From: Verrucomicrobiota bacterium
Lineage (GTDB): Bacteria > Verrucomicrobiota > Verrucomicrobiia > Opitutales > Cerasicoccaceae
Length of the DNA: 64,000 nucleotides
Direction of reading: 5' to 3'
Assembly (NCBI GenBank): GCA_039818205.1
Contig: JBCBUK010000001.1
Span: 192,001 to 256,000, forward strand
Both the position numbers and the translations under genes were made by a program. Of this stretch, positions 1 to 64,000 are shown one piece after another; the stretch's first letter is position 1, and every line of letters starts with the position of its first letter. The notes beneath the pieces were generated by a model. The model saw only the letters and a list, made by a program, of their open reading frames with translations, was not told where the DNA came from and did no database searches.

Positions 1-770
1 TCCTCGGCCTCTCGGAAAGTGACCCAATTATAACTAACATGGTCGCCGGAACGATCTTGGCTCGGGTATTTATTTACATGACCTGGGGCGGGCTCTATCT
101 CGTAATCACTCATTTTTTTGACGTCCAGGACGAGCTGCGCCGGACGGAATCCATCAAACAGGCCGCCCAGGTGGCCGAGTTGCAGGCGCTTCGAGCCCAG
201 ATCAATCCCCATTTCCTTTTCAACTCGCTAAACTCGGTGGTCGCCGAACTGCGGAATCCGGCCGTAGCTGAGGAAATTGCGTTAGCCCTTTCGAACTACC
301 TACGCTACTCCTTACAATACGAGGGGCAATGGCGTCCTTTTGGTGAGGAACTAGCGGCCATTGAAAGTTATCTAAGCGTTGAATCCCATCGATTTGCTGG
401 GCGGTTTGAGTATTCGGTCTCAGCGAACGAAACGACCCGCAATTTTCTCGCACCAACAGCACTCCTCTTACCCCTGGTTGAAAATGCAGTGAAGTATGGT
501 CAACAAACGAGCCCACCCCCATTACGCATTGAGATAGTCGCGAACACGGAAGATGCCATCCTGCATCTAACTGTTTCCAATACAGGAACGTGGATTGCCC
601 CCAGTGAGGATGGGCGAGACCGAATTGGCCTCGCCAACCTGCGCAGGCGGCTGGAACTTTTGGGCGAGAACGTCCACTTCGAAGTCAAACCTGTGGACAA
701 TCAAGTGGTGGCAACCATTGCATTTTCGCCATCAGTAGATACGGTAAACTGTGAGTCCATCTCAGACTAG
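1..770 (+). CDS. LytS/YehU-family sensor histidine kinase (5' end outside the window)
   Basis: Motifs LRAQINPHFLFNSLNS, LLPLVENAVKYG and IGLANLRRRL. Frame 3 is open from the window edge. Confidence 0.93.
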   Translation, partial: LGLSESDPIITNMVAGTILARVFIYMTWGGLYLVITHFFDVQDELRRTESIKQAAQVAELQALRAQINPHFLFNSLNSVVAELRNPAVAEEIALALSNYLRYSLQYEGQWRPFGEELAAIESYLSVESHRFAGRFEYSVSANETTRNFLAPTALLLPLVENAVKYGQQTSPPPLRIEIVANTEDAILHLTVSNTGTWIAPSEDGRDRIGLANLRRRLELLGENVHFEVKPVDNQVVATIAFSPSVDTVNCESISD

Positions 771-1482
771 CCTACATCTCCTTATCGTCGATGATGAGCA
801 CGCCGGGCGCGCCCGCACGCGAACGCTATTAGAATCCGAGTGCGTTGGCGCGACTATCTTCGAAGCCGAATCACTAGGCGATGCACGGGCTGTGCTGGCG
901 GGAGGACCGGTGGACGTCGTGTTTCTTGATATCCATATGCCACCTGAAAATGGCTTCGATCTATTGACGGATGTTCCACCACAAACCGCAATCGTGTTCG
1001 TGACGGCTCATGATGCCTATGCGATCCGTGCCTTCGAGGTCAATGCGGTCGACTATCTACTCAAGCCAGTCGACCCAGCACGTCTCCGAACAACATTGTT
1101 TCGACTCCAGGATAACCGCCCGGAACCCAAGGTCGCTGATCCCACTAGGCGATCAGAACAAGTAATTTTTCGAGATGGACGCTCCTGGCATCAGCTTTCG
1201 GCGAGTGAAATTGCCCTCATTCGCGCCGATGGCGCCTATTCAATCTTGGTAACAGCTGCTGGCGAAGAGTACATGGTCATCCGGTCATTGCGTGACTGGA
1301 TTGAGGCCCTTCCACAGGCGAGCTTTTTGCGCCTCAGTCGCTCATTGATCGTCAATACCACCCGAATAGACCGAGTTGATATCTCCGGTCGTGACAAGGG
1401 AGAACTATGGTTGCGCGGTTTAACACGGCCGGTTCCCCTTCGCCGAACCGCGATCAACAATCTCCGAAAAAGCCTGCCATAG
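751..1482 (+). CDS. LytTR-family response regulator
   Basis: Receiver domain (IVDDE, FLDIHMP, VTAHD, YLLKP) plus LytTR domain (FLRLSRSLIVN). Overlaps the kinase stop. Confidence 0.93.
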   Translation: MSPSQTSLHLLIVDDEHAGRARTRTLLESECVGATIFEAESLGDARAVLAGGPVDVVFLDIHMPPENGFDLLTDVPPQTAIVFVTAHDAYAIRAFEVNAVDYLLKPVDPARLRTTLFRLQDNRPEPKVADPTRRSEQVIFRDGRSWHQLSASEIALIRADGAYSILVTAAGEEYMVIRSLRDWIEALPQASFLRLSRSLIVNTTRIDRVDISGRDKGELWLRGLTRPVPLRRTAINNLRKSLP

Positions 1483-1492
1483 ATAAGTTTGA

Positions 1493-1524
1493 TGCCGGGT
1501 TCACAAACGAAATTGCCCGATTCA
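1493..1524 (+). promoter_or_regulatory. Putative LytTR binding site (imperfect direct repeat, 21-bp period)
   Basis: TGCCGGGTTCA (1493) and TGCCCGATTCA (1514) lie 21 bp apart, upstream of the FG-GAP gene. Confidence 0.45.
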
Positions 1525-1570
1525 GCCATTCGGTATTTCGCCGATCGTTAAGGATTCTCATACCATTGGC

Positions 1571-2977
1571 ATGGCTACGAACATTTTCGCTCATTTCTAC
1601 ACCAAGACAGCTACGTCTTGCTCCTCACTATTGTTAGTCGGGTCGGTCCTAATTTCTCCTTCGACAACAAACGCGATTTCCTTCCTATCAACCTACACGC
1701 TATCCGGAGATAGTTCGGGTGACGATTTCGGCACCGCAGTCAGCGGCGTCGCCGACCTAGATGGAGACAATATTCCCGACCTGCTCATCGGGGCACCCGG
1801 AGTAGTTGTCGGTAGCGGCCGAAGAGCCCAAAATTTTGGCATGGTTCGGGTCATATCCGGCTCCGATGGTTCGGTCATTCGGAGTATTATCGGCGACAAT
1901 GTAAATGGTAATCTCGGGACCTCCGTTAGCGGTTTGGGAGACATCAACAACGACGGTCGAGCTGATTTCGTTGCAGGTGCCCCCGGTAGCTCGAACGAGC
2001 TCGGCAGTGCCCACGTCTACTCGGGCCTAGATGGCTCGACCTTGCATGACTTTGACGGTTCGAGTCCCGATAGAAACTTCGGCAGCGCGGTCAGCGGCAT
2101 TGGGGATGTCGACGGTGACCAACGACCCGATATTGTTGTTGGCACTCGACTGGACTCGGTATTTACCAACGTCGGGCGCGTATCCGTATACTCTGGCGCG
2201 AACGGAAGCGAGTTGCTCGGGCTCAGCGGTGGACAGTTCGACGGACAGTTTGGCACATCAGTCGCCGGAATCGCAGATATCAACAATGATGGTCGCGCCG
2301 ATCTGGTTGTCGGAGAACCGGGAAGCAACAATCTTCGAGGTACGGTTAGAGCCATCTCGGGCAGCGATGGCGGTCAGATTTTTCAAGTTGATAACGTGGA
2401 CCTGGACGACGACTTTGGATTCTCGATAAGCGAAGCGGGCGATGTGAACAATGACGGCGTGGTGGACTTTGTCGTTGGCGCACCCGAAATTTTCTCAGGA
2501 AGCGGATACATTGCGGTCATCTCCGGAGCGGGATTTGAGGGCGGGACAGCAAATCCCGAGATTCTAAATGTATCCGGAGCAACTCAAAACGAAGCGTTTG
2601 GCCACTCCGTCAGCGGACTCGGTGATGTCAATGAAGATGGATATGATGATTTACTAATCGGGGCACCAACCGCGAGCGACAATGGCACGTTCAGCGGAAA
2701 GACAATCGTGATCTCAGGCCTCGATGGCTCGACGCTGTTCTCGTTCGTGGGGGACGGGGCGAACGATCAGTTCGGTTCATCGGTCAGCGCTGCGGGTGAC
2801 CTTAATGGCGACGGCATAACTGATTTTATTGTCGGCGCCCCAAACGGCGGTGAAAACGATGGTGGCTACGCTCGCGTATACCTGAGCCAAGTGCCGGAGC
2901 CATCGCAATTCGCGAGCATCGCGGGCGTCCTGGTACTATCGATGGTTTGGTGGCTGAAAAGAAGACCTATCGGTTAG
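1571..2977 (+). CDS. FG-GAP/integrin-alpha-type beta-propeller protein with PEP-CTERM anchor
   Basis: Signal peptide, then about 7 FG-x-S...GDxNxDGxxD..VGAP repeats. C-terminus VPEPS + TM helix + KRR. Confidence 0.9.
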   Translation: MATNIFAHFYTKTATSCSSLLLVGSVLISPSTTNAISFLSTYTLSGDSSGDDFGTAVSGVADLDGDNIPDLLIGAPGVVVGSGRRAQNFGMVRVISGSDGSVIRSIIGDNVNGNLGTSVSGLGDINNDGRADFVAGAPGSSNELGSAHVYSGLDGSTLHDFDGSSPDRNFGSAVSGIGDVDGDQRPDIVVGTRLDSVFTNVGRVSVYSGANGSELLGLSGGQFDGQFGTSVAGIADINNDGRADLVVGEPGSNNLRGTVRAISGSDGGQIFQVDNVDLDDDFGFSISEAGDVNNDGVVDFVVGAPEIFSGSGYIAVISGAGFEGGTANPEILNVSGATQNEAFGHSVSGLGDVNEDGYDDLLIGAPTASDNGTFSGKTIVISGLDGSTLFSFVGDGANDQFGSSVSAAGDLNGDGITDFIVGAPNGGENDGGYARVYLSQVPEPSQFASIAGVLVLSMVWWLKRRPIG

Positions 2978-3005
2978 CATAAAGCATTTCAACCAAAGAC
3001 ATCAC

Positions 3006-3455
3006 TCAATCACCCGCAATCTGGGCGTTATCAAGGTTTTCCAGATCCGTGCGCTGGTGAAACGTTGCGAGCCTCTTGAGCCAATGGACATAGGTCTTCT
3101 CCGTTTGCCACTGATACTGGCGAACCCGGATCAAGCGGATCAATTGATGCTGCCATTTGGAGGATGGCTCATTGCGACGAGGTCGGTTCCATTGTTTATC
3201 ACGCTCGCTGGAGAGCTTGGTGACCAAAGGCCGGGACTGTTGCGATGGACGGTGGTCAAATTGATGACCGAGACGTTTTCGTAGCCCGTTTCGGAAAAAC
3301 CAATTGATCGCGATTTTCCATTTATTCGCAATGCCGGAGCTGGCTTGCTTGGCTTCCAACACTCTCAACTTCACCGATAGCAGCCACCTAGCGCGGGCGT
3401 TTAAGAAAACGTACGGGATGACGATCTCGGAGTTCAAAGCCATTGGCGGTAACAC
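3006..3455 (-). pseudogene. Truncated integron-integrase-like tyrosine recombinase (N-terminal SAM-like domain only)
   Basis: LIRLIRVRQYQWQTEKTYVHWLKRLATFH resembles the IntI N-terminal motif (IRxRHYSxRTExxYxxWIxRFxxFH). The ORF stops before any catalytic domain. Confidence 0.7.
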
Positions 3456-3579
3456 TTGCCGAGTGGCCTAACCGCGGACCCACCAACCACACCGCGCCCA
3501 GCCAACGTATCTCATTTGTAACCTAACGTAATAAAATCAGCCGTTGACACCCTACAAGGCAAGCACAAGCTATTATGGT

Positions 3580-6402
3580 ATGATGCTTCGTAAAGCCCTG
3601 CGACCGCTGACCTTTTATTTTCAACTCTTTGCCCTGTTCGTTGCTAGTTCGATTACTGCTGTCGCAGTGACGGTTACCTTCGACCTCGATGACAAAGGCA
3701 CCCACGCCGGCGGCGGCGAGCTGGTCCAAATGATCGATTCTGGCACGGCGGCCATTGCGCCCACGGTTTCCGCCAGTGCCGGATGGTTCTTTGATTCCTG
3801 GGATACTGATTTTTCCAATGTGACAACGGACATCACAGTCAAAGCACTCTACCGCCCGGTCTTCACCGTGAGCTTCGACCTCGACGGAAAAGGAACACGC
3901 ACCGGGGGCGGCGAACTCATCCAAGAAGTCGTTTTTGGCAGCCCAGCCATCGCCCCCGAAGTCGACGCGGATACCGGCTTTGTCTTTGGCGGTTGGGACC
4001 ATGACTTCTCTTCGGTTACCGCCCATCTCCTGGTGACCGCAAAGATGCTACCCGCCTACACGGTAACGTTCGACATTAGCCCGCGAGGGACGCTTACGTC
4101 GGGGGAGTTGGTTCAGGTCGTCGGCGAGGGCCGAGCAGCAACGGCACCCGAGTTCACAGTCGATACCGACTGGGCATTTGCTAGCTGGGATACGGCCTTT
4201 GACTCCGTTGCCGAGGATGTGACGGTAATGGCAGTCTACGAGTCCACAATTCTCCCGACCTATACGGTTACGTTTGACTTAGACGGAAAAGCAACGCACA
4301 CTGGCGGCGGCAATTTGGTGCAACAGATTGAAGAAGGTGGTGCGGCGATTGAACCAGGCGTGGAAGCACTGCCCGATTTTCAGTTCGATGGCTGGGACAG
4401 CGATTTCGACAACATCACTTCGGACCTCACAGTAACGGCCAATTACACTCCGTTCTACACAGTCACCTTTGACCTTGGAGTTCATGGCACCCTCCTTGCC
4501 GGATCCTTGACCCAGAAAATTCTTGAAGGAGAACCGGCAATCCAACCGGTTTTTGCCGAAAGCGACGGCTGGGCATTTTCTGGTTGGGACCAGGGTATTT
4601 CCCGAATACTTGAAGACACAACCCTCACGGCTCAATACCTGCCCTCGAAGGACACAGTAGTTTCCGGAACCGAGATTTTCTTGAGTAGTTTAAAAAATGG
4701 ATACTTCGCCGGAGGCGTCGGTGCGCATGTCGCCATAGACGGTGACTGGGCAATTGCGTCCCGAGGCAATAATGAATTGAAAAATTATCTCGATATTTTT
4801 TCCCGAAATGAGGACGGATGGGAGCCCGTCTCTCAATTTCGTGGCCCATCCAATCGGGACTATATTTCTAACTTTTTTGGAATACCCGCAAAAATCAGCG
4901 GCAGGACAATTCTTACCCGAACAAAAAACTTAATTAATTCGGGCAAATATGACATTCATTTATACGACGGGCCAAGGCAATTTCCTGAAGACTTTGATAA
5001 CGATTTCGGCTTCAGCCAAAGTGGGTGGCAGTGCCTAGATATTGATGGCGACACACTCATCTTCGCCGTTGTCCCGAGGTTTAATTCTACGAATGACTTT
5101 AGTGGTCAGGTCCATATTTATGAACGGGGGGTTGAAGAGTGGTCGCTCGCTCAGATCTACGACGGAGACTCTACCGATTCGATAAATTCCTTTGGGAGAG
5201 CAGTTGCTATCTGTAACGATACCATCATCGTCACTGCATGGCCGAATCGGGCCAGCGACCCCGATCTAAACATTGGAGGGAGCGCCCACATCTTGGTCAG
5301 GAAGACTGATGGCACATGGGAAGAACAAGCAGTTCTGGATGCGGATTTAGACGGCGTCGCGCACATATTTGGAGGATCCGCCGCCATCTCCGGAGATACC
5401 GCCATGGTTTCGGCGGTCTGGCTTGATATAGAAACCAACACCTATAACCGAGGAATCTACGTATTCGTTCGTGCTGGCACTTTTTGGGCGCGGCAGGCTG
5501 TCATCACGACCAAAACTGATGTATCCTTTGCTAACAATAGCGAGCCCGCGTTTTCGCTTTGGGGCCGAAAACTAGTGGTTTCGGATGACGATGAGACTGG
5601 CAATCTATATACAAAAGTATTCATCCAAGATGGCAGCGTCTGGCGCGAGACGGCCCAACTACCAAGAGCTAGCAAGAATCTTTCAATTAGCGGAAATACC
5701 GTTGTCCTCGGATTTCCGAAAACGATGATCTTTGACCCCATGTATTATTGGGACCCGTGGTTTGCCACAGGCTCCGTCGTCTTCTACGATCTAGCCGCAA
5801 CAAATTATAGGGTGAGGTTTGACCTAAGCGGCCGGGCCTACCCCACGGAAGGCGGAGAACTTCTCCAAGTGATTGAACCCGGTGGGGATGCTGAGGCACC
5901 AATGACCAATAACTTAGAAGGTTGGCTTTTCACCAGTTGGAATTCCGAATTTACAAACGTTACTAGTGATCTTGTCGTAGAAGCAAATTTCCTTAGAGAC
6001 ATTGACGAAGATACAATCCCAGACGATTGGGAGAGAAAGTATTTTGCCAATCCCTTTATTGCGAATACAGAGACGAATTCCGATTCCGATGAGTTTTCTG
6101 ATGGCCAAGAATTCGTCATCGGGAGCGATCCCACTGATGGCAGCGATTACTTTACCATCACCGAACAAACTTTCAATGGAGCCAATTCGCAGCTAACTGT
6201 ACGGTTCCGCTCCAGCGACGATCACCCACAACGTCGCTACCGCATCCTCACCAGCAGCGACCTAGTACAAGACTCCTGGCAACCACTAGCGGGCGCTGAG
6301 GCAATCGTACCGGACAGTGGCGACTACACTGAATTCACGATTACTATTCCAGAATCTGACGAACGTCGTTTCTTCAAACTGGAAGCCTTTATGCAGAACT
6401 GA
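3580..6402 (+). CDS. Secreted mosaic surface protein: 6 Listeria-Bacteroides (Flg_new/InlB-B)-like repeats, FG-GAP_2-like propeller, C-terminal verrucomicrobial acidic module
   Basis: Signal peptide; repeats TVTFDLxxxG...ELxQ...AxAP...WxFxxWDxDFxxVTxDxTVxAxY; FGxxxAISGDT blades; DIDEDTIPDDWE...EFVIGSDP...RRFFKL. Start moved from TTG 3544, which coincides with a -35 box. Confidence 0.85.
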   Translation: MMLRKALRPLTFYFQLFALFVASSITAVAVTVTFDLDDKGTHAGGGELVQMIDSGTAAIAPTVSASAGWFFDSWDTDFSNVTTDITVKALYRPVFTVSFDLDGKGTRTGGGELIQEVVFGSPAIAPEVDADTGFVFGGWDHDFSSVTAHLLVTAKMLPAYTVTFDISPRGTLTSGELVQVVGEGRAATAPEFTVDTDWAFASWDTAFDSVAEDVTVMAVYESTILPTYTVTFDLDGKATHTGGGNLVQQIEEGGAAIEPGVEALPDFQFDGWDSDFDNITSDLTVTANYTPFYTVTFDLGVHGTLLAGSLTQKILEGEPAIQPVFAESDGWAFSGWDQGISRILEDTTLTAQYLPSKDTVVSGTEIFLSSLKNGYFAGGVGAHVAIDGDWAIASRGNNELKNYLDIFSRNEDGWEPVSQFRGPSNRDYISNFFGIPAKISGRTILTRTKNLINSGKYDIHLYDGPRQFPEDFDNDFGFSQSGWQCLDIDGDTLIFAVVPRFNSTNDFSGQVHIYERGVEEWSLAQIYDGDSTDSINSFGRAVAICNDTIIVTAWPNRASDPDLNIGGSAHILVRKTDGTWEEQAVLDADLDGVAHIFGGSAAISGDTAMVSAVWLDIETNTYNRGIYVFVRAGTFWARQAVITTKTDVSFANNSEPAFSLWGRKLVVSDDDETGNLYTKVFIQDGSVWRETAQLPRASKNLSISGNTVVLGFPKTMIFDPMYYWDPWFATGSVVFYDLAATNYRVRFDLSGRAYPTEGGELLQVIEPGGDAEAPMTNNLEGWLFTSWNSEFTNVTSDLVVEANFLRDIDEDTIPDDWERKYFANPFIANTETNSDSDEFSDGQEFVIGSDPTDGSDYFTITEQTFNGANSQLTVRFRSSDDHPQRRYRILTSSDLVQDSWQPLAGAEAIVPDSGDYTEFTITIPESDERRFFKLEAFMQN
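3667..4638 (+). repeat. Five tandem ~65-codon intragenic repeats (sixth copy at about 5806-5994)
   Basis: Visible in protein and DNA, e.g. ttcgacctcgatgacaaaggc vs ttcgacctcgacggaaaagga. Confidence 0.85.
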
Positions 6403-6542
6403 TCGGCAAAACTCCCCGTCGATCTATCAGAAGACTCTCTGTTCCTGTCGAGGCTGCTCTAATTGAACTCTTCCTTCCGCCCGGGAATCATTCTCAGAGT
6501 CTCGCATCCCCCTTAGGATGCCACAGGACACAAGGTCCAAAA

Positions 6543-6617
6543 TGGCTGCCCGGGCTGGGATCGAACCAGCGACAAAGTGGTTAACAGCCACCTGCTCTAC
6601 CGCTGAGCTACCGGGCA
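6543..6617 (-). tRNA. tRNA-Asn (GTT)
   Basis: Cloverleaf with TGCCCGG/CCGGGCA acceptor stem, CT-GTT-AA anticodon loop, TTCGATC T-loop and encoded CCA. Confidence 0.97.
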
Positions 6618-6631
6618 ATCAAAGTAGGCGG

Positions 6632-6659
6632 AGTATGCCTCCGACTTTCCGCTTGGCAA
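6632..6659 (-). promoter_or_regulatory. sigma70-type promoter of tRNA-Asn
   Basis: TTGCCA-N16-CATACT on the minus strand. Confidence 0.65.
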
Positions 6660-6743
6660 GGGAAAGTTTAAAAAAAATTTCCGCAGCAATTCCTGAGTCA
6701 TTTGTTTCATTTCTCAAACCGCATAAATACTAGTCTAAGCAGC

Positions 6744-7577
6744 TTACAGCGAATCATTTAAAAATGTGCGAAGCCCTTGGTTAAACAAGTCCGGGTTCTC
6801 CAAAAAACAGAAATGGCTTCCCCCCTCGGAGGCAGGAATCAGACAAAAAGACGAGCTTGGAAACTGCTCGTGAATCCACTCCTGCGACCGAGGATAACTC
6901 GCCTCCCCGGCCATTACCAAAGTCGGAATGTTGATCGTCGAAAGTATATCTCGAGAATCGCTCAATGCGGTTTCCCTCAGCAAGAATGCTGCATGACGCC
7001 GCGGCATCTTCAAATTTTCCTCGATCACCCATTCGAGTATGTCTTGCGAAACTCGCCGGGTAAACAAATTCGGCAGAAACTCGCGGGTTGCGTCTACTCC
7101 CTCCGGACTTGCTAACCGATGGCAAAGGGCCTCCAGCGAGGCGAATTCCATGTGCCCACCATAGTTGAGGCGTTCCTGCTCAGTCCAGCTGGGGTCATTC
7201 AGGATGCGAGGTGTCTGATCGATCGTCACCAGGCGTGAAATTCGATGTGACTGAAACAGCTCCCAAAAATTCCAGATCACTTTTGCCCCCATCGAATGCC
7301 CAATCAGGGTCGCAGATTCGACATTCAAATCATCGAGCCATTCTTTGAGATCCATCGCGAGCCGGCTGTGACGATAACCGCCATTGGGCTTATCCGACTC
7401 TCCATGGCCTCGCCAATCGAGCGCCAGACATCGATGGGTATTCGAAAACTCTTCGAGCTGGAATCGAAACATCGCCGCCGTCTGCGACCAGCCGGGCAGA
7501 AAAAACAGTGGGTCCCCTTCCCCGACGTCGGTGTAATGAAGCCTGACATTATCCGAAGTGGTAAACGACTTAGCCAT
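6744..7577 (-). CDS. Alpha/beta hydrolase (non-heme chloroperoxidase/arylesterase-like)
   Basis: PGWSQ oxyanion region, DWRGHGES, GHSMG nucleophile elbow, C-terminal His (GSHF). Start trimmed to MAKSF. Confidence 0.88.
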   Translation of the reverse strand: MAKSFTTSDNVRLHYTDVGEGDPLFFLPGWSQTAAMFRFQLEEFSNTHRCLALDWRGHGESDKPNGGYRHSRLAMDLKEWLDDLNVESATLIGHSMGAKVIWNFWELFQSHRISRLVTIDQTPRILNDPSWTEQERLNYGGHMEFASLEALCHRLASPEGVDATREFLPNLFTRRVSQDILEWVIEENLKMPRRHAAFLLRETALSDSRDILSTINIPTLVMAGEASYPRSQEWIHEQFPSSSFCLIPASEGGSHFCFLENPDLFNQGLRTFLNDSL

Positions 7578-7594
7578 AAAGTGAATCATCGGCA

Positions 7595-8449
7595 CTAAAA
7601 CTTCTCCGTTATGTTCTGCAGTCGATCCCACTCGGCAATATAGCGCGTTAAGTGCTCGCGTCCGTTGGCGACCTCTTTGTCGAGAAGTTCCCGCACAAGG
7701 GTCTGTTCGCGTTCGTAGGCAGCACCATCCAGCAAGCCACCGAAATGCGCCATGCGGGCCCACAACAAATGCGTCGTGAAGGCGTCGAATTCATTGTAGT
7801 CAACAACTTGCTTAACTTTGCCCAGCTCGATCAACGCCCAGACATTATCCCCGGACACGTCAACTTTGCCCGGGATACCACAGATCGTAGCCGCCTCGTG
7901 CAGCCGCGGGGTGTTTTGGCCACGCCCCAAGGCTTGCTGCAGGTCGACGTGGTAGTCACTCGCAGTGGAAAAATAGTCAACGCCCTCCCAAGGCTTGTCT
8001 GGTCGATCCCCGAAACCAAAGCCAGAGATTCCATTGACGATGGCTCTTTGGACCAAGATCGGCACATCAGCATTGCCCGAATTAAAGCCAACAAGCTGGG
8101 GCTTACTTCGCCCGATTCCTTTCAGGAATGATTCGAGAATCATACGCTCATGGCACTTCTCCGGATCTGCCGGATCGCTCGGCAGAGAAACGAGTTTCAG
8201 ATCAATACTACCGTCTTTGTGCTCCTCACGAAAAATCCCCGCGATCGAAACGATGCGGCAGAGCATCGTCTTTACCCAAGGGCGAGGATTTTCGGGGGTT
8301 GCGCCTGCGGCAGCCCACATCCGCCGAAAAGCGTCTGGAACACTGTAGGGTGGCTCATGCTTAACACCATAGAGGGCTTCTGCCGCCATGGGATCCGGGG
8401 TCCACTCAATATCGAAGGAAAGCAAGCGAGGCTGAATCGTTTTAAACAC
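7595..8449 (-). CDS. Predicted 3'-5' exonuclease of the PolB-exonuclease-like family
   Basis: ExoI FDIEW, ExoII GFNSGNADVP, GIPGK, ExoII/III YNEFDA. Confidence 0.85.
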   Translation of the reverse strand: MFKTIQPRLLSFDIEWTPDPMAAEALYGVKHEPPYSVPDAFRRMWAAAGATPENPRPWVKTMLCRIVSIAGIFREEHKDGSIDLKLVSLPSDPADPEKCHERMILESFLKGIGRSKPQLVGFNSGNADVPILVQRAIVNGISGFGFGDRPDKPWEGVDYFSTASDYHVDLQQALGRGQNTPRLHEAATICGIPGKVDVSGDNVWALIELGKVKQVVDYNEFDAFTTHLLWARMAHFGGLLDGAAYEREQTLVRELLDKEVANGREHLTRYIAEWDRLQNITEKF

Positions 8450-8659
8450 CGTGATAGAACGACGCTTAGCCAGACAAAAAGCAATTTTAAAGCAACAGCC
8501 CGAGCTTTGTAAAATCGCCGAACAACCCCTAAAACTGGTCTATAAATTGAGTTGTGTTCGAGAAGCACGAATTCTTTGATATCGACCGACCAACGAAAAC
8601 ATCGAATTGAACTGGTCCTTCGCAAGCTGCTACACGATACATTCGCCCGACTCGACCAT

Positions 8660-9379
8660 ATGAAATCCAACCTGATTACGCGCCTTCGGCACCTGCTTTA
8701 CTACAAGACGGGTTTCGCCCGCCGTCGACTGAATGATCGTTTTAACTCAGAAAAGAATATACTGTTCATTTGGATTCCGAAAACAGCCGGCACCAGCCTA
8801 TATGATGCACTCTGCCCCTTTGGGCTATACAATATGCATCGAGTGCTCGAAGCAAAATATGTCTTTCCGCAGCGGGGCTTCGTTACCTTCAACCATGTTT
8901 CTTATCAGGAACTGCGAAAACAGGAAATCGTCTCCAAATCATTTGACGATTCGTCATACAAATTCTGCTTCGTTCGCAATCCCTACAAACGAGCGATTTC
9001 GCTTTTCCAATACCTTTACGCGGACCAATCAATCATTGGGCATCCCGAACCGACATTTCTGCAGTTTTGCCAAACGCTGCAATCGGGTGAGGTGCCACCC
9101 ATCGGGCTGTACTCCGTTGAGGGCTTGAATCAGTGCAACCCGCAGTTCGATTGGATCAAACATGTCAACATGGACTTCATCGGGAAAGTCGAGAACCTGG
9201 ACCAGGATATTGTCCAATTACAGGAGGCTTTAGGCCTCACTGAATTGAACATCCCCCACTCCAACAAATCGCGAGCGAAGAAACATCCGGCCGAACTTAC
9301 GCCAGAGACAATTTCGATCCTGAATGATTTCTACCGCGAGGACTTCGACGAATTTGGCTACGACATGATGGAGCCGTAA
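8660..9379 (+). CDS. Sulfotransferase family 2 (carbohydrate sulfotransferase-like)
   Basis: 5'-PSB FIWIPKTAGTS, 3'-PB FVRNPYKRAIS, FIGKVENL, YREDFDEFGY. Confidence 0.88.
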   Translation: MKSNLITRLRHLLYYKTGFARRRLNDRFNSEKNILFIWIPKTAGTSLYDALCPFGLYNMHRVLEAKYVFPQRGFVTFNHVSYQELRKQEIVSKSFDDSSYKFCFVRNPYKRAISLFQYLYADQSIIGHPEPTFLQFCQTLQSGEVPPIGLYSVEGLNQCNPQFDWIKHVNMDFIGKVENLDQDIVQLQEALGLTELNIPHSNKSRAKKHPAELTPETISILNDFYREDFDEFGYDMMEP

Positions 9380-9507
9380 ATAAAAATTTATTCCATGATC
9401 CTTTTGAATAAGTTTTACTTCTTGATTCTTTTTGCTCGCCAGCGTAAAATTGCACTCTTTAATTCCTCTACCTTTCGCAACAGAAACCAACACACACCAC
9501 TGATATC

Positions 9508-10575
9508 ATGATCGACAAGATCCAGGAATACCTCGGCGCAGACGCCGATTCTCTCCTCAACCACGAGTGCAAAACGATCTCCAAGGATCGCATTCACGTG
9601 CCAGGCGGAGATTTCGTCGACCGCATCTTCGCGCAGACGGATCGCAACCAACGCGTACTCAACAACCTGAATTGGATTCTCAACACCGGCCGCCTTGCGA
9701 ACACCGGCTATATGAGCATCCTTCCCGTTGACCAGGGTATCGAGCACAGCGGTGGCGCTTCCTTCGCGAAGAACCCCGACTACTTCGACAGCGAAAACAT
9801 CATTAAGCTGGCAATCGAAGGTGGCTGTAATGCTGTTGCCTCGACTTTCGGCGTTCTCGGTAGCTGCTCCCGTAAGTATGCCCACAAGATTCCTTTCGTC
9901 GTAAAGGTGAACCACAACCAGCTCCTCACCTACCCGAACCAAGCCGACCAAATTATGTTCGGCACCATCGAACAGGCGTTCGACATGGGTGCAGCGGCAA
10001 TCGGTGCAACTATCTATTTCGGTTCTGAAGAGTCCAACCGCCAGATCATCGAAGTGGCTGAAGCATTCTACCGCGCACACGAGCTCGGTATGGCAACCAT
10101 CCTATGGTGCTACACCCGTAACAACGCGTTCAAGAAGGACGGCGTAGACTACCACGTATCCGCTGACCTCACCGGCCAGGCCAACCACCTTGGCGTCACC
10201 ATCGAAGCCGACATCATTAAGCAAAAGCTTCCTGAAAACAACGGTGGCTACAAGGCTCTCAACACCGGTGGATCCAGCTATGGTAAGCTCGACGAGCGCA
10301 TCTACACCGAGCTCACCAGCGACAACCCAATCGACCTGACCCGTTATCAGATCGCCAATTGCTACATGGGCCGTCAGCCACTCATCAACTCTGGTGGCGC
10401 GTCGGGTGACAACGATTTCGGTGATGCCGTTAAGACTGCCGTTATCAACAAGCGTGCAGGTGGTGCCGGCCTCATCTCCGGTCGTAAGGCATTCCAACGT
10501 CCAATCGACGAAGGTGCCAAGCTCTTGCAGACTATCCAAGACGTCTACCTCTGCGACGACGTCACCATCGCCTAA
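9508..10575 (+). CDS. fbaB: Class I fructose-bisphosphate aldolase (DhnA type)
   Basis: [20 protein letters not shown] (Schiff-base Lys), [10 protein letters not shown]. Confidence 0.97.
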
Positions 10576-10661
10576 CCAACCTCCGGTTGGATCGGTGGAT
10601 GCGGCATTGCCGGCAACGTGCCGTTGCATCCAATTTGTTTAGCAAACATAGATTTCAAACC

Positions 10662-10692
10662 AAAACCGTCGGGACACCCCGGCGGTTTTTTC
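10662..10692 (+). terminator. Rho-independent terminator of fbaB
   Basis: AAAACCGTCGGG-acac-CCCGGCGGTTTTTT. Confidence 0.85.
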
Positions 10693-10862
10693 ATTTCCCG
10701 CATTCAATGACTGGATCCAACGGCACGTTGGTTCGAACTCTGCGGGTACTCAATTGCAATGGGCTACATCTTTGCTGAGTAAAACAACATGTCTCCGGCT
10801 AAACACCGAAACATAAATAAAATTGACTTTTACTATTTTTACTATTCAAAAAAATAATACGT

Positions 10863-11462
10863 ATGAAATCTACTGCTTTTGCCTCATTGCTTTTGTCTGC
10901 CGCCTCCGCTCAGGCCGCTTTAGTATTCAACGTCATTGAGGCCGGTGGAAACGTCATTATTGATACAACTGGTGGAACAATCAACACAACGGCCCTGGTC
11001 CCAAACGGTAGCGTAAGTCTTGCCTCTCTGGTAGCTCCAAACATTGCATTTTTTACCGCCGGAGGCGACGCACCAGTTGATTTTTATGCAGGTACCACAG
11101 GACCAACTACATATGGCACTGGAAATGGCCGTGTGCCGAGTAGTACAGTTGGCACGCTTGTCGGGGCTCTTGGCGGTTCCACAGAAATAATTGTACCTGC
11201 CGGATATGCTTCTGGATTTCCAATTGCCGCAGCGAGTTCGACTTACATTGGACAGACCTTTGCTAGCCTCGGGATGACTCCGGGCTCGTATGTTTGGACC
11301 TGGGGCGTTGGTCCAAGCGCTGACAGCGTTACGCTCAACGTCGGCCCACTTGCAGTCGCTATCCCCGAACCATCGACCTACATCGCCATCGCGGGCATCC
11401 TTGGCCTCGGCGCATTCGTCGCCATTCGCCGCCGCAAGCGCCAACGTGCCGTTGGATCCTAG
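10863..11462 (+). CDS. Small secreted PEP-CTERM protein
   Basis: Signal peptide (ASAQA), Gly/Thr-rich domain, IPEPSTY + TM + RRRKR. Confidence 0.9.
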   Translation: MKSTAFASLLLSAASAQAALVFNVIEAGGNVIIDTTGGTINTTALVPNGSVSLASLVAPNIAFFTAGGDAPVDFYAGTTGPTTYGTGNGRVPSSTVGTLVGALGGSTEIIVPAGYASGFPIAAASSTYIGQTFASLGMTPGSYVWTWGVGPSADSVTLNVGPLAVAIPEPSTYIAIAGILGLGAFVAIRRRKRQRAVGS

Positions 11463-11723
11463 TCAACCTCCGGTTGGATCGATGAAGGTGTCAATCGAGC
11501 ATTCTCAATCGCTCAGCATACGGATTGATCACCTACACACTCCGGCCCTGTTTAGTAACGGGCCATTTACCTTATTTTGTAACCAATCGTGTACTAGATC
11601 GTAAAAACGGATTGAATCAAGGAATAACCCTAGTGATAGTTACTCAACTTATTGATCCTGAAGACTGCTGCTAATCAATAAATTGTATCGCCTAACAAAC
11701 TGGGCCAACAACTACTATCACCC

Positions 11724-14700
11724 ATGAAAACAAATCGCCTCCTACCGTGTGGGTTCGCTTGCGCTATCCTTGTTTTAGCACATTCGCTCAATGCCCTCAC
11801 CTACCCAGAATGGGTAGGGGCTACCAATCTCCCAACGAACCAATCTGCACCGAATCAGAACCCAGACGGCGACCCCTACAATAATGGGCTCGAATATGTG
11901 TTCGGTACCGACCCACTCGTTGCGGATTCAGCAGAAATCGTGGGCCCCTACATCCGTGATATTGGCGGGGCACGTCACTTCTCTTACATGATCAACAACG
12001 ACCTCGATGCGGAAACCAGGGTCATGTATGAAAACTCCACTGATCTCGCACCCAATGGCTGGTTCTCCAAGGCCTTAACCGCTCAAGGTGGCACGGACCC
12101 CAACTACCCCAACTCAACGCGCTACAACGAAATCATCGACCAGAATGATCCACGTAACTTTTATCGCCTGACATTCATAATTGATTACAGCCCAACGCTG
12201 GAGGCAAAGATCGAAGTCGCCGTCAACGCAAGTGAAACCTGGGACGGTTTATCGGGCGGTCTCCCGCCGATCACTAAGGCCTATATCTATCAGAAAATGC
12301 CGGTGGTAACCAATACCACGAACGAAGACGTCAGCCGCTACCCTCGGGTAATTGGAGCTGATCAGGCAGGAACGACGCCAAACTTTGAGCAGGACTATTT
12401 TGGCAACGGCGTCCGTGCACCCATCCGCAACTGGATGGGATGGTTTCTGTGGGGTAATGGGATGCCACCACCCGAACGCACCGCTGGTTATCCTTACAAC
12501 TGGGATGGCCCAATATCAGAGGACTGGGATTTTTACGCCTGGCAGTTTACCGATCCCGAGAACCTCCGCACAACCGGCAAATGGCGCCCAGTCCGAGTCG
12601 ACCAACAGCCGCTATACATGCATCCGCTGCGCCTCAACTACAATTGGGCACCAGGGCGCTTCGGCTACGAAGCCCAACCCATGCAGCATTTCCCCGGCGA
12701 AGCAAAATTTTGGAAAGATAAGAATATTGTCCGCGGAGTGAATCTTTCACCGAACTATCCTTACTTCATTCAATACGGAAATCGGATCCAAGAAGCCGAT
12801 GTCCCAAATTACCCGGACTCCTGGCGCGAGCAATGGCTACGGATGAAACTGCGTCCACTTGAAACCCTCGTCCTCGTGCCATCGGTATTGCCCCCGACCG
12901 ATCTAAACGACGACGGCGAATACCTGCTAGGCCAAGGCATCTGGAACCGCGTCGCCGACAATGATTACGAAGTCTTCCCCTACCCGGTCTTTAACTCGGA
13001 GACATCCCCCAAAGACCAGACTCCCTATGGCATCTTGACCGACCGCATCGGAGACTGGCATGCCGACCTGGTGTTCGAAGGCGGACACCCACGGCTCACC
13101 AATTACGATCCCGTGCGCTACTTCCGCACGCGCTTCAGCGAAATGGCTGACGGTAATTATTTGAAGATGACTGTCGCCCAGGGTTCACCGTTCGTCTGGT
13201 GCGAGTTCGCGGCGACTCGTGCAGCTCCTAGCGACCGGGATCGCTACATGATCTTCTACAACTTGATTCGTCTGAACCTGGAGGGTGCTATCGACAACAA
13301 CGGTGGCTACCAATTCCCGGACGGAGGCAAAACCGTCCCAGGCACTGATGCCGAAACGCTTGCGGGTGGTCCCTGGGAAGTGCCTGGTGTTGATGGCGTC
13401 AGCTATGTCCTCCTCTACGGAAATCAAAACAATCCCAACCAATGGTTCATGGAAGTTGAGCCCGAGTATGGGAAAGTGCCCGACCCGCAGCAAAAGGACA
13501 ATTTTGTGCCTGGCGGTTTCAATCAACCTGGCGATCAAGACAACCACACCTACTTTGCGATATTTTACCGCACCGATTCGGTTGAGCCGGTCACGCTGGG
13601 TAGTGGCGGCGCAAACTCCGCTGACAACAACGGAACCGACGCCCAGGGCAACCCATACTTCTTCCTAAAATTTAAGGAAGACGACCCGACCTACATTGCG
13701 ACCAAGAAAAACTGGTTCGTCGTCGGCCAAGTGCCCGTCATGCGCTATTATCATACCGATGTCGCGCGCGACGATCGGGCTGCACTCGACCAAGCAGCAA
13801 AAGACTGGGCAGACGAGATGGGCAAATACGCCTTCAACTTCCTCACCGAAACGAAGGTCGAATACTCGGTTACAAACATGAACCGCGTCGACTCACTGTT
13901 CGATGCCACCTATGCAAACCCCTACGAAGAAGCCGGCGCGACCAATGCCGCTGCCATGACTGCTGACGGGAAATCGGTGTGGGCACTTTTTCCTCACCAC
14001 TATCAGCCACTTACTCTCGGACCGGACCTGACTAAGTCGTCTCGAGATCAAGTGGTCTGGGAGCCACTCCAAACCGCCGGGATAGACTTCCCGTCCATCA
14101 CCGGTGCGCCCAACGCCAACAAGAGCACTCCCTCGACCAATTCACGTTGGGATTACTGGCATCCACGAGGCAACCTCAAGTCCGTCATCACGGACGACTT
14201 TGAACTGGCTTATCCTTTCCAAAATTTCTTACCCGCAATGCCTGAGCCCAAATGGGACACTAAATACCGGCAGTCGGGCATTCAATACCTCACACTGGCC
14301 AACGTCGCTGGCTACGAACAAATCACCGACACGGTTCAGGCAACAATTGTCGACAAACGGCCCGACAAACAGGGTGTCGGAGCCTCATTCGAGGTTCTAC
14401 TCGAACCATTCACGGGACGTATTCTGCAAGTTGATGTCATTAACAAGGGCCACGGCTATCCGATCGGTGAGCCTCCACCGACAGACCTTGTCGAGCTCGT
14501 CATTGACCCGCCAGCTGTGCCATTGGACCAAGGTGGTCGCCAGGCAAAAGCACGCATGCAGATTAATGGTGAAGGCCAAGTGTTAGCGGTATTCATGGAC
14601 GACAAAGGCGCGGGTTATCGCACCACAATTCAGGTCACCCAACCGGGTAATCCGAACGTCGAACCCGCAATCATCGAACCAAAATTTGATGGCAACCAGC

Positions 14701-17700
14701 GCATGATCGCGGGACCAGCCACCATCATCTCGGGTGGTTCCGGCTACGACTTTTCGCAACCGTTCACGACTCAGATCATCGGCAAGAAAGTCGGAACGGA
14801 AGAACCGATCATCACCATCTCAAAACCCGGTGAAATTTACGGCATCACCAACACTGGAATCGGTGGATTCGACGCCACGGGCTCCTATCCACTCATCAAT
14901 GATAGCTTGGAAGACACCGCTGCAAACATCGTGGCCGAACTACCGCCGCCTCCCGGCGGTGGCTCCGCTCCCGAGCTTGAGGTCTCCCTTGTAAACCTCA
15001 ACGCACTCTTGGGAGTCGCCATATTTGACCAAGGAAGCTATACGACCAAGCCAACGCGTGCCTATTACATCGACGATGATGATATTGAACAAACCCTGCA
15101 GGGAATGGAGTTCATCGAAGACGCCGTTAACGGCACGTTCCACCTTGTCCACCTTAGGAACCCGCTCACACCAACAAAGGTCTCAACCCGCAAACCGGTC
15201 GTATTCGAAGGCGGCACTGGCGACGCTGCCGAAGCCTATGCTTACCCAGCAACTACGATCAGCGGAATCTCGATTAAGCCAGGCACCGCCGATGATGTCT
15301 TCTATCCACAATCGGTAGACGTCGCCATCTCCGGCGGCAACATTGGCCCAGGCGCGAACTTCGAAATGCCCGAGTTCGACCTTAGTGTGGGCAACGATGG
15401 CAAACTAGTTTTGAATGGGTTCAAAGACGGCAAAATTGGCAAAGGCTTCAATCAAACCGCAAAATTCTTTGTCTACGGCGGCCGCGGTAAAGATGCCGCG
15501 ATGCTACCGACGGTCGATGAGTCTGGCACCATTACAAGTATCGACATCCTCCGCCCAGGAACCAACTACCCAGTTGGGGCTGTCAACGCAGTCATACGAA
15601 GTGGTTCTGGAGGCTCCGGCGCCGAACTCCAAATCAATGTCAACTCAACTGGCACGACGCCTGAAGATCGGTTCATCGAATCCGTATCCATCATCAACGG
15701 CGGCACTGGCTACAGCGCGAGCGATACCGTGGAACTACTGCAGAATGTTGGCCTAAACAAGACAGCATCGCCACCTCGCGGCGCTTACGCCCGCATCGTC
15801 GCCGAACCGAATGGAAGTGGAGGTCTCGAGAATCCAGCAATCCTAAACAACCTAGCTCAGGAAGGCTACTTCCCGGGGTTTGGTGGGACGACCAACGATC
15901 AATCGGGCCGTTTCTACCTCGCCTATGATTCCACCACCAACGATCCTGGCAACAACGATACAACCAATCAGCAAGTGCTCTCACCGCCGTCCCAAGGGGC
16001 TGGATTCGTCACTAGTTTGGTGCCGCAGGAGATCAACGTAGAGCAAGTTCTATACGACAATACGATCGGCCAATACCAAACCAGCATGTCCCATGGCGTG
16101 CGACCATTCGGCGGTGCCTTTGGAGGTGCCACCGCACCCGACGGTTATGGTCTTGGCAATCAGCTTTCGCGGACGGTAAAGGATGTCAACGTGCTCTACC
16201 ACTTGTCTCAGGCTTATCCCAACGGTAAACCAAGCGTCACTCCAAGCAAGTGGGCATTCAATGCTGGGCGAACCCCGTATATTCCGCCGCCTTACAATGT
16301 GGATCCCACAAAAGCGCCGCAACCAACCTACGAAGAAGGCCTGCCGATTCTGGCGGCGCACAATCCAATCTACTCCCTTCAGAATGGGTTGAAGACTTCG
16401 GTTCAAATGATGCAGCGGACCCTGACCCTGCTTCACTATTGCGATGATGAGGGCCGCCCCTACCACAATAACCCAACGGACGATCTCGTCTGGAAGATGG
16501 ATTATTTCTCATCCTACGACATCAATGCTGGGCGTATCCTGATAAACCCGAGTTCAACCATTCCAGTTGACGGTGTGGTGAGCTCTTACTTTGACCCGCC
16601 AGCACCCGACCCGGCAGACAACCAAAAGCAAGGGCTCCTCAAATGGGAACCTGGCAAACTGTGGAGTGGCTTCGGCGTTTCTGATCAATGGAACGACCAG
16701 CACTATTTCTTCGGTTATTACCTAGGCGTTGCCGGATGGGCAGCCATGTTTGATCACTCTTGGGACCCGAACATAGCGGGACGCCCAGACAAGCTCTGGT
16801 CCGACCAAGGAACCCTGGCGACCGATATCATGCCCGACAGCGACGGCATGGGTACTGCGCTCGATCAGTGGTTCCTCTCGGTGGCAAACGATCCCGACAA
16901 CGAGGCGCTGCAGAATGCCGTTTATAAAGTGCCTGAGTTCACCTACCAAAAGTTGCCCTTTATCGACCAATGGACCGGACATGGGTGGGCAACTGGAGCA
17001 CAGCCAGGCCCAGCAGGCGCCGTGCTCGATGTGGATGTCCCCTGGGCAATCGCGCAATCATCGGGAACCTCGAACTTCAAGTTTGGTGAGGAAAATGAAA
17101 ACTCCGTCTGGGAAGGCCTGCAGGCCTTCAGCGCCGCGATCCTCTGGGGTGCGGGAACGGATCGCAAACCGCTCATGGACGTCGGAGTCTACATGCTCGC
17201 AACGGGCATGGCCGCAAACGACATCTACTTTGCCGACAAGAACTATAACCTCACTGAGTCCGATAAAAACCAATTCTCTTGGGTGCCCGTGACCACCATC
17301 GCATCGAAGGATCTACCACTCGACCAGAATGGCGGAAACCTTGGTTTTAAGATCAACTCAAGCTTTGTCACGGCGGTGAATCCGCAATACTACATCGCGC
17401 CAGATTACTTTGGCGGTGAAGCCTCGACGGGCATTTCTCTAATCCGGAAATATGGGCCGACCTTGAACAACTTCTTCTACGCCTTCCCGACGGGCACGAA
17501 GTTCATCACAGCCTACCCGCCAGCGGCATGGACCATGGGGCTCTCCCGCAATAGCGACTACATGCGCGCCTGGGCTGGAGCGATGATGCAGCAGGACTGG
17601 ACGGACGCCAAAAACTCAGCTCTCTACCAAGGCGGAAACTGGGTCGGCATGGCGTTGACCTCAGCAATGTCGGGCGTCCCCTATAACCCAGGTGACCTAC

Positions 17701-18146
17701 CACTCAACGAGGCCGGCACCGCGCTCAAGCCAGGGTTTGAACCGTATGTTGATCGCTTATATGCCAGCTGGACATCGCTCACGAGTTTAGCCGGTGCCAA
17801 GGCACAGCTTCAACCGGCATTCAGCTCCACCTCGATCCTTCACTTCCTGCACTCGCTCGATGCCTGGGGGACACCGGACTGGACCTACTGGGGACGCGCG
17901 ACCAATGACAGTGGTGCCAACGACAACACCTCAATGGTGTTAATGGCCGCGATGTCGAAACTCTCTGAGGACGGCACCCAGGTCGAGACCACCTTCTTTG
18001 CCTTCAATCCCGGATGGGAAGACCGCTACTGCGTGTTCGATCGCCTCGGTGGAGACGGCTCAATTGCCGATCCCAACGTATCAGGTGTGCTGACGATCAA
18101 GCCAAAGCAAATGGCCAAAAAGACGATAACGTTCGATATCCAGTAA
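11724..18146 (+). CDS. Giant secreted GH81-like (endo-beta-1,3-glucanase-like) protein with large internal repeat insertion
   Basis: Signal peptide. GH81-like motifs in order: MTVAQGSPFV, ALFPHHY, YWHPRGNLK, FLPAMP, WNDQHYFFGYYL, FIDQWTGHGWATG, ENENSVWEG...AAILWG. Confidence 0.75.
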   Translation: MKTNRLLPCGFACAILVLAHSLNALTYPEWVGATNLPTNQSAPNQNPDGDPYNNGLEYVFGTDPLVADSAEIVGPYIRDIGGARHFSYMINNDLDAETRVMYENSTDLAPNGWFSKALTAQGGTDPNYPNSTRYNEIIDQNDPRNFYRLTFIIDYSPTLEAKIEVAVNASETWDGLSGGLPPITKAYIYQKMPVVTNTTNEDVSRYPRVIGADQAGTTPNFEQDYFGNGVRAPIRNWMGWFLWGNGMPPPERTAGYPYNWDGPISEDWDFYAWQFTDPENLRTTGKWRPVRVDQQPLYMHPLRLNYNWAPGRFGYEAQPMQHFPGEAKFWKDKNIVRGVNLSPNYPYFIQYGNRIQEADVPNYPDSWREQWLRMKLRPLETLVLVPSVLPPTDLNDDGEYLLGQGIWNRVADNDYEVFPYPVFNSETSPKDQTPYGILTDRIGDWHADLVFEGGHPRLTNYDPVRYFRTRFSEMADGNYLKMTVAQGSPFVWCEFAATRAAPSDRDRYMIFYNLIRLNLEGAIDNNGGYQFPDGGKTVPGTDAETLAGGPWEVPGVDGVSYVLLYGNQNNPNQWFMEVEPEYGKVPDPQQKDNFVPGGFNQPGDQDNHTYFAIFYRTDSVEPVTLGSGGANSADNNGTDAQGNPYFFLKFKEDDPTYIATKKNWFVVGQVPVMRYYHTDVARDDRAALDQAAKDWADEMGKYAFNFLTETKVEYSVTNMNRVDSLFDATYANPYEEAGATNAAAMTADGKSVWALFPHHYQPLTLGPDLTKSSRDQVVWEPLQTAGIDFPSITGAPNANKSTPSTNSRWDYWHPRGNLKSVITDDFELAYPFQNFLPAMPEPKWDTKYRQSGIQYLTLANVAGYEQITDTVQATIVDKRPDKQGVGASFEVLLEPFTGRILQVDVINKGHGYPIGEPPPTDLVELVIDPPAVPLDQGGRQAKARMQINGEGQVLAVFMDDKGAGYRTTIQVTQPGNPNVEPAIIEPKFDGNQRMIAGPATIISGGSGYDFSQPFTTQIIGKKVGTEEPIITISKPGEIYGITNTGIGGFDATGSYPLINDSLEDTAANIVAELPPPPGGGSAPELEVSLVNLNALLGVAIFDQGSYTTKPTRAYYIDDDDIEQTLQGMEFIEDAVNGTFHLVHLRNPLTPTKVSTRKPVVFEGGTGDAAEAYAYPATTISGISIKPGTADDVFYPQSVDVAISGGNIGPGANFEMPEFDLSVGNDGKLVLNGFKDGKIGKGFNQTAKFFVYGGRGKDAAMLPTVDESGTITSIDILRPGTNYPVGAVNAVIRSGSGGSGAELQINVNSTGTTPEDRFIESVSIINGGTGYSASDTVELLQNVGLNKTASPPRGAYARIVAEPNGSGGLENPAILNNLAQEGYFPGFGGTTNDQSGRFYLAYDSTTNDPGNNDTTNQQVLSPPSQGAGFVTSLVPQEINVEQVLYDNTIGQYQTSMSHGVRPFGGAFGGATAPDGYGLGNQLSRTVKDVNVLYHLSQAYPNGKPSVTPSKWAFNAGRTPYIPPPYNVDPTKAPQPTYEEGLPILAAHNPIYSLQNGLKTSVQMMQRTLTLLHYCDDEGRPYHNNPTDDLVWKMDYFSSYDINAGRILINPSSTIPVDGVVSSYFDPPAPDPADNQKQGLLKWEPGKLWSGFGVSDQWNDQHYFFGYYLGVAGWAAMFDHSWDPNIAGRPDKLWSDQGTLATDIMPDSDGMGTALDQWFLSVANDPDNEALQNAVYKVPEFTYQKLPFIDQWTGHGWATGAQPGPAGAVLDVDVPWAIAQSSGTSNFKFGEENENSVWEGLQAFSAAILWGAGTDRKPLMDVGVYMLATGMAANDIYFADKNYNLTESDKNQFSWVPVTTIASKDLPLDQNGGNLGFKINSSFVTAVNPQYYIAPDYFGGEASTGISLIRKYGPTLNNFFYAFPTGTKFITAYPPAAWTMGLSRNSDYMRAWAGAMMQQDWTDAKNSALYQGGNWVGMALTSAMSGVPYNPGDLPLNEAGTALKPGFEPYVDRLYASWTSLTSLAGAKAQLQPAFSSTSILHFLHSLDAWGTPDWTYWGRATNDSGANDNTSMVLMAAMSKLSEDGTQVETTFFAFNPGWEDRYCVFDRLGGDGSIADPNVSGVLTIKPKQMAKKTITFDIQ

Positions 18147-18167
18147 TCGTCTCGATCGAAATCGATT

Positions 18168-18207
18168 TTAAAGCGGCCAAGGTGAAATCCTGGCCGCTTT
18201 TTATTTT
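18168..18207. terminator. Probable bidirectional terminator
   Basis: AAAGCGGCCAAGG...CCTGGCCGCTTTT between convergent genes. Confidence 0.8.
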
Positions 18208-18876
18208 CTAGCAAATCACCTTCTTTGCGTGAAAGCGGCGGCGGATTACCAATCCCAACAAACCAATCATTCCGATTGAAGCGACGATCACCGCCGGCTC
18301 CGGCACCGCTGCCACAGGAGCCACGACATCCACATCAATGCGATCACCAGTGCCCAGTGTCACCAGCGTGTAGTTTCCAGGAATCAGACGAAGGTCGTTG
18401 AAATCGACCCCTGGATAAAGGGCACTCCCAAATATCGGCGCATTTGGAACATAGCTCTCTGGTAAGAAGAGGAACATTCCAGGATCATTCACGATGATCC
18501 CAACGGCTGCGACACCGGCAATCGAATTTACCCGCGGAACCGCAACCGAGTTATCATGAAATAGGCTGGAAGCCGGAGGAGTAAATGGAATGTTCAATTG
18601 CGATGACATAGAACCATCACCGGTAAAAAAATCAACCTGGCCGCCAGCGGTTCCCTCCGTATATCCGTCAACCAGAACAGTATTTCCAAATGTAAATATG
18701 CCTGTGGTATCGAGTGTCCCGGCAGCAATTAACGATACATTCCCTCCAGACTCAGTGAAGGTTAAGGTTAATACAGCATTGGCATTGGTCAATAGGCTCA
18801 TGCCTAGCACAAGGCCAAGCAGGTTTCGACAAGTATTATGAGCTGCACTTGCCAGCAGCGGACGCAAACCGATCAT
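18208..18876 (-). CDS. Small secreted PEP-CTERM protein, paralog of 10863-11462 (start uncertain)
   Basis: ANA-VLTLTFTESGGNV vs AQA-ALVFNVIEAGGNV; LRLIPGNY vs LGMTPGSY; VPEPA + TM + RRR. Confidence 0.85.
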   Translation of the reverse strand: MIGLRPLLASAAHNTCRNLLGLVLGMSLLTNANAVLTLTFTESGGNVSLIAAGTLDTTGIFTFGNTVLVDGYTEGTAGGQVDFFTGDGSMSSQLNIPFTPPASSLFHDNSVAVPRVNSIAGVAAVGIIVNDPGMFLFLPESYVPNAPIFGSALYPGVDFNDLRLIPGNYTLVTLGTGDRIDVDVVAPVAAVPEPAVIVASIGMIGLLGLVIRRRFHAKKVIC

Positions 18877-19295
18877 TAAGAATAGGTATTTGGATTGTAG
18901 TGGATTGGGCTGAGGCCAAAAGAATGCGCGGCAAATCGATCGGATGTCTCAGATTCATACACGCTGTTAAATCTGAGCTACCTTCATTGGCACCGCGGTC
19001 AAATAGCGACCCCACAACAGGACATAGACTATCCAATCTAGTTGAAATAACAAGGGACCCTAATCCGTCTATTTATATAGTTTTCAGTAATTGCCATTGG
19101 TTATTAATAACAATTTACCAATACCAATAAGAGCCCGTTTCGGTTTACCTACGCAAAGATCATTGATCCCATGCCTGAAGCTTCGCCCAACGCTTCCGAT
19201 TCCAATTGATGCGTTTTTTGTCATTTCAATCCTGACGTACTCGTGTATCTACTGGTCGGAAACACCAAGATTGTTAAGCAACAGCGATCCCAACC

Positions 19296-20369
19296 ATGCG
19301 CACGACCTGGCACTCCAACGATACAAATTTCACCCAATTCATCCTCGCTGGTGACATTGGTGGAACCAACAGTAACCTGGCAATTGTCGGCGAGAAAGAC
19401 GGAGTGTTCACACTTCTCGTCGAATGCGTGTTTCCCAGCCAGGATATCCTGGGGCTCATCGATCCGATCAAGCAGACGCTAGCGGTCACCAGCGAGCGCC
19501 TAGAGGGCGTTAAAATCGAGCGATGCTGTATCAGCGGCGCAGGCCCGGTGGCCGACAATTTTTGCAAGCTGAGCAACCTGTCGTGGAACATTGACGGTAA
19601 CGAGATTCAACGGACCATCGGAATCCCAACCATCGTGATCAACGATTTCCTAGCCATTAGCTACGGCGTTCCGCTGCTAGACGTCCACCAACCCGACAAG
19701 ATTTCGCAGCTTCCCCACACCGACGGCAGTCTCTCCGAGCCGAGTGGCGATGTTTCCCTAGTCATCGGTGCTGGAACGGGCTTGGGCGTCGGATTTGTCA
19801 TCAACCACAACGGCAAAATGATCGCCTACCCCTCGGAAGGTGGTCATGCGAGCTTCGCGAATTTCGACGCCGAAACCAGTGAGCTAAAACATTACGTAAT
19901 CCAGAACACAAATTACGCCTCAGAAATTGAAATGCTCGTTTCTGGACGCGGCTTGGCGAATATTTTCAACTTCTTCCGCGATGTCCGTAAAGTCACCCTC
20001 GATGGGGTCCTCAAGGAAATCGATGCCGCTGCCGACACCGATAAGCCCGCGTTAATCGGCACCCACGCGGAAAATAATCCCGTCTGCCGAGACGTCCTGC
20101 GCCTATTCATCAAGGTTTATGGACGCATCACAGCCGATTTTGCGACTGTCCTCCTCCCGACCAACGGCATTTACCTCGCTGGCGGAATCGTTGAGAAGAA
20201 CGAACACTACTTCGCGGATGGCCGGCAGTTCATGTATTACTTCGAGCAGAATTTCCGCCCGAGCATTCAAGAGATCCTTAAGAAATTCCCCGTCTACATC
20301 ATTCGCGAATACAGCGTCTCCCTCTATGGAGCCGCAAATGCCGCTACCCTGCTTACTGAAGCAGAATAG
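19296..20369 (+). CDS. glk: Glucokinase (E. coli Glk type)
   Basis: AGDIGGTN, INDF, GAGTGLG, PSEGGH, GIYLAGGI. Confidence 0.93.
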   Translation: MRTTWHSNDTNFTQFILAGDIGGTNSNLAIVGEKDGVFTLLVECVFPSQDILGLIDPIKQTLAVTSERLEGVKIERCCISGAGPVADNFCKLSNLSWNIDGNEIQRTIGIPTIVINDFLAISYGVPLLDVHQPDKISQLPHTDGSLSEPSGDVSLVIGAGTGLGVGFVINHNGKMIAYPSEGGHASFANFDAETSELKHYVIQNTNYASEIEMLVSGRGLANIFNFFRDVRKVTLDGVLKEIDAAADTDKPALIGTHAENNPVCRDVLRLFIKVYGRITADFATVLLPTNGIYLAGGIVEKNEHYFADGRQFMYYFEQNFRPSIQEILKKFPVYIIREYSVSLYGAANAATLLTEAE

Positions 20370-20426
20370 CGGCACGCAACAGATGATGATGTATCGAACT
20401 AAAAAGTTTTAACGAGCACTGGACGA

Positions 20427-21206
20427 TTAGATACCGTCCCGCTCAAAGTAGCGGCCAGCGTTTTCGTCGACGTCCACTTTAAGCATCCACTCGACATGGC
20501 CGTCGGCGAAAAGGTAGTGGCCACCGTCGTCATAGTGCGTTGGCGCACCCGCAGCTGGCCAGCCGCCACCATTGCCGACCCAAGTCGTGCTTTCCGACTT
20601 TCCGTCGCCGTTGGACTCAGCGATGACGACGAAGCGGGATGGAAATACGATCGACGATGGCATAGTGGGCAGGCGCTCGACATTGCGAACGTCAGGACTT
20701 GGGTGAACAGAACCCATGCCGTCGATTCCACCGTGACCTGAATTGTAGCCATAGCTAGAGGTCTCACCGGCATTGTTCGGGTCGAAATCAATCTCAGCAC
20801 CTGGATTTTGGAAAACTGTTTTGGTCGGATCCTCGATCCAATCGAAGTCTCCTTGAACGAGCTGAGCAAAACCAAGTTTCTCAGCAATGACATCCTGCCA
20901 ACCAAAATTTGCCCATTTGCCGTCTCCACCATAAGTACCCCATGGCGCCGGGTAACGGCCGGGGCCGATCAGCGTATCCTGTGGAGTTCCGTCCATAATA
21001 CAGAGGCTAAGGCCATGGCCTATTTGGCGAAGGTTACTGGCCGACTTCGAAGCGTTCGAACGTTCTCGAACCTTACCGATCGCCGGAATCAGGACCGCGG
21101 CTAAAATCGCGATAATCGCAATAACTGTAAGCAATTCAACCAACGTGAAAGCTTTACGCGTGATAGGTGACTGGTGGGTGTTATTGGGAGGTAATTTTTT
21201 GGGCAT
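20427..21206 (-). CDS. PVC-type prepilin N-terminal cleavage/methylation protein with H-X9-DG motif
   Basis: RKAFTLVELLTVIAIIAILAAVLIP, SNLRQIG, HYDDGGHYLFADGHV. Confidence 0.92.
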   Translation of the reverse strand: MPKKLPPNNTHQSPITRKAFTLVELLTVIAIIAILAAVLIPAIGKVRERSNASKSASNLRQIGHGLSLCIMDGTPQDTLIGPGRYPAPWGTYGGDGKWANFGWQDVIAEKLGFAQLVQGDFDWIEDPTKTVFQNPGAEIDFDPNNAGETSSYGYNSGHGGIDGMGSVHPSPDVRNVERLPTMPSSIVFPSRFVVIAESNGDGKSESTTWVGNGGGWPAAGAPTHYDDGGHYLFADGHVEWMLKVDVDENAGRYFERDGI

Positions 21207-21232
21207 AATTAGAACAAACAATTACCAAATAC

Positions 21233-21246
21233 TACATGTACATGTA
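21233..21246. promoter_or_regulatory. Perfect palindrome, candidate operator
   Basis: TACATGTACATGTA flanked by AAATA/TATTT, in the divergent prepilin/uvrB spacer. Confidence 0.5.
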
Positions 21247-21332
21247 TATTTTGTCCAGAAAAACCGCTCAAAAGAAAACCCCCACAGAAACGCTTTAAAT
21301 TCACCCCGCGAAACAGGTGCACGGACTCACAG

Positions 21333-21360
21333 TTGCATTCCCATTCGTTTCACCTATCGT
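21333..21360 (+). promoter_or_regulatory. uvrB promoter, probably leaderless
   Basis: TTGCAT-N16-TATCGT-N6-GTG. Confidence 0.55.
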
Positions 21361-21366
21361 TCCATT

Positions 21367-23403
21367 GTGGATTTTGAATTAAAGGCAGATTATTCCCCTC
21401 AAGGCGACCAGCCAACCGCAATTAAATCGCTCACAGAGTCGATAGCTTCTGGGAACAAGTTCCAAACGCTACTGGGAGTAACTGGCTCGGGGAAGACCTT
21501 TACGATGGCCAATATCGTGCAGAATCTACAGCGCCCAACCCTCATCATATCTCACAATAAGACTCTGGCTGCGCAACTCTACTCAGAATTCAAGGCGTTT
21601 TTCCCTAACAACGCGGTCGAATACTTCGTCAGTTACTACGATTACTATCAGCCCGAAGCCTACGTCCCCGCGACCGATACGTACATAGAGAAGGATTCAA
21701 GCATCAACGATGAGATCGAGCGCCTGCGCATCTCGGCGACTTCCTCCCTGATAAGCCGGCGCGACGTCCTCGTTGTCGCGAGTGTTAGCTGCATCTATGG
21801 ACTGGGCTCCCCGGAAGATTTCCGAGAAATGATGATTCCCCTCCGGGTTGGCGAGGAGTATGGGCGCGATAAACTCCTCGAGCGTTTAGTCGAAAATTTA
21901 TACGAGCGGAATGACATTCAGTTGACACGTGGAAAGTTCCGCGTTCGCGGTGAAGTCGTTGATATTTTTCCGGCTTACATGGAAAGTGCGATCCGCGTCG
22001 AATTCTGGGGTGATGAGATTGAATCAATCGCGGGCCTTGACCCGCTGACTGGCGAAACTGGCGAGCGCCTGAACCATTTCCACCTCTATCCAGCCAACCA
22101 ATACATCACGCCTCGCAATAAGTTGGACGTCGCGGTTAAGGCAATCCAAGCCGAGGCGAACCAGCAAGTTGCCGACTTCGAGAAGAATCGCCGATTGATC
22201 GAAGCCCAACGAATCAAGATGCGGACAGACTACGACCTTGAGCTACTCCAGGAAATGGGCTTCTGCAATGGAATCGAGAACTACTCGCGTCATCTGTCCG
22301 GCCGTAAGCCGGGTGAACGCCCTTGGTGCTTGATCGACTTCTTTCCTGATGACCTTCTCCTCATGATCGACGAGAGTCACGTGACCGTTCCCCAGATTGG
22401 CGCCATGTACAATGGCGACCGCGCCCGCAAAGAACGCCTCGTCGATTTCGGATTTCGCCTACCCTCCGCCCTCGACAACCGACCACTCAAACCAGACGAG
22501 TTCTGGGACGTGACCGGCCAATGCCTTTTTGTCTCAGCAACACCAGCCAAGTTGGAAATGGAAAAGTCGACGACAGTCGCACATCAAGTGGTTCGCCCAA
22601 CCGGCCTGCTCGACCCGATCCTCGAGATGCGATCCACGAAGGGCCAGGTCGAAGACTTAATCGGTGAGATAAAACAAGCCGTCGCCGCGGAAGAACGCGT
22701 CTTGGTTACAACCCTTACCAAGCGGATGAGCGAAGATCTAACCAGCTACTTGCGCGAGGCCGACATCCGTGTGGAATACCTACACAGCGACATCGACGCG
22801 ATTGAACGGGTCGAGATCCTGAGAAACCTCAGACGAGGAGATTTTGATGTGCTCGTTGGAGTCAACCTACTTCGCGAGGGGCTCGACCTCCCTGAAGTTG
22901 CCCTGGTCGCGATTCTCGACGCAGACAAAGAGGGATTTTTGCGCAGTGAAACAAGCCTCATTCAAACTGCAGGGCGGGCAGCTAGGCACGAGAAAGGCCG
23001 GGTTATCATGTACGCCGATGCGCTCAACGACTCGCTGCGGCGCACCTTCGAAGTCACCGAAACACGGCGAGCCAAACAGATTGCACACAATGAGGCGCAT
23101 GGAATAACTCCCCGCAGCGTTCGACGCATGGACCAGACGAGCCTACAACGCGAAGAAGTGGCCGAGAACTCGGTTGACCTCCAAGCTTCTGGCGGCGACG
23201 AAGATGTCGCAGCAGTTCTTGCCGAGCTCGAGTCCGAGATGCTTGAGGCAGCCACGAACCTGCAGTTTGAACGGGCAGCCGTCCTGCGGGATCAGATTGA
23301 TGCACTCAAGAACGGTGCCAAACCAACGGGGAGCCGGAATGCGTCGAGCCCGCGGCGGCGCAAGCGCGGCAAGAAAGGCAAGAACATGAAATGGGGCCGC
23401 TAG
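21367..23403 (+). CDS. uvrB: Excinuclease ABC subunit B
   Basis: [43 protein letters not shown]-terminal UVR domain. Start set at GTG 21367. Confidence 0.98.
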
Positions 23404-23416
23404 TTAATACTCGCGC

Positions 23417-24532
23417 TTACTCAGCATCAGCGGGAGGCAGCTCCTCAGGTTCCTCAATCTGGATCATGATCAAGATCCATCCGGTCGCCTCAATGGGCGA
23501 GGCAAGAATGGTAAACGCCTCCTCCTTATCATACATCAAGCTACTTACTTCGGCCTTCCCCTCAGGACTAAACCAAAGAAGGACCGATTCGGTTACGGTA
23601 TTGATCAAAGAAAAACTTGAAACCTGCACACCGTCGGGCAGATCCGTAATCTCGTTGATGTTTTCCTCAGTTCGGAAATAAAGCACGGGCGCCTTAGCCT
23701 CGGTGTTAACCGAAACGATTTCCTTTTCGATCTTAGGGTCGGAGGCATCAATCGCTAATCCTTGAGCATCGACGATGTAGGTAATCGCGTTAGCACCATT
23801 CGCCAATTCGCCCAAAACGTCGTCAGCCAATTCATCCAAAGTAATGTCACGCGAAGCGACTCCGAGCAACTCGTCGCCATCAAAAACGGGAAATGACGCC
23901 GTAACCATCATGCCGTCACCGACGAGATCAAGATAAGGCAAGGTCCAACCCACGCTACGTTCTTCAAAATTGGCCGCCGAATAAAATTCCTGTTCCGTAG
24001 GCGGGTTATTGTAAACTGCCTCCTCCATTGTAAGATAGGGATAGATGAGAAACAACTCATTCGGCGTCGTGCAATAAACCCATGAAAAATCAAAACTGTT
24101 GTAAGCGGCCCGGATAACGGGGACCAATGCTTCTAACTCGGTTGCCGTTCGCCGAACACCTTCGTCGAGCTCATCCCCATTGTAACTACACAATGCGGGA
24201 TAAGGGAACTTATAGCCAGGCGTTGACTCCAAGTCCTGCCAGGATCGAAAGATGGCAGTCTCACCATCGAGAATCATACGGGCTTTCCAGTAATCCTCGG
24301 GCTCAGCGGGGAGCTTCTCGAGGTGAACGCGTCGCCACTCCTCGCCAACCGCCTCAATGCTCTCTTCGATTGACTGGAACAAGTCATTGATTCGTCCAGC
24401 ACCGAGCGTAACCAATGCCTTATCCAGCGTGGCATCATCCGCAAATGCGGATTGCCCAACCACCAGCGCACCAACGCACATCAATCTCCGCCAGGTTCCC
24501 AACGAACTGGATATCATCGCCTCCGATCCCAA
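23417..24532 (-). CDS. Stand-alone extracytoplasmic dCache-domain protein
   Basis: Signal-like N-terminus; WTLPYLDLVGDGMMVTASFPV...LGVASRDITL; SPIEATGWIL. No downstream TM or output domain. Confidence 0.8.
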   Translation of the reverse strand: MGSEAMISSSLGTWRRLMCVGALVVGQSAFADDATLDKALVTLGAGRINDLFQSIEESIEAVGEEWRRVHLEKLPAEPEDYWKARMILDGETAIFRSWQDLESTPGYKFPYPALCSYNGDELDEGVRRTATELEALVPVIRAAYNSFDFSWVYCTTPNELFLIYPYLTMEEAVYNNPPTEQEFYSAANFEERSVGWTLPYLDLVGDGMMVTASFPVFDGDELLGVASRDITLDELADDVLGELANGANAITYIVDAQGLAIDASDPKIEKEIVSVNTEAKAPVLYFRTEENINEITDLPDGVQVSSFSLINTVTESVLLWFSPEGKAEVSSLMYDKEEAFTILASPIEATGWILIMIQIEEPEELPPADAE

Positions 24533-24539
24533 GTCTGAA

Positions 24540-24788
24540 TTAGAACCAACCCTTCTTACCAGTTATATAAGTGGCGACAAATTCGTCGTCCGTTTTGGTC
24601 AGGTAGATGATTCCCTCGATCAGGCCAATGATGCCCATGACCGCACCAAGAATACCGAAAGTCAGAATAGTGACCAAGAGCATGATTATACCCTCTTTGG
24701 TGTAGCCGAGGATGAATTTGTGAACGCCAAGTGCGCCAAGAAGAATACCGCACACTCCAGCGGGGATTTTTGAACTAGCATCAGCCAT
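24540..24788 (-). CDS. TM2-domain small membrane protein
   Basis: KIPAGVCGILLGALGVHKFILGY...IGLIEGIIYLTK...KKGWF. Confidence 0.9.
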   Translation of the reverse strand: MADASSKIPAGVCGILLGALGVHKFILGYTKEGIIMLLVTILTFGILGAVMGIIGLIEGIIYLTKTDDEFVATYITGKKGWF

Positions 24789-24900
24789 AACAGGATCGTT
24801 TAGTGGTTAATTTAGACTAATTTATATAACCGCTGGGATCGATGGCGACAAGCCATAACTGCGACACAACCGGCCACAATTTGATGACAAAAACGTAAAA

Positions 24901-25341
24901 CTAGTCCTGGCAGGCCTCACACAACCCATACAGCTCAAGCCGATGGGTTATTTCCTGAAAACCAAGCTTCTCAGCGGCTTGCTCAAATGGGTGCGCGTGA
25001 CACTCATCGAGACATTGAATCAAACCGCATTTCCGGCAAATGACGTGGTGATGATGACCATGGTGACAATCGATCAATTCATACAATGTGCGGCCACCTT
25101 CATCTCGCAGCGTTTGCAGCACCCCGATCTCCTCAAATGCACTCAGGTTTCGATACAAGGTCACCAAATCAAACGACTTGGGACCCAGGAGCTGGTGCAA
25201 GGCCTCAATTGCCATTGGTCGGCCCGCATTGGCGAGCACTTGAACCAGTCGTTTGCGAGCAGCCGTGATACGCATACCGCGCTCGCGCATGATATCCAGA
25301 GTCGGATCGAAGTGTGTGCTGTGGGATCTCTTGCTCAACAT
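24901..25341 (-). CDS. Fur-family regulator (Zur-like)
   Basis: RITAAR, LVTLYRNL, HHGHHHHVICRKCG, YGLCEAC. Confidence 0.9.
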   Translation of the reverse strand: MLSKRSHSTHFDPTLDIMRERGMRITAARKRLVQVLANAGRPMAIEALHQLLGPKSFDLVTLYRNLSAFEEIGVLQTLRDEGGRTLYELIDCHHGHHHHVICRKCGLIQCLDECHAHPFEQAAEKLGFQEITHRLELYGLCEACQD

Positions 25342-25626
25342 AATCAGAAAAACAGGAACCAGCACGTTTGGCAACTCGTTCCGATCCGAAAGGTTCGCGG
25401 TAATATTACGACTGACTGAATAAATTGCTCCTTGATCGAAAACTCCCGGACAAATTTATCTAATATTTTGATTGCATAAAATTAGACAATTGACATAAAA
25501 GCCGAATTCTTTCATTGAAATTCCAATTCCTGAGCAGCTTTGCGCGGTTGAGGCGGAATAATCCTTGCCAAACTGCGACAAGGGGCTTTCTTTTTCGGCC
25601 TTCGCAGACCGTGCTGCATTTTTTAA

Positions 25627-26676
<1,050 letters not shown>

Positions 26677-26699
26677 GCTGAGCTCAGCACAACACTTTC

Positions 26700-26730
26700 A
26701 AAAGCCGCTTCCCCTGGGAGCGGCTTTTTT
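26700..26730 (+). terminator. Terminator after gap
   Basis: AAAAGCCGCTTCC-cct-GGGAGCGGCTTTTT. Confidence 0.88.
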
Positions 26731-26768
26731 CATATCATATGTTTGGCGTGATGAAGATGGCCGGCGGT

Positions 26769-28772
26769 TTAGACATCCGATGCCTTAAAAACCAATAGCA
26801 GTTGATCCAGGATGCCCTGCCCTTCTTCGTTTAGCGTCTGCTCCCGATGATAGGCCAGCGCAATGACAAGCGGCAAAAACCGTTGGTTTTCCGAAGTCGT
26901 AGCCAACGCAACCTGCGCCTTGCCCAATATCTCGGCTTCGCTGACGTTTATATCCTCCAGCTCAGACTTCCGGGGCAAGGTCATAAACAGTGCAGTCAAA
27001 GCGTCCTGACGAATTCCACCCGAATCATCGAGCAGATCAAGCCATTGACGCTGGGCAAGTAACGACTCGCCAGCCCAATATTCATAAACTCCAGAGATGT
27101 AAGCGACCCGGGGTGAATAATCCGCGAGATCCTGTGCTGCATTGAGCCGGTCCATTAGCATGCTCCCATTCGGCCGCCCTCCCGTCGTGATCAGAGTCTC
27201 AAGCGCAAGATTGTACTCGGCGACCACCGCCAGCTCTTTGGCGGCACGACGATTCGGGTCCTCCGCCATTGCGCTTTGCGCCCAATCAAGGGCCTCAACA
27301 TCGTCATTGGCTTCAAGAGCCGCATAACCTAGCAGCAAATAATCTTGAACGGCCGTCTTTGGCTCTCGCACTCCGAACCCGTTCGAAAAAGTGAACGCAA
27401 TGACAACAATCAGGGCGGTAACAGCACCGACCCATTGCCACCTACCAGAAGATTGCCAGGGCAAGGTCGCCCATCCACCGACGATAACAGCGAGCATCGG
27501 TGCCATCGGTAATCGAAACCGCGCGCTTACGTAGGTGAGAACCAAGCCGGCGGCAAACGCAAGCGCGGCCATGACAATAAATCCGAGCAGTGGGTAATTC
27601 TTGCGCCCCAGAAATAGAAGTGGAACTGCCGCCGACAACAACAAGCCCCAGCCCAATGGATTGAACATGATCGACGGACTGAGACCTTTGTGCACGCCAT
27701 AGGTCTTATTGTTGTATTGCTCGTAATCGTTCAACAAATAGTAACCTTTGCGAATGAGACGCCCCAAAAATGCTCCGGGATCGTCAGCAATCATTCGGTT
27801 TGTTCGGTCGCGCCAATAGTCATTGATCGATCGCCAATCCTCGGGTGCTGCCGGCCCCTTATCAACCCGGTAATGGTAGAGGGACTCGAGCCGAGCTGGA
27901 TTCTCGTGTCGATCGCCCTGGTAAACTTCGATCTCTTGCGCAAAATATTTTCCGTGCGATCCTGGCTTATTCGCAGCCCATAGGTTGAACGGACCTTGAG
28001 TCGGCATGATCGCGAACTCGCCCGAAATCTTTTTGTTTAGCGCTCCCATCATCACCGCCGGAATCGCTAGACCGACGAAGCACATAAGCACCGGCCAGCG
28101 AGGCGGAAGCTGATGATTTACACCTGCCGGCCCAGGCGTTTTCGCACGCGCAATGAACGCGATAGCCAGTAATACAAACGGCGCCGAGAGCGCCACCGCC
28201 CACATTTGGGGACGCGTTAAGGCAGCTAGGGCAAGCAGGAAACCGCAAGCCAATGCCGATTGCATCGAAGCGGACCGCAGGAACGCCGCCCCTCGATCCA
28301 GCCCCGCTAACAACAATGCGATCGACAAGGTGATGTCCAATGGATCACCCAGGAAAAATATGCCAACTGGATAGAGCGCCCAGACACCCGCGGCAAGGAT
28401 CGCAGCGCGGTCACTAGCCCAAAGCTGCTTGGAAAGCCGTGCGACCAACCAGAGCGAAAACAACCATGCAATCACGTTAAGCAAGCGCGCATAGTCCGGC
28501 CAAAGATAATCCGGGATGCCCACCGCCGGAGCAATCGATAGAATCAAAGCATAGAGTGGCGCCCGATAAAAGGGTTCAGCGACGAAAGAGCCACGAGAAA
28601 TCGAATCGGCGAGCTGGAGATTCTCTTTCCCATCCAGTACTGGATGCCCCCCCATCGGCGTATTTCCATACCAAAGGCAGTAGACAGCCGCATACAAGAA
28701 CCCAACGAGGAAAACGAGCAACAACAGTCGGCTGCGATTCAAGTGGGGTTCGTTGTTTGGGGAATGCGCCAT
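26769..28772 (-). CDS. Polytopic GT-C-fold (PMT/ArnT-like, GT39/83-like) membrane glycosyltransferase with C-terminal TPR-like region
   Basis: Many TM helices; PVLD loop, PFYRAPLY, ALTRPQ, FNLWAAN, ARFRLPMAP. Confidence 0.72.
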   Translation of the reverse strand: MAHSPNNEPHLNRSRLLLLVFLVGFLYAAVYCLWYGNTPMGGHPVLDGKENLQLADSISRGSFVAEPFYRAPLYALILSIAPAVGIPDYLWPDYARLLNVIAWLFSLWLVARLSKQLWASDRAAILAAGVWALYPVGIFFLGDPLDITLSIALLLAGLDRGAAFLRSASMQSALACGFLLALAALTRPQMWAVALSAPFVLLAIAFIARAKTPGPAGVNHQLPPRWPVLMCFVGLAIPAVMMGALNKKISGEFAIMPTQGPFNLWAANKPGSHGKYFAQEIEVYQGDRHENPARLESLYHYRVDKGPAAPEDWRSINDYWRDRTNRMIADDPGAFLGRLIRKGYYLLNDYEQYNNKTYGVHKGLSPSIMFNPLGWGLLLSAAVPLLFLGRKNYPLLGFIVMAALAFAAGLVLTYVSARFRLPMAPMLAVIVGGWATLPWQSSGRWQWVGAVTALIVVIAFTFSNGFGVREPKTAVQDYLLLGYAALEANDDVEALDWAQSAMAEDPNRRAAKELAVVAEYNLALETLITTGGRPNGSMLMDRLNAAQDLADYSPRVAYISGVYEYWAGESLLAQRQWLDLLDDSGGIRQDALTALFMTLPRKSELEDINVSEAEILGKAQVALATTSENQRFLPLVIALAYHREQTLNEEGQGILDQLLLVFKASDV

Positions 28773-28779
28773 GGGGTTT

Positions 28780-29481
28780 CTAGAAATCAGAACCAATCTC
28801 GGGGGCTTGATCGCTTAATTTTCCGTCGACAAGCGTAACCAGGCGATCGGCGACATCGAGGATGCGATTGTCGTGGGTCACCATTACAATCGTGTTGCCA
28901 AACTCTTTCGACAGCCGCTGGAGGTGGCTCACCACTTCTCGCCCGGTCGCCCCGTCAAGGGAAGCGGTTGGCTCATCGGCTAAAATGATTCCGGGGCGAT
29001 GAACCAATGCTCGCGCAATCGCCACCCGCTGCTTCTGTCCACCAGACAACTGAGATGGCAATTTATTAGCGTGATCAGTCAGATCGACCTCGGCCAAAAT
29101 CTCCAACGCGCGCTCCCGGGCCTTTGGGCCCGTCATTTTTGGATCAAAGGTCAGTGGCATCATGACGTTCTGAGTCACATCGAGCGAACCAATCAAATGG
29201 TGGTTCTGAAAAATAAACCCGATACCCCGGCGAACGTTGCACAACTCATTCTGGGAGGAGGTTTCAAGGCATTTGCCCTCAATCTCGATGCTTCCCTCTT
29301 GAATCGTCCGCAGACCCGCAACCAGTTTGAGCAAGGTAGTCTTACCGGAACCCGATGGCCCCACAATAATGGAAATCTGGCCTTCGTAAAATTCAGAGGT
29401 AATGCCATGCAATACCTCCTGCTTGGTCTCACCGGAACCAAAGGTATAGTGCAGATCTTTGATTGATATAATCGAATTCAT
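28780..29481 (-). CDS. devA: DevA-like ABC exporter ATP-binding subunit
   Basis: GPSGSGKTT, GLRTIQEGS, LSGGQKQRVAIARAL, ADEPTASLD, VTHDNRILDVADR. Confidence 0.85.
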   Translation of the reverse strand: MNSIISIKDLHYTFGSGETKQEVLHGITSEFYEGQISIIVGPSGSGKTTLLKLVAGLRTIQEGSIEIEGKCLETSSQNELCNVRRGIGFIFQNHHLIGSLDVTQNVMMPLTFDPKMTGPKARERALEILAEVDLTDHANKLPSQLSGGQKQRVAIARALVHRPGIILADEPTASLDGATGREVVSHLQRLSKEFGNTIVMVTHDNRILDVADRLVTLVDGKLSDQAPEIGSDF

Positions 29482-29490
29482 TCCCGGGGA

Positions 29491-29766
29491 TTACGCCTCC
29501 AATTTTTGCGGCTCAATCGCTTGGAAACGACCGATTTGGCTTGAAATGAGCCATTGCTGCCCAAGCAACCAAAAGAGAATCAGCAAAGGAATCAAACCAG
29601 TTGCGAAATGATCAACAGACAAAAGGTAGACCAACTGAAATATTCCAAAACCGATAAGGTATCGAATGTTCCTCTGACTCTTCTTTTGAAAAATTTCGAT
29701 CAACTCCTCGAGTGCTTCTGCGCTGTAACTTGCTTTTGCGAGGAGGCGTATTTCTTGTTTCTTCAT
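29491..29766 (-). CDS. Small 2-TM hypothetical protein inside the dev operon
   Basis: 91-aa ORF after a GGAGG SD, exactly filling the devC-devA gap. Two hydrophobic segments. Confidence 0.6.
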   Translation of the reverse strand: MKKQEIRLLAKASYSAEALEELIEIFQKKSQRNIRYLIGFGIFQLVYLLSVDHFATGLIPLLILFWLLGQQWLISSQIGRFQAIEPQKLEA

Positions 29767-29779
29767 AAAATAGACCTCC

Positions 29780-30952
29780 CTAAAAAATATCTGCCGGGTT
29801 CGCGTGGCGTAGTTTGCGCGTGGCCAAGGCGCCAGCCAACATGCACATGACAATGGTCAAACCAAGCACAGCGACCGCGTTGTCCCACTGAAAGTAGGTC
29901 GGCATGTAGGCCACGTTTCGCGTCACATAATAAAGCCCCGCGGTGAAGGCGGCTCCCGGAATAAAACCGAAAACGCTCAGGATAATCGACTCCTGCAAGA
30001 TTAGGCTGATGAAGTAGCTATCGCGAAATCCGATGGACTTGAGCGTTGCATATTCCTCGAGGTGATCCGTGACGTCGGTGTAGAGAATCTGATACACGAT
30101 CACCGCACCGACGATGAGTGCAACGGTCATCGAGGCGGAGATCACAAAGCCAATTGGTGTCCGTTCACTCCAATAGGCCTTCTCATTATCGATGAACTCC
30201 TGCCGCGTCATCACCTTGACATCGTCCGGTAGGATCTGGATCAACTCCTGTTTGATAAGATCCGGATCCGACCCGTCCTTGAGCATAATCAGGCCGACGC
30301 TTGGTAGATTCGGATTCTGTCCCGGAAAAATCTCAAAAAACGTTCGTTTGCTGACCAGCAGATTGCCGTCCGCGGCAAAAGTCGTCCCCATTTCAAAGGA
30401 ACCAATGATCTCGGTCGCGCGTCCATTCGTTTCCGTGGTGACGTGTCCTTCCTCCAGGAGTTCGACAATCGGACCAAACTTAGCGTGTGAGCGTTCGTCG
30501 AACAACGCAGCACCCGGGATCTTCAGCCCGCCCTGCAATGCTTCAATGGCTGGATCGTTAAACGGTTTGTCGGCTGGATCGAATCCGATGATGAAAATAT
30601 CTCGATTGACCTGAGTATTCGGATTCTTGATCGGCAAGTTCACCAAGTAAAGCGGTGCCACATCGACAACCTCGGGGAGCGCATAGGCCTGCGTCAACCG
30701 CTTCTCCGAAAAACCACGGCTAATTCCAAAATACTCGTATTGAGGCGACGCAATGACGATGTCGCCGTTCATCATCAGGTGGGGAAAGACCACCTGGGTA
30801 AACATCGCAGTCTTGAGGCCCATTTGATAGAGCATCATCGTAACCGCAAAGATGATTCCGGCAACCGCAGCAAAGAACCGCTTCTTCTCCTTAACCAGGT
30901 TTAACCAGGCTAGAGGAATGCCCAGCGGAATCAATTTGTTCAATAGTGGCAT
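29780..30952 (-). CDS. devC: DevC-like ABC exporter permease
   Basis: IPLAWLNL, GTTFAADGNL, VGAVIVYQILYTDVTDHLEEYATLKSIG, RKLRHANPADIF. Confidence 0.9.
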   Translation of the reverse strand: MPLLNKLIPLGIPLAWLNLVKEKKRFFAAVAGIIFAVTMMLYQMGLKTAMFTQVVFPHLMMNGDIVIASPQYEYFGISRGFSEKRLTQAYALPEVVDVAPLYLVNLPIKNPNTQVNRDIFIIGFDPADKPFNDPAIEALQGGLKIPGAALFDERSHAKFGPIVELLEEGHVTTETNGRATEIIGSFEMGTTFAADGNLLVSKRTFFEIFPGQNPNLPSVGLIMLKDGSDPDLIKQELIQILPDDVKVMTRQEFIDNEKAYWSERTPIGFVISASMTVALIVGAVIVYQILYTDVTDHLEEYATLKSIGFRDSYFISLILQESIILSVFGFIPGAAFTAGLYYVTRNVAYMPTYFQWDNAVAVLGLTIVMCMLAGALATRKLRHANPADIF

Positions 30953-30958
30953 ATCGAA

Positions 30959-32245
30959 CTAGTTCGTTTGAATACGCGCCACCACAAGGGTGTGAACCGG
31001 AGGTGTCCAGCCCGAGATCGCATCAAGCTTGATACGGACGACAACGACTTTCTTGTCGCTGAATGCCAGCGGATCATTGCTGAAAAGCGCCTGCGGATTC
31101 ACCATCCGCCCTACTTCGGTAACAACTGCCGATTTCTCACCCTCAAAAGCATCAGACCGAATGGTCGCTTTCTGGCCAACTTTCACTTTGCGGATGTCAT
31201 CGATGTAGACTTCGGCATCGACGTAAAGCTCGGATAAGTCACCCAGGGTCACGACGCCTGCAAAGCCAACCGCCTCTCCAGACTCAGCTCCCACATACAA
31301 GACAGTTCCCTCAATCGGAGCGACCACTTGAGTTAAAGCCAGTTGTGCCCGCGCTTGGCCAATTGCCGCTTCAGCGGTTTTGGAAGCGGCCTGTGCTCGC
31401 CGCAGCTCGGCCTCAAGCACCAATGCCTCGGACTTCAGCACTTCGATAGCACCTTTGGCAGCCGCGGCTTGCGCGGCAATTGTATCCCGCTGGCTCTCGA
31501 CGGCGGCAAGCTGTGCCTCAGCAGTGGAAACGGCAACCTGGGCAGCTGCGATCTCAGCATCCAGGCGCGCCGCAACTGCGGGACGTGTTCCTGCGAGTTC
31601 GTTGTGCTCCTCGGCCAATGTCTTCTGTTGAAATTTGATTTCCTCGGATTCGCGCCGGGGCGGATCCCAATCGTCGAGCGTCCGCTGGTGGTGGGCATGC
31701 ATGGCCTCCATCTTCGTGAGCGCACCGTCGATCTTTGCCAATGCCTCGAGCTTGGCGTGTTCCGCCACCGTGGCGCCTGCCTGAGCCTGCTTAACCTGGG
31801 ATTGTGCTGTGACTACCTGGCTTTGGACATTGGCCTGCTGAGACGAAAAGACATTGATCTCCTCCTCTTGGGCGCGAATACGCGACTGAACAACTGCCTG
31901 CTGAGCTTGTAGCACCTCTAAATTCTTCGCGTTGGCGCTGGCCTCTAATGACGCGATGGCAACGCTGGCTTCGGCACCAGGGCGACCAACGAGTGTGGCA
32001 ATCACCTGCCCTTTTTCCACGCGATCGCCTTCGTTGACCAGCAGTTCGGCCACGATCGGTTGACCCGCAGCACCCGTCGGAGCGGCCACATGAACGAGTC
32101 CACCCTTGGGCACAATTAAGCCTTGGGCAGCCACCGAGTTATCGATAATCGCCCATGTTTGCCCTGTCACCAACCCAGCCATCAGGCCGAGGATTAGGAT
32201 ACGGCCAAAAAATTTAATCCGCATAAGGGGAGGAGGTTTAGACAC
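30959..32245 (-). CDS. devB: DevB/HlyD-like membrane fusion protein
   Basis: ELLVNEGDRVEKGQVIA, long coiled coil, VAPIEGTVL, AEVYIDDIRKVKVGQ. Confidence 0.85.
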   Translation of the reverse strand: MSKPPPLMRIKFFGRILILGLMAGLVTGQTWAIIDNSVAAQGLIVPKGGLVHVAAPTGAAGQPIVAELLVNEGDRVEKGQVIATLVGRPGAEASVAIASLEASANAKNLEVLQAQQAVVQSRIRAQEEEINVFSSQQANVQSQVVTAQSQVKQAQAGATVAEHAKLEALAKIDGALTKMEAMHAHHQRTLDDWDPPRRESEEIKFQQKTLAEEHNELAGTRPAVAARLDAEIAAAQVAVSTAEAQLAAVESQRDTIAAQAAAAKGAIEVLKSEALVLEAELRRAQAASKTAEAAIGQARAQLALTQVVAPIEGTVLYVGAESGEAVGFAGVVTLGDLSELYVDAEVYIDDIRKVKVGQKATIRSDAFEGEKSAVVTEVGRMVNPQALFSNDPLAFSDKKVVVVRIKLDAISGWTPPVHTLVVARIQTN

Positions 32246-32358
32246 CTTTTCTGCAAGTTAAAGGGAAAAAGCAGTGAGTTCGGCCATCTTTTCTTCGCAA
32301 ATTGTCGAATCAAACGCCGATTCTTTGCCCATAAAACAGAAATCGGACGGTTTGCCCC

Positions 32359-34575
32359 CTACTCGCCCTCGAATTTGAATACGAGAACTGAGTGCCCCGG
32401 TAAGGTGATTTCAATCGACTGCTCCAGCCCGTCCCAGTCACCGGGAATCGTGGCCACGCCGCCGCCATTGCCCGACCCTTCCCCGCCATAAACGTTCGCG
32501 TTACTATTGATAATCTCCTTCCAGTGACCTGCGTGCGGAACTCCAATACGGAATCCGTGACGCAAAACGGGGGTGAAATTACCAATCACGGCAAATGTAT
32601 CGGTTGGCTTCTCGCCATAACGAAGGAATGCGCTTACCGACATTTCCCAATAGCCGTCGGCATTGATCCACTCAAATCCCTCAGGAACAAGGTCGAACTC
32701 CGCGAGGCTGGTATGTTTCCGGTAAACAGAATTCAGGTCGCGAACGAGCAGCTGGATACCTTGGTGGTCCATGTACTGAAGTAAGAACCACTGTAGTGAC
32801 GAATCGTAGCGCCACTCCTCGGATTGGCCAAACTCCTGCCCCATGAACAAACACTTCTTGCCGGGCCACATCCACATCCAGGTGTATAGAGACCGGAGAT
32901 CGCACGCCTTTTTGTGCATTTCATAACCGGCACCCATTTTGAGAATCATCGACCCTTTACCATGAACCACCTCATCGTGGCTAAACACCGTGATGAAGTT
33001 TTCGGAAAACTGGTAGAGCATCCCGAAGGTCAGATCGTTGTGGTGATACTTGCGATGGATTGGCTCGTGGCTGAAATACTGCAAAGTATCGTGCATCCAG
33101 CCCATGTTCCACTTGAGATCAAACCCAAGGCCGTCTTCTTCGATGCTCTTGGTGACTCCACTGAAGGAGGTCGATTCCTCGGCTAGCATTACCACCCCAG
33201 GATGATACTCGTGAACCAACTTATTGGTCTGCCGGAGGAACTCAATAGCGCCGATGTTTTCATTGCCTCCGTATTCATTCGGGATCCATTGCCCTTCTTC
33301 CCGCGAGTAATCGAGATAGAGCATGGAGGCCACCGCATCGACCCTCAGGCCGTCAATGTGGAAGCGCTCGCACCAGGCCAAGGCACTCGCGATGAGAAAA
33401 TTACGCACCTCGTGGCGGCCATAGTTAAAAATCAGCGTTCCCCAATCCATGTGCTCACCGAGCCGGGGATCCTCGTGTTCGTAAAGGTGCGAACCGTCAA
33501 ACTGCGCCAGCGCAAAAGCGTCCTTCGGAAAGTGAGCCGGGACCCAATCGATAATCACCCCGATCCCATGCTGGTGGAGATAATCAACCAGATACATGAA
33601 GTCCTGCGGCGCACCAAACCGGTGAGTCGGCGCAAAAAATCCAGTCACTTGATAACCCCATGAGCCATCAAACGGATGCTCTGCCAAAGGCATGAACTCG
33701 ACGTGGGTGAAGCCCATATCGATCACATACTTGGTCAGCTCGCTAGCCATCTCGCGGTAATTGAAAGGACGATTGCCATCTTCAGGCACCCGGCGCCAGG
33801 AACTCATATGCACCTCGTAAACCGACATCGGCTTCTTCTTCCAGTCGGACGTTGCACGTTCCTTGATCCAAGTTTTGTCATTCCACTTGAAATCACTGAT
33901 ATCCCAGACAATCGAGGCGTTGTGCGGCGGGGACTCAAAGTAGAAACCGTAAGGATCCGTTTTTAAACGAACCGCATCATCAACTCCGAGGATTTCAAAT
34001 TTGTATTTAGAGCCCACATCGACGCTGGGCAAAAACAGTTCCCAAACACCGGAACTGCCGAGGCGGCGCATCGGATGCCGTCGGCCATCCCAACGATTGA
34101 ACTCGCCCACCACGGAAACACGCTGAGCGCTTGGCGCCCAAACCGCAAAAGCCGTCCCCTGAACACCATCGTAGCGTTTAATGTGGGCTCCGAGAAGCTC
34201 ATAGATTTGGTGGTGATTTCCTTCGCCAAAAATATAGAGATCGTCCTCGCTCAGCGTCGGCAGGAAACAGTAAGGGTCCCAAAACTGGTGAATCTCGCCG
34301 TTGGCGGTTTCGGTGCGTAAACGATAATCAAAAGTCGTTTTTTGACCGGGAATAATCCCTTCGAACATCCCGTGTTCGCAAAGACGATTGAGCGGGTAGC
34401 GCTTATCCGAAGAAACGTCAACTACCTCGCAGCTGACTGCATCGGCAAGGAAGGCGCGTGCAACCAGGACTTCCTGGCCTTCGACCATTTCGAGGTGCAA
34501 CCCCAAATAATCATGAGGTGTGGCGTGACGTGCTTGAAGAAGGGAATCAAGGGCTTCCTGAGAGATAATCACCAT
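32359..34575 (-). CDS. glgB: 1,4-alpha-glucan branching enzyme
   Basis: FAVWAP, SWGYQVTG, DWVPAHFP, DGLRVDAVASM, AEEST, FSHDEVVHGK. Confidence 0.98.
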   Translation of the reverse strand: MVIISQEALDSLLQARHATPHDYLGLHLEMVEGQEVLVARAFLADAVSCEVVDVSSDKRYPLNRLCEHGMFEGIIPGQKTTFDYRLRTETANGEIHQFWDPYCFLPTLSEDDLYIFGEGNHHQIYELLGAHIKRYDGVQGTAFAVWAPSAQRVSVVGEFNRWDGRRHPMRRLGSSGVWELFLPSVDVGSKYKFEILGVDDAVRLKTDPYGFYFESPPHNASIVWDISDFKWNDKTWIKERATSDWKKKPMSVYEVHMSSWRRVPEDGNRPFNYREMASELTKYVIDMGFTHVEFMPLAEHPFDGSWGYQVTGFFAPTHRFGAPQDFMYLVDYLHQHGIGVIIDWVPAHFPKDAFALAQFDGSHLYEHEDPRLGEHMDWGTLIFNYGRHEVRNFLIASALAWCERFHIDGLRVDAVASMLYLDYSREEGQWIPNEYGGNENIGAIEFLRQTNKLVHEYHPGVVMLAEESTSFSGVTKSIEEDGLGFDLKWNMGWMHDTLQYFSHEPIHRKYHHNDLTFGMLYQFSENFITVFSHDEVVHGKGSMILKMGAGYEMHKKACDLRSLYTWMWMWPGKKCLFMGQEFGQSEEWRYDSSLQWFLLQYMDHQGIQLLVRDLNSVYRKHTSLAEFDLVPEGFEWINADGYWEMSVSAFLRYGEKPTDTFAVIGNFTPVLRHGFRIGVPHAGHWKEIINSNANVYGGEGSGNGGGVATIPGDWDGLEQSIEITLPGHSVLVFKFEGE

Positions 34576-34678
34576 ACCAACTGTAAAAACCCGGCAATCA
34601 AAGTAAAGCGTGTTCGAATCCTATTTGTAAGAACCATTTACGATTGCACGGTCCGAAGCGAACGCGTACTATTTTAGT

Positions 34679-35221
34679 ATGAAATTTCTCCTTTGTTTGA
34701 TAGTTGCTCTCCTCGCTTCCGTTTCGTCCTGGGGCGCTGCAAAAGCAGACTGGCAGTCAGTTAGCTGCAACGATGATCGCCTCACGCTGATGATGCCCGG
34801 CAAGCCCGTAAAGACGCAGAAGTCGGATAGCTCCATCGTCGGCAACGTGAAAAGCGTTTTGTATACAGTTAAATTCGAAGGTATCGGTGGCGTCACGGTT
34901 GATTGCTCCGATATCCCGGGAACTGCCCTATTCTTTGCGGGGGCTGATACCATATACAGCAACGCCAAAGGCAGCCTGCTCTCGAAGGTCCACGGCAAAA
35001 CTGATACCTGGACCGACATCAACATCGACGGCCACCAAGGAAAGAAGCTCACCTACCGGACGCCGCCCTCCAGCGGCCATCCCGGCTACACCGGAGAGGC
35101 TCAAATGTTCCTCATCGGAAATTACCTGTATATTATCTCCGTCCTCGAGATGACCGGTGAAGACACGATTACGGAAGACAAAGTGTTTGCCTCACTCAAG
35201 TTTAGCGATGCAAATGGTTAG
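34679..35221 (+). CDS. Secreted hypothetical protein (PsbP/DcrB-like fold possible)
   Basis: Signal peptide; MPGKP, INIDGHQGK, C-terminal FASLKF. Promoter TTGCAC-N17-TACTAT-N6-ATG. Confidence 0.7.
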   Translation: MKFLLCLIVALLASVSSWGAAKADWQSVSCNDDRLTLMMPGKPVKTQKSDSSIVGNVKSVLYTVKFEGIGGVTVDCSDIPGTALFFAGADTIYSNAKGSLLSKVHGKTDTWTDINIDGHQGKKLTYRTPPSSGHPGYTGEAQMFLIGNYLYIISVLEMTGEDTITEDKVFASLKFSDANG

Positions 35222-35309
35222 CTCATTTTTATGAAGCCTGCCAATTGCTCATTAACATTTGTTTCTAAACATACTCGCGTCACTTATTCAGTAACGGAGG
35301 GAATCTGCC

Positions 35310-35597
35310 ATGGATGATGTTGGCAACCTACGCGCCCGCGCATGGATCGGCGATGCTGTCCTTGGGCTGTACGCCCGCAAATGGATATTGGCTCAAGTCG
35401 ACATCAAGGCTGAGAACCGGGCGCACGAGTTCATCGCAATGACAGCGAATGAGTTTCTCGCGTGTATTGGAGAACCAACCAAAATCGAAGCCGCAATCGG
35501 TGACCTCTACGAAAGCGAAGGGCTGGACGCCGCATTTAAGCACATCGAAGAAACGATTCTGCCTCTATACCAAAAGCAGCGCAAAAACCGCCGCTAG
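35310..35597 (+). CDS. Very short RNase III-domain protein (Mini-III-like)
   Basis: AWIGDAVLGLY and TKIEAAIGDLY; no dsRBD. Confidence 0.75.
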   Translation: MDDVGNLRARAWIGDAVLGLYARKWILAQVDIKAENRAHEFIAMTANEFLACIGEPTKIEAAIGDLYESEGLDAAFKHIEETILPLYQKQRKNRR

Positions 35598-35670
35598 TTT
35601 TCCGGCGATGGCGGTGTAAGGGTTTCTGAGATCATCCTACCAATACCTCAGAAACAACCTTAGGCCGATC

Positions 35671-36261
35671 ATGGGACAAAACTTTACCGACTTCGCTTTC
35701 TCAAATGCTGCACGCGAGCTCCAAGAACACTATGGATCGCGCAAGAGCTATAGCCGTATGGAGAACGGCCCCGACCGCTTCGTCCTGACACAACAGGAGG
35801 TCGATTTCATCCAGAGCCGCGACAGCTTTTACCTGAGCACGGTCGTCGAAAACGGCTGGCCCTACATGCAATTTCGCGGTGGTCCAGTCGGATTCATTAA
35901 CGTGCTTGATGAGCGAACAATCGGATTCGCTGACTACAAAGGAAATCGCCAATTCATCAGCGCAGGAAACATTCGCGACAACGGAAAAGCCATGCTCTTC
36001 ATGATGGACTATCCGCGCCGCGAACGGGTGAAAATTTGGGCGACTGCGAAACTCGTCCTCGCCGACGACGATCCTGAACTAGTTGCCCGGTTAACCGATC
36101 CCGAAATGGAACACGCCACCGAACGGGCCGTGCTGTTCTCTATCCAGGCCTACGATTGGAATTGCCCCAAATACATCCCGCAGAAATTCACCGTTGAAGA
36201 AATCGTAAACTCCCCGCAACTTCGCGAAGAGTTCCGAAAAATTTTGGCGCAGACTGAATAG
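35671..36261 (+). CDS. Pyridoxamine 5'-phosphate oxidase-related FMN-binding protein
   Basis: GWPYMQFRGGPVGF, FADYKGNRQFIS, DWNCPKYIP. Confidence 0.9.
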   Translation: MGQNFTDFAFSNAARELQEHYGSRKSYSRMENGPDRFVLTQQEVDFIQSRDSFYLSTVVENGWPYMQFRGGPVGFINVLDERTIGFADYKGNRQFISAGNIRDNGKAMLFMMDYPRRERVKIWATAKLVLADDDPELVARLTDPEMEHATERAVLFSIQAYDWNCPKYIPQKFTVEEIVNSPQLREEFRKILAQTE

Positions 36262-36274
36262 CTTACGACTCAAT

Positions 36275-37954
36275 CTAGAGCCCACTTACAAGCATCTCCT
36301 CGGGGTGTTCAATCGAATAAACGAACGGCACAGCGGTAGTCGCTTTGCCGTCAACCTTGAGCCCCCATTCGATAAACTTCTCATTGGTCAGAACAAGTTC
36401 GTCGGTATCCTTCCCTGAGTATCGCGGCTCAATCAAACGAACTTCGATCTCTTCATCCGAGGCCATGGGAATTTGATCCCAGAGAACCATATCGATGGCA
36501 TCAGTACGATTGTTTTTAATCTCAAATTCATAGCGGTGAACCGTGCGGGTTCGTTTGGAAAATAGCCCTTCTGTGCCAGCTTCACCTTCAAGACTCTTAC
36601 GCTCCACTTGAACCGCTGGGTCGACGCCGAGATAGACCCAGAATTGCTCACTCGGAGCGACTAGTTCCAGCGGTGCTTTACCGACAAAATTTCCATCGAT
36701 AAATACGCTACCGGTTCCCGGTAACAACTGGGCTTGCGACTCGTTGGTCACGTTCGCCTTCAAGTAGACATGCGGAGACAATTTCGGCACGGCAGTATGA
36801 CGAAAGTGCGCCGCTGAATCAAAGCTCAGGATGGTCGCTATGACCGGTTGGCCATCCGCCGGTATCGAGACATCTCCCGGCACGTCGAAAACACTCGCAG
36901 TTACACCCGCCTGAACCGTTGCACCAGCAACTTTCATCGGAACTTCTCCGCCTTCGGCGTCCAATGATTCCCTAAAGCTATAATCGGCAAATCCAATTGT
37001 ATTTTCCATGCCGGAAAACTCTAATAGTTCCGATACATCTCCAACCGCGCGTGAACGCGGTTGACTCAGGACTTCGGGAGTATAGGGACCAATTCGCCAA
37101 GGAGTAAGCTCCGGCTCACGCCCACCGATTTGAGGCTGAGCAGTCGATAGGCTAAGGGATACGTTTGACCAATCCTCACCGGTATTTTGGCGCACATTCG
37201 CGCGATAAGAAATCGCTACCGATTTCGAATTGGAGTCGGCCCGGACCTGGTAGCTCGGGTGCCAACTAGGTCCGCGCACCTGATAAGCCAACTCAAGCAC
37301 TGCCCGCGTCGGATCCGACACCTCCAAGACCACAATCGCGTCAACTCGAACCCGATTCCGTTTCGCGTGATGTTGCTGAATCTGTTTCTCGATCTCAACG
37401 ATCCGTTCTTTTGTCTGCTTACGCTCGAATTCCAGGGCCAACACCTGCTCATCAAGCAGCCGGGCTTGCTTGGTCTGAAATGAAAGCATATCTGCCCATT
37501 GCTCCGGGTTCATCGCTGGCGCCGTGTCCGTTTGAGTCGGTGTCGTTGTTAGGCGTTTCCATATTGCGTCCAACGACTTGCGCTGCTGCTCGACACCGGA
37601 GAATGCGAGTTCAACTTTTCGCAGATTCTGCTGCAGGTCGTCTTTCTGCGTATAGAGCTTGCGCGCCATTTCGTCGACAACCTCAGAGAGGAATTCCCGC
37701 TTTATACGAATATCCTGCAGGGTTATTGTCCCCTGCCCCTCCAACTGAAGCGTCTCTGGGTCAACGTAAGCGGGTAGGTTTTCAAATCGAACCTGATGCA
37801 AACCCGGACCGAGCTCAAGAGAAGCAGAGCGCGTCACCTCCGCGCGATCCGAAAAAACCGTCACCGCAGTGATAGTCGAATCTACCCGGTGTTCTTCCGC
37901 TGAAAGATTCCCCAGGAGACAGATCAATGTTCCAACAATAGCAAGTTGTTTCAT
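36275..37954 (-). CDS. DUF4140/DUF4139 (MuiA-like) secreted protein
   Basis: ITAVTVFSDRAEVTR, WHPSY, VRQNTGEDW, LSLSTAQP, AVPKLS. Confidence 0.88.
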   Translation of the reverse strand: MKQLAIVGTLICLLGNLSAEEHRVDSTITAVTVFSDRAEVTRSASLELGPGLHQVRFENLPAYVDPETLQLEGQGTITLQDIRIKREFLSEVVDEMARKLYTQKDDLQQNLRKVELAFSGVEQQRKSLDAIWKRLTTTPTQTDTAPAMNPEQWADMLSFQTKQARLLDEQVLALEFERKQTKERIVEIEKQIQQHHAKRNRVRVDAIVVLEVSDPTRAVLELAYQVRGPSWHPSYQVRADSNSKSVAISYRANVRQNTGEDWSNVSLSLSTAQPQIGGREPELTPWRIGPYTPEVLSQPRSRAVGDVSELLEFSGMENTIGFADYSFRESLDAEGGEVPMKVAGATVQAGVTASVFDVPGDVSIPADGQPVIATILSFDSAAHFRHTAVPKLSPHVYLKANVTNESQAQLLPGTGSVFIDGNFVGKAPLELVAPSEQFWVYLGVDPAVQVERKSLEGEAGTEGLFSKRTRTVHRYEFEIKNNRTDAIDMVLWDQIPMASDEEIEVRLIEPRYSGKDTDELVLTNEKFIEWGLKVDGKATTAVPFVYSIEHPEEMLVSGL

Positions 37955-38037
37955 ACCGGTTTAGAACCCTCTCGTGCAACGAAGGTTCAATACCTGACAA
38001 CAAACTGACAAACTTCACGAAAACCTGAAATCCAGCC

Positions 38038-38322
38038 CTACATCCACACGGTAGGGTACAGGCGATTGGCGTCCGGGTGTTCGTTCTCGGCAAAGTAAAC
38101 GGCCATCCGCAGGTATGCGATGACATCGTCCTTAACGTCGGATTTTTTGACTTTGATCTCCGCCAGCAGCGACTCCGGCGAACGTCCAGACAGTTCGTAG
38201 ATCTGCTGTAGGCCAATGTCTAGCAGATGACGGGCAACATCGATCTTCATGCGCGGGATCCGCATAAACGCCGAACCCAATGCCTCATAATCCGTCTTCT
38301 TCTCTCGCTTCAAATTGGCCAT
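38038..38322 (-). CDS. Cdd1/pathogenicity-locus helix-hairpin-helix protein
   Basis: RIPRM..DVARHLLDIG..ELSGRSPE..LRMAVYFAE. Confidence 0.75.
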   Translation of the reverse strand: MANLKREKKTDYEALGSAFMRIPRMKIDVARHLLDIGLQQIYELSGRSPESLLAEIKVKKSDVKDDVIAYLRMAVYFAENEHPDANRLYPTVWM

Positions 38323-38441
38323 TGAAGCATAGTCTGCTTAGGACATGGCGATTTGAAAGCCGGAAGTTTAATTTGTCGAACAGTCAGGCAATAAATCCAC
38401 CAGCGTAGGTGGATTCGACGAATCGTTTTCCTATGTTGTGG

Positions 38442-38802
38442 CTAGACCACAGTGCCGTCAGATGCGCTTGCTTGACGACGCATGCGCCTCTTCGAAATAC
38501 CGACGCGAGCCGCCGGCGGTAATCGGCGAAGCACTCCCAGCGAAAATCATCGCTGTAGTGTTTGAACCAAAGATGGTCTTCCCAAAGCCATTAGATGCAT
38601 CGTTGAACTACCCTACCGATCCAAGCGTTGATCCGGTTGCTTCATTCGCGAATACATTCACGAAAGTCCCCCTCCCCGGCCCCTGATAGGTTACCGTCGC
38701 TGACGCGAAGGTTAGACTAACGACCACTGCTGACACCGGAATGCCCGTTAAGGCAACGCTTAATCGCGCCGCACTGTATCCAAGTTTTTGAGCCTTCTTC
38801 AT
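38442..38802 (-). pseudogene. Probable decayed PEP-CTERM-type secreted protein gene
   Basis: Signal-like start MKKAQKLGYSAA...VSA-VVVSLTF. In-frame TAG at 38608-38610 with plausible coding continuing (FNDASNGFG...). Basic tail VGISKRRMRRQA in another frame. Confidence 0.45.
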
Positions 38803-38936
38803 CCCGATAGCCGATCTCGTTGAATGCGGGAAAATATGCCAAACTTGCCACCGCGCTGTCATGCGCAATAAACAGACGCTTAGTACTGCATTAACAAATC
38901 AGCGATTTTCTTTGGAATCACGTCAATCTCGCTAGT

Positions 38937-39093
38937 GTGTCACGCTCGGCAATGTCACAGTCGCAGGTGTGACAAGTGTGACAAAGTGCGCCACATTTAG
39001 GTCTCAAAAGTGTCCCACATATGAGTCTAGAATTTTTATATCACTCATAAACAAACACTTACAAAACATAAAGACGGAAGGCACACTTCATGC
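38937..39093 (+). promoter_or_regulatory. sigma54-type promoter of dnaK with upstream TGTCAC/GTGACA repeats
   Basis: aGGCACacttcatGCa, GG-N10-GC at 39080-39093. TGTCAC x2 and GTGACA x2 lie about 100-140 bp upstream. Confidence 0.6.
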
Positions 39094-39105
39094 ATAAGGA
39101 TGACC

Positions 39106-41085
39106 ATGAGCAAAGTTTTAGGTATAGACTTAGGCACGACGAATTCCTGCATGGCAGTCATGGAGGGCGGGGAGCCCGTCGTGATTCCCAATAGCGAAGG
39201 TGCGCGTACCACGCCATCCGTAGTCGCATTCGCCAAGAATGGCGAGCGCTTGGTTGGCCAAGCTGCAAAGCGCCAGGCTATTACCAATCCCCACAACACG
39301 ATTTTTTCCGCAAAACGCCTGATCGGACGTAAGTTCACGGAAGTTCAGGAGGAATCCAAGCACCTTCCCTACAAGGTAGTCGAAGGAAAAAATGGTGATG
39401 CCCAAATTGAGGTTACCGTTAGCGGCGAATCCAAGCAACATGCGCCGGAAGAGATTTCCGCGATGATCCTCGGTAAACTGAAGGCAGACGCCGAAGCTTA
39501 CCTCGGGGAAACCATTAACCAGGCCGTTATCACGGTTCCTGCATACTTTAACAACCCAGAGCGCCAAGCCACTAAGGACGCCGGCAAAATTGCTGGTCTC
39601 GAAGTGCTTCGCGTTATCAATGAGCCAACCGCAGCGTCCCTCGCCTACGGCCTCGACAAGAAGTCCGACGAAACCATCGCCGTTTATGACCTCGGTGGTG
39701 GCACCTTCGATATCTCCATCCTTGAAATCGGTGATGGCGTCTTCGAAGTTAAGGCAACCAACGGTGACACCCACCTCGGTGGTGACAACTGGGACAGCGC
39801 GTTGATCAACTGGCTCAACGACGAGTTTAAGTCGCAAAACGACAGCAAGATTGATCTGTTGTCTGACCCAATGGCGAAACAACGCCTCAAGGAAGAAGCC
39901 GAGAAGGCCAAGATCGCCCTCTCCTCTTCTCAGTCGACCGACATCAACTTGCCGTTCATCACTGCAGACGACACGGGTCCGAAGCACTTGAACGTCACCC
40001 TCAGCCGGGCGAAGCTCGAACAGCTGACTGACGATTTGGCACAGCGCACAATCGTTCCATTCAAAAAGTGTTTGGAGGATGCTGACTTGTCCATGAGCGA
40101 GATCAACGACCTTGTATTGGTCGGTGGCATGACTCGCATGCCCAAGATTATCGACATCGCTAAGGGCCTTGCTGGCAAGGAGCCTCACAAGGGCGTCAAT
40201 CCGGATGAAGTCGTTGCGATCGGTGCGTCGATCCAAGGTGGTGTTTTGCAAGGCGACGTTAAGGACGTTCTCTTGCTCGACGTGACTCCGCTGACTTTGG
40301 CGATCGAAACCGCTGGTGGCGTGGCCACTCCAATGATCGAGCGCAATACCACCATTCCGACCAAGAAGTCTCAGGTGTTCTCCACCTATTCCGACAATCA
40401 GAATGCGGTCGATATTAAGGTGCTGCAAGGCGAACGCCCGATGGCGAACGATAACAAGCATTTGGGCAACTTCCGTCTGGACGGTATTCCACCGGCACCG
40501 CGCGGCATGCCGCAAATCGAGGTCACCTTCGACATCGACTCCAACGGTATTTTGCACGTCGGCGCCAAAGATAAGGCGACCAACAAGGAGCAAAAGATCT
40601 CTATCACTGGCGGAACCGGTCTCTCCGAAGAAGAAGTCGAGAAGGCCAAAGCGGAAGCAGAAGCTCACGCGGAAGAAGACAAGCAGCGCAAGGCATCTGT
40701 CGAAGCCCGCAATTTGCTGGATGGTCTCGTGTTCCAATCCGAGAAGCAACTCGGTGAGTTGGGCGACAAGCTCTCTGCGGACAAGAAAGCGCCAATCGAA
40801 GCCGCTCTGGCCGAAGGCAAGAAGGTTCTCGAAAACCAGGAAGCTTCCGCCGACGAGCTCAAAGCCGCTCACGACACGCTTCAAGAAGCCTTTGCTGCAG
40901 CCGCCCAGGAAATGTATGCGAATATGTCGCCTGAGGAACAAGCCGCCGCTCAACAGGCCGCAACTGAAGCCGCTGGCGCCGCCGGTGCCCCACCAGAAGG
41001 TGCTGCACCGACTGGTGAGACTCCCAAGAGCGATGACGACGATGTCGTGGACGCCGACTTCGAAGTTGTCGACGACAAGAAGTAA
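39106..41085 (+). CDS. dnaK: Chaperone DnaK
   Basis: [36 protein letters not shown]. Confidence 0.99.
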
Positions 41086-41106
41086 GCTTCTAAGACACAA
41101 ACAAAT

Positions 41107-41146
41107 GCCATGCGACCCTTGCTAAATGTGGGCGCATGGCTTTTTT
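41107..41146 (+). terminator. Stem-loop/terminator between dnaK and groES
   Basis: GCCATGCG(A)CCC...GGGCGCATGGC-TTTTTT. Confidence 0.7.
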
Positions 41147-41204
41147 CCAGTCCAAGCAAATCAATTTCTAAAAATCACACCAAAAACCCATAAAATAACT
41201 AAAT

Positions 41205-41513
41205 ATGGCAACCGCAACCAAAGTGAAGATCAAGCCACTCGGCGACCGCGTTCTTATTCAAGCAGTCGAAGTGGACGAACAAGTCAAGGGTGGCATCATC
41301 ATCCCTGACTCCGCCAAGGAAAAGCCACAAGAGGCGAAGGTTATCGCTCTCGGCACTGGTGCGAAGGATGAGAACGGTAAGGCTCAACCATTCAACGTAA
41401 AGGTTGGCGACATCGTTATCGTTTCCAAGTATGGTGGCTCCGAAGTCAAGTTCGACGACGTGACCTACACACTTGTTCGCGAAGACGACATCCTCGGCGT
41501 TGTTGAAGGTTAA
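41205..41513 (+). CDS. groES: Co-chaperonin GroES
   Basis: [22 protein letters not shown]. Confidence 0.99.
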
Positions 41514-41565
41514 TTGCTTGTCGGCAAATTAGCTCTTCAAAGCAAAGTTAACGATCTTAACATAA

Positions 41566-43230
<1,665 letters not shown>

Positions 43231-43270
43231 GCAGCCTCCCGTTGCATCCTTTGATCTAATCACAACTTTC

Positions 43271-43306
43271 AAACGCCTCCGGATAATCCCGGGGGCGTTT
43301 TTTTTT
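43271..43306 (+). terminator. Terminator after groEL
   Basis: AAACGCCTCCGG...CCGGGGGCGTTTTTTTT. Confidence 0.88.
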
Positions 43307-43372
43307 GTCGCAGATCAAGCAGCGGACATTTAAGCACCAAAGGATTGAGCCGAACATACCCGCTAAGCATCT

Positions 43373-45388
43373 ATGAACAAAGGTAGCTATCGCCCAGAGA
43401 TTGATGGACTACGTGCGCTGTCAGTTGTCGGTGTGATGCTCTATCATGCCGATCTAGGATTCTCCGGTGGCTACGTTGGCGTTGACGTCTTCTTTGTGAT
43501 ATCCGGCTTTTTAATCACGAGAATCATCTACCGAGAGATTAACCAAGGCACCTTTACCCTGAGCAACTTTTGGACGCGAAGGATCAAACGAATCCTACCC
43601 GCTTCATCATTCGTCACCCTGGCAACAATACTAGCTGGCTACATCATCTTGGATCCGGAACTGCTATCGAGCCTTAGTCTATCAGCGATCGCCTATGCAT
43701 TATTCTTAGCCAACGTCTACTTTTATCGGCAAGACAGCTACTTCGCCCCAGCCCTGGAATCGCAACCGCTCCTGCACACCTGGTCGCTATCGGTCGAGGA
43801 ACAATTCTATGTCGGATTTCCGCTATTGATCCTCCTGCTCATTCGATTCTTCAAGCAATCGACTCCGCGGCTGCTGCTTATCATCGCGATCCTTTCCTTC
43901 GTCATTAGCGTTGTCGGCGTGTACGCCAAGCCTGCGGCGACGTTTTTCCTGCTTCCGACTCGTGCTTGGGAGCTTATGGCGGGATGCCTAATCGCCATAT
44001 CGGCCGACAGGATTCAATGGAAGAAGTCGACCCGAGAACCCCTATCCGCCCTCGGCATTCTGCTGGTAGTCGCCTCGATGCTTTTCTATTCATCCCAAAC
44101 GCCATTTCCTGGCTTGGCGGCGATATTCCCGGTTGGCGGAGCAGCGATCTTCATCGCAGCCAACTGCGGTTCAGGCACGCAAATGGGGCGTGTCCTCTCA
44201 CTCCGCCCATTCGTCTTTATTGGCCTGCTCAGCTACTCATTGTATCTTTGGCACTGGCCGCTTCTCGTCTACGGCAAATATTTGTTAGGAGCTCTATCAA
44301 TCAGCGCAAAGCTATCCATTATCTCGCTTACCTTCATCCTTGCCTATCTCAGCTGGAAATTTATCGAAGCACCATTCCGCCGAAAGTGGATCAACGGGCC
44401 TAAGTGGGCATTCTGTTTTGCGATCGCAACTGCACTACTAACCACCGGTATTTCGCTAAGCCTCTGGAATCAATTTCGCTCACTGGAAAACCTGGATTCA
44501 GAACTTCAAAAAATCGTTCATGACATATCCTGGAACGGAATCGAATACCAAAAAGAAGACGCAAAACTAGGCGTCCAGGACGACGAGCGGCCTGTCGATT
44601 TCATTGTATGGGGCGATAGCCATGCCATGTTTCATTGCCAACAAATCGATGAACTCGCCCGCAAGCTGGACCTCAAGGGCCTTGCCTACGTCAACCTAGG
44701 TAGCGTTCCAGTGCCAAATCTATGGAAGCCGGATCGCTCAGATGCGTTCAACGATCAAAACCAAAAACGGAACCTAGAGCGCAAACAGCAAATCATAGAT
44801 AGTGGCGTCAAAGACGTCATCATGATTGCGCGGTGGGATAGCTATATCAATGGGTATCTTGAAACTGAGATCGATGAATCCAAAGGCCGATATAAAACCT
44901 ACTCGATGGTCGCCGATTCTGATTCACGTGAGCTGACCTCCAGTGAAAGCTACGCGGCGCTGCAAAGGCAGTTCTCTCGCTTGTCGGAAGAATTCGCAGG
45001 CCATGGTATTCGGATCTGGCTGCTACTCCAGGTCCCCCATGCCCCTCATACGGACATTGCGAGGAAATTCTACCGCCTCGAACGCTTTCCCTGGCTCATG
45101 TCGGCAGACTTCAACGAGGGTATCTCGCGCGAAGATTACGAACAAACACGTCAGAAAACTTTCGAGCTGTTCTCCAATCTGCAAGGCGATCATCTGATGG
45201 TCGTCGATCCAATTGACGGCTTCTTTCCTGATGACCAACCGATGACGCTATTCGACGAGGAGCGCGCTTTCTATCGCGACGAAGACCACCTGACGGAGCA
45301 CGGTGTTAGCCGTTACTTAAAGACAACCCACGAAGAAACTCTGAAAGCAATCGCAGTGCAACCGAACAAGAAGCAAGAAACGAATTAG
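43373..45388 (+). CDS. OafA-like O-acetyltransferase (AT3 + SGNH)
   Basis: YRPEIDGLRA, GVDVFFVISGFLI, HTWSLSVEEQFY, WGDSHA, YRDEDHL. Confidence 0.93.
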   Translation: MNKGSYRPEIDGLRALSVVGVMLYHADLGFSGGYVGVDVFFVISGFLITRIIYREINQGTFTLSNFWTRRIKRILPASSFVTLATILAGYIILDPELLSSLSLSAIAYALFLANVYFYRQDSYFAPALESQPLLHTWSLSVEEQFYVGFPLLILLLIRFFKQSTPRLLLIIAILSFVISVVGVYAKPAATFFLLPTRAWELMAGCLIAISADRIQWKKSTREPLSALGILLVVASMLFYSSQTPFPGLAAIFPVGGAAIFIAANCGSGTQMGRVLSLRPFVFIGLLSYSLYLWHWPLLVYGKYLLGALSISAKLSIISLTFILAYLSWKFIEAPFRRKWINGPKWAFCFAIATALLTTGISLSLWNQFRSLENLDSELQKIVHDISWNGIEYQKEDAKLGVQDDERPVDFIVWGDSHAMFHCQQIDELARKLDLKGLAYVNLGSVPVPNLWKPDRSDAFNDQNQKRNLERKQQIIDSGVKDVIMIARWDSYINGYLETEIDESKGRYKTYSMVADSDSRELTSSESYAALQRQFSRLSEEFAGHGIRIWLLLQVPHAPHTDIARKFYRLERFPWLMSADFNEGISREDYEQTRQKTFELFSNLQGDHLMVVDPIDGFFPDDQPMTLFDEERAFYRDEDHLTEHGVSRYLKTTHEETLKAIAVQPNKKQETN

Positions 45389-45416
45389 GCGCGGATCCTT
45401 ATCCGGCAAATTCGAT

Positions 45417-46247
45417 CTAGGCACGAACAGCCCAAATCTTGACCTCTCCGTTGGCGGCAGCTTCTAGTGCCTCCGGGCAATACCTGACAAGATCAGCCTC
45501 GGGCAAATTCGGAACGATGCTCAATTGAAATCCGGCGTCGATTAGCCGTTCCGCCAAAGTTCTCGCTTTGATATTTCGCTCAGCCAACCAAGCTGGATGG
45601 ATCTCCATAAGCACCGCCCGCAAGGTCTTGTCTTGCAGCAAACTATCCATGCCGTGAAGCACGAGATCTTCCGTCCCCTCCACATCGATTTTGACGACAT
45701 CGGGCTTCGGTCGCGACCGAAAGAAATCGTCTAGAGCCATCGTTTCAAACTGCTCACCGGAAACCTGGGCCCGGTTGCTCGCATGGGGTAGGCCGGGTGC
45801 GCCCTCAACCCAGGAAACCTTGGTTTTTCCATCGCCAACAATTACGGATTTCCAATCGATCTGATGCAAGGCATTGAGTTCAGCATTCGCTTTCGCCAGC
45901 TTCAGGTTACTCGCGGCTGGCTCAAAGGCGTATACTCGAGTTTTCGGATTCGCCATCGCTGCCAAACAAGAAAACCATCCGAGATTCGCGCCGACATCAA
46001 CGACCACCGCAGCGTCCCGACAAGCTTCGATCCACAGCTTACTAGCCGAGGCCTCGTGCCACGCCCCATCCCGATACCGAGGCAGAAACCAATCGTGGCT
46101 GTAGGGATCATTCGTGTGAAAGCGTAACTCACTGCTTCCAAAATCAAAGGACTGGGGAGGAGAATCTCGCAGGGATTGCGATCGAACTTGATATCGCATC
46201 CGGCGCAACGCAGGCCAAAGACCAACACGAGTGAGTAGATCCTTCAC
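45417..46247 (-). CDS. FkbM-family methyltransferase
   Basis: VDVGANLGWFS, AFEP, KIDVEGTE. Confidence 0.9.
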   Translation of the reverse strand: MKDLLTRVGLWPALRRMRYQVRSQSLRDSPPQSFDFGSSELRFHTNDPYSHDWFLPRYRDGAWHEASASKLWIEACRDAAVVVDVGANLGWFSCLAAMANPKTRVYAFEPAASNLKLAKANAELNALHQIDWKSVIVGDGKTKVSWVEGAPGLPHASNRAQVSGEQFETMALDDFFRSRPKPDVVKIDVEGTEDLVLHGMDSLLQDKTLRAVLMEIHPAWLAERNIKARTLAERLIDAGFQLSIVPNLPEADLVRYCPEALEAAANGEVKIWAVRA

Positions 46248-46323
46248 AATTGCTAATTAAAGCAACCTCCCGCCAGGATGGCGAGCTGCATATCTCGACG
46301 ATTGGGCAACAGGCATCAACGAC

Positions 46324-48573
46324 TCAAAGCATGTCGACCGGATCGACGTCGAATACATCGATGACTTCTTCGTCCATGGGAAACTCCTTACGCAGCGCAA
46401 GGAGCGAGGGAAGCACCTTTGAGACGTTCCCGAGAAAATACCAAATGTGGAATCGGTAGGTGTCCTTCATCTTTTCTAGCGGTGCAGGAGCCGGCCCGCG
46501 AATCTCGACGGGATGTTCCAGCTTTTCCTCCACCAGGTCCGCCCACTTTTCCGCATAGAAAACGACTTTGTCTGGATTTCGCCCGCGAAACAGGTGCCTT
46601 ACGATGTGGCGATACGGCGGATAATGAAACTCTTTGCGCTGCTCCAATTCGACTTCCAAATAACCATCAAAATCGCCCCGACGCGCAAACTGAATCGGCT
46701 CGTTATGCGGCATGAAGGTCTGCACAATCACTTCGCCCGCCGTGTCTCCCCGACCTGCCCGTCCCGCAACCTGAACCAATAGCTGGAAACACCGCTCACT
46801 CGCTCGAAAGTCCGGTACGTGCAGGGCAATATCGGCATCAACCAGACCAACCAAGGTCACATTGGGAAAATCGAGTCCTTTGGCGATCATCTGAGTGCCG
46901 ACTAAAATATCGATTTTCCCTTTCCTGAAGTCATCCAAAATATGCCGAAACAGATGCTTCTTCGTCATCGTATCGGTATCGAGCCGGACAATTTTCGCCT
47001 TCGGAACGATGGACTGAATCGCCTCTTCGATTTTCTGCGTTCCGAAACCTCGCCTCTTGATTTCGACCGAACCACATTTCCCGCAACGCGACGGAGCTCG
47101 CTCGAAATACCCGCATACGTGGCACTTTATTCGCTCGTCGGTCCGGTGATAGGTCAAGGTAACATCACAATGCGGGCACTGCGCGACGAAGCCGCAATCG
47201 GGACATAGCACGCTATTTGAATAGCCCCGACGATTTAGAAACATGATCGACTGCTCTCGCTTCTCGAAACGATCGATTAACTTGTCCGCAAGGGCCTGTG
47301 AGATGTTGGCGACGCCATCACGGCGCATTTTCTCGCGGCGCATATCAACGATGTGGACCGTGGGTAGCTCCCGGTCATCGACCCGCTTCGTTAATCGGTT
47401 CAGGCGATAACGGCCCTGTTGGGCGTTATAAAGCGATTCCAGCGACGGTGTCGCCGAACCAAGCACACAGGTGGCTCCTGCCAACATTGCGCGATACACA
47501 GCAACATCCCTCCCATGATACCGCGGCGTCTCACCCTGCTTGTAGGCTGGCTCATGCTCCTCATCCACGACCACAAGGCGGAGATTTGGGATTGGCGCGA
47601 AAATGGCCGAGCGCGCTCCGACCACAACGCGTGCCTCCCCTCGAGCAAGAGAAAACCAGGCATCAAATCGCTCACCCGCGGAAAGGTGACTGTGCCAAAC
47701 GACGATTTTCACGCCTCCGTGCTCGAGCCGAGCTCGCAGGCGCCCAACCGTTTGTGGTGTTAGGGCTACTTCTGGCACCAGGAAAATGACCCCACCGCCC
47801 TCGCCCAATGCTGACCGCATCGCGTCGAGATAGACTTCGGTTTTGCCAGAGCCGGTAACTCCATGAAGCAAATGTGGGCGAAATTCGTTTTTCGAGAGGC
47901 TCACTCGAAAATCATCAGCGGCCGCCTGCTGCTCTTCATTGAGCACAATATCCTGGGCAACCACCGACTCGGAGCTCGCCAGATCATCATTGTAAACCGT
48001 CCGCTCTTCCCGTTCCTTAAATTCGCGGACTAACCCCTTCTTTACTAGCGCAGCACAAGCAGCAGCACCTACTTTCAAACGTCGCAGAATCTTGTTTTTC
48101 GGAATCGGCTTTATCTGTTGCTTGATGAATTGATAGAGCTGCGCCTGCTTTGGCGCCCGCTTTTCGAGCGCTGCCATTTCCTCATCATTGGCGATGCGCC
48201 CCAACTCCAACAACACCGCATACTTGGCCGCAGTTTGCTGGCGCACCGCGGCGGGAATCATGGTCTCAAAAACGACGTCGACCGAGCTTGCGTAGTAGCG
48301 CTGCATCCACCGTCCCAACGTGATCAGTTCACCATTGATGACTGGATCCTCGTAAAGTGCCTCAAATATAAACTTCAGCTTCTCAGGCGAAACCTCCTCC
48401 TGGGAATCAATCGAGGATACGATTCCCAACTGATTTCGATTGAGGAGCGGAACGCGAACCAGAGAGCCCACATGAACTTTGGACTGGAGACTAGGCGGAA
48501 CTATATATGCCAGAACTCGATCGAGGCCGGTGAGCGGCACGACATCGATTATCATCGGGTTTTCATCTGGCAT
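46324..48573 (-). CDS. priA: Primosomal protein N' (replication restart helicase)
   Basis: [16 protein letters not shown], CxxC zinc motifs, GTQMIAKGLDFP, QVAGRAGR. Confidence 0.98.
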   Translation of the reverse strand: MPDENPMIIDVVPLTGLDRVLAYIVPPSLQSKVHVGSLVRVPLLNRNQLGIVSSIDSQEEVSPEKLKFIFEALYEDPVINGELITLGRWMQRYYASSVDVVFETMIPAAVRQQTAAKYAVLLELGRIANDEEMAALEKRAPKQAQLYQFIKQQIKPIPKNKILRRLKVGAAACAALVKKGLVREFKEREERTVYNDDLASSESVVAQDIVLNEEQQAAADDFRVSLSKNEFRPHLLHGVTGSGKTEVYLDAMRSALGEGGGVIFLVPEVALTPQTVGRLRARLEHGGVKIVVWHSHLSAGERFDAWFSLARGEARVVVGARSAIFAPIPNLRLVVVDEEHEPAYKQGETPRYHGRDVAVYRAMLAGATCVLGSATPSLESLYNAQQGRYRLNRLTKRVDDRELPTVHIVDMRREKMRRDGVANISQALADKLIDRFEKREQSIMFLNRRGYSNSVLCPDCGFVAQCPHCDVTLTYHRTDERIKCHVCGYFERAPSRCGKCGSVEIKRRGFGTQKIEEAIQSIVPKAKIVRLDTDTMTKKHLFRHILDDFRKGKIDILVGTQMIAKGLDFPNVTLVGLVDADIALHVPDFRASERCFQLLVQVAGRAGRGDTAGEVIVQTFMPHNEPIQFARRGDFDGYLEVELEQRKEFHYPPYRHIVRHLFRGRNPDKVVFYAEKWADLVEEKLEHPVEIRGPAPAPLEKMKDTYRFHIWYFLGNVSKVLPSLLALRKEFPMDEEVIDVFDVDPVDML

Positions 48574-48617
48574 CCGGGCATGCTCCTAACGCTTCGCTAG
48601 CGGGTCAAGTTAAGTAC

Positions 48618-48649
48618 AAAAAAGAACCCGCGGATAACCGCGGGTTCTT
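48618..48649 (-). terminator. Terminator of the OmcB-like gene
   Basis: AAAAAAGAACCCGCGG-ataa-CCGCGGGTTCTT. Confidence 0.85.
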
Positions 48650-48672
48650 GAAAGAATTCGAACCGTTTCGAC

Positions 48673-50310
48673 TTAGTAAATCGTGGTGGATTCCTGGTCG
48701 AGGATCGGCACGGTGCGGAAGTTGGTCATGGTTTCCATCTTCGTGGTGATGGTACCACCCGAGCGACCAGTTACGGTGATCGTGCGGGTTACTTCCTTAC
48801 CTGGTGCAAGATCAACTGGGCCGAATGTCACGACCTGACCTTGAACCGAACCGCCAGCGCTTACGGAGTCGACCTTTACGTTAGCAGGCAATGTGATGAC
48901 CTGAGAAGTAATGGTGATACCTTCGTATGGCGACTGGTTGAGTGCCTTGATGGTGTAAACGGTTTGTTGACCAACTTGAATTGGGTCAATCGAGTCAGCG
49001 ATCGAGGTGTGAACACCTGGAACAGCCTTCCACAGGGTCTTAGCCGATGCACTGTCAGTCAAGCCGCGCTCGGTCTTAACCGATGCAACGTTGGTGAGGG
49101 TGCCTGGCTTAGCCGAGGTGTAGGTGAGGTTCCATGTGTGCGATGCACCTGGAGCGAGGGATGGCAAGGTCCAGACCACTTGGTCAGCGGTGTCGTCAGT
49201 TTGTGTATTCTGACTACCTGGACGCCAGTAACCATGAACGTTACGACGTGGGTCGTGTTGTGGGTTCATGAATACGGTCTTACCGGTGTCAACATCGTAG
49301 ACTTGACCACCCTTGGTAACTTGACCGTGGAGGATCGCACCGGCAGGAATATTGTCGGTTACGACAAGGTTCTTGAGGGTGGTGTTACCATCATTGGTGA
49401 CGGTGATCTTATAGTCAGCTGGAACAAAGATGTATTGTTCAGCAGGACCAGTCTTGGTGATCGAGATCGCGGAGCTAACAACTTCGATTGGAGCAGAAGC
49501 AGTAACTTCGGTGCCTCCGTCGAAGTTTGCGGTCGCGACGTTGGTGAACTTACCAACCTTGGTGGACTTACCGGTAACCTGGAAGGTTGCGGTGTCACCC
49601 GGCATGAGTGTGCCAGCGTTCTTGGTCAAGGAACCAGCAGGAGTAAACTCGCTTGGCATTGCATCCTTGATCACGGTCATGTCGGCAGCTGCGTTACCAA
49701 CGTTCTTAACCATGATGTTCCAAGTTGCGGACTCACCCAATTCGATAAGAGCTGGACCAGTCTTGGTGATGTTGAGCTTTGGCTGACCAACAAAAAGTGG
49801 CAGACAAACGAGTGGATCTGCGCGAACGACCGAGCAAACGTCAAAAGTACCAGTGGACGATGGAACAACCATCACCTTGATATTCTTGGTTTCGCCAGCC
49901 TTGATCGCTTCAAGATCCCAGCTAGGCATTCCGAATTGGTTCATAGATGCTTTTGGAGTCGCATCGCTGAACTTAACGGAGCTCGGCAGGAACTCGTCGA
50001 TTTCAACATTTGTCACGGGCTGTTTAGCCATGACGTCAATGTCATAGGTGTAGGTTTGGCCGACCGTGGAGCCGGAGCCATACCGCTTGGTTACTCGGAC
50101 CAGATGATCCTCGTAAACGACATATCCATCGCCAGATTGACGCTGAACGGTTGGAGCCGGTGCAGGAGCAGGTGCAGGTGCTGCTGCCACAGGCTGTGAT
50201 TGGGGGGCGGACGATTGACTAGCAGTTGTACCACAACCGGTAATCACCATCGTCGCCACTGCTAGCCCTGCAAACAGGGAACTTTTCAGTAGGGACATAG
50301 TTCGCTTCAT
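48673..50310 (-). CDS. DUF11-repeat lipoprotein, homolog of chlamydial OmcB (Cys-poor)
   Basis: Lipobox VITG-C, PA-rich linker, VGQPKLNITKTGP, WKAVPGVH..DSIDPIQVGQQTVYTI, C-terminal DQESTTIY. Confidence 0.8.
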   Translation of the reverse strand: MKRTMSLLKSSLFAGLAVATMVITGCGTTASQSSAPQSQPVAAAPAPAPAPAPTVQRQSGDGYVVYEDHLVRVTKRYGSGSTVGQTYTYDIDVMAKQPVTNVEIDEFLPSSVKFSDATPKASMNQFGMPSWDLEAIKAGETKNIKVMVVPSSTGTFDVCSVVRADPLVCLPLFVGQPKLNITKTGPALIELGESATWNIMVKNVGNAAADMTVIKDAMPSEFTPAGSLTKNAGTLMPGDTATFQVTGKSTKVGKFTNVATANFDGGTEVTASAPIEVVSSAISITKTGPAEQYIFVPADYKITVTNDGNTTLKNLVVTDNIPAGAILHGQVTKGGQVYDVDTGKTVFMNPQHDPRRNVHGYWRPGSQNTQTDDTADQVVWTLPSLAPGASHTWNLTYTSAKPGTLTNVASVKTERGLTDSASAKTLWKAVPGVHTSIADSIDPIQVGQQTVYTIKALNQSPYEGITITSQVITLPANVKVDSVSAGGSVQGQVVTFGPVDLAPGKEVTRTITVTGRSGGTITTKMETMTNFRTVPILDQESTTIY

Positions 50311-50538
50311 AGTGTTAGTGAGAGTTTTAGTGGTTTGGTTCGCGTAACAATCGGTACAACCGATGATTGGCTTAAGAGTTTGTTTGCAAATATTTCTACG
50401 TCAACAATCAAACGAAGATTGATAGGTCTCACCATTGACTAATAATTAACAAAATAAACGAACGAATTGAGCCTCTGGCGGTTTACTGATTGACCTGTCG
50501 GACCTTTGTCTCAAATTAGTCTCAATAAAATTATTGTA

Positions 50539-51018
50539 ATGGCAAACGACGACACGACAAACGTTCCCGTAGAAAACCCCAAAGAGACTTTTCAACAATT
50601 TCTGACCAGCAAGGGCCTGCGCGTTACCAATCAACGAATTGCGATTTTTGACGCTGCCTATGGCGCTGAGGACCATTATACGGCCGAGGACCTCCTCGAT
50701 CGTTCCCGCAAAATTGATCCATCGGTATCACGAGCGACGGTCTATCGTTCTTTGCCCATTTTGGTCGAGAGTGGACTCGTTCGCGAAGTCGATGTCGGTC
50801 TCGACAATAAATACTATTTGGCCAACCGCGAGAGCCGGACATTCCAGGCCCAAGTCATCGATACGGAGAATGACAAGATCTACGAGGTCGATGCCCCATT
50901 CATGGAATGGTATGGCAAAACCGTTTGCGAAAAACTGGGCATGGAACCCGTCGCCATGCGTTTGCAGGTTACCGCAAAGAAGCGGGCAACGAGTGAAGTT
51001 ACTGAAGCCAGTCAGTAA
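50539..51018 (+). CDS. Atypical Fur-family regulator lacking canonical metal ligands
   Basis: [25 protein letters not shown]. The HHxH-xCxxC region reads [11 protein letters not shown]. Confidence 0.85.
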
Positions 51019-51024
51019 TTGTCG

Positions 51025-51396
51025 ATGAGCGAGGCGGACAACCAATTTGAGATCACCTTTTTCGAGTCCCTCCTCCGACGTATGCCGGATGATGTAGAGG
51101 TTCTCGAAATCCTGGCGGGTCTTTATTCTGACGAAGGTCGAATTGATGATAGCCTGCGGATGGATAGTCTGTTGGTCGACCTCCAGCCCGAGAACCCGAC
51201 CGCGCGCTACAATTTGGCCTGCTCGCTCGCGCTGAAGAGTCTCGACGAGCAAGCGCTCGAAACCCTGAGACAAGCCATCGACCTGGGCTATCGAGATGTG
51301 CAGTGGCTCAAGGATGACCCGGACTTCCGGGAATTGAGAAAACACCCCTCTTTTCAGGAAATCCTCGATGATCTCCAAGCCCGACCCACGAGCTAG
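51025..51396 (+). CDS. Short TPR protein
   Basis: PENPTARYNLACSLAL..AIDLGY..LKDDPDF. Confidence 0.85.
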   Translation: MSEADNQFEITFFESLLRRMPDDVEVLEILAGLYSDEGRIDDSLRMDSLLVDLQPENPTARYNLACSLALKSLDEQALETLRQAIDLGYRDVQWLKDDPDFRELRKHPSFQEILDDLQARPTS

Positions 51397-51468
51397 CTGA
51401 AAAGATTCTGACAGAATCTTGACGGCGGGCTGACGACATTGCCGCTGGGATTGATTATACTCTGCGGT

Positions 51469-52050
51469 ATGAAAACCATATCTGCCTTCTTCCCTTCGAT
51501 CGCCGCGATCGCCGTCTTCACCTCCGTAGCAAGTGCCTGCGGCATCTACGTTGAGGACGAATCTGAAATCGAAAATCCGTTCATCGACACTCGAAGCTAC
51601 GCGGACACCGTCAATGAATCCCTTCAACTGCGGGAGCTTCGGCGGCTGACCGAAAACGAATTCATCGAGGCGATAAAATCAGGCGAATACATCCTGTTGG
51701 ATGCTCGCAGCAAGGCCAACTATGACCTCCGCCACATCTTTGGCGCCGTCAACCTGCCCTTCACCGAGTTCACGGCGGATAACCTTGCCCGCATTGTTCC
51801 AAGTAAGGACACAAAGATTCTCATCTACTGTAACAACAATTTCTTTGCCGGCACAGAGTCGTTGATTACCAAGAGCATTGCCGCTTCACTCAATCTGAGC
51901 ACGCAAGCCGCTCTCAATGCCTACGGCTACAAGCAAGTTTACGAGCTGGGTCCACTGCTCGATATGCGAACCACCAAAATTTCATTCGCTGGAACCGAAG
52001 TCGTGCAAGAATTAGTCAGTCAGTGGGATTTCTTCATGCTTGACCGCTAG
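51469..52050 (+). CDS. Secreted rhodanese-like protein
   Basis: Signal peptide; LLDARS..HIFGAVNLPF; LIYCNNNF; YGYKQVYEL. Confidence 0.85.
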   Translation: MKTISAFFPSIAAIAVFTSVASACGIYVEDESEIENPFIDTRSYADTVNESLQLRELRRLTENEFIEAIKSGEYILLDARSKANYDLRHIFGAVNLPFTEFTADNLARIVPSKDTKILIYCNNNFFAGTESLITKSIAASLNLSTQAALNAYGYKQVYELGPLLDMRTTKISFAGTEVVQELVSQWDFFMLDR

Positions 52051-52074
52051 CGGTGCGGGAAATTCCATGTCCCC

Positions 52075-52581
52075 ATGAGTCATGTTTCCCTGATCCTTAC
52101 CCTCAGCGGCGTTGATCGCCCCGGCCTCGTGCAAGAGCTAGCCAAGGTCGTTGCCGACAATGGCGGAAACTGGGAGCAGAGTCGGATGGCTCACCTAGCA
52201 GATCGATTCGTTGGCCTGCTCGAAGTTATGGTCGCCGAAGACAAAGTAGATCCGCTCTGCGCAGCATTGCGCAACCTACCCGATCTATTCTTAACCATGC
52301 ACGTGGATCGCCCGGCAATTGAAGATCATCGCGGCGTTTTCTCATTGGAACTTCTCGGCAGCGACCAGCCCGGGATTGTCCAGAAAATCACGCAAGCGTT
52401 GGCCAATGCTCATGTAAACATCGAAGAAATTACGACCTCCACTGAAGCGGCCCCGGATTCGGGAGCCCCGCTTTTTCGGGCGCGTATGCGTCTGACCGGC
52501 GGCGGTGATCAGGATGAAATTCGCCAGGAGTTGGAAGCGATCGCCCATGACCTAATGGTCGAGATCAAAGTCGAGTCCTAG
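52075..52581 (+). CDS. GcvR-like tandem-ACT protein
   Basis: GVDRPGLV..GGNWEQSRM; GSDQPGIV..NIEEI. Confidence 0.88.
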   Translation: MSHVSLILTLSGVDRPGLVQELAKVVADNGGNWEQSRMAHLADRFVGLLEVMVAEDKVDPLCAALRNLPDLFLTMHVDRPAIEDHRGVFSLELLGSDQPGIVQKITQALANAHVNIEEITTSTEAAPDSGAPLFRARMRLTGGGDQDEIRQELEAIAHDLMVEIKVES

Positions 52582-52627
52582 ATTTTGTGGTTGTGTGCTG
52601 ACCATCAAGCGCTTAAGAAATACAGCA

Positions 52628-53086
52628 ATGTGCGCTGATACCTTACGTAGCCCCGAAAAACGAGCGATCCGACAGTTTTCAATTTTTGCTGATAACAAAG
52701 TCGGACGCCTTAATGACTTGGTCATGATGATGGCCCAGAACGACATTCACATTTTGTCGATCTGCACGGTGGATACCACGGATAGCGCGATTATCCGCCT
52801 AATCCCCGATTATTGGGAGCCCGCAAAACAGCTCTTCGAACGGCACAAATTCGCCTATTCGCTCAACGAGGTCATGGCCGTCGAATTCAATACTGAAGAA
52901 GACCTGCGCAAGGTAACCTGTGCGCTCACGCAGGCAGAGATCAATATCCACTATACCTACCCGATGCTCATGCGCCCCGAGGGCCGCTGCGGGCTAGTCC
53001 TGCACCTCGAGGACAATGAGATGGCAGCCGACATTCTACAGAGCAGCGGAATCAAGGTGCTCGATCTGGATGATCTCGCGCGCTAA
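52628..53086 (+). CDS. Tandem ACT-domain protein
   Basis: QFSIFADNKVGRL, AEINIHYTYP. Confidence 0.85.
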   Translation: MCADTLRSPEKRAIRQFSIFADNKVGRLNDLVMMMAQNDIHILSICTVDTTDSAIIRLIPDYWEPAKQLFERHKFAYSLNEVMAVEFNTEEDLRKVTCALTQAEINIHYTYPMLMRPEGRCGLVLHLEDNEMAADILQSSGIKVLDLDDLAR

Positions 53087-53095
53087 GGGCCCGGG

Positions 53096-53557
53096 CTAAT
53101 CAAGAACCGGGCTGAATGGACCCGACGTTAGCTTGTCGTATTTGAGTTTCAGGTAGCGTTCGATACGCTTCACGGCATCATCGCCATAGACCTCCTTCAC
53201 ATAGCCAAACATCTCGGTGCGCAGGCGCTGGCACTCGGCATTCACTTCCGGCGGAAAGGAACGCCCCTCGAAGCTATCACCGCTAAGCGCCTCAACGCGT
53301 GCTGCGATTGGACGCAGATCGGCTGACACCGTGGTGAGCTTTTGTGGGTCATTGTAAAACGCCGCCAAATATCCAAGCGTTTCGACGACCGGCACCCGGT
53401 AATGGATGTTCAGAGTAACCCGTTCGGGCTCCTTCCAACGGTCCTCTGCCATCTCCAACCGATCCATACGGCGACGTTCCTTGAACATCGAGGGCGCTGC
53501 GACCAGCTCCAGCGAAAAGACGACGGCCAATACGCCGATAATCAATCTAGCTTGCAT
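53096..53557 (-). CDS. Secreted hypothetical protein
   Basis: Signal peptide. Promoter TTGACC-N17-TGTATT-N6-ATG. Confidence 0.65.
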   Translation of the reverse strand: MQARLIIGVLAVVFSLELVAAPSMFKERRRMDRLEMAEDRWKEPERVTLNIHYRVPVVETLGYLAAFYNDPQKLTTVSADLRPIAARVEALSGDSFEGRSFPPEVNAECQRLRTEMFGYVKEVYGDDAVKRIERYLKLKYDKLTSGPFSPVLD

Positions 53558-53629
53558 CAGCCCAATACATCCTGGGAAGCACCCCGGGTCAAGTCTGCCC
53601 TAACGGGGACCAATCAAAGCGGTCACTAG

Positions 53630-54406
53630 CTAGGGTTGCTCCGACCGGCCAAGCAAATCCTCGATAAACATTCGGCGCTCTTCATCCGTCAGATTATCAA
53701 AACGGCCGTATACCTCTTGATAGGACGGAAGGCTATACCAGCGACTTACACCAATGCTGAATGTAGGTTCGATCCCCGAAGCACTGCTGCCAAACGAACG
53801 ACCAACAACGCTACCGGCCGAGGAGCTGCTTCCTTGATCAGTCTGTGACTGGGAACCAGTGCTCACGACCTCTCCCTTCATATAATGAATGTAGGCCCGC
53901 GCTGGGTGGAAGGTGTTCCGAATGTGATTCTGAAAAAGCCCGGCAATGGACTCCCGACTAAAAACCGGCGCATCAGTGTTCTTACGCGCAGAATACTGAT
54001 TCATCACCTGCAAGGAGAACGACGCATTGCCCTCAGGCAAATCCAGGCTGAACTCGGAGAGACCAGCTCCCCCTTGCGATCCGCCTACCCAGTGAATCGG
54101 CTCAAACTTGAGTCGGTCTGAAATATCCAATCGCTGCCCATCTCGATTCTCTAGGAAGAATGAAAACTCATCGGTATCATCGTCATAGCGCTTAATCAGG
54201 TAGGCGCCGCGAAACTCGGGCCTTTCATTGATCCGAACCAGAGAGTTGACCATGGTACGCTGGGTGTATCTTACCGCGCGGGCACGGTCACCCTCGTCAA
54301 CGAAAATGGTGACGCCAAACATCACCCGCCACTCATACACAATCGCTTGCGCATCCGCGGCAAGGATGGCGATCGCAAGCCCTAAAATATTACGGAAAGA
54401 CTTCAC
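53630..54406 (-). CDS. Secreted hypothetical protein
   Basis: Signal peptide ending AQA. Promoter TTGTTT-N16-TAGGCT-N7-GTG. Confidence 0.65.
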   Translation of the reverse strand: MKSFRNILGLAIAILAADAQAIVYEWRVMFGVTIFVDEGDRARAVRYTQRTMVNSLVRINERPEFRGAYLIKRYDDDTDEFSFFLENRDGQRLDISDRLKFEPIHWVGGSQGGAGLSEFSLDLPEGNASFSLQVMNQYSARKNTDAPVFSRESIAGLFQNHIRNTFHPARAYIHYMKGEVVSTGSQSQTDQGSSSSAGSVVGRSFGSSASGIEPTFSIGVSRWYSLPSYQEVYGRFDNLTDEERRMFIEDLLGRSEQP

Positions 54407-54453
54407 GTAAGAGAGCCTAGGATTGAAATTGTCCGAAACAAACTAAATTTACA

Positions 54454-54485
54454 AAAAAACACCGCGCGAAACCGCACGGTGTTTT
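54454..54485 (-). terminator. Terminator of the TPR gene
   Basis: AAAAAAACACCGCGCG-aaac-CGCACGGTGTTTT. Confidence 0.8.
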
Positions 54486-54506
54486 CAAAGAAATTGGATA
54501 TTAAAC

Positions 54507-55922
54507 CTAGGCGTTCTTCTGAGTATAGAAGGAGTTGATCTTATCAGCCACATCGAGGTAACCAATATCGTTGGAGTAAATAATTTTGTACTCCTCGATG
54601 GCTTTCTCCATATTGCCATTCTTCTCGTGCGCTAATGCGAGCTGATAGATGACCGACTTCTTGGTGTCGTCCATTCCAGGGATCTCTTTCTTGGCCTCCT
54701 CAAATTGGGAGATCGCCATGTCGTAGATGCCCTTCTCGGCCATTGCCCGTCCCAGCATAAGGATCGCCTTGACCCGAACCTTCGGGTTGCGCTGAGCCTT
54801 TTGGAATTCACTGATCGACTCGTCAAAATTCGATTCTTCGAAGAGCAAAACACCGAGCTCGTAACGTGCAGCGTAATCGTTCGGATACTTCTCAACGATG
54901 CGCCGAGCATTGTGCAAGCGAAACTGATGTTCCTCAGCATGGAGCTGATCGAGTTGCGCTTTTATTTCTGCATTCTCACCCTCTTCTTCGATCTGCTTTT
55001 CGAGCTTTTCGATCGCAGCACGCTTGATCGCCAGATTCAGATCAATCTCCAGGCGCTCGAGGGTTGGATCGCTCTTACCAGAGGCAGTTTCGCGGGCCAG
55101 GTTGGTGTAGTGGAGAGCTTGATCGAAGAACCCAATCGTCCGATAAGCACTGATCATCTCCCGGTATAGGGTGAGATTTTCTGGCTCCTCCTTGAGGAGT
55201 TCTAAATTCTTAGCGGCCAATTTTTCGACGGTTTCCTCGTCGTTGACAACACGAGCAGCCTGCTCGAGTTCGATGGCCTTTTCTTCGTCCGCCAGCTTGT
55301 CGCGGAATCCGCCTTCTTCTTCCCACTTACCTTCATCCATCGAATGGGCGACGGAGGCGCGGCGCACAACCTCTTGGGCTCCTTCATCCGCAGGATTGTT
55401 GCGAAGAATTTGATCGCCAATCGCGATGGCTTCCTTCGGGCGCTTCGCATGGATTAGCGCGTTGGCCAGCATCAAACTATTGTCGTCAGTCGACTCAACC
55501 TGGACGAGACCTTCGTAAGCAAATACCGCAGTCTCCCACAACTCGAGCTTCTCCGAAGCTTTTCCCAATAGGCGATGCCCGAGAGGCATGCTCGGATCCT
55601 CGGTGATCTTTTTCTCTGCCTGAATAAGCATAGAACTCGGATCCTTTTCCAGAGCACCCTTGCTCTTCATGGCAAAAGGCGCACTGGTAACCTTACCCAG
55701 CATTTTGCCGAGGCCACTGGTTTTACCAGATTTGGCCTTTTGTTGAGCCTGACGGAGCAAACGGCGAACGTCCAAGCACCCAGGGTGCCGGGTCACGATG
55801 CCTAGGAACACATCGACCGCGTAAGAGGGGTTCTTTGCGATGTTCTTTTTAGCAGCATCCACCTGCTTGCGCAGACGAGGATCGAGTTGATTGAGCGATT
55901 CTTCTTGCAGGGTGTCGGTCAT
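54507..55922 (-). CDS. TPR-repeat protein
   Basis: Repeated TPR helices (ARYELGVLL, AILMLGRAM, VIYQLALAHE), YLDVADKI. Start at MTDTL. Confidence 0.85.
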   Translation of the reverse strand: MTDTLQEESLNQLDPRLRKQVDAAKKNIAKNPSYAVDVFLGIVTRHPGCLDVRRLLRQAQQKAKSGKTSGLGKMLGKVTSAPFAMKSKGALEKDPSSMLIQAEKKITEDPSMPLGHRLLGKASEKLELWETAVFAYEGLVQVESTDDNSLMLANALIHAKRPKEAIAIGDQILRNNPADEGAQEVVRRASVAHSMDEGKWEEEGGFRDKLADEEKAIELEQAARVVNDEETVEKLAAKNLELLKEEPENLTLYREMISAYRTIGFFDQALHYTNLARETASGKSDPTLERLEIDLNLAIKRAAIEKLEKQIEEEGENAEIKAQLDQLHAEEHQFRLHNARRIVEKYPNDYAARYELGVLLFEESNFDESISEFQKAQRNPKVRVKAILMLGRAMAEKGIYDMAISQFEEAKKEIPGMDDTKKSVIYQLALAHEKNGNMEKAIEEYKIIYSNDIGYLDVADKINSFYTQKNA

Positions 55923-55995
55923 AGGAAATTTTGTAGAAACCTTCAGGCTAAGGCTATCACTTAGGCCGTCAACTTTCAATCTCGGCTTCTAATTC

Positions 55996-56511
55996 TTATT
56001 TAGCGCCCTGATCCCCAGCCGTTTCCTCGGCCTCATCGGCCTCAGGCTCGGGATCCAATCCGGCTGGCGAGTAGCCAACGCTGACCCCCATATTGGCAAT
56101 CACCTGCACTGCATGGTCGTCCCAAAACTCCACCATGTGGAGGTCTTTGGAGTTGGTAAACTCGATGCGTTCGAGCCCGTTTTCGGCCAACCATGCTCCG
56201 ACAGCAGCACGCCCCTCCTCTGTCGCGGCCCGGGCGGTCAAGATCTTGACTTTGACTCGCTTATGTTTTGTCCAGTCCTCGATTCGGGCAATCATGTCGG
56301 GAACGGGCGCGCCGATCGGACCGCTGAGGCCTTCGTCTGTCCGCTCAGAAAGCACCCCGTCGAGCCCAATACCGAGCCAAGAATGGGTATCCTTTTCATC
56401 CCGACTGTAGACACGCTCATCGTCGCTTTCGGCCGCATCGCCTGCTTCATCCGTCTTCGGTTCTTCAGGAGCGGGGGAACGGGAAAACAACTGTTTGAAT
56501 TTTGATAACAC
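55996..56511 (-). CDS. HAD-superfamily (phage PNKP-phosphatase-like) protein with degenerate motif I
   Basis: WLGIGLDGVL, IGAPVP, VKILTAR, TNSKD, FWDDHAVQV. Confidence 0.7.
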   Translation of the reverse strand: MLSKFKQLFSRSPAPEEPKTDEAGDAAESDDERVYSRDEKDTHSWLGIGLDGVLSERTDEGLSGPIGAPVPDMIARIEDWTKHKRVKVKILTARAATEEGRAAVGAWLAENGLERIEFTNSKDLHMVEFWDDHAVQVIANMGVSVGYSPAGLDPEPEADEAEETAGDQGAK

Positions 56512-56591
56512 GCTCGTCAAAATAGACTAGCAGATCGGGGAGTCAATGCGGACAGGGAGCGAAAATCCCCAAGAATGCCACGATCGAAAAA

Positions 56592-56624
56592 CAAAAAAGC
56601 AGGCGGCCGCGAACGACCGCCTGC
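56592..56624 (-). terminator. Terminator of gpmA
   Basis: AAAAAAGCAGGCGG-ccgcgaacg-ACCGCCTGC. Confidence 0.75.
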
Positions 56625-56644
56625 CAGCAAAAAATTTGGCTCAA

Positions 56645-57391
56645 CTACTTAGCCTTACCCTGATTGGCAACGGCCTCCATGGCAGCCTTTACCTTTTCAG
56701 GATCACCCAGGTAGTAGAATTTCTGTGTTTCAAAGTTTTCGTCCAATTCGAAGACCAATGGCATTCCGGTCGGGATGTTCACGCCGATAATGTCTTCCTC
56801 CGAAACCTTCGCGAGGTGCATATAAAGGGCGCGGAGGCTGTTACCATGAGCTGCGAGAACCACGGATTTGCCCGCTTTGACCTGAGGCTTAACCTCGACC
56901 TCCCAGTAAGGCAGGAAACGCTCAACGCAGTCCTTGAGGCACTCCGTTGCCGGCAGATCGTCTTTAGGCAAGTCTGCGTAGCAGGACTCATTGGCTGGGT
57001 GACGCTCGTCAGAAACTTCCAGTGGTGGTGGCGGTGTGTCGTAGCTGCGGCGCCAAACAAGCACCTGCTCTTCACCGTGCTTTTCCGCGGTTTCAGCCTT
57101 ATTGAGGCCCTGCAGGGCACCGTAGTGGCGTTCGTTGAGGCGCCAGTGCTTGATCACCGGAATGTAGTTCAAGTCCATTTCCTCGAGGGCGAGATTCAGG
57201 GTGCGAATCGCGCGCGTGAGTAATGACGTGTAAGCCAGATCAAACTTGAAGCCTTCCTTCTTAAGGACTTCGCCCGCTGAACGAGCCTGTTTTTCACCTT
57301 CTTCGGTCAGATTAACATCGGTCCAACCGGTGAAGCGGTTCTCCAGATTCCATTGGCTTTCGCCGTGCCGCAGCAATACGATCTTATACAT
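56645..57391 (-). CDS. gpmA: 2,3-BPG-dependent phosphoglycerate mutase
   Basis: [37 protein letters not shown]. Confidence 0.98.
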
Positions 57392-57490
57392 GACGTGGTT
57401 ATTGGTTTAATTTTTCGCGCCCAGCCCACAGCATTACGCCCCAGAGTCAAGCCGTTAGGTCAGCCAAGGCAAATCTGTGACGGGCAAGGC

Positions 57491-58270
57491 CTAAATCTGG
57501 ATCATCCCCTGCAAATAAGCCGCAGTGTGACCCGAAATGAAAACGCGGTCTCCGGCAACACGACACCATAGGTTTCCAGTTCGCTTGGAAATTTGCTTGG
57601 CGGAGAGGTCCTTTTTCCCCAGACGATCCGCCCAATACGGCGCAAGGGTGCAATGGGCACTGCCAGTCACCGGATCTTCATCAATGCCGAAATTCGGCGC
57701 AAAGAACCGGCTTACAAAATCTTCCGATTCGCCGGGCCCGGTGACAATGACACCCCGCAAATCAAGATCTTTCAAACGTCGAAAATCGGGATCGAGGCCC
57801 GCCACCGCCTCGGCTGAGGAAAGCACGACCAGATAATCCGCCGCGCTCAGGCATGCTTCCGGCGAAACTCCTAACCCGTCCTCTAGTGCGACTGGCACCT
57901 CACAGGGAGAAGCCGGAACCGACGGGAAGTCTAAGGTCAATCGCTCCTGCTCGCGCAAAACTCGTAACGGGCCACTGTTCGACTGAAACTCAACCGCTGA
58001 CTTATCCGAGCAACCATGGTCCAATAGAACCCTTGCTGCGGCCAAGGTCGCATGCCCGCACAGATCGACTTCTTTCACCGGTGTAAACCAGCGGATGCGG
58101 TAGCCCGCTTCTTCCAACACATAGAACGCGGTTTCAGCCAAGTTGTTCTCCTCCGCGATCGCTTGAAGCATCTCTTCAGGCAGCCATTCCTCCAGCGGAC
58201 ATACCGCGGCTGGGTTTCCTTTAAACGGACGATCCGTAAATGCGTCGATCTGGTAGAGAGGGATTTTCAT
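57491..58270 (-). CDS. PhzF-family isomerase
   Basis: QIDAFT..GNPAAV, EVDLCGHAT, EDPVTGSAH. Confidence 0.93.
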   Translation of the reverse strand: MKIPLYQIDAFTDRPFKGNPAAVCPLEEWLPEEMLQAIAEENNLAETAFYVLEEAGYRIRWFTPVKEVDLCGHATLAAARVLLDHGCSDKSAVEFQSNSGPLRVLREQERLTLDFPSVPASPCEVPVALEDGLGVSPEACLSAADYLVVLSSAEAVAGLDPDFRRLKDLDLRGVIVTGPGESEDFVSRFFAPNFGIDEDPVTGSAHCTLAPYWADRLGKKDLSAKQISKRTGNLWCRVAGDRVFISGHTAAYLQGMIQI

Positions 58271-58317
58271 GTGGCCTCCAATGAAAGCCACGCGCCATCA
58301 GAAAGCAACGACGCAGG

Positions 58318-59193
58318 CTAAACCAGAACCATCACGATTGCGACCACGAGCATGAAGGCACCAATGAAACGGCGAACCATCACTCCCCGACCCGCTTCGC
58401 TTTCGCGGTTGCCGAACCAATGTCCGATCATCAACACCAGGACGACGCCCCAGAGGCCTCGGGAGGCATAGATAATGTTCACAGCGGTCGCATCTCCCCA
58501 AAAACCAATGGCGCTGCCAATCCCCAATGCTTGCAGCCCCATAAAACCCGCCCCACCAAGTAGCCAGGGCCAAGCCTTTTTCGGAATCTGACTCAGCGGT
58601 GCTTGGAAAAACGGAACCAACGTGAAGGACAGCAGAAGCATCGCGATGTTCACCACCACCAGGAAATAGCCCGGGCCGAAATCATGGGCATACTTCATCA
58701 CGAGGACATCGGTCAATCCGTATGCCGCGGAAGCGGCCAGCGCCATGCCTGCGGTTTTCCAGACTGCTCGCCGATTCGACCAATCAGAAAACCCGAGGAG
58801 AAATATTGCCACTGACGTCAAACCGGCAGCAATCCACCAAATTGTCGTCACGGGTCCCGCTCCGATCAGCACACTGAATGCGGCAACAAAGACCACCTTC
58901 GTCCCCATCATCGGCGCTTGTATCGAAACATCCCCAAAGCGAATGGCCGTAAACGTAAGCACATAACCAATAAAATAACCAGCTCCGGCAACGATGGGCC
59001 AATGTAGCTGGCTCCAGTCAGGTGGACCCGGATCGACCAGAAACAACGGTGCAAAAAATATCGTAAATCCGACGTTGGTGACAAATGAGAGCTGTAATAT
59101 GCCGACTCCTTCCTTCAATGCCCGCTTGGAGAAGAGAGACGATACCGCGTACAGCACCGCGGCAAGCGCCGGAAGGATATATTGAATGGGCAT
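58318..59193 (-). CDS. DMT/EamA-family transporter
   Basis: About 10 TM helices in two repeats; GDVSIQAP. Confidence 0.85.
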   Translation of the reverse strand: MPIQYILPALAAVLYAVSSLFSKRALKEGVGILQLSFVTNVGFTIFFAPLFLVDPGPPDWSQLHWPIVAGAGYFIGYVLTFTAIRFGDVSIQAPMMGTKVVFVAAFSVLIGAGPVTTIWWIAAGLTSVAIFLLGFSDWSNRRAVWKTAGMALAASAAYGLTDVLVMKYAHDFGPGYFLVVVNIAMLLLSFTLVPFFQAPLSQIPKKAWPWLLGGAGFMGLQALGIGSAIGFWGDATAVNIIYASRGLWGVVLVLMIGHWFGNRESEAGRGVMVRRFIGAFMLVVAIVMVLV

Positions 59194-59202
59194 GATCGGC
59201 CA

Positions 59203-60159
59203 CTAGCACTGAGCAATCGCGTCAGCGACCGCAAGACCGGACATTGCGGCTCCCTCAATCCTCGGTGCTGAGAAACCGTCGCCAGCCATCCACAGTTGGC
59301 GTTTTGGGTCAGCAAAATATTCGCGATCATGCTCAGTCAATCGCAAGGCATAGCGCCATCGGTGGATCATCCAGTCCAGAAGGTTCGCCCGGATAAATGG
59401 ACGGGCCGTATTGAAGAGTACGGTCTTCAATTCTTCGCTGCCCTTATCAAAATAGCGCTCAGCAAATTCCGGCCCACTGTGAATCGTGATGGATGGCGCG
59501 CCCGATACCCCTTTTTGCTGGTTGTCTCCAATCCAGGTGATGGGTTCCGGGTGATCGAATTTCAACATCCCTGGTGCAACCAAATTACTCGGTCCGTCCA
59601 AACGGCCCAACAGAGCAATACACTTAGCATACTGAATCGAACGCAAAAAGGTGTTGTCGGCATCGGTTAAAGCAGCGCCTCCTGCATCCAATATACCCAG
59701 GGCCTGTGGCACCGGCGGAGTCAACAGCAAGCAGGCAGCTCTCAGTTGAGTACCCGATTCAGTTTTCAACAGCCAATTCCTATCCTCGCGCTGCGCGCTA
59801 ATGACCATTTGATTCTGGTGCAGGTCGAGCTCTTCCGCCAAAAAGTGAGCAACACTGGTAATCGATGGGTGGCCAACGTATCGGGGAAAATCGTCTTCAC
59901 TACTGCGCCAATTCTTAATCAATCCTAAGCCTAACCAATCGTCTACTAGAGCCCGAAAACGTTCTTCGCGAGCCGTGAAGTATTGGGCTCCATGATCAAA
60001 ACGAGCGTGGCCATCAAAGCGGCTCGCCATGCGTCCCCCCACTCCAAAGGACTTCTCCAAAATGACTACGCGCATACCATAGTGGTCGCGCAGTCGCCGG
60101 GCTGCCAATAACCCTGAGATACCGGCACCTACGATCGCTATATCAAAACCCTCAATCAT
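59203..60159 (-). CDS. Renalase-like FAD/NAD(P)-dependent oxidoreductase
   Basis: VGAGISGL, GGRMASR, FDHGAQYFT, HRWRYA, IEGAAMSG. Confidence 0.9.
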   Translation of the reverse strand: MIEGFDIAIVGAGISGLLAARRLRDHYGMRVVILEKSFGVGGRMASRFDGHARFDHGAQYFTAREERFRALVDDWLGLGLIKNWRSSEDDFPRYVGHPSITSVAHFLAEELDLHQNQMVISAQREDRNWLLKTESGTQLRAACLLLTPPVPQALGILDAGGAALTDADNTFLRSIQYAKCIALLGRLDGPSNLVAPGMLKFDHPEPITWIGDNQQKGVSGAPSITIHSGPEFAERYFDKGSEELKTVLFNTARPFIRANLLDWMIHRWRYALRLTEHDREYFADPKRQLWMAGDGFSAPRIEGAAMSGLAVADAIAQC

Positions 60160-61054
60160 TCTGCTCTGCTAACAAATGCTCCAGAGCGGGACTGAGTTTC
60201 GGGAACGCAAATTTGAAACCCAGGTCTCGCAATCGTGCGGGAACTATTGGAGCGTCAGCAAGTAGAGTCTCTTCCGCCATTTCGCCAAAAGCGAGTTTTA
60301 ATGCAAAGGCTGGTGCTGGAATCTTAGCAGGTTTTCCAACCGCATTGCCCAACGCCGATGCGAATTCGCTATTTGTCACGATTTCTGGAGCGGTCAAATT
60401 GAATGGCCCAAAGGCTTCATCGGTGCTCAGGAGATACTCAAGGGCATGCACAGCGTCATCCAACGCAATCCATCCAAGACGCTGTTTCCCGGATCCGACT
60501 GGTCCGCCAAGGCCAAGCTTGAAAGGTGGCAGCATCTTCGCGAGCGCACCACCCTCTGGTGACAAGATCACCCCGAACCGGGCGATCGCAACTCGCAGCC
60601 CAAGTGACTCCGCCTTTTGCGCCTCGGCTTCCCAATCGCGACAAACCTCGGCCAAAAAACCGTTACCCAGCGGCGCCTGCTCGTCGACGGGCTCGCCGTG
60701 TTTGATCCCGTAATAGCCAACACCAGACGCCGAAATAAACACCTTGGGTCGTTCTTTTAGACGCTCGATCGATTCAATAAGCAATCGAGCGGAGTCAATA
60801 CGGCTACTGCGAATGACTTTTTTTCGGGCTGCTGTCCACCGCCCTTCAGCAATTCCAGAACCCGCAAGATGGATCACGGCTTCGACGCCCTCAAGTTGAC
60901 TGGCGTCGAGCGTCATTTTCTCCAGATCCCATTGTATGCCGTTCGGAACAACCGAACGCGAAATGGGAACAACGGAGTGTCCGCTCTTTTCCAACTGTTT
61001 AGTTAAGGCGCGGCCCACCATACCGGTGGCTCCCGTAATTGCGACTTTGCTCAC
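60152..61054 (-). CDS. TIGR01777/YfcH-family NAD-dependent epimerase-like protein
   Basis: TGATGMVG, HLAG..RWT, SASGVGYYG, GFLAEVCRDWE. The GTG start overlaps the upstream TGA. Confidence 0.92.
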   Translation of the reverse strand: MSKVAITGATGMVGRALTKQLEKSGHSVVPISRSVVPNGIQWDLEKMTLDASQLEGVEAVIHLAGSGIAEGRWTAARKKVIRSSRIDSARLLIESIERLKERPKVFISASGVGYYGIKHGEPVDEQAPLGNGFLAEVCRDWEAEAQKAESLGLRVAIARFGVILSPEGGALAKMLPPFKLGLGGPVGSGKQRLGWIALDDAVHALEYLLSTDEAFGPFNLTAPEIVTNSEFASALGNAVGKPAKIPAPAFALKLAFGEMAEETLLADAPIVPARLRDLGFKFAFPKLSPALEHLLAEQND

Positions 61055-62634
61055 AACGATAGTTCCTTTTGATTCGAGCAACCGGTCATTGCTGGATCTT
61101 TTTTGATGGATGCAGCCCGTGATTGGATTGCATCGAGTTCGTCTTCGGGTTTTCGATCGAGATTACGAAGCTGGAGGCTCATTCGTCGATTAGATTTAAG
61201 GCTATCTCGATGACGGGCGAGATAATCCCAATATAGAGTCGTGAAAGGACAAGCATCATCGCCCGTCGCCTTCTTGGGGTTAAAACGGCAGTTTCGGCAA
61301 TAGTTGCTCATGCGATCAATGTAACTACCCGAAGCAACGTATGGCTTAGATGCCATCACACCACCGTCGCCATACTGAGACATACCCAAGGTATTTGGCA
61401 ACTCGACCCATTCAACCGCATCGACGTAAACCGCCAGATACCACGCATGAACCTCTTGTGGCCTTACGCCAAGCAGCAGACTATATAGCCCGGTAACCAT
61501 CAGCCGCTGGATGTGGTGAGCGTAGCCATGCTCAAGCGTCTGATTGATTGCGTTTTTGAGGCACTGCATGTCGGTTTCGCCCGTCCAATAAAAGTCAGGC
61601 AACGACTCCTCGGCTTCCATCCCATTGCGCTCCAGGTAGTCTGGCATGAATCTCCAGTAGACGCCGCGCACGTATTCCCGCCAACCAAGAATTTGCCGAA
61701 TAAATCCCTCGACTGCCGCCAATGGAGCCTGTTGCGATTGATACGCATCTTCCGCCTTTTGAATGACTTCTCGCGGATCCAGCAACTTCAGATTCAGGCA
61801 GGAAGAAACAAGCGAATGGAAAAGAAAGGGTTCCTTCGTCCACATAGCATCCTGATAGTCACCAAAGTTCGGCAGACGCCTTTGAATGAAATCGTCAAGC
61901 ACCTGCAGAGCTTGCTTGCGAGATACTGCCCAGCGAAAAGTCTCCACACTCCCCGGGTGATCACGAAATCGCTCCTTCACCAGATCGATGACTTGGCTTG
62001 TCGTATCGTCCGGCGAGAATGTCAGAGGCTCGGCATTGAGCTCGGGACCATTACTGCCAAAACTCTTGCGATTGCTCGCATCGAAATTCCACTCGCCGCC
62101 TTCGGGTTTATCCTGATCCATAAGAACATCGTGGCGCTTGCGCATCTCCCGGTAGAAGAATTCCATGCGCAGTTGTTTGCGACCTTCGGCGTGGGCAGAG
62201 AAATCGTCGAGTGAACACATGAAGTGCCGGTCTGGTCGAATCTCGAGTCCTACCCCTAACCGCTCGATGGTTTGACTCAAGCCGTCTTGCAAGCGGTACT
62301 CGCCCGGCTGAACCAAAATAACCTTGGTCAGCTTAAGCTTCTGCAAGTCTTTTGCCAACTGCTCCGCTAAGGAAGTCGGCTTCGAATTCTTAGTCAGCCT
62401 CGTATAGTAAACCGTCTTACCTTCCGCAAGACGCTCATCCCGAAAGTGGCGCATCGCTGCCAAGAAGATCACAATGCGTTGCTTTGCTGACCAAACGTAG
62501 GTCGATTCATCGACCACCTCAGCCATCCAGATGGCGTCTTGTGAAACATCAAAACCATCAAACGCTGATGAGTCTGCGTTCAGCTGATCACCCAAGACCA
62601 AAATCAAGTGACGAATGCCCTTAGGCTTAGCCAT
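61051..62634 (-). CDS. FeS-BCP cryptochrome/(6-4) photolyase (PhrB/CryB-like)
   Basis: LVLGDQL, MEFFYREMR, GGEWNFD, YAHHIQRLM. Four Cys: MQCL, YCRNC, ACPF. Confidence 0.93.
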   Translation of the reverse strand: MAKPKGIRHLILVLGDQLNADSSAFDGFDVSQDAIWMAEVVDESTYVWSAKQRIVIFLAAMRHFRDERLAEGKTVYYTRLTKNSKPTSLAEQLAKDLQKLKLTKVILVQPGEYRLQDGLSQTIERLGVGLEIRPDRHFMCSLDDFSAHAEGRKQLRMEFFYREMRKRHDVLMDQDKPEGGEWNFDASNRKSFGSNGPELNAEPLTFSPDDTTSQVIDLVKERFRDHPGSVETFRWAVSRKQALQVLDDFIQRRLPNFGDYQDAMWTKEPFLFHSLVSSCLNLKLLDPREVIQKAEDAYQSQQAPLAAVEGFIRQILGWREYVRGVYWRFMPDYLERNGMEAEESLPDFYWTGETDMQCLKNAINQTLEHGYAHHIQRLMVTGLYSLLLGVRPQEVHAWYLAVYVDAVEWVELPNTLGMSQYGDGGVMASKPYVASGSYIDRMSNYCRNCRFNPKKATGDDACPFTTLYWDYLARHRDSLKSNRRMSLQLRNLDRKPEDELDAIQSRAASIKKDPAMTGCSNQKELSL

Positions 62635-62784
62635 CGCCAATGCCTTTCACGTTCGCTAGATCCTTGTAAGCACGATAACATTCATGATTTGTCTGCCGTA
62701 TCCGATGAAGGCCGTTCATTGGAAAAACTAAACGGAACTATGCGATTAACTCAACCGGCGCCGGCACATATTTCCGGTGATAAG

Positions 62785-64000
62785 CTAAGCGCGCATTGCT
62801 TTTAGTTTCTCATAGGCAAAGAGTGCGCGGGCGCGGCCTTCTTTGTGGTCAACAATCGGATCTGGGTAGTCCTTATCGCGCACCTTCCACGGTTCGTGAA
62901 TTACTTCAGTGGATAGATGGGCAATCTCGGGAATCCAATGCCGAACATAATCTCCATCGGGGTCGAACTTCTTACCCTGCAAGATTGGATTGAACACGCG
63001 GAAGTACGGAGAGGCATCCGCACCACATCCGGCAGTCCACTGCCACCCTTGGGTATTACTTGCTAGGTCAGCATCAACCAAGGTATCCCAAAACCATCGG
63101 GCTCCTTCTCGCCAGTGAATCTGAAGGTGTTTTACCAGGAGCGAAGCGACCACCATTCGCACACGATTATGCATCCAACCGGTTGCCCAAAGCTCTCGCA
63201 TACCCGCATCCACGATCGGGTACCCGGTCGCACCTTTTTGCCAGGCACCCAGGAATTCCTCATTTAACGTCCAAGGGAAATGAGCGAACTCCTCCCTCAA
63301 CGGCTCGTCCGGTAAGTGTGGAAAATGATAGAGCAAATGATAAGAGAACTCTCTCCAACCGATCTCTGCTAGATATTTTCGCGCACTTTTTTGGTTGGTT
63401 GTGCCATGTCGCTCGAAAGCCGCGAACACCTCTCGGGGACCAATCTGTCCCCAATGGAGAAATGGAGAAAGCTTCGAAGTACCGTTGCAATCCGGACGGT
63501 CTCGCATTGTCGCATAGTCAGCCGCACCCACTGACGCAAACACCTCGAGGCGTTCGCGCACTGATTTCGCGGTCGGTTCCCAAAATTCATAGAAACCATG
63601 ATCCCAATTAATAGTCGGCAAAAGATTCAGCTCACCAATCGCGAGCGAACGAATCCCGTGGTCGAATCCACGAGCCTCTTTGATATCTACCGTTACGGGT
63701 TCCGGTCTAAGCTGAAACAAGCAATGCTTCCAATAGGGCGTGAACACTTGAAAGGGTTTGCCGGCTTTGTTTTTTATCTCCCATGGCTCAAACAACAGCG
63801 CAGCGTTAAAGCTCTGAACGTCGCAGCCATCAGCACTGAGAGCGGTTTTGATTTTCTGATCGCGCTGGATTACCTGTGGCTCGTATCGACGATTCCAATA
63901 AACCGCGCCACCTCCCGTATCGGCAAGAACGGCTTTCAGGACTTCGTGCGAAGGCCCCTTATGGATGACCAGCTTTAGGCCGATTGCTTCAAGCTCATTC
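62785..64000 (-). CDS. CPD DNA photolyase (5' end outside the window)
   Basis: VYWNRRYEP, FQVFTPYW, TSKLSPFLHWG, GWMHNRVRM, LVDADLASN, RVFNP. Frame is open to the window edge. Confidence 0.95.
   Translation of the reverse strand, partial: NELEAIGLKLVIHKGPSHEVLKAVLADTGGGAVYWNRRYEPQVIQRDQKIKTALSADGCDVQSFNAALLFEPWEIKNKAGKPFQVFTPYWKHCLFQLRPEPVTVDIKEARGFDHGIRSLAIGELNLLPTINWDHGFYEFWEPTAKSVRERLEVFASVGAADYATMRDRPDCNGTSKLSPFLHWGQIGPREVFAAFERHGTTNQKSARKYLAEIGWREFSYHLLYHFPHLPDEPLREEFAHFPWTLNEEFLGAWQKGATGYPIVDAGMRELWATGWMHNRVRMVVASLLVKHLQIHWREGARWFWDTLVDADLASNTQGWQWTAGCGADASPYFRVFNPILQGKKFDPDGDYVRHWIPEIAHLSTEVIHEPWKVRDKDYPDPIVDHKEGRARALFAYEKLKAMRA

Follow-up and report, generated by a model that had tools for sequence, protein, structure and literature searches.

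The locus examined here raises the question of what a relative of the GH81 endo-beta-1,3-glucanases does with a long stretch of all-beta repeats set just in front of its catalytic barrel. In the window, that is the whole 64,000-nucleotide stretch of Verrucomicrobiota DNA that was analysed, a single intact ORF (11724-18146, + strand) encodes this protein of 2,140 aa (~230 kDa), referred to here as P0001. We consider it highly probable that its architecture consists of GH81-like flanks around an all-beta insert, and its main parts are as follows.

11724..18146, + strand: whole gene of the GH81-like protein with insert, P0001 (ORF call; homologues)
11724..11795, + strand: predicted signal peptide, aa 1-24 (called by eye from the sequence)
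11796..12179, + strand: N-terminal module NPDxD...LEY.FGTDP...FYRL, aa 25-152 (paralogue comparison)
12201..14273, + strand: GH81-like N-half, beta-sandwich domains, aa 160-850 (profile matches to N-half segments of 6fop and 5t4a; hhalign)
14274..16031, + strand: all-beta insert of 12 degenerate ~38-aa GxGY units, aa 851-1436 (AF2, profiles, unit scoring)
16032..18143, + strand: GH81-like (alpha/alpha)6 barrel and C-terminal strands with long extra loops, aa 1437-2140 (AF2, Foldseek, VIA, ESM Atlas)

Full-length homologues of P0001 numbered 24, at 37-65% identity, and since 11 of 41 related genomes carry a single full-length copy, an assembly artefact is ruled out. The first 24 residues show a basic start, a hydrophobic core and an A-x-A-type end, a pattern conserved in relatives, and from its sequence the protein is probably secreted; it is also probably surface-held. 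The N-terminal module gave no match in the Pfam scan and has 28 paralogues in the same genome, all at ORF C-termini; we infer that it is probably a surface-sorting or anchor domain. The gene is chromosomal, is set among housekeeping genes and stands alone, with surface-protein genes, such as PEP-CTERM ones, among its neighbours. No conserved neighbours, operon, PUL or glucan-utilisation locus were found across 10 relatives, nor was a sigma-70-like promoter found in 11400-11800.

The first-pass annotation had described a GH81-like glucanase split by phage-type repeats. Its motifs lie where it had placed them (FLPAMPEPKW at 14226-14255, EQVLYD at 16041 and DGYGLGNQLSR at 16140), as do its five GxGY units (14421, 14580, 14724, 15531 and 15675), and both flanks proved GH81-like as it had claimed. 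P0001 alone matched 6fop weakly (E 0.027) and, as a single sequence, scored 16.5 bits against Pfam GH81C (PF17652), below the 25.6 gathering cut-off, which several insert-bearing homologues exceeded (29-43 bits). Profile A1 reached E 4.5e-11 against 6fop, and the profile of the insert-less relatives reached E 7.9e-45, both halves matching collinearly. When A4 was aligned to A1 by hhalign (probability 100), the gap opened where the insert sits. A PF17652 search of this genome found no canonical GH81, in a scan whose control likewise gave no match.

As modelled, the C-half has the GH81 fold. Its AF2 model (pLDDT 79.9, pTM 0.85), in which the C-terminal strands follow the barrel, matched BhGH81 5t4a in the VIA fold search with Z 19.9 (rmsd 3.2, 396 aligned, chain 364-778) and 6fop in Foldseek with E 9e-9; its best ESM Atlas matches were PF17652, and no family other than GH81 appeared above Z 9.4 in the VIA search. 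The N-half is GH81-like at the profile level, with collinear segments against 6fop (best independent E 0.0049), and PF03639 was not matched in the Pfam scan. Because membership of GH81 needs an activity assay, P0001 is filed as GH81-like and not as a member.

The nearest known systems are the GH81 endo-beta-1,3-glucanases BhGH81 (5t4a), CtLam81A (6fop), RmLam81A (4k35) and barley GBP1. P0001 shares with them the barrel with its C-terminal strands and the collinear N-half segments, and keeps the acid Asp, the second Glu and several cleft residues. It differs from them in being about three times longer, with the ~575-aa insert in the pre-barrel linker, in carrying Asn for the first Glu, in the loss of the canonical Arg, Glu and Lys and in falling below the Pfam cut-off. 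In characterised bacterial GH81 enzymes, according to the available part of PMC9609564, accessory domains are separate CBM6/CBM56 modules. No description of the architecture, which the first-pass annotation had found unfamiliar among characterised GH81s, nor of the Asn clade or the GxGY repeat (both below), was found in the literature searched, and an earlier one is possible.

The insertion point was located, as proposed, in the linker just before the catalytic barrel, between CtLam81A 312 and 337. With rows containing false regex anchors excluded, the span between flank anchors was about 600-780 aa in insert-bearing proteins vs 48-76 aa in insert-less ones, so that the suggested survey of homologues with and without the insert found only a short linker in the latter. 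The 12 units were counted by eye, and 5 of the 12 score strongly. A position matrix made from 69 units of other proteins, which were themselves found with the insert profile and make the test partly circular, picked out strong unit cores at 5 places in the insert and at none in the other 1,554 aa; 200 shuffles of the insert gave a mean of 0.155 strong cores and a maximum of 1. A recent duplication or recent import of the insert was rejected, as its DNA holds only two short repeat pairs and its GC (0.547) is that of the flanks (0.549 and 0.556).

Trp is absent from the 586 aa of the insert but makes up 3.4-3.5% of the flanks, and most of the aromatics conserved in the insert are the Tyr of the repeat itself. 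In both respects it is unlike classical carbohydrate-binding modules. Pfam and NCBIfam scans assigned no family to the whole protein and returned no match on the insert, CBM families included, and single-sequence and insert-profile searches against solved structures gave nothing meaningful. For the alternative of ordinary CBM or Ig domains, there was no Pfam CBM match, and Ig domains matched at Z of at most 3.8.

The AF2 model of the insert is all-beta and well-ordered (pLDDT 87.2, pTM 0.77). The 12 three-strand units probably build six nested six-strand domains, arranged as two short branched arms with their ends together, a topology taken from model strands (DSSP) and fold-match ranges and not from coordinates.

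14280..14828, + strand: predicted arm A, base domain I (853-868 + 965-1035) holding tip domain II (869-964) (DSSP; VIA ranges)
14832..16019, + strand: predicted arm B, hub domain III (1037-1092 + 1176-1208 + 1420-1432) (DSSP; VIA ranges)
Within arm B, + strand: hub III, predicted to hold tip IV (1096-1175) and domain V (1209-1254 + 1354-1417) (DSSP; VIA ranges)
Within arm B, + strand: domain V, predicted to hold tip VI (1255-1353) (DSSP; VIA ranges)

In model numbering, the VIA matches cover 19..205, 23..210 and 39..134 in arm A, and 207..602, 215..602, 266..345, 379..587 and 425..523 in arm B. The ranges 16..608, 19..606 and 207..602 bring both ends of the insert into one domain or into neighbouring ones, and the nesting would be three domains deep at most. 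The strands and ranges thus point to two short branched arms in place of the long rigid stalk or rod that had been suggested. In GH81 structures both halves share one sandwich, so the insert would loop out instead of spacing the halves.

Single-domain fold matches, obtained with a 626-residue model taken as a whole, were to phage sheath proteins (Z 5.7 and 5.2) and to Ig domains (at most Z 3.8). Tip IV aligned with residues 99-186 of the T4-type tail sheath protein gp18 (Z 5.2, rmsd 2.9, 76 aligned) and with the KP1 sheath (Z 5.7). The domains of gp18 are likewise nested out-and-back, according to the accessible text of PMC9230969; with Z below the tool threshold of 8 and 10% identity, the match may reflect a common arrangement only. 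In the tailspike depolymerase Dpo31/Dpo36 of phage Carin-1, as far as the available part of PMC13317679 describes it, D3* (434-536) is a beta domain within a polysaccharide-degrading domain, an arrangement similar to that of P0001. One weak profile match to Dpo31 D3* (E 0.00095, chain 400-529) was not reproduced with insert-only profiles, related repeat proteins or fold searches.

The phage relationship of the unit, also proposed at first pass, was borne out at the level of homology. The insert matched 7 PHROG families, the best being baseplate wedge (E 2.4e-6), and its homologues gave stronger matches (E 1.6e-11). When the insert was searched alone, as had been advised, the expected similarity to cyanophage structural proteins appeared in BFVD (E 1e-7), but global TM did not exceed 0.18 and Foldseek matches of the model to the PDB were junk-level, which is not in itself a sign of a new fold. 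Its closest ESM Atlas clusters were viral (0.94, with recognition below the reliable range of the tool). The ~38-aa unit is common, by HMM and predicted fold, to the GxGY regions of T4-like phages and cyanophages (PHROG 2885, 460, 701, 708 and 438), whereas in P0001 the units are degenerate, have a fixed six-domain branched layout and lie inside a cellular enzyme.

The unit is not phage-specific, contrary to what the first-pass wording had implied. It is common among secreted cellular proteins and occupies varied sites in many unrelated ones. A beta-lactamase-like protein of the same genome, an SGNH hydrolase and multicopper oxidases carry it as a loop, and it is present at a second site in the related GH81-like protein P0055. 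A tblastn search of 50,697 phage records with the insert as query returned nothing at E 1e-3, and none of 598 pattern matches in viral contigs, made with GH81-flank patterns, was a relative of the whole P0001.

The insert was present in all 41 members of one clade, from Opitutales, other Verrucomicrobiota and Microcystis, and it derives from one ancient insertion event in the linker before the barrel. Insert-less relatives persist. The 12-unit layout is constant in 41/41 proteins, with overall identity down to about 36%; mean conservation is 0.50 in the insert vs 0.64 in the flanks. Domain II is the most conserved of the insert domains, with 26 of its 96 positions at >=85%, many of them outside the repeat signature. 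All six large lineage-specific additions span 81-95 aa, equal to two units.

The label glucanase is less secure than the fold, because the first catalytic Glu is replaced by Asn in the aligned sequence, a change that the first-pass annotation had missed.

16695..16697, + strand: Asp1658, counterpart of the GH81 general-acid Asp in the ND-H-H motif (alignment, 138/138 invariant)
17100..17102, + strand: Asn1793, in place of the first catalytic Glu, which is E515 in CtLam81A and E500 in barley GBP1 (alignment)
17112..17114, + strand: Glu1797, second Glu of the motif (alignment, 138/138 invariant)

The GH81 Asp aligned with Asp1658 is the one that we take to be the general acid. At the first Glu of the [Q/E]ESxSE (QESxSE) motif, Asn was found in 68/68 proteins of the wider clade vs Glu in 70/70 canonical GH81 proteins, and the register at this position is ungapped. 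Hosts of this wider Asn clade are Verrucomicrobiota, Chlamydiota, Dependentiae, methanogens and cyanobacteria, many of which are, to our knowledge, not known as glucan degraders. Asn1793 lies within a conserved N-E-N-S-x-x-E motif; Asp1658, His1660, Gly1664, Asp1748, Trp1755, Glu1797 and Phe1918 are kept in the clade, and Tyr1475 is found in 100% of the insert clade. The canonical Arg (100%) and Glu (97%) are lost alongside the first Glu, and the canonical Lys of DxYxxGK is Asn or Gly in the insert clade. In barley GBP1, mutation of the first Glu to Ala abolishes activity, according to the accessible part of 10.1101/2023.04.12.536646, and the 6fop structure is itself the equivalent E515A mutant of CtLam81A.

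An invariant Asn inside a conserved motif across a deep clade fits retained function better than decay. We favour, at somewhat less than even confidence, a reading in which P0001 is secreted and is a glycan hydrolase derived from GH81, its base site having been remodelled and its appendage being adhesive and not catalytic; the activity and the adhesive role are the weak steps. P0001 would still hydrolyse a beta-glucan-type chain by inversion. Asp1658 would give the proton to the glycosidic oxygen, and the water would be activated by a base site rebuilt from Asn1793 together with Glu1797, Glu1792 or both. Asn1793 could act by analogy with Asn92 of the inverting cellulase PcCel45A (GH45 subfamily C), an enzyme of unrelated fold for which the available text of PMC4643802 gives Asn as the catalytic base; the likeness is one of mechanism only. 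As the loop bearing Glu1792 is poorly predicted (pLDDT <50 at 346-356 of the C-half model), the geometry of the base site is left as a proposal. Other points that weigh against this reading are the inactive first-Glu mutants, the lost Lys, Arg and Glu, the lack of a conserved glucan locus, the Trp-free insert and the many hosts of the wider clade that are not known for degrading glucan. The insert would loop out as two short branched arms with no catalytic role, most likely giving a weak multivalent grip on polysaccharide, EPS or cell wall beside the cleft. Such a role has been proposed for accessory beta-sandwich domains of phage virions; in the accessible part of PMC9230969, the additional sheath domains are hypothesised to serve in adhesion.

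Perhaps the same architecture serves a different substrate or chemistry, such as another glucan linkage, transglycosylation, phosphorolysis or elimination, with the loss of Glu marking the change; we hold this to be unlikely. Phosphorylases are among the inverting (alpha/alpha)6 enzymes without a base, and a change of chemistry would agree with the identity of only 14-19% to GH81 in structural alignment, with a barrel half of 704 aa vs about 415 in BhGH81 and many extra loops, with the joint loss of the Glu, Arg, Glu and Lys positions and with the odd host range. However, the acid side and several stacking residues are as in GH81, no other family matched the fold above the Z given above, and phosphorolysis seems less likely given the secreted location.

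Rather more doubtful is a protein that binds beta-glucan but has lost catalysis, serving as an adhesin, sensor or capture protein; in it, Glu to Asn would trap substrate and the arms would add binding or presentation. An acid-to-amide change, as seen here, is the usual route to an inactive enzyme that still binds, and the stand-alone gene amid surface-protein genes would suit such a role, as would the inactivity of GH81 first-Glu mutants in the same available text (10.1101/2023.04.12.536646). Against it, a very deep clade keeps Asp1658, Glu1797 and the N-E-N-S motif almost unchanged, although binding could also fix them. Dead enzymes usually vary at the lost catalytic position.

It is improbable that the insert is decoration that the protein tolerates, a mobile module whose adjacent ends make nesting easy and which is at most stabilising or shielding. 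The spread of the GxGY module over unrelated proteins and sites, the persistence of insert-less relatives and the sporadic additions would be expected of one, but not the constant 12-unit layout or the conservation of domain II at non-signature positions. Very improbable is an ordinary GH81 glucanase with one long rigid phage-derived rod, spacing sandwich from barrel or merely carried: the well-ordered all-beta model and the cyanophage homology agree with it, but the first catalytic Glu is absent, the insert ends fall in the same or adjacent domains at an inferred depth of <=3 domains, many cellular proteins carry the module and the phage records gave no tblastn match at E 1e-3.

A broader proposal, which we regard as possible but hold only tentatively, is that the two-unit GxGY domain is a beta module not described before, which can be circularly permuted, nests within itself and serves as a general plug-in appendage. 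Virions of aquatic phages would have exchanged it with secreted bacterial enzymes, the latter having at least four different folds. In P0001 it would build a branched glycan-gripping arm on a new GH81-descended family that catalyses without the canonical Glu base, by an Asn-based or non-hydrolytic route.

The GxGY module had no Pfam family in the scans run, though it is abundant in cyanophage structural proteins. As a nestable domain with adjacent ends it is of interest to protein engineering, and its function is directly testable by comparing the soluble enzyme with and without the insert. P0001 represents an uncharacterised GH81-derived subfamily, which may cleave sugars by a route not yet described or may bind them without cleavage. 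If it is inactive, P0001 would be a large glucan-binding surface protein. If it is active, the Asn clade would be a natural experiment on water activation in GH81, as it lacks a residue on which characterised members depend. It might then also be grounds for a new subfamily or family in CAZy, with members in Verrucomicrobiota, environmental chlamydiae, Dependentiae and Microcystis.

The insert-bearing gene is a single intact ORF, and the two PEP-CTERM genes which adjoin it look alike and lie on opposite strands:

10863-11462, + strand: PEP-CTERM gene adjoining the GH81-like gene
11724-18146, + strand: GH81-like gene with the insert (2,140 aa)
11796-12179, + strand: 128-aa N-terminal module of the GH81-like protein, with 28 paralogues in the genome
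18208-18876, - strand: PEP-CTERM gene adjoining the GH81-like gene

No neighbour, including this flanking pair, was conserved among the 10 relatives examined. The nearest named homologues of the window protein, 50-65% identical, belong to Cerasicoccus, Ruficoccus and Puniceicoccus, which makes an Opitutales host (Verrucomicrobiota) probable. One copy of the gene was present in 11 of 41 related genomes and, this genome aside, in 9 of 15 from the same family. Read by eye, the protein likely begins with a signal peptide. The module that follows (~125 aa) has 29 copies in the genome, 28 of them at the C-termini of ORFs, mostly of large proteins, as in the window ORF 3544-6402 (region 5900-6400). 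It had no Pfam match and is a candidate Verrucomicrobial sorting domain, placed N-terminally in the window protein.

The window protein alone scored weakly against GH81 in a single-sequence search. A search with its C-terminal half gave 49 relatives, including an insert-less group of 1,150-1,460 aa, and a profile of 11 insert-less proteins matched CtLam81A (E 7.9e-45) and BhGH81 (2e-34), each half being covered by collinear segments. In the alignment of the insert-less and insert-bearing profiles, as listed, the gap opens at the insert (aa 851-1436). The C-half model (pLDDT 79.9, pTM 0.85) had GH81 as its only Foldseek match and aligned to BhGH81 residues 364-778 with Z 19.9. Both flanks are GH81-like, as the first-pass annotation had proposed, the N-half as judged by profile and the C-half also by predicted fold; the insertion maps between CtLam81A positions 312 and 337, in the linker ahead of the barrel.

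Where canonical GH81 has G-N-N-Q-E-S-S-S-E, the insert-less relatives have G-H-N-E-N-S-I-G-E and the window protein has E-E-N-E-N-S-V-W-E, in a gap-free alignment. Across 138 GH81-like proteins (149 collected, less 8 in which the core was not located and 3 identical ones), the first-Glu position holds Glu in 70, Asn in 68 and no other residue, while the equivalents of the acid Asp1658 and the second Glu, Glu1797, are invariant. A quick tree of 114 of these (24 near-duplicate Lachnospiraceae-type rows thinned, motif columns removed), midpoint-rooted and with SH-aLRT as its branch support, separated the Asn proteins from the rest by a long branch with 99% support and put the insert clade among them. 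Also lost, along with the first Glu, were an Arg and a Glu present in 100% and 97% of canonical proteins, and the insert clade further lacks a canonical Lys (45 canonical, 27 and 41 rows). By alignment, the active site is altered relative to canonical GH81; the loop preceding Asn1793, at the first-Glu position, had low model confidence. Since the defining GH81 residue is absent, the protein is filed as GH81-like.

On the same tree, a branch with 99% support sets apart 41 proteins that group by their acid motif, and each of them has 516 or more of the 574 positions of the insert profile. By that profile the insert was found in 0 of 70 canonical GH81s; one of the other 27 Asn-clade members has a small insert, at a different place. 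Among the carriers are Opitutales and other Verrucomicrobiota as well as Microcystis and Snowella. The insert is genuine and ancient, and it has a single origin.

The insert was modelled with confidence as an all-beta structure (pLDDT 87.2, pTM 0.77). The repeat unit spans ~38 aa and three strands; 12 units were counted by eye, most with a conserved Tyr or Phe, and five scored strongly against a maximum of one in 200 shuffles. Three contiguous domains (model 39-134, 266-345 and 425-523) have six strands each, every one a differing circular permutation of two units, and three split domains (19..205, 207..602 and 379..587) use the remaining 18 strands and hold others nested. Because of this nesting, drawn from the model strand list and from ranges matching single domains rather than from coordinates, the insert would form a pair of branched arms, one with a depth of two domains and the other of three, and the long rigid stalk first envisaged is not borne out. 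Six large lineage-specific additions, measured in 40 of the 41 proteins, are all 81-95 aa, the size of one two-unit module (one appears as two pieces, 42 and 39), in independent agreement with the two-unit domain.

The phage likeness first proposed was right: the unit has matches among the baseplate, neck and virion families of PHROG, a fold search brings up cyanophage structural proteins, and the ESM Atlas gives viral clusters. The unit is not phage-specific, since cellular proteins carry it. The insert profile matched 65 of 7,999 candidates scored, including multicopper oxidases and cellular proteins with long arrays. Multicopper-oxidase-like P0095, P0099, P0104 and L136 are interrupted by very long GxGY arrays, the one in P0099 running to dozens of units (PHROG E 4e-136). 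Two further hydrolases carry the unit:

L020:376-2268 (G000:C1 about 306322-308214): 630-aa beta-lactamase-like serine hydrolase of the same genome (PF00144, E 5e-28), with four units within the catalytic domain, between the YxxS and KNG motifs
L145:313-3357, - strand: SGNH/GDSL hydrolase of another genome of the class, with an array immediately ahead of the Asp-x-x-His motif

The search yielding the latter, which shares its N-terminal module with the window protein, had matches in 9 of 151 genomes. An independent two-unit insertion lies in another loop of the Asn-variant GH81-like protein P0055 (L047, aa 743-824), which is of the type that the tree places as closest sister of the insert clade. 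Two unrelated repeat-rich secreted proteins (L140, L142) have a two-unit module in an N-terminal 'INYQGR' domain, both in the same loop. No solved structure clearly matched the insert, the best being T4-type sheath domains (Z 5.7 and 5.2). An insert-bearing query weakly matched, by profile, D3* of tailspike Dpo31, reported as a domain inserted within the tailspike (PMC13317679); this match did not recur in further searches.

In databases the relatives bear automatic GH81 or glycosyl hydrolase labels. The architecture had seemed unfamiliar among characterised GH81s, and no description of the insert, repeat or Asn clade was found in the openly accessible literature, covered mainly at abstract level. 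Insert-less Asn-variants (L045-L061, P0063) are common among environmental Chlamydiae and Dependentiae/Babeliales and also occur in Methanoregulaceae, hosts in which the need for a glucanase is not obvious. The insert-bearing homologue of the Microcystis/Snowella cluster (P0025; L131, L132) lacks a signal peptide and is followed by a 1,141-aa protein of no assigned family, an HNH nuclease gene and further such genes, with a similar downstream gene in L130. The signal-less homologues P0018, P0033 and P0034 have long C-terminal extensions without a family match, comprising propeller-like repeats, a Gly-rich collagen-like stretch and a long helical tail, a layout that we take to resemble injected-cargo proteins.

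In BhGH81, D466 is the acid and E542 the base. At the altered site of the window protein, a differing substrate or chemistry is unlikely though worth weighing, and an inactive binder somewhat less probable again; a first-Glu-to-Ala change is reported to abolish activity in barley GBP1 (10.1101/2023.04.12.536646), and for one inverting glycosidase Asn is reported to be able to fill the role of the base (PMC4643802). Trp is absent from the insert, which counts against a classical binding module. That the insert, considered by itself, is inert decoration seems improbable. For extra sheath domains that are built out and back, adhesion is a published hypothesis (PMC9230969). An ordinary GH81 with a rod is very improbable, as the arms are probably branched and the first Glu is Asn.

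We tentatively favour, at somewhat short of even chances for the whole chain, a secreted protein predicted to act as a glycan hydrolase, in which Asp1658 would serve as the acid and Asn and Glu as a putative rebuilt base site, while the arms of the insert may weakly hold the enzyme on polysaccharide or a cell surface.
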